Notes: generated by a model from the letters alone, not told the origin. Numbered from the stretch's first letter, positions 1-64,000 are shown. The stretch is 64,000 nucleotides of DNA from an uncultured Pseudomonadales bacterium (GCA_964357975.1 CAYHNG010000004.1:6380-70379), one strand, 5' to 3'. Program-made: numbers and translations.

Positions 1-372
1 ACCAAGTGCCGTTTTGAAGATTGTAAATTGAATTGGATAAACTTCAAAGATTGTTCACTTTCGAGATGTGTGTTTCAGCACTGTTTACTGGAAGGGTGTT
101 CCTTTGAAAAACAAAAGCTTCCCGGTTGTCTTTTTCCAGAATCGGATCTAACAGCGGTATACTTTGCCAACTGCGACCTTTCCGGTATGAACCTCACCAG
201 GGTAAACCTAAAAAAAGCCGTCTTTGACTATTGCAAACTAAAAGGAACCAACTTTACGGATTCAAACACTACTGGTGTCTCTTTTCAGGCTTGTCAAATT
301 GGTAAGACAATTCTCGACCTTGAAGGATTCATCCAGTTCGGTCTATCCAAAGGATTTGTTCTTCAGAGCTGA
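1..372 (+). CDS. pentapeptide-repeat protein (5' partial; the reading frame is open to position 1)
   Basis: Runs of 5-residue repeats such as CVFQHCLLEGCSFEK, AVYFANCDLSGMNLTRVNL and AVFDYCKLKGTNFTD. The frame continues upstream of the annotated TTG at 28 without a stop. Confidence 0.55.
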   Translation, partial: TKCRFEDCKLNWINFKDCSLSRCVFQHCLLEGCSFEKQKLPGCLFPESDLTAVYFANCDLSGMNLTRVNLKKAVFDYCKLKGTNFTDSNTTGVSFQACQIGKTILDLEGFIQFGLSKGFVLQS

Positions 373-385
373 TAAAATTGTGCAC

Positions 386-754
386 ATGTCGTCATCTCTT
401 TCCAAAGAAATGCTTCTTTCGTCGGTAATTTCCGGTGAAGTGGGCAAACTAAGTTCCAAACTGTCGTTCTGGCAGACCAATGTCGCGGCGGCACAAACCT
501 TGTGGGAATCGCCCGATTCGCTTTCATTGGAATCTGTACTGGACTCCATCGATCCGGAGGAAGATCTCCTTGAATCGGTTGACTTGGCTTTACTATATGG
601 CATGGGTTGGGAATTCATCTGGGGCAAAAAACCGCCTGAGGTTGTTAGCCAGCTACGTCGAGAAATCGTTCAGAAAGCCAGAGAGGGCATGGCTCTAAGC
701 GAATTGGAAACCTTGTGGTACCGGCTAATCTGTGTGGATACCGATATGTTTTAG
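386..754 (+). CDS. hypothetical protein
   Basis: ORF 275..754. An internal ATG at 386 (MSSSLSKEM...) avoids overlap with the upstream gene. No recognisable motif. Confidence 0.3.
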   Translation: MSSSLSKEMLLSSVISGEVGKLSSKLSFWQTNVAAAQTLWESPDSLSLESVLDSIDPEEDLLESVDLALLYGMGWEFIWGKKPPEVVSQLRREIVQKAREGMALSELETLWYRLICVDTDMF

Positions 755-1543
755 CGTCGAATAAGTGTCCCGTGATGTTTTTCTCCTAAGATCGCCTTCG
801 TTAGCTCGTTCGGCCTGTTTCCGTTGATAATAATTGTTTCAAAACCTCGATCGGCCATTGCCAAACTCTCTCTCACTTTGTGAATCATTCCCCCCGTCAC
901 ATCAACCTTACCGGATGGGATAATATATTTTTCCACCTTCTTACTGTTTTTGCGGTTTATTTCCACAATAGTTTTTCCTGTTGAGTCGTATACCCCGTCG
1001 GTATCTGTACAATAAACAAAACTAATTATAAATTTCTTGGCCAATTTCCCTGCCAGAGCTCCCAGCACCAGCTCGGTCGAATAAATACAGGCGCCTACTT
1101 TCTTATCAAAAATAACGTCACCGTATAACACCGGTAAATAGCCTATCTTCAAAGCTTGTTCAATTGGGTCACAAAAAACCTCTTCGACTTTGAAGTTATT
1201 TGCCAGAATGCAACTCTCGGGAGAAAACGATACCACCGGTAACTTCTGGTCAAGAAATGACCTTATTACCACCCTATTTAGTTCAATTGCCCGGTCGGCG
1301 ACGATCGGGAAGCCCTTGAATTGTAACGATCCTTTGATACCCTCCTTCACTTTGAATTCTACTGCCGGCCTGTGGGCAAAAGATCCGGCACCGTGTGCCA
1401 CTATTATTTTTCCATCGAAGTTCCTCCGGACCTTTTTCAGCTCTCCAGCCAGCCGCTCTATCGTTTCCGGTCTGGATGTCCGGTCCTTGTTTTTGTCAGT
1501 GATCAGACTTCCACCCAGTTTAACTAATGCAAGTTTTTCCATC
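751..1543 (-). CDS. isopentenyl phosphate kinase-like (amino-acid kinase family; alternatively FomA-like)
   Basis: Start at the internal Met, MEKLALVKLGGSLITDK. Motifs IVAHGAGSFAH, VYCTDTDGVYD, DVTGGM and NGNRPNELTKAILGE are as in archaeal IPKs (ILKLGGS / VHGGGAFGH / ATDVDGV / DVTGGM / NGNK). Confidence 0.55.
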
Positions 1544-1576
1544 ACTGATAGTTTATCAAAGATATAATAGTAATTA

Positions 1577-2164
1577 ATGAAAACCATCACTTTCGTCACT
1601 GGCAATGATACTAAGGTCCGCCATGCCAGAGAAGCCATGAAAGGCTTTGAAATTGAACTAGTTGGCAGAAGACTTGATATCATCGAACCGCGAGAGGAGG
1701 ACCCTGAAAAAGTCGTCCGCGAAAAAGCACTGCAAGCGGCCAAAATAGTTAGCCTGCCATTGATGGTTGAAGACTCCGGTATTTTTATTCAGGCTTTGGG
1801 AGGGTTTCCTAAGACCTTTGTTCACTTTGCCGAAGAAACACTCGGTATTGCCAATATTTTGAAAATGATGGAGGGCGTAAAAAATCGTCATGTTGAATTT
1901 CGTCAGTCTCTTGCCTACTTCGAGCCCGGTATGGCTGAGCCCAAAATTTTTAGTTATATCGACGGAAATTTTACTCTAGCCGATAAAATCTGGGAGCCGG
2001 AATTTGGAGACACCGATGACTTTAATAAAATTCTAATTCCACCCGGAAAAAACAAAGCTCTCAGTACTTTTAGCCTGGAATGGCAGGCCGAAAGAGACAC
2101 TGAAGCAAACAAGGACACCATTCACTATCGGCAATTGGCCAAGTGGTTAGCGTCTAGGCTTTAG
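1577..2164 (+). CDS. Ham1/ITPase-family non-canonical NTP pyrophosphatase
   Basis: N-terminal ITFVTGNDTKVRHA and central LPLMVEDSGIFIQALGGFPKTF match RdgB/Ham1 motifs (ATGN.GK ; DDSGL.VD.LGG.PG). Confidence 0.6.
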   Translation: MKTITFVTGNDTKVRHAREAMKGFEIELVGRRLDIIEPREEDPEKVVREKALQAAKIVSLPLMVEDSGIFIQALGGFPKTFVHFAEETLGIANILKMMEGVKNRHVEFRQSLAYFEPGMAEPKIFSYIDGNFTLADKIWEPEFGDTDDFNKILIPPGKNKALSTFSLEWQAERDTEANKDTIHYRQLAKWLASRL

Positions 2165-2207
2165 CAGTCGACTTGACGGAGTGCCAAAGTAGTTGTATTA
2201 TTTTTTT

Positions 2208-4334
2208 ATGGAAAATCCAAAACAAGAAGAGGGGAAACTCCTGGAGAAATATACCGTCAATCTCACAACCAAAGCTAAATCCCACCGGCTCGATCCGGTT
2301 ATTGGTCGGGACATGGAAATTCGTCGTGTCATGCAAGTTCTTTCTCGCCGTACTAAAAATAATCCCGTTTTGATCGGAGACCCCGGTGTTGGCAAAACTG
2401 CTCTCGTCGAAGGGCTCGCCAACCGTATCGCCGGTGGCGACGTTCCTGACTCGATCAAGGATAAAGATCTTTTGGTCTTGGATATGGCTAGTGTTCTCGC
2501 CGGTGCATCCTACCGAGGTGAGTTCGAACAAAGAATGAAAGGGTTGGTCGATGAAGTAATAAAAGGTGAAGGGAAATATATTCTATTTATTGATGAGCTA
2601 CACACCCTAGTTGGCGCCGGTGCCGCCGAAGGGGCTGTCGATGCCGCCAATATTTTGAAGCCGGCACTGGCGAGGGGAGAACTCCATCTCATTGGTGCCA
2701 CCACCATTGATGAGTATCGCAAGTATATCGAAAAGGACGCGGCTCTCGAACGGCGTTTCCAGCCCATCCTTGTGGAAGAACCCAGTCAAGAGGATACCAT
2801 TGCCATTCTCAGAGGGATCAAAGAAAAATACGAAATACATCATAAATTAAGAATTAGCGATGATGCTCTCATCGCGGCTGTTAATCTTTCGGTCCGCTAC
2901 CTTCCGGATCGCTTCCTGCCGGACAAGGCCATCGATCTGATCGATGAAGCCGCTTCTTCTCTCAAAATAGAAATTGAGTCCATGCCTGCCGTCCTGGATC
3001 TTCTCAAAAGAAAAATTACCCAAATCGACATCGAGCTTGCTGCCCTCAAGAAAGAAAACTCCGACTCGGCCAAGTCCCGCCGTGAAATTCTGGAAAAAGA
3101 CCGGGAGGATAAAAAGGTTGAAGCCGCCAAAATCGAAATTGCTTGGAAACAACAAAAAGGCATAATCGAAGAGATAAATAAAATCCAGTTTGAAATCGAC
3201 CAATCAAAAATTAAGCTAGACACGGCTGAAAAGGAAATACATCTGGAAGAGGCTGCACAGCTGAAGTATGGAACACTGCCCAAACTTCTGGAAAAATTAA
3301 ATGAAAAACAAAAGGAATGGAGCAGTATTCTGCCGAAAGATCGGGTATTGCAGCTGGAAGTCGATACCGAAGATATTGCTAAAGTTATCTCCCGCTGGGC
3401 GGGTATACCCATTACTCGCTTACTTGATTCCGAGTCTTCGAAACTCATTCATTTGGAAGAAGAACTAGCCAAGAGAGTCGTCGGTCAAGATAATGCCATC
3501 AAGGGTGTCGCCAATGCCATCCGCAGGTCGCGTGCAGGCATTTCTGACGAGAATAGGCCAATAGCTTCGTTCCTCTTTTTGGGGCCAACGGGTGTAGGTA
3601 AAACCGAGACCGCCAAAGCTTTAGCGCAAGAACTTTTTAGTGATGAGAAGGCACTGATTCGGATCGACATGACGGAATATACCGAGAGTCACTCAATTGC
3701 CCGTTTGATAGGTGCTCCACCAGGCTATGTAGGGTACGAAGAAGGAGGTCAGCTTACTGAGGCCGTTCGGAGAAAACCATACTCGGTTATTCTTTTTGAT
3801 GAAATCGAAAAAGCTCATCCTCAAATTTTTAGTGCCTTTTTGCAAATTTTGGATGATGGTCGTCTTACGGACGGCAAGGGGCACACTGTTAATTTTAAGA
3901 ATACAGTCATTATCATGACCAGTAATCTCGGCGGAAGTTTTGTCACCGATGAAACTTTAGATGAAGCAGACAAAGAAGCTAAAATGTTCGAGATATTGAG
4001 GGCCAGCTTCCGGCCGGAGTTTTTGAATCGCATCGATCAAATCATCACCTTCAAGCGTTTGGGTATGGATGAGGTGGCCAAGATTGTCGAAATACAGCTT
4101 GGGGAACTATCTCTTCGTTTGGCCGACAAAGGCTTTAATATTATCTTTGACAAATCAGTGAAGGATTACGTCGCCCTTTTTGGCTTCGATAAGATTTACG
4201 GCGCCCGCCCGGTGAAAAGAGTTATCCAAAATAAAATAGAGGATGAACTGGCCCTTCAGATTATTGAAGGAAAGCTCAAACCAGGTGTCGAGATCACTCT
4301 TTCAATAGCGTCAGGAAAACTCAGCATCAAATAA
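2208..4334 (+). CDS. clpB: ClpB-like AAA+ disaggregase lacking the N-terminal domain
   Basis: Two AAA+ modules are present. NBD1 has [15 protein letters not shown] (Walker A) and [14 protein letters not shown]. There is a coiled-coil middle domain. NBD2 has [18 protein letters not shown] and [10 protein letters not shown]. The ATG at 2208 is preferred over the TTG at 2193. Confidence 0.85.
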
Positions 4335-4370
4335 TTTCTTTTGAGAATATCTATTTGTTAAAATAGACGC

Positions 4371-5258
4371 ATGCAAAGAAAAATCAGACGGGCAGTGATT
4401 ACTGCGGCCGGACTGGGTACACGCTTTTTACCGGCCACCAAAAACCTTCCGAAGGAAATGCTACCCATAGTAGACACTCCGATCATCCATTATTTGGTGG
4501 CCGAATGTGTTGAAGCCGGTATCGAGGATATCATTATCGTCATTCGTCCCGGAAATGAAGCTGTCATGAACTATTTCACCCCAAACAAGCAATTGGAAAA
4601 GTCACTTGTAGAAGCCGGCAAGGAAAAGCAGTTGAAGAATTATCTTGAGGTAGTTAATGAGGCTAATTTTATTTTTGTCCACCAAAGACCGGATCTTCCA
4701 TATGGAAACGGTAGCCCCATCCTTACAGTTAAAAGCTTGGTCAAAGACGAGCCTTTTGTTTTGTGCTGGGGGGATGATTTACTTTTAAACCCGGGTGGGG
4801 AAGGTGGGGTTAAACAGGTGGTCGACTTTTTTGTGTCACATCCTGATGCCTATGGTGTCATGGGTACGACCGAAGTTAACAAAGAGGAAATGGTTAGGTA
4901 TGGCATGGTGGAACTGGTTAGTGGTGGACATGAGGGGAGAATCAAGAAAATAATCGAAAAACCTAAGCCGAGTGAAATCACCAGTAACTTAGCCGAGTTT
5001 GGCAGAATGGTCCTGACTCCGGAAATTTTTAAATATTTGGTGGCTACGAATACGGGAAAAGACGGCGAGCTTTGGCTAATGGATTCCATCGAACAACTTC
5101 TCACCAAAAAACCGGTCTACGCCAAAAAAATTCAAGGTGAATTCTTAACGACAGGCGATCCACTTAGATTTCTGATCGCTTCTTTCAAGTATGCTTTGCA
5201 GAGGCCCGACCTGGCCACAGACCTGAAAAGCTTCCTAAGAAAAGAGATTTGCCCATGA
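4371..5258 (+). CDS. galU: UTP--glucose-1-phosphate uridylyltransferase
   Basis: KAVITAAGLGTRFLPATK..PKEMLPIVD is the GalU N-terminal signature; length 295 aa. Confidence 0.8.
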   Translation: MQRKIRRAVITAAGLGTRFLPATKNLPKEMLPIVDTPIIHYLVAECVEAGIEDIIIVIRPGNEAVMNYFTPNKQLEKSLVEAGKEKQLKNYLEVVNEANFIFVHQRPDLPYGNGSPILTVKSLVKDEPFVLCWGDDLLLNPGGEGGVKQVVDFFVSHPDAYGVMGTTEVNKEEMVRYGMVELVSGGHEGRIKKIIEKPKPSEITSNLAEFGRMVLTPEIFKYLVATNTGKDGELWLMDSIEQLLTKKPVYAKKIQGEFLTTGDPLRFLIASFKYALQRPDLATDLKSFLRKEICP

Positions 5259-5310
5259 TCAGTTACAAGCTTAACCAAAAAATAACCCGGAAATATCCGG
5301 GTTATCCTTC

Positions 5311-5643
5311 TTAGCAAACCAATTTAAGAACATTACTGAGATTTGACTGATGCCCCTTTTCATTGATGCTTTTCATCCAACGTTCAATACTCTCAAAATC
5401 ATTCCAATTACGGGCATTTTTCACAATATCAATGCTACCGTAGAAAGTTGAAATAGACAAAGACACTTCGTTGTTTCGTAGGTCTAGTGTGTAAACAATT
5501 TCGTCTTTATGTCGGTCACCTCGACAGTTGCCCTGTAAAACCAAATTTCTTGTAGCCCCCACCACAGGAATATTGCCAGAGACTAAGCGATCAATCAGTT
5601 TTGTCAAAGCACGCTTTTCTTCAGTTGGAGCCAGAGTGTACAT
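5311..5643 (-). CDS. hypothetical small protein
   Basis: 110-aa ORF with no recognisable motif. Sits in a low-density patch with the next ORF. Confidence 0.3.
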   Translation of the reverse strand: MYTLAPTEEKRALTKLIDRLVSGNIPVVGATRNLVLQGNCRGDRHKDEIVYTLDLRNNEVSLSISTFYGSIDIVKNARNWNDFESIERWMKSINEKGHQSNLSNVLKLVC

Positions 5644-5723
5644 TGCCTCTCCTTGTATCTTAAGTTTACATTCACGTTACCAGACCAAGAGGTGTGACGA
5701 CTTTCGTAACAAGATCTGGTGTG

Positions 5724-6014
5724 TTATTTCAAATTATCGCTAACCAAGTTCCAAATTTCTGCCATGAGCTTCATGGATTCCGGCGACAATTTTGTTTTGG
5801 CGTCAATTACCCATACAGGATTCGCTATATCAAGACCCTTAACTTTTTCAAAGTGGTTTGGTGTATGAAGAATGTAATGAAGTTCGCCCCACCAAATTGT
5901 GTACGGTTGAGGCTGATTATCTTTGATGTGTGACATTCCTACACCACTTTTGTTTAACAAGTTAAATAGTTCTCGTAGTTCTTCTTCGGTTTCATCGGGT
6001 TGAACGTTGACCAT
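5724..6014 (-). CDS. hypothetical small protein
   Basis: 96-aa ORF, acidic N-terminus, no motif. Confidence 0.3.
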   Translation of the reverse strand: MVNVQPDETEEELRELFNLLNKSGVGMSHIKDNQPQPYTIWWGELHYILHTPNHFEKVKGLDIANPVWVIDAKTKLSPESMKLMAEIWNLVSDNLK

Positions 6015-6112
6015 GACTCCTCCAATTAAGGTTCAGACCGTTAAGTCTACCCCATATTATATACCAAGAACACACTTTAGACTAATATTTGATATACTAG
6101 TTGAGGCTAAAT

Positions 6113-7477
6113 ATGATCAATCTCAAAATTACCAAACTCGAAAAAAGCTATAACCAGCCTTTGCTGGATGATATTACGCTAACTCATACCGGCAACGGAG
6201 TGGTGGCTTTAATTGGAGACAACGGTTCCGGCAAATCGACTCTGCTAAAAATCCTCATGGGGCTGGAAGAGCAGGATAGCGGCAAGATCGAGTGGGGTGG
6301 GGAGGTACGAATTGGGTATCTTCAACAGGAGATTGATTCACTTCCAACCTTGTCCGGTGGCCAAAAGAAAATCGCTCTCTTAGCCGATCTCATCTACTCC
6401 AATCTTTACGACGTGCTACTACTGGACGAGCCGGACAACCATCTGGACATCGAAAACAAGCAGTGGTTGGCCAGCGCTATCGAGTCTTTTGACGGACTAG
6501 TTATCATGATTTCTCACGACCGACACCTCCTCAAACAAATTACTACTCATACTTGGCTGGTGGAGGATAGGGAAATTCGCACTTATCCGTTTGGATACGA
6601 AAAATTTGTCAATGAATACGAAAGAGAGCGGGAAAGTATGGAGCACCTCTTTCATGTTCAGGAAAAAGAACACAAAAGACTAAAAGAGCTGGTTAACGTA
6701 TTTAAGGCGAGAGCATCCAGTGGTCCCAAAATGGCTCGCTATTATCACGCTTTAGAAAAGCGCTTGGCCCGTTTTGAAGCTGAGATGGTAAAAGATCCCA
6801 AAAAACACGATGCTCATATTCAGCTTAGTACCGCTGTTTCCGGCAAACAAATCAAGCATAAAATTGCCATTATGGTGAAGGAACTGGATTTCTCATATCC
6901 GGATAATTCTGTTTTCGAAAATGCCGAGCTGTACGTTGAGGTGGGGGAAAAGGTGGCTCTAATCTCTCCCAACGGCACCGGCAAGTCGACACTCATCAAA
7001 TTAATTCTTGACCAACTCATACCCGCCAGCGGTGTAGCCAGAACGGGTGAAAATCTCAAAGTAGGTTATTACTCTCAGGAACATCTTGAGGCGTTGGACA
7101 AAGATTCTTCACCTATCGACTGCTTTACCCAAAGATTCCCTATAGCCGATTACGAAGCCGCCGCAGTCCTCCGTAAGTTTTATTTTAGTAAACATACCAT
7201 CAAGTCCAAGATTTGGACCCTTTCCGGTGGCCAGAAGGCTCGTTTGCAATTGGCTCTTTTCCTATATACAAATCCGGACATTCTAATTTTGGACGAACCC
7301 ACCAACCACTTGGATCTGAAATCGGTGGCGGCCCTCGAGGAATTTTTGGTCGATTACGAAGGTACGATACTTTTGATTTCCCACGACCACGATCTTCTCA
7401 ACAATGTCTGCGACATTGCCTATGAAGTCAAAAACAAAAAAATCGCCCTCAGCCCCAACTTCCTCAACGAAAACTAA
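6113..7477 (+). CDS. ABC-F family ATPase (tandem ABC domains, no membrane domain)
   Basis: Domain 1: GDNGSGKSTLLKIL, LSGGQKKIALLADL, LLLDEPDNHLD. Domain 2: SPNGTGKSTLIKLI, LSGGQKARLQLA, ILDEPTNHLD. ATG at 6113 sits 5 nt after a GAGG motif. Confidence 0.75.
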   Translation: MINLKITKLEKSYNQPLLDDITLTHTGNGVVALIGDNGSGKSTLLKILMGLEEQDSGKIEWGGEVRIGYLQQEIDSLPTLSGGQKKIALLADLIYSNLYDVLLLDEPDNHLDIENKQWLASAIESFDGLVIMISHDRHLLKQITTHTWLVEDREIRTYPFGYEKFVNEYERERESMEHLFHVQEKEHKRLKELVNVFKARASSGPKMARYYHALEKRLARFEAEMVKDPKKHDAHIQLSTAVSGKQIKHKIAIMVKELDFSYPDNSVFENAELYVEVGEKVALISPNGTGKSTLIKLILDQLIPASGVARTGENLKVGYYSQEHLEALDKDSSPIDCFTQRFPIADYEAAAVLRKFYFSKHTIKSKIWTLSGGQKARLQLALFLYTNPDILILDEPTNHLDLKSVAALEEFLVDYEGTILLISHDHDLLNNVCDIAYEVKNKKIALSPNFLNEN

Positions 7478-7523
7478 CCACAAAAAAGGCACTCTGTAGT
7501 CAGAGTGCCGAGTTACAAGAAAA

Positions 7524-7775
7524 CTAGTCATAATGGAAAGCACGGCGTTCTTCGAGCTGGCTCTCCATTGGCAAAGAAAGTGAGTACACTTCCATCACTT
7601 TTTGCATGGGTTTGGCTTTTTCCTCCTCTGCTTTCTTTCGGGCATCCTCATTGGGCAACACATACACAGGAAAATCCTCATAGTCAAAGGTGTCACACAC
7701 GATAATCATATGTGTGGCGCTTTTTGTTTTTCCTTCATCAAACCAACGAGCTATTTCCTCTCTTGTAACGGCCAT
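7524..7775 (-). CDS. hypothetical small protein
   Basis: 83-aa ORF, charged C-terminus, no motif. Confidence 0.3.
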   Translation of the reverse strand: MAVTREEIARWFDEGKTKSATHMIIVCDTFDYEDFPVYVLPNEDARKKAEEEKAKPMQKVMEVYSLSLPMESQLEERRAFHYD

Positions 7776-7808
7776 GTTCTACACTCCTTCGGCAGGGTGT
7801 CTGCCAGG

Positions 7809-8102
7809 TTAAGCTTTTTTTGTCGGGAACATCAGGATCAAAATGATCATCATGTAGCAACCGGGGATAAACCAGACCAGCCAGGTTGAGGCTACAAAGT
7901 AGTAGGCGATCAAGGACTTCACTGCAAAACTGCAAACTATGGCCATCGGTATGGTTGCGACCCAATTAGGAATCATTTCACGCTTTCTTAAAAGGACCAC
8001 GAGATAGTGAAGCAAGCTCACGGGTATCCCATACCACCCCCATGCCCAGATCGGCAATATCAAAAATGAAAGCCCAAACAATACGGCATAAACGTCTTTC
8101 AT
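7809..8102 (-). CDS. small integral membrane protein
   Basis: Three hydrophobic segments (LFGLSFLILPIWAW, IPMAIVCSFAV, WLVWFIPGCYMMIILILMF). Confidence 0.35.
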   Translation of the reverse strand: MKDVYAVLFGLSFLILPIWAWGWYGIPVSLLHYLVVLLRKREMIPNWVATIPMAIVCSFAVKSLIAYYFVASTWLVWFIPGCYMMIILILMFPTKKA

Positions 8103-8126
8103 TCATACCTCCAATTCAATGTACTT

Positions 8127-8510
8127 ATGGGATATTGTACCATGCACCTTCCCTGCACAGAAAATCCTGCTAAAATTGGATTTGTGCACAAAGTAACCGT
8201 TACCACTGACGACGTCAAAAAAATTGCCAAACTGGCCAACCTCAAACTTCAAAAAGACGAAGTTGATCTCTTTGCTGGGCAGTTTACAGAAACTGTAGAC
8301 GTGATTAATCGGTTAAACGAAATCGACACCTCTGACATTCCTGCCACGTATCAGGTAACCGGTCTAACCAACATATCCCGAGATGACATCGTAGATCATA
8401 AAAGAATACTTCCCCAAGAGGTCGCTCTCAGAGAGGCCAAACTTACCAATAACGGTTTTTTTGTTGTCCCTCGAGTTATAGACACGGACGAAACAGAAAG
8501 TGTTATCTAA
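8127..8510 (+). CDS. gatC: Asp/Glu-tRNA amidotransferase subunit C (true start probably internal, near 8142 or later)
   Basis: VTTDDVKKIAKLANLKLQKDEV..FAGQFTETVDVINRLNEIDTSDIPATYQV is a typical GatC. Immediately followed by gatA and gatB. Confidence 0.6.
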   Translation: MGYCTMHLPCTENPAKIGFVHKVTVTTDDVKKIAKLANLKLQKDEVDLFAGQFTETVDVINRLNEIDTSDIPATYQVTGLTNISRDDIVDHKRILPQEVALREAKLTNNGFFVVPRVIDTDETESVI

Positions 8511-9934
8511 TGAAACAACTACACGAGTTAACTATCAAAGAAGTTCATGAGGGGTACCGTTCTAAAAGTTTTTCCTGTGTTGACTTGGTTAAACACTTTT
8601 TGAGCCGCATCGAAAAATATAATCCCAAACTAAAAACCTTTTTGGCTCTGAACGAACACGCTCTGGAACAAGCGGCTGCCATCGACAAAGAAATCGCGGA
8701 GAAGGGGATTGATAGGGAGCTGCTCGGTATTCCCATGGCCATAAAAGATAATTTCCTTACCATTGGCATTTCCACCACAGCCAGTTCTCATATTCTTGAG
8801 GGTTATATGCCTCAATACGAGTCATCTGTTACGAGTAAACTGTTAGCGGCTGGTGCCATCTTTTTGGGTAAAACCAATATGGATTCTTTTGCACATGGTA
8901 GTAGCACCGAGACATCCGATTTTGGTCCCACTCATAATCCCTGGAACCCAGACAAACTTCCCGGAGGTTCTTCCGGTGGCTCTGCCGCCGCCGTATCTGC
9001 ACAACTAGCGACCGCCGCTCTTGGCAGTGAGACAGCTGGCTCTATTCGCCAACCGGCTGCTTGGTGTGGTGTCACCGGTTTTAAGCCCACTTATGGTCGT
9101 GCCGGGCGCTATGGTTGTATTGCTATGGCCAGCTCCACCGACTCACCCGGCCCCCTTGCCAAGACCGTTGAGGATGCGGCTTTAATCACCAAAGTAATTT
9201 CCGGGAAAGATCCTTTTGACGCAACGACCAGTCAGTTGGACGTTGAGAACTATCCAGACTTTTTGGGAAAAACAAACCTGAATGGTATTAAAATTGGTCT
9301 AGTCAAAGAATATTTGCTGGCAGACATGAGAGATGATGTCAAAAAGTTAATTCTGGATGCCGCCGAAAAATTTCGTTCACTAGGAGCCACTGTTGAAGAA
9401 GTCTCTTTGATGGATCCTAAATACGCCATTGGTGTCTACACCGTAGTTCAACGTTCGGAGGTTAGTTCCAACCTGGCCAGATTCGATGGCATTCGTTTTG
9501 GTCACACTCGCGGTTCTTTTGGTGAGGAAACTAAACGACGCATTATGCTCGGCACATATACTTTGTCTTCCGGCTACTATGATGCCTATTACAAAAAAGC
9601 CCAAGCTGTTCGAACTAAGATGATTGATCAGTTTGCCGAAATCTTTAAAACCTATGACGCGGTCATCGGTGCGGTCTCTCCCGGTCCGGCTCTTTCGATT
9701 GGTGCCACCAAAAACCAACCCATGTTTGGTGAGATGGAAGACATTCTCGTCGAGCAAAGTTCCGTCGCCGGACTGACTAGCGCCGGCGTCCCTTGCGGTT
9801 TTGTCGATGGTCTGCCCATTGGACTGCAGGTTACTTGCGACCAGTTTCAAGAGGCCAAAGCTTTGATGATCGCCGATTGTTACCAGAAAAACACTTCCTT
9901 TAATCAATTCCCAGACCTAGATAAAACTCTATGA
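8510..9934 (+). CDS. gatA: Glu-tRNA(Gln)/Asp-tRNA(Asn) amidotransferase subunit A
   Basis: Amidase signature GGSSGGSAAAVSA. Start overlaps the gatC stop (ATGA). Confidence 0.9.
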   Translation: MKQLHELTIKEVHEGYRSKSFSCVDLVKHFLSRIEKYNPKLKTFLALNEHALEQAAAIDKEIAEKGIDRELLGIPMAIKDNFLTIGISTTASSHILEGYMPQYESSVTSKLLAAGAIFLGKTNMDSFAHGSSTETSDFGPTHNPWNPDKLPGGSSGGSAAAVSAQLATAALGSETAGSIRQPAAWCGVTGFKPTYGRAGRYGCIAMASSTDSPGPLAKTVEDAALITKVISGKDPFDATTSQLDVENYPDFLGKTNLNGIKIGLVKEYLLADMRDDVKKLILDAAEKFRSLGATVEEVSLMDPKYAIGVYTVVQRSEVSSNLARFDGIRFGHTRGSFGEETKRRIMLGTYTLSSGYYDAYYKKAQAVRTKMIDQFAEIFKTYDAVIGAVSPGPALSIGATKNQPMFGEMEDILVEQSSVAGLTSAGVPCGFVDGLPIGLQVTCDQFQEAKALMIADCYQKNTSFNQFPDLDKTL

Positions 9935-11250
9935 AAATTACTCCTCTAATTGGTCTCGAAGTACACGTAGAGCTGGAGACAAAATCCAAAATGTTTTGTG
10001 GATGTCCGGCCGATCACTTTGGAAAAGCGCCAAATACTCAAACTTGTCCTGTTTGTCTGGGCTTGCCCGGCGCTCTACCGGTCCCCAACAAAAAGGCGAT
10101 TGAGAGTTGTCTCAAAATTGGCCTTGCCATTAATTGCTCTACAAATCGCCTCTCGAAATTCGATCGCAAACAATATTTTTACCCTGATCTCTCTAAGGGT
10201 TATCAAATTAGTCAATACGATCAACCCTTTTGCTCGGAAGGCTTTGTAAGTCTTGATTCCGGAAAAAAGATTGGCATCGAAAGAGTTCATCAAGAAGAAG
10301 ACACCGGCAAGCTCCAGCACACTGCTATCAACGGAGAAAAGGTAACTTTGGTAGACTTCAATCGTTCCGGTGTCCCTTTGGTCGAAATAGTCTCTAAGCC
10401 TGATATGACCAGTAGTGCTGAAGCCAAAGAATACTTAAAAAAGATTCATGAAATCATTAGGGCCATTGGTGTTTCCAATGCCGACATGGAAAAGGGTCAG
10501 ATGCGACTAGAGCCAACAGTCAACGTATGCGTTGAGAATGAAACGGGTATTCACTACACTCCTCTGGTAGAGGTCAAAAATATCAACTCTTTTAATTTTG
10601 CAGTTCAGGCCATTGAATTTGAAATCAAGCGTCAGGTCGAAGAGTTTGAAAGAAGCGGCGTCGAAAAGAGTCCAACCAACAAAACCACCAGAGGGTACGA
10701 TTCGGTCAAAAAGGTTACCTTCTTGCAAAGGACCAAAGAAGAAGCCAAAGATTATCGGTATTTTCCTGAGCCGGACATCCCCCCATTTATTATTGAGGAT
10801 GATTTTGTAGAAAAAATTAAGAAAGAACTTCCTCTGCTACCCGATCAGGAAATATCTTCATTGGAAATGCTCGGTGTGGATAAAAAAGATGCCAAGATCC
10901 TCGTCAGTACCGACAATCAAGTCGCTATTCAAATTATTCATGATTACGCCGACGATGATCGGGTTGAACCCAAGAAACTTGCCAGTTTGATTGTCAACGG
11001 CAAACTTGACCCGGCAGAACACATTCTTGTTCGATATCAAGAACTTACCAAAGTTGGCAATACCGATAGGGGAGAGCTGGAAAAAGTTATTCAAGGACTT
11101 ATGCTAGCTAACCCAGTTCTAGTGGCAGACTTCAAAGGCGGCAAGGTCGCCGTAGCCGGCTTTTTTGTTGGTCAAGCCATGAAAGAAACCAAAGGTACCG
11201 CCGACCCCAAGACCCTCAGTGAAGTTGTGTTGGACCTACTCAACAAATAA
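9931..11250 (+). CDS. gatB: Glu-tRNA(Gln)/Asp-tRNA(Asn) amidotransferase subunit B
   Basis: MKITPLIGLEVHVELETKSKMFCGC is the GatB N-terminus. Start overlaps the gatA stop. Confidence 0.9.
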   Translation: MKITPLIGLEVHVELETKSKMFCGCPADHFGKAPNTQTCPVCLGLPGALPVPNKKAIESCLKIGLAINCSTNRLSKFDRKQYFYPDLSKGYQISQYDQPFCSEGFVSLDSGKKIGIERVHQEEDTGKLQHTAINGEKVTLVDFNRSGVPLVEIVSKPDMTSSAEAKEYLKKIHEIIRAIGVSNADMEKGQMRLEPTVNVCVENETGIHYTPLVEVKNINSFNFAVQAIEFEIKRQVEEFERSGVEKSPTNKTTRGYDSVKKVTFLQRTKEEAKDYRYFPEPDIPPFIIEDDFVEKIKKELPLLPDQEISSLEMLGVDKKDAKILVSTDNQVAIQIIHDYADDDRVEPKKLASLIVNGKLDPAEHILVRYQELTKVGNTDRGELEKVIQGLMLANPVLVADFKGGKVAVAGFFVGQAMKETKGTADPKTLSEVVLDLLNK

Positions 11251-11553
11251 GCAGAGCTTTTTTGGGAATCCAACGATTTTCCCTCTCTTCACCACTACCC
11301 CTTCCGCTCGAAGTAATCTAATTTTCTGTTGAATTTCTTCACCAGAGGTTTTTCCCATAAATCCCCCAATACTTCCATCGCTTCGAACTACTCTATGGCA
11401 AGGAACTTCGGGAGCGTACGGGTTATGTTTTAAAGCCTGACCAACGGCTCTGTAAGCTTTGGTGCCTAATTTTTCACCCAACACCTTATACGTCGTCACT
11501 TGTCCTTTGGGTACACTTTTTAGAATTTTGTAAACTTCATCAGCGAAACTCAT
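11236..11553 (-). CDS. minimal methylated-DNA-protein-cysteine methyltransferase DNA-binding domain protein (MGMT/Ogt C-terminal domain only)
   Basis: PCHRVV active-site motif with the Cys retained. 105 aa, so the N-terminal domain is absent. Confidence 0.6.
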   Translation of the reverse strand: MSFADEVYKILKSVPKGQVTTYKVLGEKLGTKAYRAVGQALKHNPYAPEVPCHRVVRSDGSIGGFMGKTSGEEIQQKIRLLRAEGVVVKRGKIVGFPKKLCLFVE

Positions 11554-11580
11554 ACATATAGTATACTATAGGCAGAAAAT

Positions 11581-12216
11581 ATGGAAAAAATCACCCACCG
11601 AAACCCAGACTTAGACAAGGAACAGACCAAATATAGGCACGATGTGGCCCAGTTGGAGGTCACAGAAGGTTATGCCTTGCTTTCTGAAGACCAAAGAGCA
11701 ATTATTCGTAGTACTCTAATTGTTCAGATAAGAGCCGAAAGAGACATGGATCCGACACACAAAAACGATCCTTGGTATTATGACTGGCTCAAAAACAGAG
11801 GTCACCGGCCAAAATATCAAAAAAGTCTTGAACATGTAAAACAATGGTACTGTCACGCGGCTGTGGCAGCTCTCGAAGGTCAAGGTCTATCCGGTACCAG
11901 ACCACCAAACTGTCAAGTAGATTTCTTTGACGGAGCATATCTTCCTATTGACCAGGAATTTGAGTTGAGGAAGGCGGTTGAGTTTTTTGGCTTTCCTTGC
12001 GTTGTTCATGTTAGTACCGAACTTGGCAACTCAAGCGGAGAAAAAACGAAATATCACACCTTATTGGCACTGGGACATGATCCGGAAGGTCAGATTGTGG
12101 TCTGGGAAAAGCAAAGAATCGGACTTCCGTATAGAATAACCCAATTGAGTCAGGTGTACGAAGATTACAGACACGTTCATTGTTGGGGTTTTCGAAAACT
12201 GCGGTCCTCTACTTGA
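11581..12216 (+). CDS. hypothetical protein (possible Cys/His hydrolase)
   Basis: 211 aa. WYCHAAVAAL and KYHTLLALGHD could form a Cys-His dyad. This is speculative. Confidence 0.3.
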   Translation: MEKITHRNPDLDKEQTKYRHDVAQLEVTEGYALLSEDQRAIIRSTLIVQIRAERDMDPTHKNDPWYYDWLKNRGHRPKYQKSLEHVKQWYCHAAVAALEGQGLSGTRPPNCQVDFFDGAYLPIDQEFELRKAVEFFGFPCVVHVSTELGNSSGEKTKYHTLLALGHDPEGQIVVWEKQRIGLPYRITQLSQVYEDYRHVHCWGFRKLRSST

Positions 12217-12249
12217 AATATTCGCAAATAACCCTGAAGATAACAGTGC

Positions 12250-15200
12250 ATGCCAAAGTTCATCCATCTTCATACTCACACCGAATTTTCCCTCTTGGAT
12301 GGATTAAGTAAAATTAGCAAACTCGTCGCCAAAACCAAGGAGTTTGGTCAAAATGCTGTTGCTATCACCGATCATGGTTCCATGTATGGTGCTATAGAGT
12401 TCTACAAAAAAGCCACCAAAGAAGAGATAAAGCCCATCATTGGTTGCGAAATTTATCTAGCCAAGAATTCCAGATTTGACAAGAACAAATCGGATGCCAA
12501 CCACCTGATATTATTAGCCGAAGACTTTGAAGGATATCAGAATTTACTCAAAATCGTCACCATCGGCCAAACGGAAGGCTTTTACTACAAGCCAAGAGTC
12601 GACAAGGAAACGCTTGCCAAATACTCCAAAGGCCTCATTTGTACAACTGCTTGTCCGACAGGAAGGGTGCAAAGGTTATTACTCGAAGAAGGTTTGGAGT
12701 CGGCTAAGAAGGAACTGCTTGAATACGAGCAGATCTTTGGCTCAAAAAACATCTTTATCGAACTCCAGCGACATCATTACGACCGATATGCCCTCCACCC
12801 ATCGGTTCCGACCGAAATCAAACCCAAACTTTTGGATTTCTTTCAAAACGAAAGGAAGGCGGAAGAAGGACTGATTAAACTTTCTCGGGAACTGGGGATA
12901 CCTTTGATCGCCACCAATGATTCACATTATATAAATCAGGAAGACGCTGCAGCCCAGGACGCCCTAGTCTGCGTCCAGACGGGTAAAATGCTCGAAGACA
13001 CTAATCGTATGCGGTATGTCGACACTCCGGACTTCTATCTAAAAAGTCCCGACGAAATGACTACCGAGTTTCAAGATTTACCGGAAGCACTGGAAAATAC
13101 TCAAAAAATAGCCGATCGTTGCGCCGTTACCATTAAGTTGGGAGAGTGGTATTTTCCAAAGTTAGATCTTCCTGTCGGAAAATCAGCTGGAGAAGTACTC
13201 CGAGAAAAAGCATATACCGGTTGCCGGGAGATCTTTGGGTCTGTTAACGAAGAACAAAAAACACGCTTGGATTATGAACTGGATATTATCGAAAAAAAGG
13301 GTTATTCACCATATTTTTTACTCGAGTCGGGCATCGTCAACTATGCAAACGATACAGGTATTTATACAAACACCAGAGGCTCAGCGGCCGGCTCATTAGT
13401 TTCATATTGTGTGGGGATTACCACCGTCGACCCCTTGTATTTTAGATTACCGTTCGAACGGTTTTTAAATCCGTTTCGACCATCACCACCGGATATTGAT
13501 CTTGATGTTGCCGATATTCATCGTGATGCTCTAATTCACTACTTGGCCAAAACTTATGGACATGAGAAAGTCGGTCAGATTTGTACCTTTGGAACCATGA
13601 AAGCCAGAGCTGCAGTTCGAGATATTGGCCGGGTAATGGGACTCCCGTATTCTCAAGTTGACAAGATCTCCAAAACAATACCGGAGGGTAGTCAGGGCTT
13701 TCCCATGACTCTAAAGAAGGCTTTAGAGACCACACCAGAGCTTCAAAAGATGAAAGACGATAATCCAGAGGTCAAACGTCTCTTAGATATGGCTCAAAAA
13801 GTGGAAGGCAATGCGCGCCATATTTCAGTACATGCCGCCGCCGTTATCGTTGGTCCGGAAAATTTAGTTAAGTTCACCCCGCTTCAGCAAGAAACACGTG
13901 GAGGAGACCGAGTAATTACCCAATACGAGATGCACGCCTGTGAAGACGTGGGTTTGATCAAACTGGATATTCTAGGAATTGCCAATCTCACCATTTTGGC
14001 CAACGCAGTTAGGCTGGTCGAAAAACTTTCTCAAATCAAAATAAACATCAAAAAAATTCCCCTTGACGACGCTCCTACTTTTGAAATGTTGGCCAGAGGA
14101 GAAACCTTTGGTGTTTTTCAGCTCTCGGGAGGTGGTATGACTAAGTACTTAGTTGACCTCAAACCGGAAAGAATTGAAGATGTGATGGCCATGGTGGCAC
14201 TTTATCGACCAGGACCCATGGGCAGTATTCCTGAATACATTGCTCGAAAGCATGATCCGAGCAAGGTTGCCTATTTTGTACCCGGACTAGAAACAATTCT
14301 CGATCAATCATATGGCATCATTACTTACCAAGACGACGTGCTTTTTATGGCTATTCAGTTGGCTGGATATAATTGGGAAGAGGCAGATAAGTTTAGAAAA
14401 GCGATCGGTAAAAAAATTGTCTCCGAGATGGAGGCTCAGCATTCTAAGTTTGTCGAAGGCTGTATAAGAAACTCTGCTATCCCCAAAGAAAAAGCCGAAG
14501 AGTTGTTTAAACAAATAGAAACCTTTGCCGCTTATGGTTTTAATAAAGCTCATGCCGCTTCGTACGGTATTGTCGCTTACTGGACGGCATATATCAAAGC
14601 CCATTATCCGGTTGAATATATGACTGCCTTAATGTCGGTGGAAGCAGGAGATACCGACAAAATAGTTCAAGCTATCTCGGAATGTGAAAAACTAGGCATT
14701 AAGGTCTTACCACCGGATGTGAATGAGTCTCTCACCGATTTTACCGTTGTTGATTTACAGGAAGACCAGTGGCTTCCGGAAGGTCGGGCCAGAGACTCCG
14801 GAAAGGCTATTCGTTTTGGGCTGTCCGCGATCAAAAATGTTGGCTCATCTGCCATAACTACCATTCTCGAGGCCAGACAAGAAAATTTGTTTCAATCATT
14901 TACCGATTTCCTCAAAAGAGTGGATCTTCAAAAAGTAAACAAGAGGGTTGCTGAATCGTTAATCAAAGCAGGGGCTCTGGATCGCTACGGCAATCGAGCC
15001 CAGCTCATCTCCGCCTTGCCGATTATTCGGGATAGCTCAGTTAGATTACAAAAAAGACAGGGAGAAAGCCAGGTCAGCTTATTTGGTAATGCTTCAGTAG
15101 ATAATATTACCGACAATCTTCCCAATATTCCGGAAATGCCATTGGAAGACAAACTAAAGATGGAAAAGGAGCTCTTGGGGTTCTACCTTTCGGATAATCC

Positions 15201-15753
15201 GGTAAAAAAGATCGTCCGGATTGTCTCGGATTTGATAACTCACAAGATTGCTCATCTGGATCCGACACTTCATCTCAACCAGATCGTCACCCTAGCGGGA
15301 GTTATCAGCCGTGAAAAGCTTGTCAATACTAAGAAGAACAACTCCAAAATGGCCTTTGTCACCCTTCAGGACGATACCGGAACCATCGATTGCATCATTT
15401 TCCCCAAACTTTACGCCGAAAACCCCGAACTTTGGCACGAAGACTCTCCACTTCTTATTAAAGGCAAGGTCGACAATCGAGAGGATAAGCTTCAGATCGT
15501 GGTCGAATCAGGCACCATTATTGACACCAAGCTGACCCCGAGAGATATGATCCACGAAATCTTCATCAAGTCAGGTACCCCGAAGGAAGTCATGCAACAG
15601 ATTAGTGATCTTCTTAAAGGTCATCCGGGAGACCACGAAATTGTCGTGGCCATTGAATCCGGGAACAATCTAAAAAAGATAACTTTACCTTATAAGGTGG
15701 ATTACACTCCGGTTTTGGAGAAACAGGTGGAAAAAACCCTTCACGGCTGGTAA
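12250..15753 (+). CDS. dnaE: DNA polymerase III alpha subunit
   Basis: PHP domain FIHLHTHTEFSLLDG at the N-terminus. 1167 aa with polymerase core and OB-fold regions. Confidence 0.95.
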   Translation: MPKFIHLHTHTEFSLLDGLSKISKLVAKTKEFGQNAVAITDHGSMYGAIEFYKKATKEEIKPIIGCEIYLAKNSRFDKNKSDANHLILLAEDFEGYQNLLKIVTIGQTEGFYYKPRVDKETLAKYSKGLICTTACPTGRVQRLLLEEGLESAKKELLEYEQIFGSKNIFIELQRHHYDRYALHPSVPTEIKPKLLDFFQNERKAEEGLIKLSRELGIPLIATNDSHYINQEDAAAQDALVCVQTGKMLEDTNRMRYVDTPDFYLKSPDEMTTEFQDLPEALENTQKIADRCAVTIKLGEWYFPKLDLPVGKSAGEVLREKAYTGCREIFGSVNEEQKTRLDYELDIIEKKGYSPYFLLESGIVNYANDTGIYTNTRGSAAGSLVSYCVGITTVDPLYFRLPFERFLNPFRPSPPDIDLDVADIHRDALIHYLAKTYGHEKVGQICTFGTMKARAAVRDIGRVMGLPYSQVDKISKTIPEGSQGFPMTLKKALETTPELQKMKDDNPEVKRLLDMAQKVEGNARHISVHAAAVIVGPENLVKFTPLQQETRGGDRVITQYEMHACEDVGLIKLDILGIANLTILANAVRLVEKLSQIKINIKKIPLDDAPTFEMLARGETFGVFQLSGGGMTKYLVDLKPERIEDVMAMVALYRPGPMGSIPEYIARKHDPSKVAYFVPGLETILDQSYGIITYQDDVLFMAIQLAGYNWEEADKFRKAIGKKIVSEMEAQHSKFVEGCIRNSAIPKEKAEELFKQIETFAAYGFNKAHAASYGIVAYWTAYIKAHYPVEYMTALMSVEAGDTDKIVQAISECEKLGIKVLPPDVNESLTDFTVVDLQEDQWLPEGRARDSGKAIRFGLSAIKNVGSSAITTILEARQENLFQSFTDFLKRVDLQKVNKRVAESLIKAGALDRYGNRAQLISALPIIRDSSVRLQKRQGESQVSLFGNASVDNITDNLPNIPEMPLEDKLKMEKELLGFYLSDNPVKKIVRIVSDLITHKIAHLDPTLHLNQIVTLAGVISREKLVNTKKNNSKMAFVTLQDDTGTIDCIIFPKLYAENPELWHEDSPLLIKGKVDNREDKLQIVVESGTIIDTKLTPRDMIHEIFIKSGTPKEVMQQISDLLKGHPGDHEIVVAIESGNNLKKITLPYKVDYTPVLEKQVEKTLHGW

Positions 15754-15763
15754 AATCAACGTA

Positions 15764-15781
15764 TTCGTTGTCCTCGCGCAG
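15764..15781 (+). terminator. CCTCGC-GCAG-GCGAGG hairpin downstream of dnaE (no U-tract)
   Basis: Perfect 6-7 bp inverted repeat right after the dnaE stop. The same stem theme recurs at 31487..31502. Confidence 0.3.
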
Positions 15782-15811
15782 GCGAGGAACTATATAAATA
15801 ACCTACATAAT

Positions 15812-16339
15812 ATGGCAAATCAAATCAAATGGCAGGACAAAATCGGCTTCGGAGTCGGGGACACTATCAAAGTCTCTCTGGCTGTCAAAGAAGGAGAGAA
15901 GACCCGTATCCAGATTTTTCAGGGTATTGTGATCGCCATTCGTGGTACCGGCGAAGGTAAAAACTTCATTGTTCGCAAAATTGCCACCGGAGGCGTTGGT
16001 GTCGAGAAAATTCTCCCCATCAACACTCCCACCATCACCGGTATCGAAATTGTCAAAAAAGGCAAGGTCAGACGAGCCAAGCTTTACTATCTCCGAGACC
16101 TACTTGGTAAGAAAGCTACCAAAATCAAAGATGTTTTTGTTAAGAAGGGCCAGAAGGCCGAAGTGGAGGTTCCCGTCGAGGCCACTTTCGAGAAGCCTGA
16201 GACTGGCGTAAAAGAAGAAAAAGCCAGACCGGAAGCGGTTAAGGTCAAAAACGCTCCTAAAGTCGAGGTTGTCAAAGTCAAAAAGGTCAAAAAGGGCCCC
16301 AAAAAGATTGTTCGCAAAGAAAAGGTTTTTGTCCGTTAA
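15812..16339 (+). CDS. rplS: 50S ribosomal protein L19 with Lys-rich C-terminal extension
   Basis: GDTIKVSLAVKEGEKTRIQIFQGIVIAIRG...FIVRKIATGGVGVEKILPINTP...RRAKLYYLRD is L19. The tail is KVKKVKKGPKKIVRKEK. Confidence 0.85.
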   Translation: MANQIKWQDKIGFGVGDTIKVSLAVKEGEKTRIQIFQGIVIAIRGTGEGKNFIVRKIATGGVGVEKILPINTPTITGIEIVKKGKVRRAKLYYLRDLLGKKATKIKDVFVKKGQKAEVEVPVEATFEKPETGVKEEKARPEAVKVKNAPKVEVVKVKKVKKGPKKIVRKEKVFVR

Positions 16340-16357
16340 TCCTTTGACGGATTCCAC

Positions 16358-16385
16358 AATAAAAACCCCCGATATCTCGGGGGTT
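16358..16385. terminator. rho-independent terminator between convergent rplS and a membrane-protein gene
   Basis: AATAAAAA-CCCCCGA-TATC-TCGGGGG-TT. The 7-bp GC stem is flanked by an A-run (U-run for the minus gene) and TT. Confidence 0.5.
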
Positions 16386-16396
16386 AGCTTTCCAAC

Positions 16397-16711
16397 CTAC
16401 TTGCTCAGGTTGGCATGTTCTACTGCTTCCTCAGCTTCAATCTCTAAATCCTCAAGTTCCATCTGACGAAGCTTACGTTCGTGCCGCAAATTGATGTAAT
16501 CAATCCAGGCCGGAGAGGTGATTGCCACGAGCAAGACCGGCAAGATCCATTGGGCTGCGAACATATACCACAGATTCCCGCTTTGGCACGCAGCATAAAC
16601 TACTCCAAAGCACATGCCAATAAAGGGGGCAAATGTTACGATTAGCGCGGACAAGGCCCAGACGCAAAATACCAAAATGGCAAACCATTTAAGAACCATC
16701 TTCCAGTTCAT
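16397..16711 (-). CDS. small membrane protein
   Basis: Two or three hydrophobic helices (WFAILVFCVWALSALIVTFAPFIGMCFGVVYAA ; WILPVLLVAITSPAWI). Confidence 0.35.
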   Translation of the reverse strand: MNWKMVLKWFAILVFCVWALSALIVTFAPFIGMCFGVVYAACQSGNLWYMFAAQWILPVLLVAITSPAWIDYINLRHERKLRQMELEDLEIEAEEAVEHANLSK

Positions 16712-16761
16712 CGTAACCTCCAGGGTTTGGGATGATGTTAAACTACAGGCATATTATATAC

Positions 16762-17451
16762 CTAGTCGGTGATGATCACCTTTTTGTTCTTGAAGCTGTA
16801 CAGCATGGCTGGACGGTGGGCAATTCCTTCCAGCTTCTTTCCAGAAGCCACAATCAGGCCAGTGGATAGGATCTTTTTTCTGAAATTCCTTTTATCTATC
16901 GTAGTTTTAAGAATAATTTCGTATATTTTCTGTAAATCAGTAAGAGTAAAAGATCCCGGTAAAAGCCCCAAAACTATATTGGTATACCCCAGTTTGTTCC
17001 TTAGTCTTTGTAGTCCATATTTAAGGATCTCGGCGTGATCAAAGGCCAATTTTGGCAGTTTGTCTATGGAGAAAAAATCGGCGGCATTGGCGTCGCCTGT
17101 AGACTTCAGTTTCCATTCTGCTTTCGCGGCTAGGGCCATATAGGTTACTGTAATTACTCTAGTTCTGGGATCTCTTTTGGGATTACCAAACGTATATAGC
17201 TGTTCCAGATACAATCCTTTAACGCCGGTTTCTTCCACCAGCTCTCTCGTAGCCGCCTCATCCAGCGATTCATTCATATGCACGAACCCACCCGGTAGGG
17301 CCCAAGAGCTTTCGAAAGGAGCTTCATTCCTCTTAACCAGTAGGATTCTTAATTCACCCTTCTCGACGGTGAAAAGTAATACATCTACCGTTACTGAGGG
17401 TCTATCATATTGGGTCACATCATATTTTGCGGGCATGTGTCTATTATACAC
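16762..17451 (-). CDS. nrtR: NrtR-family Nudix-related transcriptional regulator
   Basis: Nudix box GGFVHMNESLDEAATRELVEETGV fits Gx5Ex7REUxEExGU. The C-terminal LAFDHAEILKYGLQRLRNKLGYTNIVLGLLPGSFTLTDLQKIYEIIL..DKRNFRKKILSTGLI matches the NrtR winged-helix domain. Confidence 0.7.
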   Translation of the reverse strand: MYNRHMPAKYDVTQYDRPSVTVDVLLFTVEKGELRILLVKRNEAPFESSWALPGGFVHMNESLDEAATRELVEETGVKGLYLEQLYTFGNPKRDPRTRVITVTYMALAAKAEWKLKSTGDANAADFFSIDKLPKLAFDHAEILKYGLQRLRNKLGYTNIVLGLLPGSFTLTDLQKIYEIILKTTIDKRNFRKKILSTGLIVASGKKLEGIAHRPAMLYSFKNKKVIITD

Positions 17452-17501
17452 TTTCGTGCGCCGTTTCTTTCTGGCCGGAAAAAATATTCTATACTTAAAC
17501 G

Positions 17502-19160
17502 ATGTTGGTTTTATTACTCATATCGTTTATCTCAGGACTTCTCACAATTTTCGCCCCTTGTATCTGGCCCATACTGCCGATTGTTCTGTCTACCTCAACA
17601 GGAGGCCCAAAACGACCATTAGGTGTCACTATCGGCATTCTACTTAGTTTTTCCGTACTTACTCTCAGTCTTTCCTATCTGGTCAAAATTTTTCATTTTG
17701 ACCCGGACAGTCTTCGTTTGATGGCCGTTGCCATTATCGGTTTTCTGGGAGTTGTTCTCATCTTTCCACGACTTTCAGCCAGACTGGAAGGATTTACCTC
17801 CAGGATCGGAAATATCTTTGGCGGAAGGTTTTCTTCGAGCTCCGGTTTTTGGGGCGGTCTCCTCGCTGGCGTTAGTCTGGGAATAGTCTGGGCCCCGTGT
17901 GCGGGCCCCATTCTGGCTACCATCGCCGCCCTATCCGCTACTAGATCCGTTAACTCACAGGTCGTATTAATTACCGTGGTTTATATGCTGGGAACCGGTA
18001 TTCCCTTACTTTTGTTTGCTGTTTTTGGAAGGAATCTGCTCCTCAACAGCCGTCGTCTTTCTCCCTATACCGGCCGACTTCAGCAATTTCTTGGCGCTGT
18101 CATGGTTGCGACAGCGATGTTAATTTGGTCAGGTTATGACCGAGTCTTGCAGGCCAAATTATTAAACTTATTCCCTGTCTATAGTAACTTTATATATCAA
18201 ATAGAACAAACCGATCAAGTTCAAAAGGAACTAAAACGGCTGCAGGGTAAAGATCCAGCCATCACTCCTTTACCCAAATCATTTCTACCTGACTTAGGAA
18301 AAACTCCAGAAATAAAGGGAATTTCCAACTGGTTAAACAGTCCTCCTTTGGAAATCTCATCACTCAAGGGCAAGGTTGTTTTGGTAGATTTCTGGACCTA
18401 TTCGTGTATAAACTGCATCAGGACACTTCCATTTGTCACAGCTTGGTACGAAAAGTATAAGGATCATGGATTCGTGGTCATCGGAGTTCACACACCAGAG
18501 TTTGAATTCGAAAAGAAAACAGACAATGTTCGAAATGCCCTTAAGATGTTCGGGGTCAACTATCCGGTAGCCCAGGACAATAGCTATTCTACTTGGAATA
18601 GCTTCAACAATGTTTATTGGCCGGCTAAGTATCTCGTCGACAAAGATGGTCATCTCAGGTATCAGCACAGTGGCGAAGGCATGTATGCCGAAACTGAGAA
18701 GGCGATTCAAACATTATTGGCTGAAACCGGTCAACTCGTGCCACAGGAGATTCTCTCCATGCCCGATCAAACGCCCCGAACAAGATTGACACCGGAAACC
18801 TATCTCGGGAAAAGCAGGATGAAAAAATTCTCACCGGCTTTTAAGTATTTAGGAGAATGGATAATCGAAAACGAGTTTGGAGAAAGTAGTCCCGGCTCAT
18901 CACTTGAATTAGATTTTTATGCCAATAAAGTTTTTCTGGTTATCATCCCTGATAGCTCAACGGACATTATTACGTTGACCCTTGACGGCATGCCCCTCCG
19001 TAGCGATGTCGCCGGAAAGGATGTTGTCAACGGTAAGGTGCTCTTAACCATACCGCGACTTTATGAACTTATCGACCTTCGTGGAAACCCTGGTGAGCAC
19101 ATTCTTCGCCTAGACTTTGGACACAAGGGGACTAAGGTCTTCGCCTTCACTTTTGGCTAA
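17502..19160 (+). CDS. DipZ/DsbD-like thiol:disulfide interchange protein (CcdA membrane domain fused to thioredoxin-like domain)
   Basis: N-terminal CcdA-type transmembrane helices, including TIFAPCIWPILP with Cys. C-terminal redoxin with WTYSCINC (CxxC) and VIGVHTPEFEFEK. Confidence 0.7.
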   Translation: MLVLLLISFISGLLTIFAPCIWPILPIVLSTSTGGPKRPLGVTIGILLSFSVLTLSLSYLVKIFHFDPDSLRLMAVAIIGFLGVVLIFPRLSARLEGFTSRIGNIFGGRFSSSSGFWGGLLAGVSLGIVWAPCAGPILATIAALSATRSVNSQVVLITVVYMLGTGIPLLLFAVFGRNLLLNSRRLSPYTGRLQQFLGAVMVATAMLIWSGYDRVLQAKLLNLFPVYSNFIYQIEQTDQVQKELKRLQGKDPAITPLPKSFLPDLGKTPEIKGISNWLNSPPLEISSLKGKVVLVDFWTYSCINCIRTLPFVTAWYEKYKDHGFVVIGVHTPEFEFEKKTDNVRNALKMFGVNYPVAQDNSYSTWNSFNNVYWPAKYLVDKDGHLRYQHSGEGMYAETEKAIQTLLAETGQLVPQEILSMPDQTPRTRLTPETYLGKSRMKKFSPAFKYLGEWIIENEFGESSPGSSLELDFYANKVFLVIIPDSSTDIITLTLDGMPLRSDVAGKDVVNGKVLLTIPRLYELIDLRGNPGEHILRLDFGHKGTKVFAFTFG

Positions 19161-19182
19161 TCTGCTATATTTATTACATCGG

Positions 19183-20253
19183 ATGAGGAAATTATTGATC
19201 GGTTTAATTGTTATTTTTATCTTGGTGTGGGTATCTGCTTCTGGTCAGAAAAGTCCGGCGACTTCACCACCGACGACACCGACCGGCTCGGACAAAACAA
19301 TCATCGCCGACAAATTACAGATACCTTGGTCGCTGGTATTCCTACCCAATGGCAGCATACTGTTTACCGAACGACCGGGAAGAGTCAGACAAATTACAGT
19401 TTCTGGTAAATTAGATTCAAACCCCGTTGAGACCGTATATGATGTCAAAGCCATAGGGGAGGGGGGTCTGCTAGGAATTGAGATTCACCCCAGTTTTGAA
19501 AAGAATGGCTTTCTTTATCTTTACTATACCTATGCAGGAGATGAAAACCGGACCTTAAATAAAGTTGTTCGTTATGTTTTTGACGGCACTCGCCTCTCCG
19601 CACCGAAAATTATCGTCGCCGGTATTCCGGGAAACTCTAATCATAACGGTGGCAGATTAAAGTTCGGCCCCGATGGGTATCTATACATTACCACGGGTGA
19701 TTCACAGAACCCTTCTTTGGCCCAGGACAAGAGCTCTTTGGCCGGTAAGATACTCCGTGTGACCGATGAAGGAAAGCCTGCACCGGGAAATCCGTTCAAC
19801 AATGAGATATATTCATATGGTCATCGGAATCCTCAAGGTCTTGCTTGGGATGAATCCGGACGTCTTTGGGAAACAGAACACGGCTCATCGACGGGAGACG
19901 AGATCAATCTTATTGAAAAGGGTAATAATTATGGTTGGCCAACTATCACCAAAACACAAGCCAAAGAAGGGATGTTAACTCCGGTACTTAATTCGGAAAA
20001 TGAAACTTGGGCCCCTTCGGGATTGGCCTTTGTTAAACCGTTTTTGTATTTCGCGGGCTTACGGAGCAATACTTTGTTTAGGCTTGGCACTACCACTATG
20101 AAATTCGACCGGCTCTTAAAGGGGGAATATGGCCGGCTCCGGGATGTCGTACTGGGGCCCGATGGCAATCTGTACCTTACAACCAGCAATCTCGATGGTC
20201 GATCGCTAACCCATCTGGATGGGGACAAAATAATACGTCTGACTCTTCCCTAA
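19183..20253 (+). CDS. PQQ-dependent soluble sugar (aldose/sorbosone) dehydrogenase, secreted
   Basis: Signal peptide MRKLLIGLIVIFILVWVSASG. Motifs PWSLVFLPNGSILFTERPGRV and HNGGRLKFGPDGYLYITTGD are as in YliI/Asd. Confidence 0.75.
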   Translation: MRKLLIGLIVIFILVWVSASGQKSPATSPPTTPTGSDKTIIADKLQIPWSLVFLPNGSILFTERPGRVRQITVSGKLDSNPVETVYDVKAIGEGGLLGIEIHPSFEKNGFLYLYYTYAGDENRTLNKVVRYVFDGTRLSAPKIIVAGIPGNSNHNGGRLKFGPDGYLYITTGDSQNPSLAQDKSSLAGKILRVTDEGKPAPGNPFNNEIYSYGHRNPQGLAWDESGRLWETEHGSSTGDEINLIEKGNNYGWPTITKTQAKEGMLTPVLNSENETWAPSGLAFVKPFLYFAGLRSNTLFRLGTTTMKFDRLLKGEYGRLRDVVLGPDGNLYLTTSNLDGRSLTHLDGDKIIRLTLP

Positions 20254-20279
20254 AAACTTCGATTATCCAAAAACATATA

Positions 20280-20846
20280 ATGAAAACATTAACAAAACTT
20301 CTCAACAATAACATGAAAAGTTATGAAATACGTGTTCGCCCGACCGTTCTGCCGATATTTTTTGAGAAATGGGCTTCGATGCTCTTTCTCCCCTTACGCG
20401 TTTGGCTCGGTTGGGAGTGGTTGACATCAGGCTATCACAAGCTATTTAATCCTGCCTGGATGGTCAGTGGAGAAGCCTTAAAGGGTTTCTGGGCCAAAGC
20501 TGTCGTTGTTGATGATGGCAAAGGCGCCATTACTTACGATTGGTACCGTTCATTCATTCAGTATCTGTTCGATATTCAGGCTTATACCTGGTTTGCCAAG
20601 TTGGTCGCCTGCGGAGAAATTATGGTCGGTATCGCTCTTATTATCGGGGCCTTTGTCGGCGTGGCCGCCTTCTTCGGTGCCTTAATGAACTGGAACTTTA
20701 TGATGGCCGGAAGTGCATCGACCAACCCCATGTTGTTTTTGGTCTCCATTTTTCTTATTCTGGGTTGGAGGGTTGCCGGCTATATCGGCGCAGACTACTT
20801 TCTACTGGCTTGGCTCCGCCAACGGCTCCATCCAATTTATCGCTAA
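20280..20846 (+). CDS. DoxX-family membrane protein
   Basis: LPLRVWLGWEWLTSGYHKL plus four hydrophobic helices. Confidence 0.45.
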   Translation: MKTLTKLLNNNMKSYEIRVRPTVLPIFFEKWASMLFLPLRVWLGWEWLTSGYHKLFNPAWMVSGEALKGFWAKAVVVDDGKGAITYDWYRSFIQYLFDIQAYTWFAKLVACGEIMVGIALIIGAFVGVAAFFGALMNWNFMMAGSASTNPMLFLVSIFLILGWRVAGYIGADYFLLAWLRQRLHPIYR

Positions 20847-20906
20847 TTTTTCTCTCTACTTTTCTCAAATATCGTCCACCATGCAAACTAGTCATATAAT
20901 TATGCT

Positions 20907-22154
20907 ATGAACATAGAGTTTGAAAATAAATTCGAAGAGGAGGTCATCTATCTGGGTCTGGGCGAAAAAGCATATCTGGAAACTCTTCAATCTTCCCCGA
21001 CAATCAAAGAAAGATTAAGAATTCTTCATGCAGATCCCAAGAACGTCGAAGCTCGACAGCGGATGCTACGGGCAGTTCTGAGACTTGATTATGTTTTGAC
21101 AGAAAAAGATCAACAAAATGATAAACGGTCATACGATGTACTATTAGTGGAAGAAGTCAGGCAAATTGCTTTGGATATGGTCCAGGCCCTCCCTGCGGAA
21201 AAACAAGAAGAGGCTCTCCAATTTATCAAGATTCTTGATGAGTCTCCCTGGCTATATTTTCATCTTGATAGAACCGGTAAGTCTATTGTAGATTTTTTTG
21301 AAAACACCAAACAGGCCATCAACGGAGAGAGTGTGTTGTTAACTGCAAGACAAATAGACCTTATGGAGTTTGTTGGGAGGACTCATGATATTGGCAAATT
21401 ACTTGGTTCTCTTAACGCCCAAATTGACCCCGATCATGAAATCATTTACCGTGAAATTATCGGTAAACATCTCGAAGGTAAGACTTTCGTAACTCACGAC
21501 GGACGGAAAATAGTCTTTAGCGCCAATGATGTTCAATTTATTACCGGTGTGGTTTCCTTACATGAAGATAATTGGCGGGAAGAAGGCTTCGCCCATCAAG
21601 CGGAGTTTCTGAGAAAATCAAACGATATCCGCAATCCGGAAGTGGCTCCTGCACGAGGTAGATCCATTCTTCACTTCATTGATATCTTTGGTGACGCGGT
21701 CAGATTTCAAGACGGAACTCTAAAAATCGTCGACGAAAAAGCCTTTGAGAAACGCTTTATCGATCTCTTCAGACGCCACATTAAGCTCCCCATCGTCTCG
21801 AGCGAGACCAAGTTGGTTGCGGTGGACGGTGAGCTAAAAGAGGAAAAGTTTTTTACAGATTGGTCACTTGGGAAAGTCCTTCGTCCGCAATGGGGAGAGC
21901 ACGGAGTCGCAGGATTGACCTGGACCTTCGGCATTCTCAAAGAAGAATGGGGTATAGATATTGATCCCGGTCTTATCCCGGCAGTTCAAGAAGGGATCGT
22001 TCGGGTTCTCCGGGAAGCGGAGGCGGCCATCAAAGGGGTCAGACAGAAAAATCCAAAATATAGCTACAAACAGGTAACCGACCCCGAAACCATACAGGAC
22101 GAACTTACCCTCGACCTGGAAAAGATTCAGCACTCCCTTTCGGCTCTGAGATAA
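20907..22154 (+). CDS. hypothetical protein with possible HD phosphohydrolase motif
   Basis: FVGRTHDIGKLLG resembles the HD-domain H..HD.GK motif. The rest is unrecognised. Confidence 0.3.
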   Translation: MNIEFENKFEEEVIYLGLGEKAYLETLQSSPTIKERLRILHADPKNVEARQRMLRAVLRLDYVLTEKDQQNDKRSYDVLLVEEVRQIALDMVQALPAEKQEEALQFIKILDESPWLYFHLDRTGKSIVDFFENTKQAINGESVLLTARQIDLMEFVGRTHDIGKLLGSLNAQIDPDHEIIYREIIGKHLEGKTFVTHDGRKIVFSANDVQFITGVVSLHEDNWREEGFAHQAEFLRKSNDIRNPEVAPARGRSILHFIDIFGDAVRFQDGTLKIVDEKAFEKRFIDLFRRHIKLPIVSSETKLVAVDGELKEEKFFTDWSLGKVLRPQWGEHGVAGLTWTFGILKEEWGIDIDPGLIPAVQEGIVRVLREAEAAIKGVRQKNPKYSYKQVTDPETIQDELTLDLEKIQHSLSALR

Positions 22155-22459
22155 AATCATAGAGAAATCTCCTGTACTTATCGACGTTTTATGTATAATC
22201 CTGCTATGGCCACGAGTAACGAATCACACGCTAATGACATTCTCGATGTATCGGGTGCTTGCTAAAGCTCATCTACCATTCATTTGTGAATCGCTATACA
22301 GAACGCCACAGGCTCAATTTTCAAATGAAAATAACTATTTCGAACCTCAAGTCTTAGAGGTTCGTAATAATACCCTACTATAATTTGACGACGAAATCTT
22401 GTTTTCCTGATAGTAATCATTCACCCCCCCCAGAGAGAGGGAGGTGATATGATCGGGAT

Positions 22460-23869
22460 TTACTGCTCGCAGTTTACAAACCCTTTGAATGTAGCAGTAA
22501 TTTTGTTAGTTCCTGGTTTATCGTTGCAGGAATTCACGGAACCACCAGATTTCTTACCGGCAAGATCATAACTATCTATACGTACCTTGGCATAATTCCA
22601 AGTTTTGTATTGATTATTGCTACCACCTTGGCAGGATGAAACATCCCATACAGGGATGATGATATCCCTAGTTTTCAGCTTATCAAGGGCTGATCCAACA
22701 CCAGAGGAATTGCTTACACCCGGCTTAGTCTTAATCCAGTCTCCAACTGATAAGGTGTGATCGTTAGCGTTATTTGGATTTACGTAGGTTTTGCTATCGC
22801 CTGGAGGTGTAAGACTAGTTGAAAGTGTAGGCTCACTAACACTTCCTGCCCAAGTAAGCCAACCGAAGCTACCACTACCGGTTCCGTTCCATATGTCGGA
22901 TAGAACCTGACCAGGTCTCGCGTTGGCAACGGTATCCTTGTTTAGGGCGATAGGATAAAGGTCACACTTGACTACAACTGGCTTTTCGGGACACTTCAGT
23001 GTCATAACGTAATCGTCACCTGGCCAAGCGGCTCTGGTGTAATGTTTCCATGTCGACGATCCACTCGTCCAGACGATTTCATCACCACCAGCAGCAGCTA
23101 AATTAGAAATATTATTAAATTCCGGAGGTGTTGTCCATTGGCCATCAAATGGGTAATCCACACCGTGGACTGGTGAGCCACCATTGGTCAAATAAGGCTG
23201 ATCAGGAGCGATTCGAAGATCTCCGTTGGTAAACGCAACTGTAGTAGCTCCAGTCAGGCTCATGACAGCATCGATACCCTGAAAAGGCCTTTTGGGAGCG
23301 GGTATCTCTTCAACGGCTGAAATGGCGTGAGCAATAACGATCCTACCATCTCCAATTCTTGTTAATCCAAGACCACGTACTTTAAGACTTGATCTGTAAC
23401 CTGGATTATCGTGGATCCAAACTCCGTTGGCGTCAGTCAAAGGTATCATCGCCAGATCCCCATAATTTTTGAAAGGTGCACCGGTGGAGTCACCGACCCA
23501 GCCAACACTGGTTATGGGTTGGACGGTTTCACAGAGGCGACCTTCTTTGCAATAAGTTCCGGTGTAATCGACCTTGAGAAAGACTTGTCTCTTACAAGCG
23601 GGAATCGAAGCGGAACCGGCTAGAAGTTTATTGTCGCTTGCAGTGATGCCAACATTAAGGTCACCGGCGGCACCACCACCATATACTTCAATGCATTCAC
23701 CTTCTGAATTGGGAGTACATTTTACCTCAGCAGCCTTACCCCTAAGATCTTTTTCTTGTTGCGCTCCGTAAACAACCACTCCTAATATTGAAACTGCCAA
23801 TATCCCCAGAAATAACTTCGCGAAAATAAGGAATGGTTTCTTTTGTTTGTTGTAGCTCTTTTGTGGCAT
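22460..23869 (-). CDS. secreted or surface-anchored Cys/Gly/Ser/Thr-rich hypothetical protein
   Basis: N-terminal signal-anchor (FLIFAKLFLGILAVSILGVVVYGA). About 20 cysteines are spread over 469 aa. No catalytic motif recognised. Composition differs from its neighbours. Confidence 0.5.
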   Translation of the reverse strand: MPQKSYNKQKKPFLIFAKLFLGILAVSILGVVVYGAQQEKDLRGKAAEVKCTPNSEGECIEVYGGGAAGDLNVGITASDNKLLAGSASIPACKRQVFLKVDYTGTYCKEGRLCETVQPITSVGWVGDSTGAPFKNYGDLAMIPLTDANGVWIHDNPGYRSSLKVRGLGLTRIGDGRIVIAHAISAVEEIPAPKRPFQGIDAVMSLTGATTVAFTNGDLRIAPDQPYLTNGGSPVHGVDYPFDGQWTTPPEFNNISNLAAAGGDEIVWTSGSSTWKHYTRAAWPGDDYVMTLKCPEKPVVVKCDLYPIALNKDTVANARPGQVLSDIWNGTGSGSFGWLTWAGSVSEPTLSTSLTPPGDSKTYVNPNNANDHTLSVGDWIKTKPGVSNSSGVGSALDKLKTRDIIIPVWDVSSCQGGSNNQYKTWNYAKVRIDSYDLAGKKSGGSVNSCNDKPGTNKITATFKGFVNCEQ

Positions 23870-23980
23870 AGCTTTTAACTGATACTAATTATAAATAATA
23901 CTAAGTCCCAAAAATCAGTTTGTCAAATATGTGTATGAGTCGCATACATATTATTTTTTTCTGCGGCCCACATTCCTACG

Positions 23981-24147
23981 TCATCTCGAGCGAAGTCGAG
24001 AGATCTCACTCCATTCCAATTCGGTCGGGATGTTCTTGTCATTCCCGCGAAGGCGGGAATCCATCAAATTATTCACCACAACTTCGCATTGAGCGAATCA
24101 TTGAGACAGCATTTGGCCTGTCGGCCAAAGTGCCTGCTTCGCAGGCA
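23981..24147. repeat. array of five short GC hairpins in a 298-bp intergenic region; the first unit belongs to a dispersed 34-bp repeat family
   Basis: Hairpins: CTCGA-gcgaag-TCGAG; ATTCCCGC-gaag-GCGGGAAT; TTCGC-attga-GCGAA; TGGCC-tgtc-GGCCA; TGCCTGC-ttc-GCAGGCA. Unit 23981..24014 is 28/34 identical to 42716..42749. Confidence 0.5.
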
Positions 24148-24167
24148 ATAAAACACTTGATAAACTT

Positions 24168-24434
24168 TCAAAAATCTTTTCTATCCCTAATTCTCCCGTC
24201 TCTTCCGTGAATAAAAAGCGATGATCCTTGATTCTTAGCCATAATCTCTGCCGTATTTTTTGCCTCTTGTTGAGTACCGAAGATCTTCGCAGCACGTTGA
24301 GATCCGGCTTTCTTTACAATCCAAGCTCCATTTTTTGGAAGTACATGCTGGCTTTCTCTACCCTTTTGGACAGCCTCTTTGTAAGACTTAATTTGAGGGT
24401 GATTCTGGTCTGTGGTAAGTGTGATTTTCCGCAT
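24168..24434 (-). CDS. DUF2188-family small protein
   Basis: KNGAWIVKKAGSQRAAKIFGTQQEAKNTAEIMAKNQGSSLFIHGRDGRIRD matches the DUF2188 pattern (..GW.V...G..RA...F.TQ.EA...A...A.N....L.IHG.DGRIR). Confidence 0.55.
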   Translation of the reverse strand: MRKITLTTDQNHPQIKSYKEAVQKGRESQHVLPKNGAWIVKKAGSQRAAKIFGTQQEAKNTAEIMAKNQGSSLFIHGRDGRIRDRKDF

Positions 24435-24568
24435 ACTATCCGATTAACTGCTCATTAACAATTTTGATTATATCAGCTTCACTCATCTGTATCTTATTAA
24501 GGTATTGCAATAATTCTTGACGATCATTGAACAAAAGTTCCTTAAAAACCATTTTTTGACTTCTCGTA

Positions 24569-25045
24569 TTAAGAGCTCTCAATTAAATTGATTTCTAAAT
24601 CTGGGAAATTCTCTGAGATCCAAAGTAATGTTTTTCTTGATCCGGAATGTGTCCTGTAAAAATGTGAAGAGCTGAATCTTCTGTCTCTGTGTAGAAATGC
24701 ACTGAAAGCTCTTCCGAGATCATCGGGAATAACCGAAAAAATCACAGGCTCTTTACCAGATTTAATAATCTTCTCTATTTTTATCCTTGCCCCTTCAGGC
24801 GTTTGAAGAGTTCCGTCAAAAATAATGTATTGACGATTTCCTAGTTGCGTCATCAAAAACTCTGTTTTTCCTGAGGCTGAGCCGCCGTTCAGTAAAACCA
24901 CCTTGTTAATACTACTAGTCTTCAATACACTCGCAAATTCCTTATCGGCTTTCTTGGCCGAGACAGAATGAAATTCTTCAGCCTTTGCCGGAGAATAATT
25001 GGGAAGTGATTTCTTTATTTCATCAGCTGAAATGATTACTGCCAT
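24569..25045 (-). CDS. short P-loop NTPase with zeta-toxin/AAA_33-like kinase features
   Basis: Walker A VVLLNGGSASGKTEF followed by YIIFDGTLQT, compare zeta toxin LLGGQSGAGKT ... LLIEGTLRT. Only ~158 aa, and the region is AT-rich. Confidence 0.4.
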   Translation of the reverse strand: MAVIISADEIKKSLPNYSPAKAEEFHSVSAKKADKEFASVLKTSSINKVVLLNGGSASGKTEFLMTQLGNRQYIIFDGTLQTPEGARIKIEKIIKSGKEPVIFSVIPDDLGRAFSAFLHRDRRFSSSHFYRTHSGSRKTLLWISENFPDLEINLIESS

Positions 25046-25070
25046 AATATAATTATAGATACTAACAATT

Positions 25071-25475
25071 ATGAGCAACAAAACAGACGATTTTGATTTT
25101 CAAGTCTTCACCAAGGCTGGACAAGTTGGTAAAAAATTTAGATATTACGTCCTATTCACCACAATCAATGATAAAAAACTAACTGATCATGACAAAGAGA
25201 TTATTGAATATACTCTCGATTTAGTAGACAAAAGATATAAGAGCAAAGTCGAATCTATTTCATATGGTGATGACACTTACGTTCATCTACATTGGCTAAT
25301 CCCAGACAATGTCGCCGAACAAGCAATATGTGATCTATTCCTAGATGCTGTTTCATCTAAATTCTGTATTCTAAACTATCATTTTAATAGTTCAAACATA
25401 GACGATTTTACAAAACAAGACATCATCAAATACAAAAAATTCTTAAAAACCATTAAGAATGAGAGGGATGACTAG
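25071..25475 (+). CDS. hypothetical protein (AT-rich; divergent from, and overlapping, the P-loop ORF start)
   Basis: 134-aa ORF, Lys/Asp-rich, no motif. Confidence 0.3.
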   Translation: MSNKTDDFDFQVFTKAGQVGKKFRYYVLFTTINDKKLTDHDKEIIEYTLDLVDKRYKSKVESISYGDDTYVHLHWLIPDNVAEQAICDLFLDAVSSKFCILNYHFNSSNIDDFTKQDIIKYKKFLKTIKNERDD

Positions 25476-25558
25476 TCTTTTGAAGTGACTTTCTGAGAAA
25501 AGGAAGCCAAATCTCTACCTTTTAAGATCCCAGAAATCTGGGCGAAATTTATTTAAGG

Positions 25559-25631
25559 TGACCCCGGCGGGACTCGAACCCGCGATATTCAGGATGAAAA
25601 CCTGACGTCCTAACCACTAGACGACGGGGCC
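25559..25631 (-). tRNA. tRNA-Glu (anticodon TTC)
   Basis: Reverse complement is GGCCCCGTCGTCTAGTGGTTAGGACGTCAGGTTTTCATCCTGA...GGTTCGAGTCCCGCCGGGGTCA. Cloverleaf has a 7-bp acceptor stem and anticodon loop TTTTCAT. No encoded CCA. Confidence 0.85.
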
Positions 25632-25645
25632 AAATGTTAACAAAG

Positions 25646-25718
25646 TGGGTCAGGCGGGACTCGAACCCGCGACACCCTGCTTAAAAGGCAGGTGCTCTAA
25701 CCGACTGAGCTACTGACC
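25646..25718 (-). tRNA. tRNA-Lys (anticodon TTT)
   Basis: Reverse complement is GGGTCAGTAGCTCAGTCGGTTAGAGCACCTGCCTTTTAAGCAGG...GGTTCGAGTCCCGCCTGACCCA. Anticodon loop is CTTTTAA. Confidence 0.85.
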
Positions 25719-25926
25719 CATGATAACTTACAAGATTATTTTAAGGTAATTTTGGGATCTAGATAAGGTGCCTTTTGAGCTACCCGCCTGCAGTAGTTAT
25801 CGCTACAGCGATTGCGGGCAGGCTGACCCAAGAACCACGCTCATATTTTATCATTTACAGGGTACAAAATAAACCTGAAAAGGTAACTGGTACTTATTGG
25901 GCTTTCTGTGGCTGTACAATCAAATT

Positions 25927-26397
25927 ATGAAGATTTTAGGTATCGATCCCGGAACGGGCAGGGTAGGGTGGGGGATAGTCAATCACAATAAAGGGGTTGA
26001 CACTTTTGTAGACTGTGGCTGTTTCGAGACCAAAACCAACTCGGAACTCCCGGATCGATTGGCTCGAGTTTATGAGTTTATCGAAAACCTCATCAATCAG
26101 CATCATCCGGACGCTTTTGCCGTAGAATCGCTCTTTTTTGAAAAAAATGCCAAAACTGCGATCGACGTGGCCGCCGCCAGAGGAGTTATTCTATTAGCGG
26201 GGCAACAAGCTCTTCTACCAATTTTCCAGTACACCCCACTTCAAATTAAATCAGCCCTTACTGGCTATGGCAAAGCAGAAAAAAGCCAAGTGGAGTTCAT
26301 GGTGGGAAAGATATTGCATCTAAAAGAGAAAATAAAACCGGATGATGCTGCCGATGCGGTGGCCATTGCTCTTACTCACGCCTTTCGGGTTCGGTAA
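25927..26397 (+). CDS. ruvC: Holliday junction resolvase RuvC
   Basis: MKILGIDPGTGRVGWGIV. Also DAFAVESLFFEKNAKTAIDVAAARG and DAADAVAIALTHA. Confidence 0.85.
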   Translation: MKILGIDPGTGRVGWGIVNHNKGVDTFVDCGCFETKTNSELPDRLARVYEFIENLINQHHPDAFAVESLFFEKNAKTAIDVAAARGVILLAGQQALLPIFQYTPLQIKSALTGYGKAEKSQVEFMVGKILHLKEKIKPDDAADAVAIALTHAFRVR

Positions 26398-26417
26398 GGG
26401 TCTGCTAGAATGGGTCT

Positions 26418-26975
26418 ATGATTGGCTATCTGGAAGGCGAAATCAAATATGCGAGCAAGGGCAGAATAATTCTTTTTGCCAACGGTATCGGCTTTACGGT
26501 ATTTATACCCCAAAGCTTAGTCTTTTTAGAAAAAGATTTTGCCAAGCTTTTTATTCACACCCATTTACGTGAAGACAATCTATCTTTATTTGGCTTTTCC
26601 ACCGCTACCGACCTAGATCTGTTCGAACTTCTTATTAGCGTTTCCGGCGTTGGTCCCAAGATTGGACTTGCCATCTTTACCGCTACCGATGCTCCCAATA
26701 TTATCAAGGCCATCAAAACCAGTAATCTTAGTTTTTTCAACTCAATTTCCGGTGTCGGAAAGAAGACCGCTCAAAAAATAATCTTGGATTTAAAATCAAA
26801 AGTTGGTAAGGGAGAAATAAATATGAAAAATCTGGAAGGATCATCGGAATTGATTGATTCTTTGGCTTCACTTGGGTTTCAAAAACAAGAAATTCTACCC
26901 ATTATCGTGGAGATTGACAGTTCGCAACCGTTACCCGCACAAATTAAATCGGCCCTCAAATTACTTAGAAAATGA
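26418..26975 (+). CDS. ruvA: Holliday junction branch migration protein RuvA
   Basis: MIGYLEGEI...GIGFTVFIP, and LISVSGVGPKIGLAI (HhH). Confidence 0.85.
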   Translation: MIGYLEGEIKYASKGRIILFANGIGFTVFIPQSLVFLEKDFAKLFIHTHLREDNLSLFGFSTATDLDLFELLISVSGVGPKIGLAIFTATDAPNIIKAIKTSNLSFFNSISGVGKKTAQKIILDLKSKVGKGEINMKNLEGSSELIDSLASLGFQKQEILPIIVEIDSSQPLPAQIKSALKLLRK

Positions 26976-27931
26976 TAAATCAATTCGAGTCAACTAGACC
27001 ATCCACTTGGCTTGATTTCTCCGGACAACCTCAAGTAGTCAAATCCCTGAAGATTGCCATCTCCGCCGCCAAGTCCAGAAACGAGCCAATGGAGCACACA
27101 CTTCTTTACGGTCCTCCTGGTCTTGGTAAAACAACTCTCGCCCACATTATTGCCAATGAAATGGGTGTCAATCTCAAAATAACTTCCGGACCGGCCCTTA
27201 CCCGCGCCGGGGACCTTGCCTCAATCCTGACTGCCCTAGAGCCCGGAGACGTTCTGTTTATTGACGAGATACATCGCTTAAACAAAACTGTCGAAGAGGC
27301 GCTTTATCCGGCCATGGAAGATTACGCGGTAGACATAATCTTGGGAAAAGGTCCGGCCGCAAAAAATCTCAGACTGGACCTGAATCCTTTTACCTTAGTG
27401 GGAGCCACTACCCAAGCCGGGAAAATCAGTTCACCCCTTCGTGACCGTTTCGGTATCGTTCACCGTCTGAGATTCTATGTTCCCGAAGAACTTCAGGGTA
27501 TCATTCAAAACGCCGCCGAAAAAATTAATCTCCGGTTGGATGATCAGTCTACTTTGGAAATAGCTAAACGTTCTCGAGGAACCGCACGTATTGCTCTCAA
27601 GTTGCTTCGTCGTGTTCGTGATTACACCCTAGTCGAAAACAACTCTATCACCTCACCGGACAATATCAAAACATCGCTGGATTTCTATCAAGTGGATCAA
27701 GAGGGTTTAGACGAAACGGATAGAAGGCTGCTTCGGGCTATTATCGAGCAGCATGCCGGAGGGCCGGTCGGCCTGGAAACTCTCGCCGCCCTTATTTCCG
27801 AGTCTGTCGATACCATCACCGATCTTTACGAACCTTATTTGCTTCAATCGGGTTTTATTTCCAAGACCGCCAAGGGGAGAGTCGCTACTCCCAAAGCCTA
27901 CGATCATCTTGGACTAAAATCAAAGACGTAA
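26972..27931 (+). CDS. ruvB: Holliday junction ATPase RuvB
   Basis: LLYGPPGLGKTTLAHIIANEMG, VLFIDEIHRL, GATTQAGKISSPLRDRFG. Confidence 0.9.
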   Translation: MINQFESTRPSTWLDFSGQPQVVKSLKIAISAAKSRNEPMEHTLLYGPPGLGKTTLAHIIANEMGVNLKITSGPALTRAGDLASILTALEPGDVLFIDEIHRLNKTVEEALYPAMEDYAVDIILGKGPAAKNLRLDLNPFTLVGATTQAGKISSPLRDRFGIVHRLRFYVPEELQGIIQNAAEKINLRLDDQSTLEIAKRSRGTARIALKLLRRVRDYTLVENNSITSPDNIKTSLDFYQVDQEGLDETDRRLLRAIIEQHAGGPVGLETLAALISESVDTITDLYEPYLLQSGFISKTAKGRVATPKAYDHLGLKSKT

Positions 27932-27957
27932 ATAATTGAGATTGATATAATCTTGGT

Positions 27958-29094
27958 GTGCGCACTCTTTTGTTTATTATCGGTACCTTTATCTATCTAT
28001 CATCCGTGACCTCTGTCTCGGCAATTTACGACCCCTTTTCTGTTTCCAACAACAAAATGGGTATTCATATTCTCTTTCCGTCAGAGCTTCACACAGCCGC
28101 TCAAATGATCAATAACGCGGATAAAGGCTCTTGGGGTTATGTCACCATCCCAATTCAAGCTTCGGACAGAAATCGTAAAAAATGGCAGGATTTTCTAAAT
28201 CAGTGCTCAATCGAACGAATTATTCCCCTAATTCGTGTCGCGACCGTACCCGATGGATCAAATTGGCAAGAACCAAACAATTATGATTTAGTTGATTTTG
28301 CCAACTTTCTGAGCGACTTAAAATGGCCAATTCAAAACCGCTACATAATAATATTTAACGAGGTTAATAGACCAGATGAATACGGAGGCATGGCTAATCC
28401 GGAAAGGTATGCAGATATCCTGAACAATGCGGTTGATATTTTTAAGGCAAGATCTCCCGATTTTTTCATATTACCGGCCGGCCTGGACAACGCCGCCATT
28501 TCTCGAGGTGGAGCTTTACATTGGAGCACCTTTCTTAGTCGCATGCATCAACAACAGCCTGATATTTTTAATAAAATCGATGGCTGGACTTCCCATGCTT
28601 ACCCGAATCCGGATTTTTCGGCTCGACCAAATCTCTCCGGTAGTAATAAAATCGATTCTTTCCGCTATGACCTTCAGTTTCTGAAAAGATATACCATCAA
28701 GAAGTTACCCGTATTTATTACCGAAGCGGGCTGGTCGAACAAAAACCTTTCGGATATTCAAGTTTCCTATTACTATCAATACGCTTTTTCCAAAGTCTGG
28801 TCCGATCCACGCATCGTTGCCGTCACTCCGTTTCTGCTCAACGCCCAAGATGGTCCTTTCAAACAGTTTTCTTTTCTCAATCAAAAACAGGAAAAAAAAG
28901 AGTTTGCTAACACTATTTCGGTTCTTGCACAAAACGGACTGCCCATTATTCCGGCTGCCGAAACACCTCCCGAATTGAAAGAAGAATCTGTCGTCATTAC
29001 TCAATTTGACCCGGTAACCTCTCAAACAGACCCCTATTTAAACCTTAAATCGTTCTACAATAACCTTAAGTCATTATTTGGCATCATAGATTAA
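27958..29094 (+). CDS. secreted glycoside-hydrolase-like protein (clan GH-A TIM-barrel features)
   Basis: Signal peptide present. IIFNEVNRPDEY (NE acid/base motif) and FITEAGWS (nucleophile Glu) are spaced about 120 aa apart. Confidence 0.4.
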   Translation: MRTLLFIIGTFIYLSSVTSVSAIYDPFSVSNNKMGIHILFPSELHTAAQMINNADKGSWGYVTIPIQASDRNRKKWQDFLNQCSIERIIPLIRVATVPDGSNWQEPNNYDLVDFANFLSDLKWPIQNRYIIIFNEVNRPDEYGGMANPERYADILNNAVDIFKARSPDFFILPAGLDNAAISRGGALHWSTFLSRMHQQQPDIFNKIDGWTSHAYPNPDFSARPNLSGSNKIDSFRYDLQFLKRYTIKKLPVFITEAGWSNKNLSDIQVSYYYQYAFSKVWSDPRIVAVTPFLLNAQDGPFKQFSFLNQKQEKKEFANTISVLAQNGLPIIPAAETPPELKEESVVITQFDPVTSQTDPYLNLKSFYNNLKSLFGIID

Positions 29095-29778
29095 ATGCAA
29101 ATTATTCACGGAGAGGATACGGCATCTTCATACAAAAGACTGACCGAAGTTATTGATAGCTTCAAGAGTGATAGTTTTGAGGTCATTATCAAAGACGGCA
29201 GTGACCTGGATCCAACCGGCCTCCGGCAAGAGATGCAACCCTCGAACCTTTTTGGTACCGAAAAATGTTTAATTATTAAGAATCTCTTGTCCGGTAGTAA
29301 GGCCAAATCAAAAGATATTCTCCTTAATACTCTTTCCCGGTCTTCAGGAACAAACATCGTCCTTTTTGAAACAAAGAAGATCTCCGAGACGGCGCTCAAA
29401 CCCTTTTCCGGAGCCAAAATTGAACCATACAATATCAATCCCGTAATTTTTAAATTTTTGGACCTTCTTCGTCCCGGTAACACCAAAAGCCTCCTTGCGG
29501 GTTGGAACCGTCTGCTGGTCCTCAACCATGAACCGGAGTACATTTTTATCATGTTAGTTAGACAAATCCGTCTTCTTATCCAAGCCAAATCCGGTCCTTC
29601 ATATCTTAAGCTCAGCCCTTACCCCAAAAAATTGGTCACTGCGCAGTCCGCACTATTCGACCTTTCACATCTCCTGGATTTGCACGAGTTGCTTTACGCT
29701 ATTGATAAAAAAATCAAAACCGGCTCGTCTTCTTTACCCATCGACCAGCTCATTCTTCAGTTTTTCCTCAAAGTCTAG
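29095..29778 (+). CDS. holA: DNA polymerase III delta subunit-like protein
   Basis: N-terminal MQIIHGEDTASSYKRLTEVI...LFGTEKCLIIKN resembles HolA. Short at 227 aa. Start overlaps the preceding stop. Confidence 0.4.
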   Translation: MQIIHGEDTASSYKRLTEVIDSFKSDSFEVIIKDGSDLDPTGLRQEMQPSNLFGTEKCLIIKNLLSGSKAKSKDILLNTLSRSSGTNIVLFETKKISETALKPFSGAKIEPYNINPVIFKFLDLLRPGNTKSLLAGWNRLLVLNHEPEYIFIMLVRQIRLLIQAKSGPSYLKLSPYPKKLVTAQSALFDLSHLLDLHELLYAIDKKIKTGSSSLPIDQLILQFFLKV

Positions 29779-29818
29779 TACAATCTAGCCGTAAGTACTT
29801 GAATTAAGGAGGCTCAAC

Positions 29819-30133
29819 ATGTGTTGTGGCGGAATGTACCCAAATTTCCTAGGTATACTAATTAGCCAGCTAAAGCCAGGTGACCAGGTGATTATCTTAA
29901 AAGGAGAGGGCTACCCTCCAGTTCAGAATGAAACTACTGACATTATCTGGAAAGTAGATCTGTTTTCAGCTCTCACTGCTGGGGGTATTTCTCTCAACTG
30001 TATGACGATTTCGGACCTACCTTTAACCGGCACCTCTTTCGAAGAATATCTTGTTTCCGAAGAGGCAAAAGCTATTTGGAAGGATATTCAAGCCCTCAAG
30101 GATTCGGAAGAACCTGACTCCGAGCCTGAATAA
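29819..30133 (+). CDS. hypothetical small protein
   Basis: Good RBS, AAGGAGG, 8 nt upstream. Acidic C-terminus. Followed by a strong terminator. Confidence 0.35.
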   Translation: MCCGGMYPNFLGILISQLKPGDQVIILKGEGYPPVQNETTDIIWKVDLFSALTAGGISLNCMTISDLPLTGTSFEEYLVSEEAKAIWKDIQALKDSEEPDSEPE

Positions 30134-30142
30134 ACCGCAATG

Positions 30143-30169
30143 CCCCGCCAACTGGCGGGGTTTTCTTTT
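30143..30169 (+). terminator. rho-independent terminator
   Basis: CCCCGCCAACTGGCGGGG hairpin followed by TTTTCTTTT. Confidence 0.6.
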
Positions 30170-30285
30170 ATGTGGTACAATAACCCATAATTGTTCTTAG
30201 GTAGAGCTGTTAGCTCTGAGGTAGACTCGATCTCGATTGTCTAGCTTAATTTTCCAGAGGACAATCGGGGAAATCCCCACCAAAC

Positions 30286-31482
30286 ATGTTTAATTCACGT
30301 CCTTCTTATGGCCGTAGGCCCGCTAGTCGTGGCTTTCGACCTTCGGGAAGTAATTTCCGAAGACCCAATCGTTTTATGCCCAAATCTCTTGACCCGAGAT
30401 TCTTTGTCTGTGCCGCCACACCGGTAACCGAGTCTGAGGCTATTATCAGCCACGCCTTTGCGGACTTCGACCTGCATCCTCAAGTTCATCTCAATCTTGC
30501 CGGTAGAGGTATGGTTACGCCAACCCAGATTCAAGATCAGGCTTTGGAACACGCTCTCTCCGGCAAAGATATCATTGGTTTAGCTGATACCGGCACCGGT
30601 AAGACCGCCACCTTTGCCTTACCTGTCATTCAAAAACTCTTGACCAACCCCAACGAAACATGTTTAATCGTCGCTCCGACACGGGAACTGGCCGTCCAAA
30701 TCAGAGACGAAATTCGTGGCTTAGCTGCCAATCTACCCATCTACTCCTGTGTTTTGATTGGAGGTTCGGACATCCGACGTCAGCTAGAGGATCTCCGTCG
30801 ACGCCCACATATCTATATCGGTACACCGGGCAGACTCAGAGACCTTTACAATCGACGTGCCCTAAATCTTCAAAATACCAAAACAGTTGTCTTGGACGAA
30901 GTTGACCGAATGTTAGACATGGGTTTTGTCAAAGAGATTACCGAACTGATGTCCTTCTTGCCCAAAGAGAGACAAACTTTATTGTTCTCAGCCACCCTCG
31001 ATCCTAAAGTTGAGGACATTGCCCGAAGGTTTCTGACGAGTCCTTTAAAGATTTCCGTCAAGAACGGGGAAACTTCTCACAATGTCGAACAAAATATTAT
31101 TCGCACTCACGGAAACAAGATGGAAGTCTTAAGCGACTTGCTGAGAAAAGAAGAGTTCAAAAAGGTTCTTATCTTTGGCCGTACCAAACATGGTGTTGAA
31201 AAAATCTCCATCGCTTTACAAAATGCCGGCTTTCCCGCCGATGCGATTCATGGGGACAAACGCCAGAATCAACGCGAAAACGTGCTCAGAAAATTTAAGG
31301 CAAACCAAATCAGTATTCTGATCGCAACCGATGTAGCAGCGAGAGGCATAGATGTCAAAGATATTTCACACGTCATCAACTACGATGAGCCCGCCACCTT
31401 TGAAGACTATACTCATCGAATTGGACGAACCGGTAGAGCCGGGAAACAGGGTATGGCGCTTACCTTTGTAGAAAACATCTAA
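30286..31482 (+). CDS. DEAD-box ATP-dependent RNA helicase with Arg-rich N-terminal extension
   Basis: ADTGTGKTATFALP (motif I), VLDEVDRM (DEAD), SAT, HRIGRTGRAG (motif VI). Confidence 0.9.
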   Translation: MFNSRPSYGRRPASRGFRPSGSNFRRPNRFMPKSLDPRFFVCAATPVTESEAIISHAFADFDLHPQVHLNLAGRGMVTPTQIQDQALEHALSGKDIIGLADTGTGKTATFALPVIQKLLTNPNETCLIVAPTRELAVQIRDEIRGLAANLPIYSCVLIGGSDIRRQLEDLRRRPHIYIGTPGRLRDLYNRRALNLQNTKTVVLDEVDRMLDMGFVKEITELMSFLPKERQTLLFSATLDPKVEDIARRFLTSPLKISVKNGETSHNVEQNIIRTHGNKMEVLSDLLRKEEFKKVLIFGRTKHGVEKISIALQNAGFPADAIHGDKRQNQRENVLRKFKANQISILIATDVAARGIDVKDISHVINYDEPATFEDYTHRIGRTGRAGKQGMALTFVENI

Positions 31483-31486
31483 TACA

Positions 31487-31502
31487 CCTCGTCATTGCGA
31501 GG
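31487..31502 (+). repeat. CCTCG-TCATTG-CGAGG hairpin immediately after the helicase stop
   Basis: 5-bp perfect stem. Related in stem sequence to the hairpin after dnaE (15764..15781) and, loosely, to the GTCATT...GAATC repeat family. Confidence 0.3.
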
Positions 31503-31535
31503 AGTGAAAGCGACGTGGCAATCTATAATTTTGTT

Positions 31536-31560
31536 ATAGTTATGTAAGAAACATAACTAT
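31536..31560. promoter_or_regulatory. perfect 10-5-10 inverted repeat ATAGTTATGT-AAGAA-ACATAACTAT overlapping the P-type ATPase start codon
   Basis: Read directly from the sequence. The ATG at 31559 lies inside the right arm. Confidence 0.4.
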
Positions 31561-33979
31561 GAAATATACCGGTTTAGATACTTCGGAGGTGATAGCCTTG
31601 CAGAAGAGGTATGGGCCCAACACCCTCCCCGAAGAAAAACAGCTACATGCTCTGTCTATTCTTTTTTCACAGTTAAAAAGTCCGCTAATATATATCCTCT
31701 TTGGTGTCATCGCCATCTCTCTTATCTTTAGGGAATTTTTGGATGTGCTCCTTATTTCTGCGATAGTTTTTCTCAACGTTGTCATGGGTTTTTCTCAAGA
31801 GTATAGTGCCCAAAAAACTCTCGGGGCGCTAAAAAAAATCATTAAACCATTCACTATCGTCATTCGTTCCGGTATCCGTCGCTCTGTCGAAGTATCCGGT
31901 CTTGTCCCTGGTGATATCGTCATTTTGGGCTCCGGCGACAGCGTCCCGGCAGACGGCGTCTTGCTTGAGGGGGTAGACATGCTTATTAACGAATCAATTC
32001 TGACCGGAGAATCCGAGTCTGTGGTAAAAACTCAAGGAAAAAAAACGGGTGGCCTGTTTATGGGCACTACCGTGGTTGCCGGACGAGGTACCATGCTTGT
32101 CGGGAAAACAGGTACCCAAACAGAGATCGGGAAAATAGGCAAAAGTATCACCCAGATTAAAGAGCCCCAGACTCCTTTGCAAATCAAACTCGAAAAATTT
32201 TCTCGAACTTTGGTAATCATCATTGCCGCCATCTCGGTAGTGATTTTTTTAGTCGGTCTACTTCTCCGTCATGGTCTTTGGGAAATGTTTCGATACTCCA
32301 TTGTCTTGTCGGTCGCCGCCATTCCCGAAGGACTTCCCATCGCCGTAACCGTTATTCTATCGCTCGGTGTCAGAAGAATACTTAAAAAAGAAGGTTTGGT
32401 AAAGAGACTTCTTTCCATCGAGACACTCGGAGCCACTTCGGTAATTTGTACAGATAAGACCGGGACTCTGACTGAAGGAGTTATGCAGGTAGTAAAAACG
32501 AGTTTTAAAAATCACCGAGAAGCCATCAGAGGCTTAATTTTTTTAAACACGCAGAGATCCAGCTTGGAAATCGCCATCTGGAGCTTTCTCAAGAAAGAAT
32601 TGGGGAAAGATCCTCAAGTAATCCTCGATAATGTAAAAATTTTACACGAAGAAGCCTTTGAGAGTGACAAAAAGTTTGCCAAAACCATTGTTCGGTCAGG
32701 TTCAAAAGTCACCGGCTATATGATTGGAGCCCCGGAGGTGATCCTTAACTTCTGTTCCGGAACCAAAACAGAAAAGAAGCGGATACTTTATCAGTTTGAA
32801 AGCTGGGCTCGATCCGGACTTCGTGTAGTTGGTTTGTGTGAGAAATCGAACGCCAGCATAACGAGCCAATCCGGTTATCTATGGTCAGGCTTGATCGGGA
32901 TTAATGATCCTGTCAGAAAAACTGTCTCCGAATCTATTACCAAAGCCAAATCAGCCGGCATTCGTACTATTATCGTTACGGGGGATTATTTACACACAGC
33001 TCTTAAAGTGGCCAAAGAAGTAGGGCTCGACATTCCCGAAGGTGGCGCTATCGAAGGTCCGGAGTTGGATAAGATCCCTGCGGCAGATTTGCAAACCAGA
33101 ATAAAAAGTCTTTCTCTATTCGCCAGAGTCGCCCCAATCCAAAAACTAAAAATTATTGAGGCGCTTCAGGCAAACGGAGAAGTCGTGGCCATGACCGGAG
33201 ACGGCGTCAACGACGGTCCGGCGCTCAAGAAAGCAAACATTGGGATTGCCGTTGGCTCTGCTACCGATGTTGCCAAGTCCGCCGCCGATATTATTTTACT
33301 CAACAGCAATTTCCAAACCATTGTCTCGGCCATCGAAGAGGGTAGAATTATCTTTGCCAATATCAAGAAAGTTGTTTCTTATGTTCTCTCCAATTCGTTT
33401 GCCGAAATTGTTTTGATCATGGGTGCTCTGATGCTCAATATTCCCATACCTCTCACAATTGTCCAGATTCTTTGGGTTCATCTTATTTGCGATGGTCCAC
33501 CGGACATCGTCCTCGGATTTGAACCCAAAGAGACCGGTATTATGGATGAAAAACCGCGTAAATTAATTCAGGAAAGCATTCTCGAGCCACCCATGATTTT
33601 GTTAATCGTTGCCATAAGTCTGACAGCTGGACTCACGGCTTTATTTGCGTTTCACCACATTTACAATGGTAGTAATCCCCGGCTGGCTCAAACCGTTGCG
33701 TTTGCGGTCATCGGCTCAATCGACTTAACCTACATCTTTTCCTATAAAGACCTAAAAAAACCGATCTTTCAAATGAATTTATTCGACAATAAATTTCTGC
33801 TGGGGGCCGTGTTTTATGGCTTTGCCCTGTTAACTTTTGGCATTTACCACCCTCTGGCCAACAAATTACTAGGAACGATACCACTAAGTTTAAATTACTG
33901 GATCTATCCGTTATTGGCTTCCATAGCCACCATTATTTGGGTGGAGATAGTTAAGCTATTAAGACCAAATCGAACCTAA
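31559..33979 (+). CDS. cation-transporting P-type ATPase (P2-type, Ca2+/Mg2+-like)
   Basis: ICTDKTGTLT (phosphorylation site), TGDGVNDGPAL, MTGDG. About ten transmembrane segments. Confidence 0.9.
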   Translation: MKYTGLDTSEVIALQKRYGPNTLPEEKQLHALSILFSQLKSPLIYILFGVIAISLIFREFLDVLLISAIVFLNVVMGFSQEYSAQKTLGALKKIIKPFTIVIRSGIRRSVEVSGLVPGDIVILGSGDSVPADGVLLEGVDMLINESILTGESESVVKTQGKKTGGLFMGTTVVAGRGTMLVGKTGTQTEIGKIGKSITQIKEPQTPLQIKLEKFSRTLVIIIAAISVVIFLVGLLLRHGLWEMFRYSIVLSVAAIPEGLPIAVTVILSLGVRRILKKEGLVKRLLSIETLGATSVICTDKTGTLTEGVMQVVKTSFKNHREAIRGLIFLNTQRSSLEIAIWSFLKKELGKDPQVILDNVKILHEEAFESDKKFAKTIVRSGSKVTGYMIGAPEVILNFCSGTKTEKKRILYQFESWARSGLRVVGLCEKSNASITSQSGYLWSGLIGINDPVRKTVSESITKAKSAGIRTIIVTGDYLHTALKVAKEVGLDIPEGGAIEGPELDKIPAADLQTRIKSLSLFARVAPIQKLKIIEALQANGEVVAMTGDGVNDGPALKKANIGIAVGSATDVAKSAADIILLNSNFQTIVSAIEEGRIIFANIKKVVSYVLSNSFAEIVLIMGALMLNIPIPLTIVQILWVHLICDGPPDIVLGFEPKETGIMDEKPRKLIQESILEPPMILLIVAISLTAGLTALFAFHHIYNGSNPRLAQTVAFAVIGSIDLTYIFSYKDLKKPIFQMNLFDNKFLLGAVFYGFALLTFGIYHPLANKLLGTIPLSLNYWIYPLLASIATIIWVEIVKLLRPNRT

Positions 33980-33990
33980 AATCGACCCAT

Positions 33991-34009
33991 TAGTGTACCA
34001 GACACACTA
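33991..34009. promoter_or_regulatory. palindrome TAGTGT-N7-ACACTA just upstream of a TATAAT box before pncB; candidate NrtR operator
   Basis: TAGTGTACCAGACACACTA followed by TGTGTTATAAT (34011..34020). An NrtR homolog is encoded at 16762..17451. Confidence 0.3.
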
Positions 34010-34066
34010 TGTGTTATAATACCCTGTAGAAATTGTAAGTACCCTAAAATAAGCATAATCCTATAT

Positions 34067-35341
34067 ATGTTAGGAGGCATAATGACGCACAGAAGCTCCG
34101 GAAATGAGATCATCCGCGACATCCTTGAGAATGACGTTTATGACGATTCCATGTGTAACGGATTCCGTACTTTATATCCCAAAGCATGGGGTCATTACGA
34201 GTTTAACGACCGTGACGATACCATTTATCCACCCGGCTATGCCGGTTTGCTTACCGAAAAAGTCCAAGATTTAAAGCTTGTCGGCTCCGATCCGGATAAA
34301 ATGAAATTTTTCCGAAATGCTTGGTCTTTCGTTCCCAAGTGTTATTTTGACTGGAGAGAAACGTTTAAGTACAATCCTGAGTTAGTGAAATTTCGGCAAG
34401 ACAATGAAGGCCACTTACACGGTACTGTTATTGGTCCCATCGAAAAGGGCATATTCTTTGAAACTCCACTTCTCGCCATTAACTCTCAAACTTTCAACGA
34501 GGAAAACAACTGGCTTCCGGACGACAACTGGCACGAAGTGCTCTATCAAAGTATCGATCGGATGAAAGAGGCCAGATTACAGGTGGCGGAATTTGCTATG
34601 CGACGTAGAGCATACAATTGGATGCACGACGAGGCAACTTCTATTCTCTATAAAAGAGGTGGATCTTTCAAGAACGGTGGAATATATGTGGGTGCCAGTG
34701 TGCCCTACCATTCCTACTTCTCCGGCTTGGCCCCCAAGGGTACTGTCGCACATCAGTGGCCCATGTTTCACGCGGCTGTCTTTGGCATAGAATGGGCCAA
34801 TCAGACGGCCAACGCTGCATGGAGAGCTGTATATGGAGACAACGTCGCTACTGCTCTTATGGATACCTTTACCGACGAGTTTTTCTGGGCAACCCTTACA
34901 CCGGAACTAGCTCACCTGTTCAAAAGTTTTCGCTTTGATAGCGGTAATATGATTAGACAGTTAAACCTGGCCAATTGTTTTTTGACTCATCCTTCAGTTG
35001 GTGTTGATCCCACTGCGGTCACCTTAATGCCCACAGATTCTCTCGACGAACACGAGGCAATCAGACTAAGTAAGCACATTCGGAATCTGGGATACAAAGA
35101 TGCTTTTGGCATTGGCGGGCACTTCACTAACAATAAAGACTTCTTCAAAAAGACTCCTGCTTACCGACCACTCAGAACTGTCATTAAGCTGGTAGCTGTA
35201 AGTTTAAATGAAGGAGAAACTTGGTTAAAGACAGCCAAACTTTCCAACACACCGGGAAAGTACACCGGTGAGACAAACAAGATAGCCGAGTATCTACGAC
35301 ACATCCAAAAACATCCCTTCCCGTTTCCGTTTTCCGGCTAA
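34067..35341 (+). CDS. pncB: nicotinate phosphoribosyltransferase-like protein
   Basis: GTVAHQW, LMDTFTDEF (the DTY region) and FRFDSGNM (NAPRTase R.DSGD phospho-His loop). Length 424 aa. Confidence 0.55.
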   Translation: MLGGIMTHRSSGNEIIRDILENDVYDDSMCNGFRTLYPKAWGHYEFNDRDDTIYPPGYAGLLTEKVQDLKLVGSDPDKMKFFRNAWSFVPKCYFDWRETFKYNPELVKFRQDNEGHLHGTVIGPIEKGIFFETPLLAINSQTFNEENNWLPDDNWHEVLYQSIDRMKEARLQVAEFAMRRRAYNWMHDEATSILYKRGGSFKNGGIYVGASVPYHSYFSGLAPKGTVAHQWPMFHAAVFGIEWANQTANAAWRAVYGDNVATALMDTFTDEFFWATLTPELAHLFKSFRFDSGNMIRQLNLANCFLTHPSVGVDPTAVTLMPTDSLDEHEAIRLSKHIRNLGYKDAFGIGGHFTNNKDFFKKTPAYRPLRTVIKLVAVSLNEGETWLKTAKLSNTPGKYTGETNKIAEYLRHIQKHPFPFPFSG

Positions 35342-35369
35342 CTCCTAGCCTGTTTCGAGGGTGTTTTTC

Positions 35370-35398
35370 TTGACAACTAGGCACAAGACCTATATAAT
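35370..35398 (+). promoter_or_regulatory. near-perfect sigma70 promoter TTGACA-N17-TATAAT
   Basis: TTGACA at 35370..35375, 17-nt spacer, TATAAT at 35393..35398. A GGAGG RBS lies 5 nt before the ATG at 35434. Confidence 0.5.
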
Positions 35399-35433
35399 AC
35401 TTCTTTTCGGCAACTTACAGACTTGGAGGCTAT

Positions 35434-35685
35434 ATGGCACTAAACAGTTACGATACTTTATACGCAACCGTCAAAGAGACCGTTGTGTCGGCCATGAAAG
35501 AAAAAGGCGGTGGTCTGGTAGAAGTCCCGCTTGAACAATTCCACACCTACTTTTCTGCTGATTGGACGGCCCGCATTGTTCATCAGCTTAGAAGAGAACT
35601 GGCGGAGGAGTTTGGGATTACCAAAGTGCACTCTCGCAGTGCCGATCCGCAACACGAAGTGAAAGCCTGTATCATTATCGAGTGA
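35434..35685 (+). CDS. hypothetical small protein (83 aa), likely highly expressed
   Basis: Consensus promoter, strong RBS and strong terminator. No motif recognised. Confidence 0.45.
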   Translation: MALNSYDTLYATVKETVVSAMKEKGGGLVEVPLEQFHTYFSADWTARIVHQLRRELAEEFGITKVHSRSADPQHEVKACIIIE

Positions 35686-35690
35686 AACTC

Positions 35691-35721
35691 GGACCCCATT
35701 AATTTGGGGTCCCTTTTTTTT
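35691..35721 (+). terminator. rho-independent terminator
   Basis: GGACCCC-attaattt-GGGGTCC followed by CTTTTTTTT. Confidence 0.65.
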
Positions 35722-35727
35722 CGAAAA

Positions 35728-36375
35728 TCAATCTTCGGAAAGTTCCAGATCGTATCCAACCTTTTTCTTTTTAAGCATTGATCGAAGTTGGTCGTTCCTT
35801 TGGTGAGAAGAAATAATCGTCGCCACTACTTGTCCGTTTTTAACGGATCTGGAACGTACGTCGGCTCCTAATCTACTCAGAATCACTTCCAGTTTCCTTT
35901 CGTCTTTTGGCTTTACTTTCAGTAAATAGTAGTCACCTTTAAGACCGTATTTATATTGAAACACCGCAATTGGGTTTAACAGCAAAACCAGGCAAACAGC
36001 AACTATCGCCGGTAAGTATAGTCCCGCACCGATACTAATTCCGATAGCCGCCGTTGTCCAGATAGTTGCCGCCGTCGTTACTCCCAACACCTTATTACCG
36101 TTTTTTAGAATCACCCCGGCTCCCAGAAAACCGACACCCGTGATTACCTGTGCCATGAGACGTGCCGGATCGGCGTCAGGAACTCCGTACCATTTACCCA
36201 AAAAAACGGAAATACCGGCCATAAGTGCCGACCCAACACAAACCAGCATCTGCGTTCTGATGCCCGCAGCCTTTCCACTTCTTTCTCTATCAAATCCAAT
36301 AATTACACCTGCCACAAACGCCACCAAAACACGCATTATAATTCTTACCTGAAATTCGTCGGTACCCAAAATCAT
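35728..36375 (-). CDS. mgtC: MgtC/SapB-family membrane protein
   Basis: VAFVAGVIIGFDRERSGKAAGIRTQMLVCVGSALM is the MgtC signature. The C-terminal soluble domain is present. Confidence 0.75.
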   Translation of the reverse strand: MILGTDEFQVRIIMRVLVAFVAGVIIGFDRERSGKAAGIRTQMLVCVGSALMAGISVFLGKWYGVPDADPARLMAQVITGVGFLGAGVILKNGNKVLGVTTAATIWTTAAIGISIGAGLYLPAIVAVCLVLLLNPIAVFQYKYGLKGDYYLLKVKPKDERKLEVILSRLGADVRSRSVKNGQVVATIISSHQRNDQLRSMLKKKKVGYDLELSED

Positions 36376-36413
36376 ATTCGTAGTCTACCACTTCTTTTCC
36401 GTATGTAAACGTT

Positions 36414-37847
36414 TCAATTCAGAAAATCAAGATTCACACAAAGTTGGTCTTTCCAAATCATATCCGGGTACTGGTGGAGCATCTTGTTCACGTATGCCTT
36501 TCTTTCGTTAAATATCTTTTGGCTTTTTGCCTCAAATTTGATGGTGATGTAAGGACCGTTTTGTGAATAACGAAAAACCATCATACCGTCGTCAAAATCC
36601 GCTCGTACCCCGTCGTCACCCGGTATTACGGAATCATCGGTAATCTGGGCTCCAGGAAAGTCGGCCATAAATCTTTTGGCTAGATCTTTGACTACCGCAA
36701 TCTTCTTTTCATCAGGGCAGCCAATTTTTATTTCCGGAGATGAAATATAGGTTGGAAAACTTTCGTACAACTGAGAAAGAGATACGTTTTTCTCCGACAA
36801 GTACTCCAAGATTCTGAGCGCCGCATAAGCTCCATCATCATGACCGTAAGCGTTATCGGCAAAGAAAAAGTGACCGGATAACTCACCTCCGAAGGCTGCC
36901 CTCTCTTCCGCAATTTTGCTTTTGATAAAAGCATGGCCTGTTTTCCAGATAATCGGAGTACCTCCATGCATCTTGACTACTTCGCGTACCACTTGCGAAC
37001 ATAAAGTATTGTAGATAATTTTTGATCCGGGAAATCTTTCCAATATTTCTTCGGCAAAAATAGCTACAGCTACATCGTTCCATAACACGCGCCCTTTTTC
37101 GTCTACCAAGCCAATTCGATCACCGTCTCCATCAAAAGCCAAGCCCAAATCCGCTTTATTTGTTCTGACTACCTGAGCCAAAGATTCCATCAGCTTACTA
37201 TCCGTTGGATCCGGCGTACCGGCCGGGAAGGATCCATCAACTTTTGCGTTCAATTCCACTACTTCACATCCTGCTCTTCGTAATATTTCCGGGAGATAAA
37301 TACCTGTAGTGCCACAATGTGAGTCAACCACTACCTTATAAGACTTCTTCACGTTTACTCTCTTCAACAAGTCAAGAATATAGTCCTCTTTGACATTCGC
37401 TTTTGAAATTATTCCTTTTGTCTTGGATACTTTGAAGTCATTATTCTCAACATAATTTCTTAGCTCCTGAACTTCTTCCGGGCCGGTTGTTTGAGAGTAT
37501 CCAACTCCCAATTTAAAGCCGTTAAAATTTTTTGGGTTATGGGAGGCGGTTAGTATGGCTCCACCGTTCGTTTGGAATCTGTACTGGCCAAAATACATCA
37601 TTTGAGTCATGATCATCCCCAAGTCAATGATGTTTACTCCGGTACTGATGACACCTTTCATAAAAGCTTTTTGAAACTCCGGTCCGGAAAGGCGGCAGTC
37701 TCTTCCACAAACCATCTGTCCAATCTTGCGTCTCCTAAGAAAAGTTCCATAGGCCTTCCCTAGAGCTTCAACCTTCTTTGCGTCTAGATCAACGTCCACC
37801 ACACCACGGATATCGTAATTTCTAAAAATTAAGGGGTTAATTTTCAT
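36414..37847 (-). CDS. phosphoglucomutase/phosphomannomutase (alpha-D-phosphohexomutase)
   Basis: NPLIFRNYDIRG, active-site TASHNPKNFNGFKL, and GDGDRIGLVDEKG for the metal loop. Confidence 0.85.
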   Translation of the reverse strand: MKINPLIFRNYDIRGVVDVDLDAKKVEALGKAYGTFLRRRKIGQMVCGRDCRLSGPEFQKAFMKGVISTGVNIIDLGMIMTQMMYFGQYRFQTNGGAILTASHNPKNFNGFKLGVGYSQTTGPEEVQELRNYVENNDFKVSKTKGIISKANVKEDYILDLLKRVNVKKSYKVVVDSHCGTTGIYLPEILRRAGCEVVELNAKVDGSFPAGTPDPTDSKLMESLAQVVRTNKADLGLAFDGDGDRIGLVDEKGRVLWNDVAVAIFAEEILERFPGSKIIYNTLCSQVVREVVKMHGGTPIIWKTGHAFIKSKIAEERAAFGGELSGHFFFADNAYGHDDGAYAALRILEYLSEKNVSLSQLYESFPTYISSPEIKIGCPDEKKIAVVKDLAKRFMADFPGAQITDDSVIPGDDGVRADFDDGMMVFRYSQNGPYITIKFEAKSQKIFNERKAYVNKMLHQYPDMIWKDQLCVNLDFLN

Positions 37848-37921
37848 AGTTCATCATTAATAGTTATTTGAGTATATATCAGGTAGTATGGGAATCAAGC
37901 GTGTGTTGCTATACTAAATTA

Positions 37922-39328
37922 ATGCAGTTAAATCCGTACATTTTTCGTGGATACGATATTCGAGGAATCGCTGGCGAAGATTTATCGGAAGAGGCTGTTT
38001 ATTTGATCGGGCGAGGCTTTGCTACCTTTTTAGTTGAGAGACGGATTCAGCTTTGTCCCGTTGGTCGGGATAATCGAAAAAGTAGCCAAGCACTGTCCAA
38101 ATCATTTATCAGAGGGCTTAACGATGGCGGTATTGACACTATCGACATTGGTCTTTCCTTGAGTCAAATTGTCTATTTTTCTTCGTACCATTTTTTAACC
38201 AAAGCCTGTGCCATGATCACTGCTTCACACAACCCCAAAGAGTTTAATGGCTTGAAATTAGGCATTGGTTATTCCAAAACCATGTCGGGGGTCGAAATCC
38301 AAGACTTAAGAAAAATTATTGAAAGTGACCGTTATTCCATTGGCTACGGCCAAAATCGGACTCAAAATATCTTTCCGGCATATCGGAAGCATCTTCTTCA
38401 TTATTTCAAATTAAAAAGGAAATGGAGAATTGTTATTAATACCTTAAATACTTCTTCGGGGCGATTTTATCCAAGCATTTTTCGCCAGGCCGGCTGTCGG
38501 GTTATCACCCAAAACGAACGGCTTGATGACCATTTCCCTCATGGAACCGATCCTACAGACATTAGAGTTCTTACTGCACTAGGTAAGAAAGTTGTCAAAG
38601 AGCGCGCGGATCTTGGTTTTGCCTTCGACGCCGACGGAGATCGCTTGGGAGTTGTAGACGAAAACGGTCGTTTGCACTGGATGGATATCATAGTCGCCGT
38701 CTTTGCCATCGATATTTTGGAAAATTTACCCGGTGCCACCATCATCTATAACAATCTTTGCTCTCAGGTAGTTCCTGAGACCATCAAAAAGATGGGAGGC
38801 ATTCCTTTAATGTGGAGAACCGGTCACTCCTTTATCAAATCCAAGATCTTGGAAACGGGTGCCATGTTGGGGGGAGAACTTTCGGGTCATGTATTTTTCA
38901 TGGATAATTATTTCGGGCACGATGATGCGGCCTTTGCTTGTTTAAGGTTACTGTCTTTCTTGGAAAAACACGAAGAGACTCTCTCGGAAGTCACTTCCTC
39001 TTTCGAAACTCGTCTGGGCAGCCCGGAAATTAAGCTTGGAGTGAGAGATGAAATCAAGTTTGATTTAATTGAAAACAAGCTGAGACATGATCTTGTCACC
39101 ACTTGGCCGGATGCCAAAACAAATGAGTTGGACGGTATCCGGTTGGACTCCGGTGATTTTATGGTTGTTGTTCGTGCCTCGCAAAACGGGCCATACATTA
39201 CTATCAGATTTGAAGGAAGTAATGAGAAAGTCTACAATGAAGTCAGAGACAAACTAAAAGAAATTCTTCACCGGTATCCGACCATCAACTGGGATATCGG
39301 TATCAACACTTACGCATTTAATATCTAA
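37922..39328 (+). CDS. phosphoglucomutase/phosphomannomutase paralog
   Basis: NPYIFRGYDIRG, ITASHNPKEFNGLKL, ADGDRLGVVDENG. Start at the internal ATG at 37922 (MQLNPY). Confidence 0.85.
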   Translation: MQLNPYIFRGYDIRGIAGEDLSEEAVYLIGRGFATFLVERRIQLCPVGRDNRKSSQALSKSFIRGLNDGGIDTIDIGLSLSQIVYFSSYHFLTKACAMITASHNPKEFNGLKLGIGYSKTMSGVEIQDLRKIIESDRYSIGYGQNRTQNIFPAYRKHLLHYFKLKRKWRIVINTLNTSSGRFYPSIFRQAGCRVITQNERLDDHFPHGTDPTDIRVLTALGKKVVKERADLGFAFDADGDRLGVVDENGRLHWMDIIVAVFAIDILENLPGATIIYNNLCSQVVPETIKKMGGIPLMWRTGHSFIKSKILETGAMLGGELSGHVFFMDNYFGHDDAAFACLRLLSFLEKHEETLSEVTSSFETRLGSPEIKLGVRDEIKFDLIENKLRHDLVTTWPDAKTNELDGIRLDSGDFMVVVRASQNGPYITIRFEGSNEKVYNEVRDKLKEILHRYPTINWDIGINTYAFNI

Positions 39329-39329
39329 G

Positions 39330-40406
39330 ATGAACTATCTAGACAACCACAAGAGCTATCGGCAGCAGGACCCGGATAATATTTATGATTCTCTATCCAA
39401 ATTCGGTAGACAAATCGAGTCCGGTTGGCATCATGCCGAATTCGCCAATCTCGATTTCGATCCGGATAATATCCAAAACATCGTTTTTACCGGTATGGGT
39501 GGTAGCAATCTTTCGGCTGAAGTAGTTCACTCTCTGGCACCCTTTCTGCTATCAATTCCCTTTGAAATTGTCGCGAACTATCGTTTACCTTCGTATGCCG
39601 GTAAAAAGACACTTGTCATTCTCTCCAGTTATTCAGGGAACACGGAAGAAATTATCTCCTGTGCACAGGACGCTTCCATGAGAAGCTGCCCGTCGGTTTG
39701 TCTTACAACAGGTGGTAAGCTCAAAGAAGTTTCTCAAACTCAACAGTTACCACTTATTGAGCTTGACGAAAAATTTAATCCCTCCCGATCTCCCAGAGCT
39801 GGTATTTGTTTGTCGTTGGGTGCTGTAATTGGCCTTCTGCTTCGCTTAAATCCTCCAGCCAAAAAATACTTCAACAAAAAAGATATTATCCAAACAGTCG
39901 ACCGCATCATTGATATGGTCAATATTCACAAAGACACTCAGGAAAATCCGGCCAAATCACTCGCTCAGAAGCACAAAGGACAAGGAATCATTTTTCTCTC
40001 GGCCAATCACCTTTCCGGGTTAGGTAAGGTATTTGGCAACTATCTCAACGAGACTGCTAAGACGTTTGCTGTTCACCATAGTTTCCCTGATCTCAACCAT
40101 CATTTTCTGGAGGGACTCTTATACCCCACCTCTCTCAAAGACGATCTCTCTTTTCTGATTCTTAATTCAGGTGTTTTTCCGGAAGTCATCCAAAAAAGAA
40201 TTAGGATTACCCGCGATGTTTTACTCAAGCAGAAATATCGGGTCACTGTTATTAAGCCGGAAACCGCCGATCCGGTGCTTCAAATCTTTGAGTCACTGGT
40301 CTTTTTGATGATGTTTGGTTATTATTTAGGTATAGTTAACAAAGTCAATCCGGCCAGTAATCCGTGGGTAGACTACCTAAAAAGCCAGTTATCATCTTCA
40401 AACTGA
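39330..40406 (+). CDS. bifunctional phosphoglucose/phosphomannose isomerase-type SIS-domain protein
   Basis: IVFTGMGGSNLSAEVV, then ILSSYSGNTEEI, arranged as in archaeal-type PGI/PMI. Adjacent to the phosphohexomutase. Confidence 0.55.
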   Translation: MNYLDNHKSYRQQDPDNIYDSLSKFGRQIESGWHHAEFANLDFDPDNIQNIVFTGMGGSNLSAEVVHSLAPFLLSIPFEIVANYRLPSYAGKKTLVILSSYSGNTEEIISCAQDASMRSCPSVCLTTGGKLKEVSQTQQLPLIELDEKFNPSRSPRAGICLSLGAVIGLLLRLNPPAKKYFNKKDIIQTVDRIIDMVNIHKDTQENPAKSLAQKHKGQGIIFLSANHLSGLGKVFGNYLNETAKTFAVHHSFPDLNHHFLEGLLYPTSLKDDLSFLILNSGVFPEVIQKRIRITRDVLLKQKYRVTVIKPETADPVLQIFESLVFLMMFGYYLGIVNKVNPASNPWVDYLKSQLSSSN

Positions 40407-40424
40407 AATATACAATATAAAATT
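40404..40424 (+). promoter_or_regulatory. motif TGAAATATACAATATAAAAT upstream of ppsA, shared with the eno upstream region
   Basis: Compare 42758..42777, TGAAATTTACAATATAAAAT, which is 19/20 identical. Confidence 0.4.
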
Positions 40425-40435
40425 TAAAATCCAAA

Positions 40436-42712
40436 ATGCCCCAAATGCCTGCCCTGGTACTTCCGTTTAGTAAAATCAGAAAAGAGGATATTCCCCTGGT
40501 CGGAGGGAAGGGGGCTAATCTGGGCGAAATGTATAACTATGGCATTCCTGTTCCAAACGGATTTGTCGTTACTGCCCATGCCTATCAATACGTTATTGAC
40601 CACAATGCTCTCCAGCCGGTCATCAGGGAAATCATTAGGCAAACTGAAGTCACGAATCAAAAAGAACTTGAAAAAGCTTCCATCAAGATCCAGCGTTTAA
40701 TTAATACCGCCGATATACCTTCGGAGCTAACATCAGAAATCTTCAGTCGCTATCAGTCTCTTAAACCGGGAGAGAAGCAACCCTTAGTTGCTGTTCGTTC
40801 GTCCGCCACCGCCGAAGATTTACCGGATGCCTCTTTCGCCGGTCAACAAGAATCCTACTTGGATATCAAAGGGGAGTCCAATGTTTTACAGGCAGTTCGC
40901 AAAGCGTGGGCTTCCCTCTGGGGTGCCAGAGCTATCTTCTATCGAGCAACAAAGGGTTACGATCATTTCAAAGTCCAGTTGGCCGTACCGGTACAGCTCA
41001 TGATTCAATCGGAGGTTTCCGGAGTCGTCTTTTCGGTCAATCCCGTAAGCCGTAACAAAAATCAGGTTGTCGTTGAGGCGGTTTGGGGGTTAGGTGATTA
41101 CATGGTTCAAGGGGTCGTTAATCCCGATCACTATATAGTGAACAAGGATTCTATGACCATTCACTCTCGCCAGTTTGTTCCTCAAACCATTATGGAAATA
41201 ATGCAATATCCCAGCGGTGTTAAAAAAGTAAATGTTCCCAAAGAAAAAATAAATTTGAGGAAACTAACCGACGAACAGGTAATCGAGGTTGCCAAACTCT
41301 CTGCCAAAGTCCACCAACACTATTTCTTTCCTCAAGATAGCGAGTTTGCAGTAGAAGGTGGCAAGATATATTTAGTTCAAACCCGGCCTATCACTACACT
41401 GGATATGGGAAAAGGGGCCAAACATATCTCCGAAGACCAAATCCTGAAACTTACCCAAGTACTACAAGGCGAACCGGCTTCTTTTGGAATAGGTTTCGGT
41501 AAAGTTGTCAAAATTAAGTCAGCGAGTGAGATCAACAAGGTCAAGGAAGGTGACGTCTTGGTGACGGAAATGACCTCACCCGATTTCGTTCCGGCCATGA
41601 AAAGAGCTGCGGCCATAGTTACCGACAAGGGTGGTCAAACTTCACATGCCGCTATTGTTTCTCGCGAACTTGGCGTTCCCGCTGTGGTTGGAACCAAAAT
41701 AGCCACCAAAACGCTCAAGGACGATCAGATAATCACCGTCAACGGATCTACGGGGACTATTTATAACGGCGTCCCCGAAAAGGGGAAGGCTGTCGAACAA
41801 AAAGATTTCAAAGAGGCGGAGTTTCCCAAGACCGCCACTCGAGTCTATGTCAATCTGGGAGAGCCGGACTTGGCTCCGGTGGTCGCGCAAGGTAATGCAG
41901 ACGGCGTCGGCCTGCTCAGAGCCGAGTTTATGATGGCCCAAATCGGAGTCCATCCCAAAAAGATGATTCACGACGGAAAAGAAAAAATCTTTATCGAAAA
42001 ACTAGCCGAAAGTTTAGCCAAATTCACGTATAGTTTTGGAGACAGACCTATTGTTTACCGCGCCTCCGATTTTAAAACCAACGAATACCGCAATTTGGTC
42101 GGTGGCCAAGCGTATGAACCCATTGAACCAAACCCCATGCTTGGCTTTCGAGGAGCCTACCGTTATATTAGCGATGAGTCGGTTTTCAATTTGGAGCTCG
42201 AAGCCATCAAAACCGTTAGAAACAAAATGGGTCACAAGAATCTTCATCTTATGATTCCTTTTGTTCGTACCGTAGATGAATTAATTAAGGTCAAACGCAT
42301 TGTTTCGGCTTCCGGGTTAACCAGATCAAATACCTTTAAGCTTTGGATGATGGTGGAGATTCCTTCTAATGTCATCTTACTCGAAGATTTTATTCAGGTC
42401 GGTATCGACGGAGTCTCTATTGGCAGTAACGACCTCACCATGCTCATACTCGGCACCGACCGAGATAATGAAACTGTGGCGCCTGAGTTTGATGAAAGAA
42501 ATCCTGCCGTAACCTGGGCTTTGGAACATGTTGTCAAAACGGCCGCCAAACACCACATCACCAGCTCACTTTGTGGTCAAGCCGCCAGTTTATATCCCGA
42601 TTTGGTCGAAAAATTGGTCGGCTGGGGAATTTCTTCAGTCTCAGTCAGTCCGGATGCCGTAGATAACACTCGTCGTGTAATTGCCCAAATCGAAAAGCGC
42701 CTATTAAAATAG
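40436..42712 (+). CDS. ppsA: phosphoenolpyruvate synthase (pyruvate, water dikinase)
   Basis: N-terminal ATP-grasp IPLVGGKGANLGEM. The central phospho-His domain has GGQTSHAAIVSRELGVPAVVG. C-terminal PEP-utilising TIM barrel. 758 aa. Confidence 0.85.
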   Translation: MPQMPALVLPFSKIRKEDIPLVGGKGANLGEMYNYGIPVPNGFVVTAHAYQYVIDHNALQPVIREIIRQTEVTNQKELEKASIKIQRLINTADIPSELTSEIFSRYQSLKPGEKQPLVAVRSSATAEDLPDASFAGQQESYLDIKGESNVLQAVRKAWASLWGARAIFYRATKGYDHFKVQLAVPVQLMIQSEVSGVVFSVNPVSRNKNQVVVEAVWGLGDYMVQGVVNPDHYIVNKDSMTIHSRQFVPQTIMEIMQYPSGVKKVNVPKEKINLRKLTDEQVIEVAKLSAKVHQHYFFPQDSEFAVEGGKIYLVQTRPITTLDMGKGAKHISEDQILKLTQVLQGEPASFGIGFGKVVKIKSASEINKVKEGDVLVTEMTSPDFVPAMKRAAAIVTDKGGQTSHAAIVSRELGVPAVVGTKIATKTLKDDQIITVNGSTGTIYNGVPEKGKAVEQKDFKEAEFPKTATRVYVNLGEPDLAPVVAQGNADGVGLLRAEFMMAQIGVHPKKMIHDGKEKIFIEKLAESLAKFTYSFGDRPIVYRASDFKTNEYRNLVGGQAYEPIEPNPMLGFRGAYRYISDESVFNLELEAIKTVRNKMGHKNLHLMIPFVRTVDELIKVKRIVSASGLTRSNTFKLWMMVEIPSNVILLEDFIQVGIDGVSIGSNDLTMLILGTDRDNETVAPEFDERNPAVTWALEHVVKTAAKHHITSSLCGQAASLYPDLVEKLVGWGISSVSVSPDAVDNTRRVIAQIEKRLLK

Positions 42713-42715
42713 TTG

Positions 42716-42749
42716 TCATTCCGACCGAAGTGGAGGAATCTCACTCCAT
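42716..42749 (+). repeat. second copy of the 34-bp dispersed repeat, immediately after the ppsA stop
   Basis: TCATTCCGACCGAAGTGGAGGAATCTCACTCCAT versus 23981..24014, TCATCTCGAGCGAAGTCGAGAGATCTCACTCCAT. Confidence 0.5.
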
Positions 42750-42757
42750 AAATAAAT

Positions 42758-42777
42758 CTGAAATTTACAATATAAAA
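42758..42777 (+). promoter_or_regulatory. motif TGAAATTTACAATATAAAAT upstream of eno, shared with the ppsA upstream region
   Basis: See 40404..40424. TACAAT may serve as a -10 element. Confidence 0.4.
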
Positions 42778-42793
42778 TATACAATATTCTGTA

Positions 42794-44068
42794 ATGCCCA
42801 AAATCAAATCAGTCTACGCCAGAGAAATCCTGGATTCTCGGGGAAACCCGACCATCGAAACCACCATCTGGTCAGACTCCAATCATGGTGCGGTAGCGTC
42901 AATTCCCAGCGGGGCTTCAACCGGACGGCTCGAAGCCTATGAACTACGAGATGGTGACCCCAATCGCTTTGGTGGCATGGGGGTTTTGAAAGCTTGCGCC
43001 AGCGTCAATCAAATTCTTAGTAAATATCTGATTGGATTAGATCCGCTCAAGCAAAACGAAATTGACCAAGTCTTGCTCAATCTTGATGGCACGGCCAATA
43101 AATCTAAGCTAGGTGCCAACGCGATTCTCTCGGTCTCTCAGGCCTCTTTTGAGCTGGGAGCGGCCTGTGCCCAAATGCCTACCTTCGAATATGCCGCACA
43201 AAAATATGGCCTGGCCACACCCTCAGCCCTACATTTACCTACACCCATCTTCAATATGGTCAACGGAGGCAAACACGGAGCCGGAAACTTGGACTTTCAG
43301 GAATACCATTGTATTCCATCCAGTCGAAAAAAATTTTCCGACGCACTGGAGATGGGAAGCGAACTTTATCATCTTCTAAAAAGGGTTCTTACCGAAAAGA
43401 AGGCCATTCACTCGGTCGGCGACGAAGGAGGCTATGCTCCAAATTTGTTTTCCAATACGGACGCGATAGAGCTTTTGGTAGAAACGATAGAATCCAGCAA
43501 GTACAAACTTAATGAGGATGTCTATCTAGGACTAGACGTCGCCGCCTCATCTTTTTTTAGTAGTGGAAAATACCAAGTTAGCGACGTCAAAGAATCCCTA
43601 ACCGGCACTCAGTTTGGAGATTTCCTGATTGACTTGGTCAAAAAATACAATCTTCTTTCGATCGAGGATCCTTTTGATCAAGACGCTTGGGGAGACTGGG
43701 AAAACTTTACAACCAGCGTGGGAAAACAGCTCATGGTCGTCGGAGATGATTTGTTGGTTACCAACAAAAGTCGGCTTGAAGAGGCTATCAAGAGGAACGC
43801 GTGTAACACGGTTCTCATCAAACCAAACCAAATCGGTACGATATCGGAAACCGTCTCGGTGATTAAGTTAGCCCGAAAAAACGAAATGTCTATCATCGTT
43901 TCTCACCGTTCCGGTGATACCGACGAAGATTTTCTCGCAGATTTCGCAGTGGGTATGGGGGCCGACTTCGTAAAGTTTGGCGCTCCGGGTAGGGGAGAGA
44001 GGGTAACAAAATACAACCGGCTACTTTTTATTCAAGAATACCTCGAGAGCCTCAACGCACAGTCATGA
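42794..44068 (+). CDS. eno: enolase
   Basis: SVYAREILDSRGNPTIETTI, the SIPSGASTG loop and IKPNQIGT. Confidence 0.95.
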   Translation: MPKIKSVYAREILDSRGNPTIETTIWSDSNHGAVASIPSGASTGRLEAYELRDGDPNRFGGMGVLKACASVNQILSKYLIGLDPLKQNEIDQVLLNLDGTANKSKLGANAILSVSQASFELGAACAQMPTFEYAAQKYGLATPSALHLPTPIFNMVNGGKHGAGNLDFQEYHCIPSSRKKFSDALEMGSELYHLLKRVLTEKKAIHSVGDEGGYAPNLFSNTDAIELLVETIESSKYKLNEDVYLGLDVAASSFFSSGKYQVSDVKESLTGTQFGDFLIDLVKKYNLLSIEDPFDQDAWGDWENFTTSVGKQLMVVGDDLLVTNKSRLEEAIKRNACNTVLIKPNQIGTISETVSVIKLARKNEMSIIVSHRSGDTDEDFLADFAVGMGADFVKFGAPGRGERVTKYNRLLFIQEYLESLNAQS

Positions 44069-44101
44069 ACCACGCCATAAATTCGTCATCTCATTCCACT
44101 T

Positions 44102-45610
44102 ATGAATAAACGTGTCATCCTCTGCATTCTCGACGGCTGGGGTATTGCCCCGGATTCGCCGGGTAACGCGATTAGCCAGTCAAACCCCCAAACCTTCAAT
44201 TACCTTACGGAAAACTTTCCCCACACTCAACTTCTGGCGGCAGGACCTGCTGTCGGACTGCCTGAGGGTATGGACGGAAACAGCGAAACCGGACATCTCA
44301 ATATTGGCGCCGGTCGAGTGGTTTACCAAGATCTGGCGCTCATCAATATGGCCATTGCCGACGGCAGTTTCTTTACCAACAAGGCTCTTTTGGATACCGT
44401 TAAACATCTCAATTCTTTTGGCTCAAGACTTCATTTACTGGGCATGATTGGCTCTTCAGGGGTCCATTCCTTCAACGAGCATCTTTTTGCTCTTCTACTT
44501 TTTGCCAAGAATCAAAATGTTAAGCATGTTTTTCTTCATCTAATCATGGATGGTCGCGATAGTCCTCCGGATGAGGGGCTTTCTCAAATTAAGAAAATTC
44601 AAGAAGAAATCAAACGGCTTGGGGTGGGGGAAATCGTCTCAGTTCTGGGAAGATATTACGCCATGGATAGAGACAAACGCTGGGACAGAACCCAAATGGC
44701 TTTTGATTGTCTGGTCGGCTCGGACAGGGGAGTCGCCAACGATCCTCTCAACGTCATTCAAAATAGTTATAGTCAAGGTATCTATGACGAGTTTATCAAG
44801 CCGATTGCCTTAGGAGATAACTCTTCGGAATCTAGAATCAAGGCCGGAGACGATGTCGTCTTTTTTAATTTCAGAACCGATCGACCGAGACAGTTGACGG
44901 AATTATTTCTCAATTCGGGTATCCCAAACATGAGATTTGTCACCATGACTCAATATCGCAAATCATTTTCTAATCCTGTCATGTTTTCTACTACTACAGT
45001 TACCCAAACTCTGGGAGAAATAGTGTCTGACAATCATTTGCTTCAGTTGAGGGCCGCGGAGACCGAAAAGATTGCTATGGTTACCTACTATTTTAACGGT
45101 CAAAGCGAATCTACCTTCCCCGGTGAAGCCAGGTTATTTGTTGACTCACTTAAGATAGCGACTTACGATCTTCAACCCAGAATGTCCACCGATAAACTTA
45201 TTGCTGAATTTTCATACCAATATATAAAATATGACTTTAGTTTGGCAGTCATTAATATTGCTTGCCCTGATATGGTTGCCCATACCGGGAAAATTATGGA
45301 AACCAAAGAAGCTATCAAAGCCGCAGATGAGGCCCTTAATTCGCTTGTCAACCTTTCAAAAGATACCGGTAGCTATTTATTGATTACTGCCGATCATGGC
45401 AACGCCGAAGAATTGATAAATCTCCAAACCGGTGGGGTAGATACCGAACACTCCAACTTACCGGTGCCTTTTATACTTTTTCACCCCTCCGATTACCAGC
45501 TTCAGCTTCAGTCCGGCAAGCTAGGGGACATCGCCCCAACCATTCTAAACCTTTTAGAGCTTCCCCAACCTCCAGAAATGAACGGCAAAAACCTCATAAT
45601 TCGGCAATAG
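44102..45610 (+). CDS. gpmI: 2,3-bisphosphoglycerate-independent phosphoglycerate mutase
   Basis: ILCILDGWGIAPDSPGNAIS, NSETGHLNIGAGRVVYQDL, TADHGNAE. Confidence 0.9.
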   Translation: MNKRVILCILDGWGIAPDSPGNAISQSNPQTFNYLTENFPHTQLLAAGPAVGLPEGMDGNSETGHLNIGAGRVVYQDLALINMAIADGSFFTNKALLDTVKHLNSFGSRLHLLGMIGSSGVHSFNEHLFALLLFAKNQNVKHVFLHLIMDGRDSPPDEGLSQIKKIQEEIKRLGVGEIVSVLGRYYAMDRDKRWDRTQMAFDCLVGSDRGVANDPLNVIQNSYSQGIYDEFIKPIALGDNSSESRIKAGDDVVFFNFRTDRPRQLTELFLNSGIPNMRFVTMTQYRKSFSNPVMFSTTTVTQTLGEIVSDNHLLQLRAAETEKIAMVTYYFNGQSESTFPGEARLFVDSLKIATYDLQPRMSTDKLIAEFSYQYIKYDFSLAVINIACPDMVAHTGKIMETKEAIKAADEALNSLVNLSKDTGSYLLITADHGNAEELINLQTGGVDTEHSNLPVPFILFHPSDYQLQLQSGKLGDIAPTILNLLELPQPPEMNGKNLIIRQ

Positions 45611-45688
45611 CCATGATTATGTCTTGACTTTTGTTCTTCTAGACTTATAATACACCCAGTCAAACCATAGCACCTTAACGGAGGTAGA

Positions 45689-46156
45689 ATGAGTTTTCTA
45701 AATGCCAAACGTTTGTTGGTCAGAGCCACCGGTATAAACACCTATCGAACTATAAGAATTTCTACGACCGGAAATATTCTTCGTATCGTTCCTTTGAAAA
45801 ATAAACAGCTTTGGCAACATAATCTCCCGGCCTTTGAGAAACTATTCCAATTGGCCAGGAAACATGGGGTGGTTAATAATCTCTCTACTTTCACGTCCTA
45901 TCTTAAACGCTCCCTTGATGATCTCAGGGAAGAGCGTCCCATTGAAAATAGTTGGGACCAACTTTATAGACTTATCGTACTGGCGATTCACTATTATTTG
46001 TTGACGTACACCGAGACCATTACCTACGAAACCGATCCGGAATGGCATATTGGTGGTTCCGATGAAAAACACAATTGGATCAACGACGTAAATTCCACTA
46101 CCAGGCTTATCGGCCAGATGTTAGGCGAAAGCCCTCTTCTCTTTTATTCTGCATAA
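45689..46156 (+). CDS. hypothetical protein
   Basis: 155-aa ORF, no motif. Confidence 0.3.
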   Translation: MSFLNAKRLLVRATGINTYRTIRISTTGNILRIVPLKNKQLWQHNLPAFEKLFQLARKHGVVNNLSTFTSYLKRSLDDLREERPIENSWDQLYRLIVLAIHYYLLTYTETITYETDPEWHIGGSDEKHNWINDVNSTTRLIGQMLGESPLLFYSA

Positions 46157-46178
46157 ATCCCCTGAGGGGGATTTTTTG
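46157..46178. terminator. bidirectional rho-independent terminator between convergent genes
   Basis: AATCCCC-tgag-GGGGATT followed by TTTTT. Confidence 0.55.
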
Positions 46179-46181
46179 TAA

Positions 46182-46883
46182 CTAAACCAAAGACACCACC
46201 ATTGTCGACTCACCTTTAAGTTTGGTATTTCTCACCATCTCCAGAATCTCTACAATCGAACCCCTAAATATTTTTTCCGATACTTTTGTGAGATCTACAG
46301 CTAGACACATTCGAACGTCTTCGCCAAAAATCTCCATCATCTCGCCGATAATTTTTTCAAGTCTCACAGTAGATTCGTAGATCACAATCGACAAGTTCAT
46401 CGTTTTCGACACGCCTTTTATATTATTCAGCATCTCCGCTCTTTTTCCTGGTTTCTTCGGTAAAAATCCAACAAATAAATACTTATCTGTAGGTAGACCA
46501 GAGATAGCCAGAGCGGCACTTTCTGCCGTAGGACCGGGCACTACACTAACATCCCATCCAAGAGCAAGCCCTTCGTGCACCAGTTTGTATCCTGGGTCGG
46601 AAATCAAAGGCATACCTGCATCACTTACCAGCACCGCTTCCTCCAACCCATTCATTTCCTGCAACAAAGAGGGGAGTACTCGGTACTCGTTAAAATCATT
46701 GACAAACTTTAGTCTAGGTTTACTCACCTGGACTTTCCCTAGTGACACTAGTTTGGTCCACAAATTGCTAAACATTCTGGTGTCCTCACAAACAATAAAC
46801 TTCGTCTCAGATAGAGCTTTTAGTGCCCGAGCCGAAATATCCTCTACGTTGCCAATGGGCAAGCCTACGATAGTCAGTTTCAT
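46182..46883 (-). CDS. rsmI: 16S rRNA (cytidine1402-2'-O)-methyltransferase
   Basis: MKLTIVGLPIGNVEDISARALKALSETKFIVCEDTR is the RsmI N-terminus (tetrapyrrole-methylase fold). Confidence 0.8.
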   Translation of the reverse strand: MKLTIVGLPIGNVEDISARALKALSETKFIVCEDTRMFSNLWTKLVSLGKVQVSKPRLKFVNDFNEYRVLPSLLQEMNGLEEAVLVSDAGMPLISDPGYKLVHEGLALGWDVSVVPGPTAESAALAISGLPTDKYLFVGFLPKKPGKRAEMLNNIKGVSKTMNLSIVIYESTVRLEKIIGEMMEIFGEDVRMCLAVDLTKVSEKIFRGSIVEILEMVRNTKLKGESTMVVSLV

Positions 46884-46931
46884 TGATGTATTATAATACC
46901 TTAAGATATTGCACCCTGACCTTATAAGGAG

Positions 46932-47156
46932 TTGATGATGCCCAACAAGCCTTTTATTCAGTTTGTATTTTCAAGCCTTGATGATGAAATAGTAAAAAAC
47001 GCTTCGGAGCACAAAGTGGCGGAACTAGTAAAGGCAGGCTATTCAGTAAAGGTCTTTAAAGAGAACTATCTTTCTGTTTGGGACAACGGTACCACTCATA
47101 TGATTATCCAAACGACTGTAATGGCAACCATGACTGATAAAGTTGAAATAAACTAA
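46932..47156 (+). CDS. hypothetical small protein
   Basis: 74-aa ORF. Confidence 0.3.
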   Translation: MMMPNKPFIQFVFSSLDDEIVKNASEHKVAELVKAGYSVKVFKENYLSVWDNGTTHMIIQTTVMATMTDKVEIN

Positions 47157-47170
47157 AGTGGCACTCGACA

Positions 47171-47194
47171 AAACCCCTCTAATTTGAGGGGTTT
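47171..47194. terminator. rho-independent terminator (stem AACCCCTC/GAGGGGTT)
   Basis: 8-bp perfect stem, 6-nt loop, followed by TTCC. Lies between convergent genes. Confidence 0.5.
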
Positions 47195-47197
47195 TCC

Positions 47198-47818
47198 TTA
47201 GGCGTATTTCCTTATCACACCCACACATTTTCCCTGAACTTTTACGTTTATGGCAAAAATTGGAGACATGGAAGAGTTTGCAGGCTCAAGACGTACTCGG
47301 GTTCTTTCCCGAAAAAACCTCTTTAGAGTGGCGAGTCCGTTTTCCAATAGTGCCACAACAATATCGCCATCTTTTACAGCCCCTATTTCACACTCTTCAA
47401 TCAGTACAAAGTCATGGTCAAATATTCCTTCCTCAATCATCGAATCCCCTTTCACTTGAAGCACAAAGGCCCTTTTCTTACCAGAAACCATTGACGAAGA
47501 AACCCTCATGGTGGCATTTGGATCAGTTAGTGGCTCAATCGGTCGTCCTGCTGCAATATAGCCCAAAATAGGGAGTTCTAAAGACGCCAATTCCACACTC
47601 GGCCTATCTACCACTTCAATCCCACGAATAGCTCCATCAAACTTTCGAATGATCCCTTTCTTTTCCAGGGCCTGTAAATGTTCGTGGATAGTAGCTAAAG
47701 AGGAGACGCCAATTGCATTTGCAATTTCCGAAAGAGTAGGGGAGTAGCCGTTCTTTTGAATAAACTGAGAAATAAATTCAACAATCTGTCTTTGTCTTTT
47801 GTATAGTGTTACGGCCAT
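47198..47818 (-). CDS. lexA: LexA repressor
   Basis: N-terminal wHTH (LSEIANAIGVSSLATIHEHLQALEKKGII). Cleavage-site region LGYIAAGRP. S24 peptidase VKGDSM...GDIVVA...KRF. Start at the internal ATG (MAVTLYKRQ). Confidence 0.85.
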   Translation of the reverse strand: MAVTLYKRQRQIVEFISQFIQKNGYSPTLSEIANAIGVSSLATIHEHLQALEKKGIIRKFDGAIRGIEVVDRPSVELASLELPILGYIAAGRPIEPLTDPNATMRVSSSMVSGKKRAFVLQVKGDSMIEEGIFDHDFVLIEECEIGAVKDGDIVVALLENGLATLKRFFRERTRVRLEPANSSMSPIFAINVKVQGKCVGVIRKYA

Positions 47819-47927
47819 AGATTCATTATTACCAAACAATACCCAAATGTCAACTAATAAAATCCAAACCATCAACAGCTAGTTTATTGTTCCTCAGCTT
47901 CGGCTGGGGCATTTCTATGCCTGCGAT

Positions 47928-47956
47928 TTGACAACTCAGCCTCAATATGGTATTAT
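47928..47956 (+). promoter_or_regulatory. near-consensus sigma70 promoter TTGACA-N17-TATTAT driving the zinc-ribbon gene divergent from lexA
   Basis: TTGACA at 47928..47933 and TATTAT at 47951..47956. An AGGAGA RBS lies before the ATG at 48004. Confidence 0.45.
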
Positions 47957-48003
47957 ATAGGACGTACCTTCAATTCAAGCTGCATCCGATAGGAGATAAT
48001 CTT

Positions 48004-48342
48004 ATGAAAAAGTGCCCCAATTGTTCGTATTCGAACCCTGATGTCAAGTTCTGCGCCGAGTGTGGCACCGATCTTCGAACTGTTGAAGTCAAGAAAACCT
48101 GCTACATAGCCATGAAAAGTGAGGACGGTGTATATACAGTCCGTGGAGAGCGCTATCCCACCCGTGAGGCATTTGAGGATGCTCACCTTAACATGATGCA
48201 CAACCTTGATGGCATCTTCGTCATCCACGCCTTTGTGGATGATCTGGTTACCGGTCAACCATTTACTCCGATCGGTATAGACAAGATCGTCAACTTCGGC
48301 ACCTTCCGCCGCTACGATCCATTCCCAATCACGCTCTCCTGA
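48004..48342 (+). CDS. zinc-ribbon protein (CPNC...CAEC)
   Basis: MKKCPNCSYSNPDVKFCAECG is a Cys4 ribbon. The rest is unrecognised. Located between lexA and uvrB. Confidence 0.4.
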   Translation: MKKCPNCSYSNPDVKFCAECGTDLRTVEVKKTCYIAMKSEDGVYTVRGERYPTREAFEDAHLNMMHNLDGIFVIHAFVDDLVTGQPFTPIGIDKIVNFGTFRRYDPFPITLS

Positions 48343-48374
48343 AAGGGAGAGCTTTTTATGCGAAAATAGACCCA

Positions 48375-50423
48375 ATGGACTTTCAACTAGAATCAACCTA
48401 CCGCCCAACTGGAGACCAGCCTAATGCCATTGAAAAATTGGCTATTTCTATCGACCAACAAAACCCGCATCAAACTTTAGTAGGGGTTACTGGTAGTGGC
48501 AAGACGTTTACCATAGCGAACGTCATCCAGAAAACTCAGCTTCCCACCCTAGTCATGTGTCACAACAAAACGCTTGCTTCTCAGCTATACCAAGAGTTTC
48601 GGGACTTTTTCCCTCACAACGCCGTTTCCTATTTTGTTTCTTACTACGATTACTACCAGCCGGAGGCCTACATTCCCCAAACCGACACATATATCGAGAA
48701 GGAAGCCGACATCAATCCAGAAATCGACAAATTTCGCCTGACTACCACGGCTAATCTTTTATCTCGCCCGGACAGTATCGTGGTCGCCTCGGTTTCCTGT
48801 ATTTATAATATCGGCTCTCCGCTCGATCAGGAGCAAAACCTTTTGCCCTTAGCCCGTGGACAAGTAATCTCCCGGGATACTGTTCTTATGCGTCTTTCGG
48901 ACCTTCAATATACCAGGACAGCTTCCGAGCTCACGCGAGGCATGTACCGGGCAGTTGGTAGTACCGTACAACTATATCCTTCCTACAAAGATATTATTAT
49001 TTCCATGAGTTTTGAGGGGAATACGCTCGCCAATATCGAGATTCTTGATCCCTATAACTACACCCCTATCATCGACGAAGACTTGGAAAATACCGGCTTT
49101 CTGACTATTCATCCGGCTAAACTCTTTATCACTAACCCCAAAACTCAGGGGGACGCCATAGCCATAATTAGAAAAGACTTGGAAACCCAAGTAAAAGCTT
49201 TTAAAGATGCCGGTAAGATTATCGAAGCCCATCGGATAGAGCAAAAGGTCAATTACGATCTCTCCATGCTCGAAGAGGTTGGCTATGTCAGTGGAATCGA
49301 AAATTATTCTCGATACTTTGATGGTCGTGTAGCTGGATCTGCCCCATACTCCTTGTTTGAATATTTCCATTACAACGCCAAGAAATTTAACAAACCTGGC
49401 TTTCTGACGGTCATTGACGAGTCTCATATTTCTCTACCTCAAATCAGAGGTATGTATAACGGTGATCAAGCGCGCAAAGAAAATCTTATCAATTTTGGTT
49501 TTCGTCTCCCCAGCGCCAAAGACAACCGCCCGCTAACTTATACCGAGTGGCAGTCCAGAACTCCTATCAAACTTTACTGTTCCGCTACGCCCACCGAACA
49601 CGAACTCTCGCTTTCGCGTGGTAGTGTAATTCCCACAGTGGCTGAACAGCTTATTCGACCTACCGGTTTACTCGACCCGGAGATACGGGTTTTTCCTACT
49701 AAAGGTCAAATAGATCACCTCACTCAAGAGGTTATCAAAAGAAAAGAAAAGGGTGAAAGGACTTTAATTCTTACAATGACCAAAAGAATGGCCGAAGATC
49801 TTGCGGACCATTTAAAAGTAAAATACAACCTAAAAGTAGAATATCTTCACTCGGATATCCATACCATGGACCGGGCTGACATTTTGGACAAACTTCGCTT
49901 GGGAGACTTCGATTGCCTTGTCGGTATCAATCTCTTAAGAGAAGGGCTTGATTTACCGGAAGTGTCACTAGTAGCCATTCTCGATGCCGACAAAGAGGGT
50001 TTCTTGCGTACTTCAACGGCACTCATCCAAACCATGGGTCGAGCCGCCAGACACGTTAACGGAGAAGTCTATTTGTACGCCGATCGCATCTCAGACTCTA
50101 TGAAAATCGCTATGAGCGAAACTCTTCGCCGCAGGAAGATTCAAATGGATTACAACTCTGCGCACGGAATCACCCCTCAGGGCATTATTAAGCCCATTAG
50201 AGATCGTCTCTTTAAGCAAGAAAGCCAAAGCCCGGCACCGCGTATCAAAGAGCTGGCCGAACATGGCTGGACCGAAATTGACGATATAAATCCCGAAGCC
50301 CTTACACCTCAGAAAAAAAAGATTCTCGTTGTCAAGCTCAAAAAAATGATGAACCAAGCCGCCAACTCCTGGAACTTCGAGCTCGCCGCCCGCTACCGCG
50401 ACACCATCAAGAAACTACAATAA
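48375..50423 (+). CDS. uvrB: excinuclease ABC subunit B
   Basis: GVTGSGKTFTIANVI, DESHISLPQIRGMYNGDQARK, and the C-terminal UVR domain (ELAARYRDTIKKLQ). Confidence 0.95.
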   Translation: MDFQLESTYRPTGDQPNAIEKLAISIDQQNPHQTLVGVTGSGKTFTIANVIQKTQLPTLVMCHNKTLASQLYQEFRDFFPHNAVSYFVSYYDYYQPEAYIPQTDTYIEKEADINPEIDKFRLTTTANLLSRPDSIVVASVSCIYNIGSPLDQEQNLLPLARGQVISRDTVLMRLSDLQYTRTASELTRGMYRAVGSTVQLYPSYKDIIISMSFEGNTLANIEILDPYNYTPIIDEDLENTGFLTIHPAKLFITNPKTQGDAIAIIRKDLETQVKAFKDAGKIIEAHRIEQKVNYDLSMLEEVGYVSGIENYSRYFDGRVAGSAPYSLFEYFHYNAKKFNKPGFLTVIDESHISLPQIRGMYNGDQARKENLINFGFRLPSAKDNRPLTYTEWQSRTPIKLYCSATPTEHELSLSRGSVIPTVAEQLIRPTGLLDPEIRVFPTKGQIDHLTQEVIKRKEKGERTLILTMTKRMAEDLADHLKVKYNLKVEYLHSDIHTMDRADILDKLRLGDFDCLVGINLLREGLDLPEVSLVAILDADKEGFLRTSTALIQTMGRAARHVNGEVYLYADRISDSMKIAMSETLRRRKIQMDYNSAHGITPQGIIKPIRDRLFKQESQSPAPRIKELAEHGWTEIDDINPEALTPQKKKILVVKLKKMMNQAANSWNFELAARYRDTIKKLQ

Positions 50424-50425
50424 CA

Positions 50426-51067
50426 CTATTTTAGTTTCTTTCCTTTGAACACTGTTCCCCCTACTGCATCTTTAGACCGACTTGTGTCAATAACTCTTCC
50501 ATCTAGATCTGATAAATCATCTTGAACAATTCCATTCTCTTTAAGAAACCGTCTGATTATTCTTCTTGCCTCTTCCCCATACTGTCGACTTTCGTTCGTT
50601 CGGTTATCAAGCAGTATGTATATTATGGTTCCTTGACGGATAAATTTTTCCAACTGGCCAAGTAAATCATCCTCGACAATATTTCTAGGGTTTGGAGCGA
50701 TCATCATGATTAGATCTGCCTTAAACGAGGGAATGACTTCCACCTCACCAGGAACAAGTACTCTTTCTGCACCCATTTCGACTCGACGATCACCTCTTGC
50801 GACCTTCTGGTCAATAAAATATCCAAGTGCGACGTCCGCCCCAATCCACACATCGCCCGATCTTTGATCAACTGATAATCCTGGTGGTCTAAAACCTGGA
50901 CCCACATCCAGCACCCTGAATTTACTTCTTTCAATAATTTCCATAATTTGTGCCTTGCTCGCATCAAAAGTTTTTAGTCTAAAATCCAAAACTCTAGCAG
51001 AGAGCAGAGTGTCTGTTACTCTCTCTTTACCTAAATTGAATTCAGCAACAGCTGGGGATCCGATCAT
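50426..51067 (-). CDS. hypothetical protein, possible SAM-dependent methyltransferase fold
   Basis: FRVLDVGPGF resembles MTase motif I. Otherwise unrecognised. Confidence 0.3.
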   Translation of the reverse strand: MIGSPAVAEFNLGKERVTDTLLSARVLDFRLKTFDASKAQIMEIIERSKFRVLDVGPGFRPPGLSVDQRSGDVWIGADVALGYFIDQKVARGDRRVEMGAERVLVPGEVEVIPSFKADLIMMIAPNPRNIVEDDLLGQLEKFIRQGTIIYILLDNRTNESRQYGEEARRIIRRFLKENGIVQDDLSDLDGRVIDTSRSKDAVGGTVFKGKKLK

Positions 51068-51150
51068 ATCTTCAGATTATAGCGAATATAATAACCACAT
51101 GGACGAAACAAAATTAGTCAGCAATACATGGATCGAAAAAGGGGTGGCCA

Positions 51151-51650
51151 TGAAATTTACTTGGTACCCAGGAGAGAATCTGGAACAGTTTCAGCCATTT
51201 AATCAAGTTTATGGTGTCGTCTTTAATGCAGACGGTCAAATGCTCATTCAAAGAAGGGGGTTAAGACCTTGGTGCCTGGCCGGAGGGACCGTTGAAGTAG
51301 GGGAGACCGCCGAAGAAACTCTCAGGCGCGAACTAATTGAAGAAGCCGATGTTACCGTCAAGAATCCCATTTTGCTCGGCGGGCAAAGAGTGCAATTTCC
51401 CGGCGGGCATAATCCTAATCCCGGCAAACGTGGTGGTGGTGATGATTTCTATCAACTCCGCTATTACTGCGAAGTTGACGAGGTGTTACCTCAAACACCC
51501 GATCCTGATCACGACATCATTAACGATCGCCTCTTTGTTCCCCAAACAGAGATAAATAATTATCTTAACTGGGGCATTACCGGACAAGTTATCTTCGACC
51601 AAGCCATCGCCCTCTGGCTTTCACTTCATCCAGTGCCGCTTGGTGGATAA
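51151..51650 (+). CDS. Nudix hydrolase
   Basis: Nudix box region GGTVEVGETAEETLRRELIEEADV. ATG at 51151 has an AAAGGGG RBS. An alternative start is at 51099. Confidence 0.55.
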
Positions 51651-52176
51651 ACCCGTAGACCTTACCATAATCTCCCCAAGAGAACTTTCCACCCGGGTGT
51701 TCAAAGAAATTATCACTGGCTAATCCAAAATAATTTGCTACGAGCTGACGATATTCGGCTTCGTCCATCCTGACCACATCGGAAACGTCATCTCCCGAAA
51801 TCAATTCCTTCATTCCAAGCGGGAGGTAATAAACAAAAGCCGTATGAGAAAATTTTTCTTCTTTAAAAGCACCCTCAACATTTACCCGAATCAACGGGAC
51901 AAATTTCTCTGCCGGTTCCTTAATACCAAGTTCTTCTTCAGTTTCTCTGATAGCTGCAGAAAGGACATCTTCACCGTCGTTAATTCCGCCACCAATCATT
52001 CTCACAATCCCTTCCGGGTAAAATCCCTTCTTGTCTCCCAAGATAAATTTTCCGGAACCATCTTTTCCCAGAATCAAGACAGTTCTATCCCGATATCGTA
52101 AATTTTCAAAAGGTAAATGAGATAGTTCAACCTTACAATCAATTTCTTTAAACATAATCAAATTATAATATTTCAA
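51589..52176 (-). CDS. Nudix hydrolase
   Basis: GGGINDGEDVLSAAIRETEEELGI matches the Nudix box. 3' end overlaps the convergent Nudix gene. Confidence 0.55.
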   Translation of the reverse strand: MKYYNLIMFKEIDCKVELSHLPFENLRYRDRTVLILGKDGSGKFILGDKKGFYPEGIVRMIGGGINDGEDVLSAAIRETEEELGIKEPAEKFVPLIRVNVEGAFKEEKFSHTAFVYYLPLGMKELISGDDVSDVVRMDEAEYRQLVANYFGLASDNFFEHPGGKFSWGDYGKVYGFIHQAALDEVKARGRWLGRR

Positions 52177-52178
52177 AA

Positions 52179-52748
52179 CTATTTACCGACATCCAACAAT
52201 TTCGTTAATTTCTGATAGTCGGTAATTCCGTTCTCCAAAACTGCTTTATAAATATCCGTACTGGAAACTCGATTCTTGTCGTCTCCTTCCATTTCTCTTA
52301 TTTGCTTAAGTCTCAATATTGCCAGTTTACTTTCAGGCGTCAGACTTTTTGCGTATCGTAAATCTCTCTCTGTTTTATCCTGTGGATATTTATCGACAAA
52401 CCAAATTTCTGTCTCCCATTTCACTCCATTTATTTCCGAGATCAAAACCACAATGAAACCCTTGAGTCGGCCCATTCTTGGAAATTTCACAAAATCCCCA
52501 TACTGATATTTTTGAAACTGCCTCTCTTCAATCAGCATTTTCATGACATTTACGGAGGCATGTCTTGGATCGCCGGTTTCCACTACGATATCGATATCCG
52601 GGCCGTACATCAAATTCAGACTCAAACTACCTATGATCGAGCATTTTCCATATTTTGAAAGCAGGGGAATCAATCCGGAGTCAGCCAGTATCCTATTGGC
52701 AATATCTTTTTGGCTTTCAGAATAATTCAGCAATTCAGCGTCGTTCAT
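52179..52748 (-). CDS. Pol-beta-superfamily nucleotidyltransferase-like protein
   Basis: GSLSLNLMYGPDIDIVVET resembles the G[SG]-x9-13-D.D NTase motif. Confidence 0.4.
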   Translation of the reverse strand: MNDAELLNYSESQKDIANRILADSGLIPLLSKYGKCSIIGSLSLNLMYGPDIDIVVETGDPRHASVNVMKMLIEERQFQKYQYGDFVKFPRMGRLKGFIVVLISEINGVKWETEIWFVDKYPQDKTERDLRYAKSLTPESKLAILRLKQIREMEGDDKNRVSSTDIYKAVLENGITDYQKLTKLLDVGK

Positions 52749-52928
52749 TGTCTCATTTTACTCCAGTGCCAAGCCTACCGCGACCGAAGTAAAAGGGTCA
52801 AACTCGGTTACTTTCTCTTTTCCAGACATTTCAACGATCATTGATCCAAACCCGTCTGCATGATAAATTTGATCCTGACTAATATGCTTAGAAAGTCATC
52901 GTTCAGTGGTAAGACAGGGAACTTACAT

Positions 52929-53510
52929 TTAGATGTTACCGTAGCCCTTGTCACTTTTGAGTGCTCTGATGATTAGGTCCCGTATCAATTCAGATTTTGA
53001 TACACCCAACTCGTTTGATTTCCAGTCTAGGTACCCGTTTTCCAGGTTTTGAAGCACCAGGTTAAATCTTACTTTCTCAGAAAATTTTTTAGCCAGGGTG
53101 TTCTTTAAAATTTTGGCAACATCTTCCTTGGTATTGTAATAATTTACCGAAATTCGACTATCATCAACAAAATTAATCAACTTATTCTTCAAAATCTCCT
53201 TTGCGGACTCTTTGTAGAATATAAAAACAGGCTTGTTTTTTTGTAGAGCCAATGAAATCTGAAACCCAGTACTTAGGCCACCATTGGTCCCCTCAACAAC
53301 CACAATATCTGATCTAAGCAGATCTGAAGAGACAGATTTGTTGATCTTAGAGAAATCTAGAGTCGTCAGCCCCCTATATGCCTCTTTAGCCTCACCAATC
53401 CAGTCCCTTGTCAGGACGTTTCCAGTCTCAATAATGGCATCCTTTACAGCCATAATGTCTGGCATCCTAGCCTCAAAATTGTCTGTGGAGGTGGCAAAAA
53501 ATACTTTCAT
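52929..53510 (-). CDS. fusion of a nucleoside 2-deoxyribosyltransferase-like Rossmann domain with a C-terminal ribbon-helix-helix DNA-binding domain
   Basis: N-terminal MKVFFATS...DIVVVEGTNGGLSTGFQISLALQKNKPVFIFY (NDT-like). C-terminal RFNLVLQNLENGYLDWKSNELGVSKSELIRDLIIRAL has the RHH pattern (beta-strand + ..SRSELIREAI..). Confidence 0.45.
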   Translation of the reverse strand: MKVFFATSTDNFEARMPDIMAVKDAIIETGNVLTRDWIGEAKEAYRGLTTLDFSKINKSVSSDLLRSDIVVVEGTNGGLSTGFQISLALQKNKPVFIFYKESAKEILKNKLINFVDDSRISVNYYNTKEDVAKILKNTLAKKFSEKVRFNLVLQNLENGYLDWKSNELGVSKSELIRDLIIRALKSDKGYGNI

Positions 53511-53587
53511 CGTATTATAGAGTTGCTATTGACAAATTATAACATATAGGTTATCATGCACACGAATGCGCATATTAATTAAAGCTT

Positions 53588-54013
53588 ATGAAAATAACTA
53601 AAAGCTTTTCTTTTGCAATGGGTCATCGTTTACCCCTTCACTCGGGTAAATGTTCCAACTTTCATGGTCATAACTATGACGTGACTATTACTCTCGATTT
53701 TGAAACCGGCCAGAGCTTCATAGAAGGGGTCGGTTTTTTAATAGATTTTGGAGATATAAAAAAGTATGTTGACGAACGTTTTGATCATAAGTTCGTCATG
53801 CAGTCTTCAGATCCGTACTTGAAATCCATCGCACCGCTAGAGATACCCGGCTTGGTAGTGGTAGATTACGCCCCAACCGCCGAAAATTTGGCTACAGATA
53901 TTTCTCAAGGACTAAAACAATATATTTCAACACAAGGATTTAGTTCAAATCAGTTCAAGGTCATAGTCAAACTATGGGAAACCAGTAATTCATTTGTAAC
54001 TCAAATAGCCTAA
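53588..54013 (+). CDS. queD: 6-carboxy-5,6,7,8-tetrahydropterin synthase (QueD/PTPS family)
   Basis: FSFAMGHRLPLHSGKCSNFHGHNYDVTITL is the QueD Cys/His zinc motif. Confidence 0.8.
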   Translation: MKITKSFSFAMGHRLPLHSGKCSNFHGHNYDVTITLDFETGQSFIEGVGFLIDFGDIKKYVDERFDHKFVMQSSDPYLKSIAPLEIPGLVVVDYAPTAENLATDISQGLKQYISTQGFSSNQFKVIVKLWETSNSFVTQIA

Positions 54014-54015
54014 AA

Positions 54016-54825
54016 ATGAAAATTCTTAAGGCGAGCGATATAACCACAAAATACTCCCCGACAAAAGAAGATCTTTCCAATCTAATAAAAAAGGACAACA
54101 CCTTTAAACTCTCTGGTGATCGCATCTTTCACACAATTCAAGGGGAAGGGGCAACACTGGGTAAACCAGCAACTTTTGTCAGACTACACTTCTGTAACTT
54201 ATCATGTTCCTGGTGTGACACCTGGTATACCTGGCACCGGGATACCGAACAGTATTACAAAGAACCTTTTGATATGAGCGTCTCCGAACTTCACCGGGGG
54301 ATTAGAAATGCACAAGCCGCAAAAGGTGTCTCTGAAGAAAATCACGTCTATCGAGTGATTTTTACCGGGGGTGAACCAATGCTTCAGCAAAATGAAATTG
54401 CCCAATTCTTAATCGAGAACCCGGTATACATCTGCGAAATAGAAACCAATGGAACCATAGCCCCAAATGAATTTCTGCAGAAGCTTTGCAAAGAGGACAG
54501 AATACGGTTCAACTGTTCCCCTAAATTGGCGAATTCAGGAAATAATTCAAAAATTGCCTTTAACCAAAACGTTCTGAAAATACTGGCAAGTTTCCCAACA
54601 ACGATATTTAAATTTGTCTGTAATAAACCCAATGACATCGATGAAATTCTGGAAAAATTCAACTTTTTACCTAGAGGGCAAATTGTCATTATGCCAGAGG
54701 GGGTTACAAAAGAAGAAAATGCCGGCGCTTACGAAAGGATTATTAACAAAATAATCGAGCTCAGTTTAACTACTTACCCAAGATTACAAAATATCTGCTT
54801 TGACGGGTCAAAGCGGGGTGTTTAA
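54016..54825 (+). CDS. queE: 7-carboxy-7-deazaguanine synthase (radical SAM)
   Basis: IQGEGATLGKPATFVRLHFCNLSCSWCDTWYTW has the CxxxCxxC cluster motif in QueE context. Confidence 0.8.
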   Translation: MKILKASDITTKYSPTKEDLSNLIKKDNTFKLSGDRIFHTIQGEGATLGKPATFVRLHFCNLSCSWCDTWYTWHRDTEQYYKEPFDMSVSELHRGIRNAQAAKGVSEENHVYRVIFTGGEPMLQQNEIAQFLIENPVYICEIETNGTIAPNEFLQKLCKEDRIRFNCSPKLANSGNNSKIAFNQNVLKILASFPTTIFKFVCNKPNDIDEILEKFNFLPRGQIVIMPEGVTKEENAGAYERIINKIIELSLTTYPRLQNICFDGSKRGV

Positions 54826-54830
54826 AAACA

Positions 54831-55379
54831 ATGACACAATCAAAAATTGAAGATGCGTTTAAAAAGGTCGTCTCGGAATTAAATCCAAATTGGGAAAGTG
54901 ATCCCGATATGAGGGAAACGCCTCACCGACTTGGTCGCTTCTACATGCATTTTTTCCGCAATGAGGATCCAAATGCTCACATGGGGAAACGTTTTCCAAC
55001 AAAAAACAGGAATTTCGTTATTGTCAAAAACATTGAATGTTTCGGTATGTGTCCTCATCATCTAACTCCTGTAATTTACAAAATAAATATTGGTTACCTT
55101 CCCGAAAAATGGGCACTTGGTTTAAGTAAGCTTGCTCGTGTCGCAGTTGCCTGTGCCAGTAGTCCCAAATTGCAAGAAAATCTTACCTCCGATATTGTTG
55201 ATTGTGTCTACAAGCAATTAAAACCAAACGGTGTTATTGCAACAGTAGAAGGTGTTCATGGTTGTATGAGATGTCGCGGCGTTGAACAAGATACATCGGC
55301 CGTAACGGTTGATTACCGAGGTAAAAAAATGAATGATCTTAAGATAAAAAACGAGTTTTATACTTTACTAAAAATATAA
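54831..55379 (+). CDS. folE: GTP cyclohydrolase I
   Basis: FGMCPHHLTPVIYKINIGYLP compares with the FolE CEHHLVPF motif. 182 aa. Confidence 0.85.
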   Translation: MTQSKIEDAFKKVVSELNPNWESDPDMRETPHRLGRFYMHFFRNEDPNAHMGKRFPTKNRNFVIVKNIECFGMCPHHLTPVIYKINIGYLPEKWALGLSKLARVAVACASSPKLQENLTSDIVDCVYKQLKPNGVIATVEGVHGCMRCRGVEQDTSAVTVDYRGKKMNDLKIKNEFYTLLKI

Positions 55380-55864
55380 TGACTCCGATAATTCATAACT
55401 TTAGTTGGCAAGACATCTCCATCCTCTGTCAAAATATATCTAGAAAAATCGAGGCTGACAACTTTCAACCAGACATAATAGTTACTCCTCAAAGAGGAGG
55501 TTTTGTGCCAACGGCTATATTATCCCACCTATTAAGGTGCAGAGAGGTTATTGTCGTCGACATAAAAAGAACGTTGTCGGATGAAATTCATGCTGCCAAG
55601 ACCCCCCCGACCTTGACCAGTGATATCGACACGGAAAGACTTAAGGATAAAAAGATTCTTGTTATCGACGACATTATAGGGAGTGGAGAAACACTCCATT
55701 TTCTATTAAATATATTGGGAAAATGCAAGCCCAAAGCCATTAAGACCTCAATATTGGTCCAGAATGATGAGAATTTTGAAAAATCATTATTAAGAAACAA
55801 TTTGAAGCCTGATTACCTGGGCAAGAACGTTAGGGGTTGGGTAATATTTCCATGGGAGAAATAA
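55379..55864 (+). CDS. Gpt-like (xanthine/guanine-type) phosphoribosyltransferase, candidate 7-deazapurine-base PRTase
   Basis: PRPP loop KILVIDDIIGSGETL. N-terminal ISWQDI...IIVTPQRGGFVPTAILSHLL and C-terminal GWVIFPWEK parallel E. coli Gpt (VTWDML...IIAVSRGGLVPGALLAREL ... TWIEQPWDM). Start overlaps the folE stop. Confidence 0.65.
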   Translation: MTPIIHNFSWQDISILCQNISRKIEADNFQPDIIVTPQRGGFVPTAILSHLLRCREVIVVDIKRTLSDEIHAAKTPPTLTSDIDTERLKDKKILVIDDIIGSGETLHFLLNILGKCKPKAIKTSILVQNDENFEKSLLRNNLKPDYLGKNVRGWVIFPWEK

Positions 55865-56412
55865 ATCTAACCTACAAGACAAAGCCCTTTGTCTTGACCG
55901 GCGGACCGGGAGTCGGGAAGACTATGACGGCAATAGGGCTTGAACTAAAAGGATATTTTGTAATTCCTGAGGTGGCTGAATCATACATAAAGCTGCAACA
56001 ACATCTTGGAGATAAATATCCGTGGGAGGACAAGAATTTTGAAGCCATCGTCCTGAGGTATCAGCTTCAAAAAGAATCCGTATTGAAGGAATTAAGGAAT
56101 GTCGGTCCGGTTTTTATTGATCGCGGTAATTTAGATGCACTTGCATATTATCAATATTATGATCGACCCATCAGTCCTTTAATGAAACAAGTGATTGCTT
56201 GCCACGAAAAAACCAAAATCTATAACAAGATATTCTTGCTAGAACAACTAGGAGGTGAAAAGACTACAGAAATACGAAAAGAAAATAGTTTTGAGTCTAA
56301 GTCTCTCGAATTGCTACAGGAAAAAAACTACCGAGATTTTGGATATGAAGTTATCAGAATACCAGCCCTGCCGTTAGCGGAACGGGTTAAATTAGTTATT
56401 TCGAAAATATAA
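55852..56412 (+). CDS. P-loop nucleoside/nucleotide kinase-like protein
   Basis: Walker A LTGGPGVGKTM and DRGNLDALAY (DR-type motif of NMP/dN kinases). Overlaps the PRTase 3' end. Confidence 0.5.
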   Translation: MGEINLTYKTKPFVLTGGPGVGKTMTAIGLELKGYFVIPEVAESYIKLQQHLGDKYPWEDKNFEAIVLRYQLQKESVLKELRNVGPVFIDRGNLDALAYYQYYDRPISPLMKQVIACHEKTKIYNKIFLLEQLGGEKTTEIRKENSFESKSLELLQEKNYRDFGYEVIRIPALPLAERVKLVISKI

Positions 56413-56419
56413 ACATACA

Positions 56420-57712
56420 GTGAACAATTACAAAAAATTGATCTTTATTGGGGCTGGTCCAGCCTCGTTATTGGCGGGAAACATTCTTTGGAAAAACGGA
56501 TTCCATGATTTCTTAATATTGGAAAAAGGATTGGGTGTACATGAAAGAAATAAATATGACAAAAACGAAAATATCTGTTCCAGTATCAACGGAATTGGCG
56601 GTGCTGGTTTATTCTCGGACGGTAAGTTGAATTTCTCTCCTCAAATCGGCGGTCTACCGCTTAAGATCATGTCTAGTGACAGATATCAAAAATGGTCAGA
56701 AGAGCTAAAAAACCTAATTCCTGCGAAAATTGTCGAAACCGACTTTTCCGGTATTGAAAACTTCAATAAATCGAACAAAGACATAAATTTTTTAGCTATC
56801 GAACAGCGCCATGTCGGTACCGATTATTTACCTGCTATCGTAGATAGGTTAATCGATGGTTTCGAGAAAAATATCCTTACCGACGTAGACGTAACAGATG
56901 TGACAAAAAAAGATTTTGGCTTTGAAATAATTCTAGCTGACGGAAGAACTTTGGAATGTGAAGAACTAGTGGTAGCTACCGGACAAAGAGGTGCGGCTTT
57001 TGCTAAAAAATTGGCTGTAAAAATGGGTGTAAATGTCTCCTCTGTTGTCGCCGATATTGGTGTCCGTCTAGAAACAGAAAAAAATATGTTTAAGGCCTTA
57101 ATCGACTTACAATATGATCCAAAGATTTATTTTAAATTTGGAAATAAGCCTACGGTTAGAACATTCTGTACTAATCCCGGAGGAGACGTTATCGTAGAAA
57201 ATAAAGGAGATTACGTCACAATAAATGGCCATGCAAGTATTACGGATCAGACAGACTTTACAAATACCGCACTCATGTGTCGCATTGAAAATCTCGAAAA
57301 TCCAAAAGAATACACGGAAAAACTCTGTCGTCGCATTTCTAGTGTCACCGGAAACAAGATAGGAGTTCAGGATATTTCTGAACTAATTGACACTAAACCC
57401 TGCAGTTTCAAGATTCGCATACCCTATGTGAAAATGGATATCCGTGAATATTACGATTCCTTAGCATATGAACCAATAGTTGAAACTTTAAAAAAACTCA
57501 ATAAAATTTTGGATAAAAAACTAGAGGGATACATCTATTTCCCCGAAGTAAAACTCTATAACGATCACATAGATATCAAAAAGGATAGTTTAGAAGCTCA
57601 GGGAACAAAAGGACTTTACTTTTTAGGTGATTGTTGCGGTGTTATCCACGGACTTACAAACGCATGCTTAGCCGGTCAATCGTTTGCTCATACTTATTTG
57701 GAAAATATATGA
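56420..57712 (+). CDS. FAD-dependent oxidoreductase (COG2509-like)
   Basis: N-terminal dinucleotide fold LIFIGAGPASLLAGNIL. C-terminal GLYFLGDCCGVIHGLTNACLAGQ. Confidence 0.55.
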   Translation: MNNYKKLIFIGAGPASLLAGNILWKNGFHDFLILEKGLGVHERNKYDKNENICSSINGIGGAGLFSDGKLNFSPQIGGLPLKIMSSDRYQKWSEELKNLIPAKIVETDFSGIENFNKSNKDINFLAIEQRHVGTDYLPAIVDRLIDGFEKNILTDVDVTDVTKKDFGFEIILADGRTLECEELVVATGQRGAAFAKKLAVKMGVNVSSVVADIGVRLETEKNMFKALIDLQYDPKIYFKFGNKPTVRTFCTNPGGDVIVENKGDYVTINGHASITDQTDFTNTALMCRIENLENPKEYTEKLCRRISSVTGNKIGVQDISELIDTKPCSFKIRIPYVKMDIREYYDSLAYEPIVETLKKLNKILDKKLEGYIYFPEVKLYNDHIDIKKDSLEAQGTKGLYFLGDCCGVIHGLTNACLAGQSFAHTYLENI

Positions 57713-58533
57713 AAATCAACTCTGAAAAATCGGAAATGACTTTCAATTTAGAAAGATTGGCAGAAACTTCAAATTCTCTCGTACTTGTCACAGCCGCCAA
57801 TATGTTAATTGAGAATTCAGCTGTTACGATTCAGCCTTCAAAAGAAGTAACTGAAAAACTTCTTTCTCTTTTAGATGCACTCGAGGAAATGCCTGCAATA
57901 AACGCCTTTGCAATTGAAGGGGTCAGAGGTTCTGGTAAAACGACTCAGATCGGTCTTCTCGAAAACGGTGATTTTGCTGTCTCAGGAAGCCGGTTAATAA
58001 CTCCACTATATACAGATTTTATTCAGCCTCAGAAAAAAGACGTGTACATGACGATGTTTGGAGGAGAGGGAAGACCCACCGGAAGCATCATTGACTCACT
58101 AATAATCGCCGCTTTTCACGCTGATCGGTTAACAAGAGTTCAGGCTATCAGTTATAACAAGCCCTTATTGATTGATAGACATTGGCTTTCATTTTATGCC
58201 ATTGAGAGGGCTAAAATGATCCAATCCGGGTTAGATGCTGAAATAGCTGAAAACATTGTCGCCAAAATTGTAACGACTTGGAACCAGGTTAATCTTACCT
58301 TAGTACTTCATAATGTTCTCGTAGCTGTCGGTGAAAATAGAATCATACAACGTGGAGAGGCGGTTCGAAGTGAAAACGAAATACAGATTGAGACTCTAGT
58401 ATCAGAGACGATTGAACTCTTTTGTGGCGGAAAATCCCTCATACCCAAATTTAACAATACCACCAAATTTTTTGATGCCCAAAAATCTGCCGAGGTTTTG
58501 CACGAAGAAATTAAACAGTACTTTATAAAATGA
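57709..58533 (+). CDS. thymidylate-kinase-family (d)NMP kinase with N-terminal extension
   Basis: FAIEGVRGSGKTTQIGLL (Tmk P-loop IEG.DGSGKTTQ) and LLIDRHWLSFYAIE (Tmk DR..S..YQ motif). ATGA overlap with the preceding stop. Confidence 0.55.
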   Translation: MKINSEKSEMTFNLERLAETSNSLVLVTAANMLIENSAVTIQPSKEVTEKLLSLLDALEEMPAINAFAIEGVRGSGKTTQIGLLENGDFAVSGSRLITPLYTDFIQPQKKDVYMTMFGGEGRPTGSIIDSLIIAAFHADRLTRVQAISYNKPLLIDRHWLSFYAIERAKMIQSGLDAEIAENIVAKIVTTWNQVNLTLVLHNVLVAVGENRIIQRGEAVRSENEIQIETLVSETIELFCGGKSLIPKFNNTTKFFDAQKSAEVLHEEIKQYFIK

Positions 58534-59177
58534 AAAAAATAGAACTTGAAATTGACGAACTAAAAAAACGTTGGAACGAACGAGCATCAAGTTGGGATAA
58601 TGACTTAAAAGATCCGGAGCATTATTCAAATTTTGAACATTCTTATGAAAGAACCGATAGATTCACTTTAAAATATTTAAATCAGATATTTTCAATTAAT
58701 AAAGCAAATAATTCTCTCGATTTAGGATGTGGTACGGGAGAAAGTACTGTGAAACTAATACCTTATGCCCACAATATTTTTGGGGTAGATATCTCCGGAA
58801 ATATGATCCTAAATGCTATTTCAAAAAAATATCCCATCGAATTTACCTGTCAAAACGCAATGTCATTAAGCTTCCCAGATCAAATGTTTGATCTGGTAAT
58901 ATCTCGCGGCATCATGATCTCCCATGTACCTCTTGGGGGACAGGAAGATGTTGTTAGGGAAGTTGCCAGAATCACCCATAAGGGATCTGTAATCATCCTT
59001 GACTTTCTTCACGATATCGAAACAAAGAAGAAATATACAAAGTATTCTTCACCAAAAGCGCATTATAATGAAGAATCGATTATTTTACTTCTTAAGAGTG
59101 TGAATATAACGGGTAAATATTATTATGGTGGCACAAAAACCGAACGAGTAAATCGTATAGCAATTATTCGAGATTAA
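58530..59177 (+). CDS. class I SAM-dependent methyltransferase
   Basis: Motif I LDLGCGTGEST, and post-I LVISRGIMISHVP. Start overlaps the preceding stop. Confidence 0.65.
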   Translation: MKKIELEIDELKKRWNERASSWDNDLKDPEHYSNFEHSYERTDRFTLKYLNQIFSINKANNSLDLGCGTGESTVKLIPYAHNIFGVDISGNMILNAISKKYPIEFTCQNAMSLSFPDQMFDLVISRGIMISHVPLGGQEDVVREVARITHKGSVIILDFLHDIETKKKYTKYSSPKAHYNEESIILLLKSVNITGKYYYGGTKTERVNRIAIIRD

Positions 59178-59178
59178 A

Positions 59179-59736
59179 ATGAAACAAATTCACTTCGCTA
59201 CAACTAATGAATATAAAATCAAATTTGCTAACAATCTTTTAAGAACTCATGACTGGGAATGTGTACCAGGAAAAGTAAATTTAATTGAGCCGCAATCAAT
59301 GACACAAGAAGAAATATCCCAATACAAAGTGTTACAGGCATATGAGCAATTAAAAGTTCCTGTAATTACAATGGATTCAGGAATTTTTATTAGTGCTCTA
59401 AAAGGATTCCCAGGCATATACACTGCTGATTTTTTCAAATCTCTGAATAATGACCAGATTCTTCAGCTAATGGAAAAAGAATCTGACCGCAGCGCTTATA
59501 TCCAGCAAACATTATCGATAAATAACGGCGAGGAAATAAAATCTTTCACTAGTAAATCAGAAGGAGTCATTGTTCAATCTACGGAGGCAGGCGAAGGTTA
59601 CGCTTTCGACGCTTTTTTTAAACCAAATATTACAGGTAAGATAATGGCTAAGATGACAGAAGGTGAAAAGAGTTTAATCTGGGGTGAAGCGTGGAACAAA
59701 TTGGGTGATTTCCTAAACAGCTCATCATTACAATAG
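59179..59736 (+). CDS. Ham1/ITPase-family NTP pyrophosphatase (second paralog)
   Basis: IHFATTNEYKIKFA and VITMDSGIFISALKGFPGIYTADF match RdgB motifs. It starts 1 nt after the methyltransferase stop. Confidence 0.6.
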   Translation: MKQIHFATTNEYKIKFANNLLRTHDWECVPGKVNLIEPQSMTQEEISQYKVLQAYEQLKVPVITMDSGIFISALKGFPGIYTADFFKSLNNDQILQLMEKESDRSAYIQQTLSINNGEEIKSFTSKSEGVIVQSTEAGEGYAFDAFFKPNITGKIMAKMTEGEKSLIWGEAWNKLGDFLNSSSLQ

Positions 59737-59789
59737 TTTATTTAAACTCTTCGGGTATTTTAGGGTGATTTGGCGTATAATAAACAGTC

Positions 59790-62714
59790 ATGTCCGGCAC
59801 ATCACCTTCCACTCATTTGATCATCAAGGGAGCTCGTCAGCATAACCTCAAGAACATCAATCTGACACTACCCAAGAACAAACTCGTCGTTTTCACCGGT
59901 GTTTCGGGTAGCGGAAAGTCCAGCATGGCCCACGATACCATCTACGCTGAAGGTCAACGACGCTATGTCGAGTCTCTCTCCTCCTATGCGCGACAATTTT
60001 TAGGGGTCATGGACAAGCCCGATGTCGATCAGATTGAAGGACTTTCCCCGGCCATCCTCATCGACCAAAAGCAGGGGAGCCACAATCCTCGCAGTACCGT
60101 CGGCACCGTCACCGAGATCTATGACTATCTCCGTCTTCTCTTTGCCCGTATTGGGCACCCTCACTGCCCCCAATGCGGTCGTGAAATCATGCCTCAGGAT
60201 ATTAACCAAATCTACAAAGCGGTCATCGATCTGGCCGTCAGTCACCCCAGCTATCAAAAGCAAAAGGGTGTGCGTTTACTAATCCTGGCTCCCATTGTCA
60301 AAAATCAGAAAGGTGAATTCAAAGAGCTTTTTCCGGGCTTGGTCAAGCAGGGGATAGCCGAAGTCAGAGTCGACCGCAAAATCCTCTCCACTCAATCCAC
60401 CCTTTCTCTCTTCAAAAATAATCGACACAATGTCGAGGCCGTTATCGACAAGATCATCATTGGCCAGGTCGGTGGTAGTCCGGAGTATGAAAAACAAAGA
60501 TTGGTCGATTCTTTAGAACAAGCTCTCAAAATTTCCGATGGCGAAGTCTATGTCAGCATTGTAATCGATCCTTCGCTTTCCTTTCCCACCGATCCTGAAG
60601 ATATGGAAGATCATTTGTTCTCTCAGAAGCTCGCTTGTCCGATCGACAACATATCTATACCCGAAATAGAACCACGTTATTTTTCTTTCAATGCTCCCGA
60701 GGGCGCCTGTCCGGAATGCACCGGACTAGGAACCAAAATGGTCTTGGACACTGACTCGGTTGTATCTCCTTCATTAAGTTTTCTTGAGGGTGCCATTATT
60801 CCTCTGGCTTCTCAATTCGAAAGCAGAACCTGGTTAGCTAAATTAATTCTTGAAGCCATGGAATCAGTGGGCTTTCCTGGAAACAAACCTCTCTTTGATA
60901 TGACGGAAGAACAAAAGAATTTTCTCTTTAAAGGCACCGCCGAAAAAAACTTTTCCATCAAGGGCATTAACCGGCACGGCAAGCACGTCCTTCGAAGGAT
61001 GACCTTTGGTGGACTTTCCAAAGAGTTCGAGAGACGCTATGAAGAGTCTTCTTCGGAATCTTTTAAGGAAGAAATCTCCAAGTATTTAATCCGCAAAACC
61101 TGCCCGGTTTGTTTTGGAACCCGTCTCAAGCCGGAAGTCTTGGCCGTTCACGTAGACAACCAATCAATTAGTGAGATTACCTCTTGGTCAACCGCCAAAT
61201 CTTTCACTTTTTTCCAAGATTTATTCAAAAAACTTACAGCCACCGAAAAGCAAATCAGTGAGCCAATTGTCAAGGAAATCGGGGATCGGCTAAGTTTCCT
61301 AATGTCCGTTGGGCTTGACTATATTACTTTGGCTCGGGAATCCGGCACTCTTTCCGGTGGTGAGCTTCAAAGAATTCGTCTGGCTAGCCAAATTGGTTCT
61401 CGACTAACCGGCATTCTCTATGTTTTAGACGAGCCCACCATTGGCTTACACCAGCGCGACAACGCTAAACTTATCAAAACTCTTCAGGACCTCGTATCGC
61501 TCGGAAATTCCTTAGTTGTTGTTGAGCACGATCAACAAACCATGGAGTGTGCTGATCACATCGTCGAATTTGGACCAAAAGCGGGTTATTTGGGTGGAAA
61601 GATTACTTTTGAAGGTACGGTGGAAGAGATGAAAACTTCTGACTGTCTTACTGGACAATATCTTTCCGGCAAGAAAGCCGTTGTCGCCACAATACCGAAA
61701 GAACCCACAGAAAGTCCGGCTTCCATTCGGCTTACCGGCTGCACTCACCACAATTTAAAAAACATTGAGGTTGATTTTCCCCTGAACAAATTTGTTGCGG
61801 TTACCGGCGTTTCCGGATCAGGAAAATCATCACTGGTGGTAGACACTTTGTATGAAGCTCTGTCTCAAAAACTTAACCCTTTACACCATAAAGAAGATAT
61901 TCAATTTGGCACTATCACTATTCCGGATATTGTCAGAAGGGTTTCTTTGATAGACCAAAGTCCCATCGGCAAAACTCCCAGAAGTAATCCGGCTACCTAT
62001 ACCAAAGTCTTCGACTATATTAGACAGTTATTTGCCAACACCCAAGAAGCCAGATATCGCGGATACGGACCTGGACGTTTTAGTTTTAATGTCAAAGGCG
62101 GCCGCTGCGAAACCTGCGAGGGAGATGGTCAGATTAAAATTGAGATGCAGTTTCTAGGTGACATCTATATTACGTGCGAAACCTGCAAAGGCACCCGTTT
62201 TAATGATCCTACTTTGGAAGTTGAATACAAAGGTAAAAATATTGCTCAGGTTCTTGGTATGACTATGGACGAAGCCAGTGACTTTTTTAGAAACGTCCCC
62301 GCGATCAACAAAAAAATTGAAACTATTAAAAAAGTTGGACTTGGATATATCAAGTTGGGACAAAGCGCCCCTACACTTTCAGGGGGAGAGGCCCAGCGTG
62401 TCAAGTTGGCCACCGAACTCGCCAAAACCGGTAGTGGTCACACGGTTTATATCCTCGACGAACCCACCACCGGACTTCACTTTGAAGACCTTAGTAAGCT
62501 CGTTCAGACCCTCGTTGACTTGGTCAATCAAAATAATACGGTTATTGTTATCGAACATAATCTAGACGTTATCAAGAATGCCGACTATATTATTGACATT
62601 GGGCCTGAGGGAGGAGATTTGGGAGGTGAACTGATTGCCAAAGGTAAACCATCTCATGTTTCCGCAAAATACGACACCCCAACGGCTCAAGAGTTAAAAA
62701 AGCTAGTCTTCTAA
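59790..62714 (+). CDS. uvrA: excinuclease ABC subunit A
   Basis: Two ABC modules ([12 protein letters not shown] ; [12 protein letters not shown]), LSGGE signatures, and zinc-finger cysteines (CPQCGREI ; CPECTGLG ; [14 protein letters not shown]). Confidence 0.95.
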
Positions 62715-62715
62715 A

Positions 62716-64000
62716 TTGCCATATAAAATTACTACCACTTTCTTAATATTTCTAGGAATTCTTTTTCTAATTTTTCCCGAAAAATCTTTGGCGTTGGCCA
62801 AGTTTAATACCAACTATCAGATTTACTATCAAGTAGAAGATACGGGTAAGACTCACGTCAAATTTGTCATCAATCAAAAAAACAACTTATCTGTTGTTTA
62901 TGCGACCAATTACGGCTTGAGTGTCAACGAGACTAAGATCGAAAACATTAAGGTCATGGATGAGGGTAATCCTGTTTCTCCTGATGTAATCAAAAGTCTC
63001 AACCAAACCTCAATATCCTTTCCTTTCACTAGTAAGATTGTGGGAAAAGATAAAAACCACACTTTCACCATTGAATACAACACAACTGATATAACGACCA
63101 AGTCAGGCAACACCTGGCAAATTGACATTCCTCGTTTAGAACCTGATGAAAATGTTACAGAGCAGACCGTCATTCTAACTGTCCCGTCGGGATTTGCACC
63201 GCCGGCATATATCGACCCCAAGCCCGACATTATCAATGGAAATGTCTACTACTTCAGTGGCCAAAAAATCGCCAACAAATCCATTAGTGCTATCTTTGGA
63301 AAAACTCAGTACTATCAGGGTAAACTCAACTATCATTTGGTCAATAACGAAAGAGAGAAGCTTCGGACGGAGATTGCTCTACCACCCGATACTTCTTATC
63401 AAACGGTTTTTTATCAAAGCATCAATCCTCCACCGGAGGAAATTGTCAGTGATCGAGACGGAAACTATCTAGCAAAATATACTCTTGCACCCGGTGAAAA
63501 AAAGGATATTCTGGTAAATCTGGTCGTCAAACTCGACTTTATTCCCAAACCCACGAATCTTCAGCCTTCGGATAATATGATATTAAAAAATTCTATTTGG
63601 AACTATGACAATGGGGCTTTTGACATTCCAGAGATAAGAAGCCTAAAAACTCCCAAATCAATCTATGACTACGTCACCGATAAACTGAAATACGACTACG
63701 AAAAACTGAATCGCGAAAGACCTACAAGATCGCCTGCAGCCGAATCTCTCATCAATAGCCAGAGTGCTATCTGTACCGATTTTACCAATATCTTTGTCTC
63801 GATCGCCAGAAAGTCAGGCATTCCATCGCGGGAATTGGAAGGCTACGCCATCTCCGAAAACCCGGATCTAAAACCATTATCTCTGACTCAAGATGTTCTT
63901 CATGCATGGCCAGAATACTTTGACAAAACAAAAAGTACCTGGACTCAAATCGATCCGACTTGGGCCAACACTACAAGAGGCATTGATTATTTTAATAAGC
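62716..64000 (+). CDS. secreted transglutaminase-like cysteine protease-fold protein (3' partial, continues past the window end)
   Basis: Open frame from the TTG at 62716 to the window end, with no stop. It is absent from the supplied ORF track, probably for that reason. N-terminal hydrophobic segment FLIFLGILFLIF. Core SAICTDFTNIFVSIARKSGIPSRELEGYA...HAWPEYF...WTQIDPTW gives a Cys-His-Asp transglutaminase-like triad. Confidence 0.5.
   Translation, partial: MPYKITTTFLIFLGILFLIFPEKSLALAKFNTNYQIYYQVEDTGKTHVKFVINQKNNLSVVYATNYGLSVNETKIENIKVMDEGNPVSPDVIKSLNQTSISFPFTSKIVGKDKNHTFTIEYNTTDITTKSGNTWQIDIPRLEPDENVTEQTVILTVPSGFAPPAYIDPKPDIINGNVYYFSGQKIANKSISAIFGKTQYYQGKLNYHLVNNEREKLRTEIALPPDTSYQTVFYQSINPPPEEIVSDRDGNYLAKYTLAPGEKKDILVNLVVKLDFIPKPTNLQPSDNMILKNSIWNYDNGAFDIPEIRSLKTPKSIYDYVTDKLKYDYEKLNRERPTRSPAAESLINSQSAICTDFTNIFVSIARKSGIPSRELEGYAISENPDLKPLSLTQDVLHAWPEYFDKTKSTWTQIDPTWANTTRGIDYFNK

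Follow-up and report, generated by a model that had tools for sequence, protein, structure and literature searches.

The gene at 55379..55864 on the plus strand of the window (the whole 64-kb stretch of DNA that was analysed) encodes a small phosphoribosyltransferase (PRTase) that we consider, with good confidence, to be an active type I enzyme of the Gpt-2/HGXPRT family whose purine pocket has probably been remodelled for a 7-substituted 7-deazaguanine, as judged from the residues that set it apart from its housekeeping relatives. Its most likely substrate, inferred from analogy and genomic context, is 7-carboxy-7-deazaguanine (CDG), and the predicted reaction is CDG + PRPP -> CDG-ribose-5'-phosphate. 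To our knowledge, PRPP-dependent activation of a 7-deazapurine base has one assayed enzyme, TubE, which belongs to the actinomycete antibiotic pathways. The enzyme described here would not be new in kind, because TubE is a demonstrated CDG-PRPP transferase and the idea of such a PRTase is already established for it; what is new is the setting, namely an island in a CPR bacterium and the cluster that the island carries.

Fold and Conserved Elements of the PRTase

The 161-amino-acid open reading frame, which begins with ATG and contains both motifs quoted in the earlier note (ILVIDDIIGSGETL and WVIFPWEK), is real: it matches Pfam Pribosyltran (PF00156) at 68.3 bits (E = 6e-19), the identical protein is found on other assemblies, and further homologs occur at 84% identity and below. 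Its top match in the PDB is the HGXPRT of S. solfataricus (4z1o; 67 bits over residues 6-161), with P. horikoshii 1vdm and SsAPRT 4trb also among the closest solved proteins, and an AF2 model built with 16 homologs (pLDDT 92.1) gave Foldseek TM scores of 0.80-0.84 against 4z1o/5bqo. The protein had been described as paralleling E. coli Gpt end to end; this parallel stands for the archaeal Gpt-2-type enzymes, as the 4z1o match and the model indicate, but not for E. coli Gpt itself, with which BLASTP aligned residues 9-105 only, at 28% identity. What the PRTase has in common with the archaeal Gpt-2-type enzymes (4z1o/4zfn, 1vdm) and with E. coli Gpt is the fold, the length, the PRPP motif, the RGG loop, and the C-terminal W-x-x-F/x-P-W-E/D motif with its stacking Trp. 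Its scores lie far under the cut-offs of the corresponding equivalog models, with 40.6 bits against NCBIfam NF006613 (xanthine PRTase; cut-off 138) and 40.9 bits against TIGR01203 (HGPRTase; cut-off 150). The protein resembles Gpt in fold only and, as far as its sequence tells, has a Gpt-2/HGXPRT-type fold yet is no bona fide Gpt or Hpt.

The elements expected of a type I PRTase are conserved in the family alignment, including the D97-D98 acidic pair, the G-S-G-E-T105 5'-phosphate loop, the R39-G-G loop, and the stacking Trp154, so that the fold is accompanied by both its PRPP loop and its stacking aromatic, the latter being invariant in the clade described below. These elements bear on whether the protein is an enzyme at all. 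A protein that keeps the PRTase fold without catalysis, be it a regulator of the PyrR/PurR type or a subunit that binds nucleotides, would be in keeping with the replacement of the catalytic-base Asp of HGPRT-type enzymes by G101, and PyrR proteins do appear among the distant PDB matches. It is nevertheless a highly improbable reading, since the PRPP/Mg- and 5'-phosphate-binding elements are all invariant, the protein has no DNA- or RNA-binding extension, its gene is translationally coupled within a biosynthetic operon, and TubE, which falls into the same structural family by the alignment given in the supplement to its description, is catalytically active (PMC6112128).

A que-Linked Clade with a Probably Remodelled Purine Pocket

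The PRTase was compared across 238 loci, which were drawn from database homologs and from scans of species-representative genomes, metagenomes, and viral contigs, and were screened with the cluster proteins of the window and of two sibling loci. In a neighbour-joining tree, every que-linked bacterial PRTase falls into one clade, apart from the housekeeping enzymes; its sister clade is formed by archaeal and thermophile housekeeping enzymes with no que genes nearby. The clade carries His50 where all 42 of the housekeeping relatives have Asp, an invariant Gly101 where the same 42 and E. coli Gpt have Asp, and an invariant Asn129 where 41 of the 42 have Lys, and we refer to the two sets as H/G/N and D/D/K, respectively. 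Arg64-Thr65 replaces the Phe-Tyr of the housekeeping enzymes, and Lys74, Asn132, and two short insertions complete the clade signature; the housekeeping Gpt-2-type enzymes, by contrast, have neither insertion and never stand beside que genes.

Two of these substitutions fall on the residues that read the base. The HMMER alignment of the PRTase with S. solfataricus HGXPRT pairs viddiiGsg with vvddvaDtg and ilvqN with alylK. In human HGPRT, Asp137 and Lys165 contact N7 and O6/N7 of GMP (PMC2228302, Table 2). The Asp contacts or protonates the purine N7, and the Lys confers specificity for 6-oxopurines. Gly101 and Asn129 match these two residues in motif position and in their 28-residue spacing, and an active-site comparison by alignment, which the earlier note had also suggested, finds Asp->Gly101 and Lys->Asn129 at the N7/O6 contacts throughout the clade; judged from the alignment, both N7/O6-reading residues are lost across it. 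Because a 7-deazapurine lacks N7 and has a substituted carbon in that place, the loss of both contacts would fit a pocket for a 7-substituted 7-deazaguanine.

The genomic context divides along the same residues. When the count is limited to cellular loci of 6 kb or more, 54 of the 64 H/G/N PRTases have FolE, QueD, QueE, or QueC within 10 kb, as against 0 of 49 D/D/K housekeeping PRTases with que genes in the flank (Fisher p = 2e-22, a statistic that is uncorrected for phylogeny and inflated by related genomes, for example at least 14 Dasytiphilus isolates), and 8 of the remaining 10 H/G/N loci contain different genes belonging to that type of cluster. A profile search returned 87 representatives (50%-identity clusters) at E <= 1e-30, and the H/G/N signature is present in 81 of the best 150 representatives. 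The same signature recurs in many QueC-less clusters, of types C and D, and the hosts of the clade include large-genome free-living bacteria such as Sorangium, Cystobacter, Pseudomonas, and cyanobacteria. Fusions with QueC occur independently in both orders, as QueC-PRTase (P0283) and as PRTase-QueC (P0356), and a further protein (P0329) joins SIR2, an AAA_28-like kinase, and the PRTase. On the viral side, the metagenomic locus L098 turned out to be a block of mixed auxiliary-metabolism genes, for which reason the co-occurrence of PRTase and que genes in viruses is not yet interpretable.

These results weigh on the reading of the enzyme as an ordinary guanine/xanthine/hypoxanthine salvage PRTase that is co-transcribed with the que genes and whose GMP would be raised to GTP by the kinases, for the use of FolE, in a CPR host without de novo purine synthesis. 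CPR genomes rely on salvage, kinases lie downstream of the gene, and both the fold and the nearest solved structures are those of 6-oxopurine PRTases. We hold this reading to be very unlikely all the same, given that both N7/O6-contacting residues are replaced clade-wide, that the scores fall so far short of the Gpt/Hpt equivalog cut-offs, that clade members occur in large-genome free-living hosts and in one cluster without FolE (locus L206, described below), and that que genes are found near none of the 49 housekeeping relatives.

The narrower role of feeding GTP to FolE was rejected on the evidence of L206, the large-genome hosts, and the active-site changes; it is L206 that rules it out, because the module is present there without folE, queD, or queE.

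The Operon and Its Island

The PRTase gene belongs to a run of nine genes on the plus strand, from queD (53588) to Ham1 (59736), which are separated by gaps of at most 7 nt or overlap, in the order queD, queE, folE, PRTase, AAA_28 kinase, FAD protein, Tmk-like kinase, SAM methyltransferase, and Ham1. The first gene, queD (53588..54013), is a predicted 6-carboxytetrahydropterin synthase (Pfam PTPS, 86.5 bits; TIGR03367, 76.9 bits), and it is followed by queE (54016..54825), a predicted radical-SAM 7-carboxy-7-deazaguanine synthase that matches Radical_SAM at 40 bits and whose best NCBIfam matches are five QueE models, every one below its cut-off, and by folE (54831..55379), the gene for GTP cyclohydrolase I (PF01227, 144 bits). 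The tight coupling reported in the earlier note is borne out at both ends of the PRTase gene: the folE stop codon TAA (55377-55379) shares 1 nt with the PRTase start codon ATG (55379-55381), and the AAA_28-family P-loop kinase, a predicted nucleoside/nucleotide kinase (55852..56412; PF13521, 83 bits), begins with the ATG at 55852 and overlaps the PRTase gene by 13 nt. This kinase start is also the choice of the gene callers on two other assemblies; the listing of open reading frames shows an earlier TTG at 55837.

The second half of the operon begins with a FAD-dependent oxidoreductase (56420..57712; Pfam Pyr_redox_3 and FAD-depend_C) of an uncharacterised VP0956/COG2509-like family, whose AF2 model (pLDDT 92.3) has one good Foldseek match, the uncharacterised VP0956 (3nlc; TM 0.80), with all other matches at TM 0.52 or less. 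It shares an ATGA overlap with the gene for a thymidylate-kinase-like NMP kinase (57709..58533), which has the P-loop EGVRGSGKTTQ, weak matches to Thymidylate_kin and TIGR00041, and an N-terminal extension of about 65 amino acids; PDB sequence searches with this kinase and with the AAA_28 kinase returned no matches. A class I SAM-dependent methyltransferase (58530..59177; Methyltransf_25/11, about 60 bits) and a Ham1/RdgB-type non-canonical purine NTP pyrophosphatase (59179..59736; PF01725, 98 bits; PRK14821, 129 bits) conclude the operon, the latter also closing the island. Another Ham1, of housekeeping-like character, is encoded at 1577-2164 and is 34% identical to that of the island.

Upstream of queD and on the opposite strand, a divergent gene (52929..53510) encodes a 193-amino-acid protein with a weak DNPH1/Rcl-like N-terminal domain, residues 39-128 of which have 12 PDB matches, all to the DNPH1/Rcl family with its nucleoside 2-deoxyribosyltransferase fold (E 0.003-0.009), and a weak C-terminal ribbon-helix-helix (RHH_1, E 0.015); from these matches, it may tentatively be taken for a nucleotide-sensing regulator or possibly an N-glycosidase. 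The best sigma-70-like promoter match of the region, TTGACA-17-TATCAT (53529..53557, plus strand; 11/12), is a consensus match that falls in the 77-nt gap upstream of queD, in a region where the total number of such sites is not above the shuffled expectation. No convincing intrinsic terminator follows Ham1, and a search with Rfam over the window returned two tRNAs only, with no riboswitch, of the preQ1 class or any other, ahead of the operon. With PADLOC, the operon matches no defence-system model except through the generic similarity of its radical-SAM, PRTase, and methyltransferase proteins.

Together, the 193-amino-acid gene and the nine-gene operon form a low-GC segment of about 6.9 kb (52833..59749) upstream of uvrA, with a GC content of 0.37-0.39 as against 0.44-0.46 in the flanks. 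Homology with the Ca. Collierbacteria genome GCA_001774675.1 resumes at 59750, 14 nt past the Ham1 stop, and continues at 81% identity to the end of the window, and on the upstream side homology is confined to a 76-bp relic (52757-52832); at the site of the island, that genome holds a different cassette of 8.8 kb. These boundaries identify the unit as a strain-specific accessory island. Two Nudix genes lie just outside it. As to the host, the UvrA of the window clusters at 90% identity or above with proteins of Candidatus Collierbacteria (Microgenomates, CPR), and the same gene cluster was found in a Hainich groundwater assembly, ERZ1292625, from 0.1-um-filtered water.

Related Clusters

The locus L242 is a true sibling of the island, with the order FolE-QueD-QueE-PRTase-AAA_28 kinase (238 bits)-FAD protein-Tmk-like kinase (243 bits)-Ham1 (284 bits); its QueC is encoded on the other strand, and the methyltransferase, for which no homolog was found in the sibling clusters, is missing. 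A second arrangement, seen in L001, L003, L009, and L159, runs FolE-QueD-QueE-PRTase-QueC-AAA_17 kinase-PLP decarboxylase-deaminase, with Ham1 following where the contig reaches that far. Ham1 is present in L001, L009, L206, L241, and L242, and the AAA_28 kinase, whose homolog in L242 occupies the same position, has another (134 bits) in the tubercidin-type cluster L028. The Tmk-like kinase has a weaker homolog in L206, which passes the Pfam Thymidylate_kin model. The FAD protein keeps particularly constant company, in that all four of the close homologs examined (L206, L241, L242, and L243) adjoin a PRTase in a deazapurine cluster, the PRTase being of the H/G/N type in L241, L242, and L243 and of a related H/G type in L206.

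L206 departs from the others in the source of its base. Its order is Nudix, Tmk-like kinase, PRTase, Ham1, FAD enzyme, D12-class methyltransferase, and Vut_1/COG1738 (YhhQ), so that a YhhQ-family preQ0/preQ1 importer stands in the place of folE, queD, and queE, which indicates that the nucleotide module there is fed by uptake and not by de novo synthesis.

Two further loci, L028 from the cyanobacterium Floridaenema and L029 from the beetle symbiont Ca. Dasytiphilus stammeri, have a PRTase between GMP reductase and a UbiD decarboxylase, with QueE/FolE and a phosphatase adjoining, in an order that is that of tubD-tubE-tubF. Their PRTases carry the H/G/N signature and belong to the same neighbour-joining clade as that of the window. 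The proposal that the substrate is a 7-deazapurine base and not guanine or xanthine is in this way supported along four independent comparative lines, namely the phylogenetic split, the Gly/Asn that replace the N7/O6-contacting Asp/Lys, the QueC-PRTase fusions, and the clade members in the tubE position.

Comparison with Known 7-Deazapurine Systems

The TubE enzyme of S. tubercidicus joins CDG to PRPP, giving a product reported at [M+H]+ 407.06, and rejects 7-deazaguanine, as established by HPLC, MS, and NMR (Liu et al. 2018, PMC6112128), and a supplementary alignment in that paper sets it against 4Z1O. Like TubE, the PRTase of the window is a small type I enzyme related to 4Z1O whose gene shares a QueC-less cluster with folE, queD, and queE. 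Unlike the tubercidin cluster, the island has no GMP reductase, no UbiD decarboxylase, and no phosphatase, and it has instead two kinases, a FAD enzyme, a methyltransferase, and Ham1, in a CPR host and not an actinomycete. The families that mark a tubercidin/toyocamycin cluster are absent from the nine operon genes, and because GMP reductase, UbiD, and an island phosphatase are missing, the island does not make tubercidin. A profile search with tubercidin-type PRTases did not bring up any named Streptomyces TubE in the best 120 of its 211 matches.

ToyH of S. rimosus is the proposed preQ0 PRTase of toyocamycin/sangivamycin biosynthesis, its activity being unverified (PMC12648386). Like it, the PRTase of the window is a PF00156 protein inside a 7-deazapurine cluster, and the sibling clusters L001, L003, L241, and L242 likewise have a PRTase together with QueC. 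The toy clusters also have GMP reductase, adenylosuccinate synthetase and lyase, and a HAD phosphatase, which lead to an adenosine analogue; none of these is present in the island. GMP reductase and the adenylosuccinate enzymes are likewise lacking in the clusters L242, L001, L003, L009, and L159.

The DpdA/TGT routes (queuosine, archaeosine, Dpd, and phage DpdA1-4) draw on the same FolE-QueD-QueE(-QueC) base module as the island, but they exchange the free base into a polymer, whereas the island is predicted to turn the base into a free nucleotide by reaction with PRPP. A TGT-family gene was found neither in the island nor in ten other open reading frames of the window that were scanned.

The Nature of the Base: CDG or preQ0

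With a QueC query from a sibling cluster, phmmer detected no QueC in the 64-kb window (E <= 1e-3), although QueC could lie elsewhere, as the 64 kb viewed are part of a contig of 93.9 kb. The earlier note had placed the PRTase "in place of QueC", and this wording is misleading because the closest sibling clusters (L001, L003, L241, and L242) hold both genes; the operon variant found here has lost QueC or never had it. CDG is favoured over preQ0 as the substrate because QueC is absent from the visible 64 kb.

A preQ0-specific, ToyH-like PRTase, or one for another 7-substituted base, would need QueC elsewhere in the genome or a prior modification of the base by the methyltransferase or the FAD enzyme. 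Several observations lean this way: the nearest relatives of the PRTase, at 48-54% identity, sit in QueC-containing clusters (L001, L003, L241, and L242), QueC-PRTase fusions are known, the module of L206 is paired with an importer of the preQ0/preQ1 type, and no residue separates the QueC-containing from the QueC-less clusters, the differences being conservative and at the level of lineages. From the position of these relatives and the lack of a discriminating residue, it follows that the clade may accept preQ0 or that QueC may act on the nucleotide. Against this, QueC is found neither in the 64-kb window nor in the sharply bounded island, the QueC-less clusters of types C and D bear the same signature, and the sole assayed precedent, TubE, is specific for CDG (PMC6112128). 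On balance, we regard a preQ0 enzyme as unlikely, if deserving of some weight, and retain CDG as the most likely substrate.

A Proposed Pathway

In the pathway that we propose, FolE, QueD, and QueE would convert GTP to CDG and, without QueC, the PRTase would join CDG to PRPP to yield 7-carboxy-7-deazaguanosine 5'-monophosphate, as TubE does. The translationally coupled AAA_28 kinase and the Tmk-like NMP kinase would act next, at the nucleoside/nucleotide level, while the FAD enzyme and the SAM methyltransferase would tailor the product, and the dedicated Ham1 could return triphosphate to monophosphate for self-protection or for control of the pool. Kinases in 7-deazapurine clusters have been proposed as self-resistance genes, for example TubH. 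How the later steps follow one another is inferred, and so is the end product, presumed to be a guanine-type 7-deazapurine nucleotide or nucleoside. The lack of GMP reductase and adenylosuccinate enzymes, together with the kinases and the dedicated Ham1, points to a guanine-type 7-deazapurine product at the di- or triphosphate level. It may serve as a nucleoside or nucleotide toxin, a defence nucleotide, or a polymerase substrate.

A bolder reading extends to the siblings that combine the PRTase with kinases and Ham1, with or without QueC, the FAD enzyme, the deaminase, and the PLP decarboxylase. The island and these clusters might form a transglycosylase-independent route by which a 7-deazaguanine derivative reaches the (d)NTP level, either for a polymerase to build into the RNA or DNA of the cell itself or for use as an antiviral or antagonistic nucleotide analogue, much like the products of viperin. 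We offer this as a speculation that is rather unlikely to hold. If true, such a (d)NTP route (PRTase, which in the phage is CGPG_00045, a dNMP-kinase-like gene, ribonucleotide reductase, and MazG) could explain the full replacement of dG by dDG in the Cellulophaga phage phiST, which is at present reportedly attributed to a putative DpdA3.

Significance of the PRTase Clade

The enzyme type constitutes a recognisable and widespread clade, with the Asp->Gly and Lys->Asn signature as its diagnostic, and this signature can be used to re-annotate proteins whose present label is 'hypoxanthine/xanthine PRTase'. Around the clade are built several cluster architectures not described before, which occur in CPR bacteria, actinomycetes, myxobacteria, cyanobacteria, and an insect symbiont. 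The pairing of the PRTase with kinases and an NTP pyrophosphatase in the CPR variant leads one to ask whether 7-deazaguanine nucleotides in free form act as toxins, defence molecules, or polymerase substrates.

Genomic setting of the island

The region upstream of uvrA in Candidatus Collierbacteria is a variable cassette site, as seen when the window is compared with the related genome GCA_001774675.1, which carries at the position of the deazapurine island (locus L244:273-9834) methyltransferases, three Nudix genes, glycosyltransferases, an NDK-like gene, ScmC, a HAD hydrolase, and HSP70. The left junction of the island is marked by a conserved 76-bp relic at 52757-52832 of the window, and on the right the homology with that genome resumes at 59750. 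Just outside the island are two convergent, overlapping Nudix hydrolase genes (50955-51650, forward strand, and 51589-52176, reverse strand) and a 189-aa gene (52179-52748, reverse strand) for which a Pfam search gave no significant match; these neighbours might act together with the island, for instance by supplying a TubG-like phosphohydrolase. The window also encodes another Ham1/RdgB paralog at 1577-2164 on the forward strand, which shares 34% identity with the island copy and is presumably the housekeeping ITPase.

Related cellular gene clusters

A conserved and apparently undescribed cluster is found at L002:10001-17519 and recurs in some 50 further loci (e.g., L012, L016-L025, L169, L220, L226, and L228), where the phosphoribosyltransferase (PRTase) is accompanied by a methyltransferase, thymidylate kinase, radical-SAM enzyme, DegT aminotransferase, RNase T-like exonuclease, QueD, QueE, and FolE, with a CYTH gene added in some cases. 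Its radical-SAM enzyme has viperin-like similarity (pVip, 67.8 bits in PADLOC), and the surroundings of L002 resemble a defence island, with a STAND NTPase and SNF2 and UvrD-like helicases. The cluster is widely distributed, with hosts in Actinoplanes, Streptomyces, Nonomuraea, Ktedonobacteria, Ignavibacteria, Torokbacteria, and Clostridia.

A complete tubercidin-type cluster, consisting of genes for a LytTR regulator, QueE, FolE, GMP reductase, PRTase, UbiD, and an HD phosphohydrolase, is kept in many isolates of the beetle endosymbiont Candidatus Dasytiphilus stammeri (L029:5949-12308 and L033-L074; chromosomes of 0.44-0.60 Mb), and its retention across isolates in a genome of only ~0.5 Mb suggests that the symbiont makes a defensive 7-deazapurine nucleoside. 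The cluster at L243:5621-13174 (FolE, Nudix, MFS transporter, FAD enzyme, PRTase, a long QueD-like protein, QueE, UbiD, and a UbiX-like flavoprotein) is similar overall to the tubercidin clusters but includes the FAD enzyme and an exporter; no GMP reductase was called within it.

Phage homologs

A distant Gpt-like PRTase group is present in phages, namely Cellulophaga phage phiST (L239/L240; KC821604.1 50280-50708, equivalent to NC_020842.1 CGPG_00045) and the IMG/VR loci L091-L158. The IMG/VR members share 21-34% identity with the window's PRTase, and most keep Asp101 together with His50 and Asn129; FolE, QueD, or QueE lies within 10 kb in 31 of the 48 viral loci that span 6 kb or more. In phiST DNA, 7-deazaguanine takes the place of all dG, a replacement that has been ascribed to DpdA3 working post-replication, with heterologous tests having failed, and the phage PRTase is nowhere mentioned in that study (PMC10516641). 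The phiST PRTase gene is followed by a gene with weak similarity to dNMP kinases, one of unknown function, and ribonucleotide reductase, and an AAA_18 kinase-like gene and MazG are found among the CDG genes. A pre-replicative nucleotide route to the modified DNA is conceivable.

Diversification of the PRTase family

In the metagenomic protein P0329 (723 aa), an H/G/N-type PRTase is joined in one chain to an AAA_28/AAA_18-like kinase and to SIR2_2, a domain type characteristic of anti-phage systems. Among the best 150 family representatives in the profile search, about 16 (e.g., L180) have a His50/Asn101/Asp129 pocket and others carry Ala101 (signatures such as HNDx and HANx), and these PRTases may differ again in the substrate they accept. 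Gpt-2 PRTases of the housekeeping D/D/K type in Sulfolobales, Desulfurococcales, and Bathyarchaeia (L063, L070, L072, L079, and L194) have a homolog of the VP0956/COG2509-like FAD protein (107-118 bits) at a distance of about 1-3 kb, which hints at a functional tie between these families that predates deazapurine specialisation.
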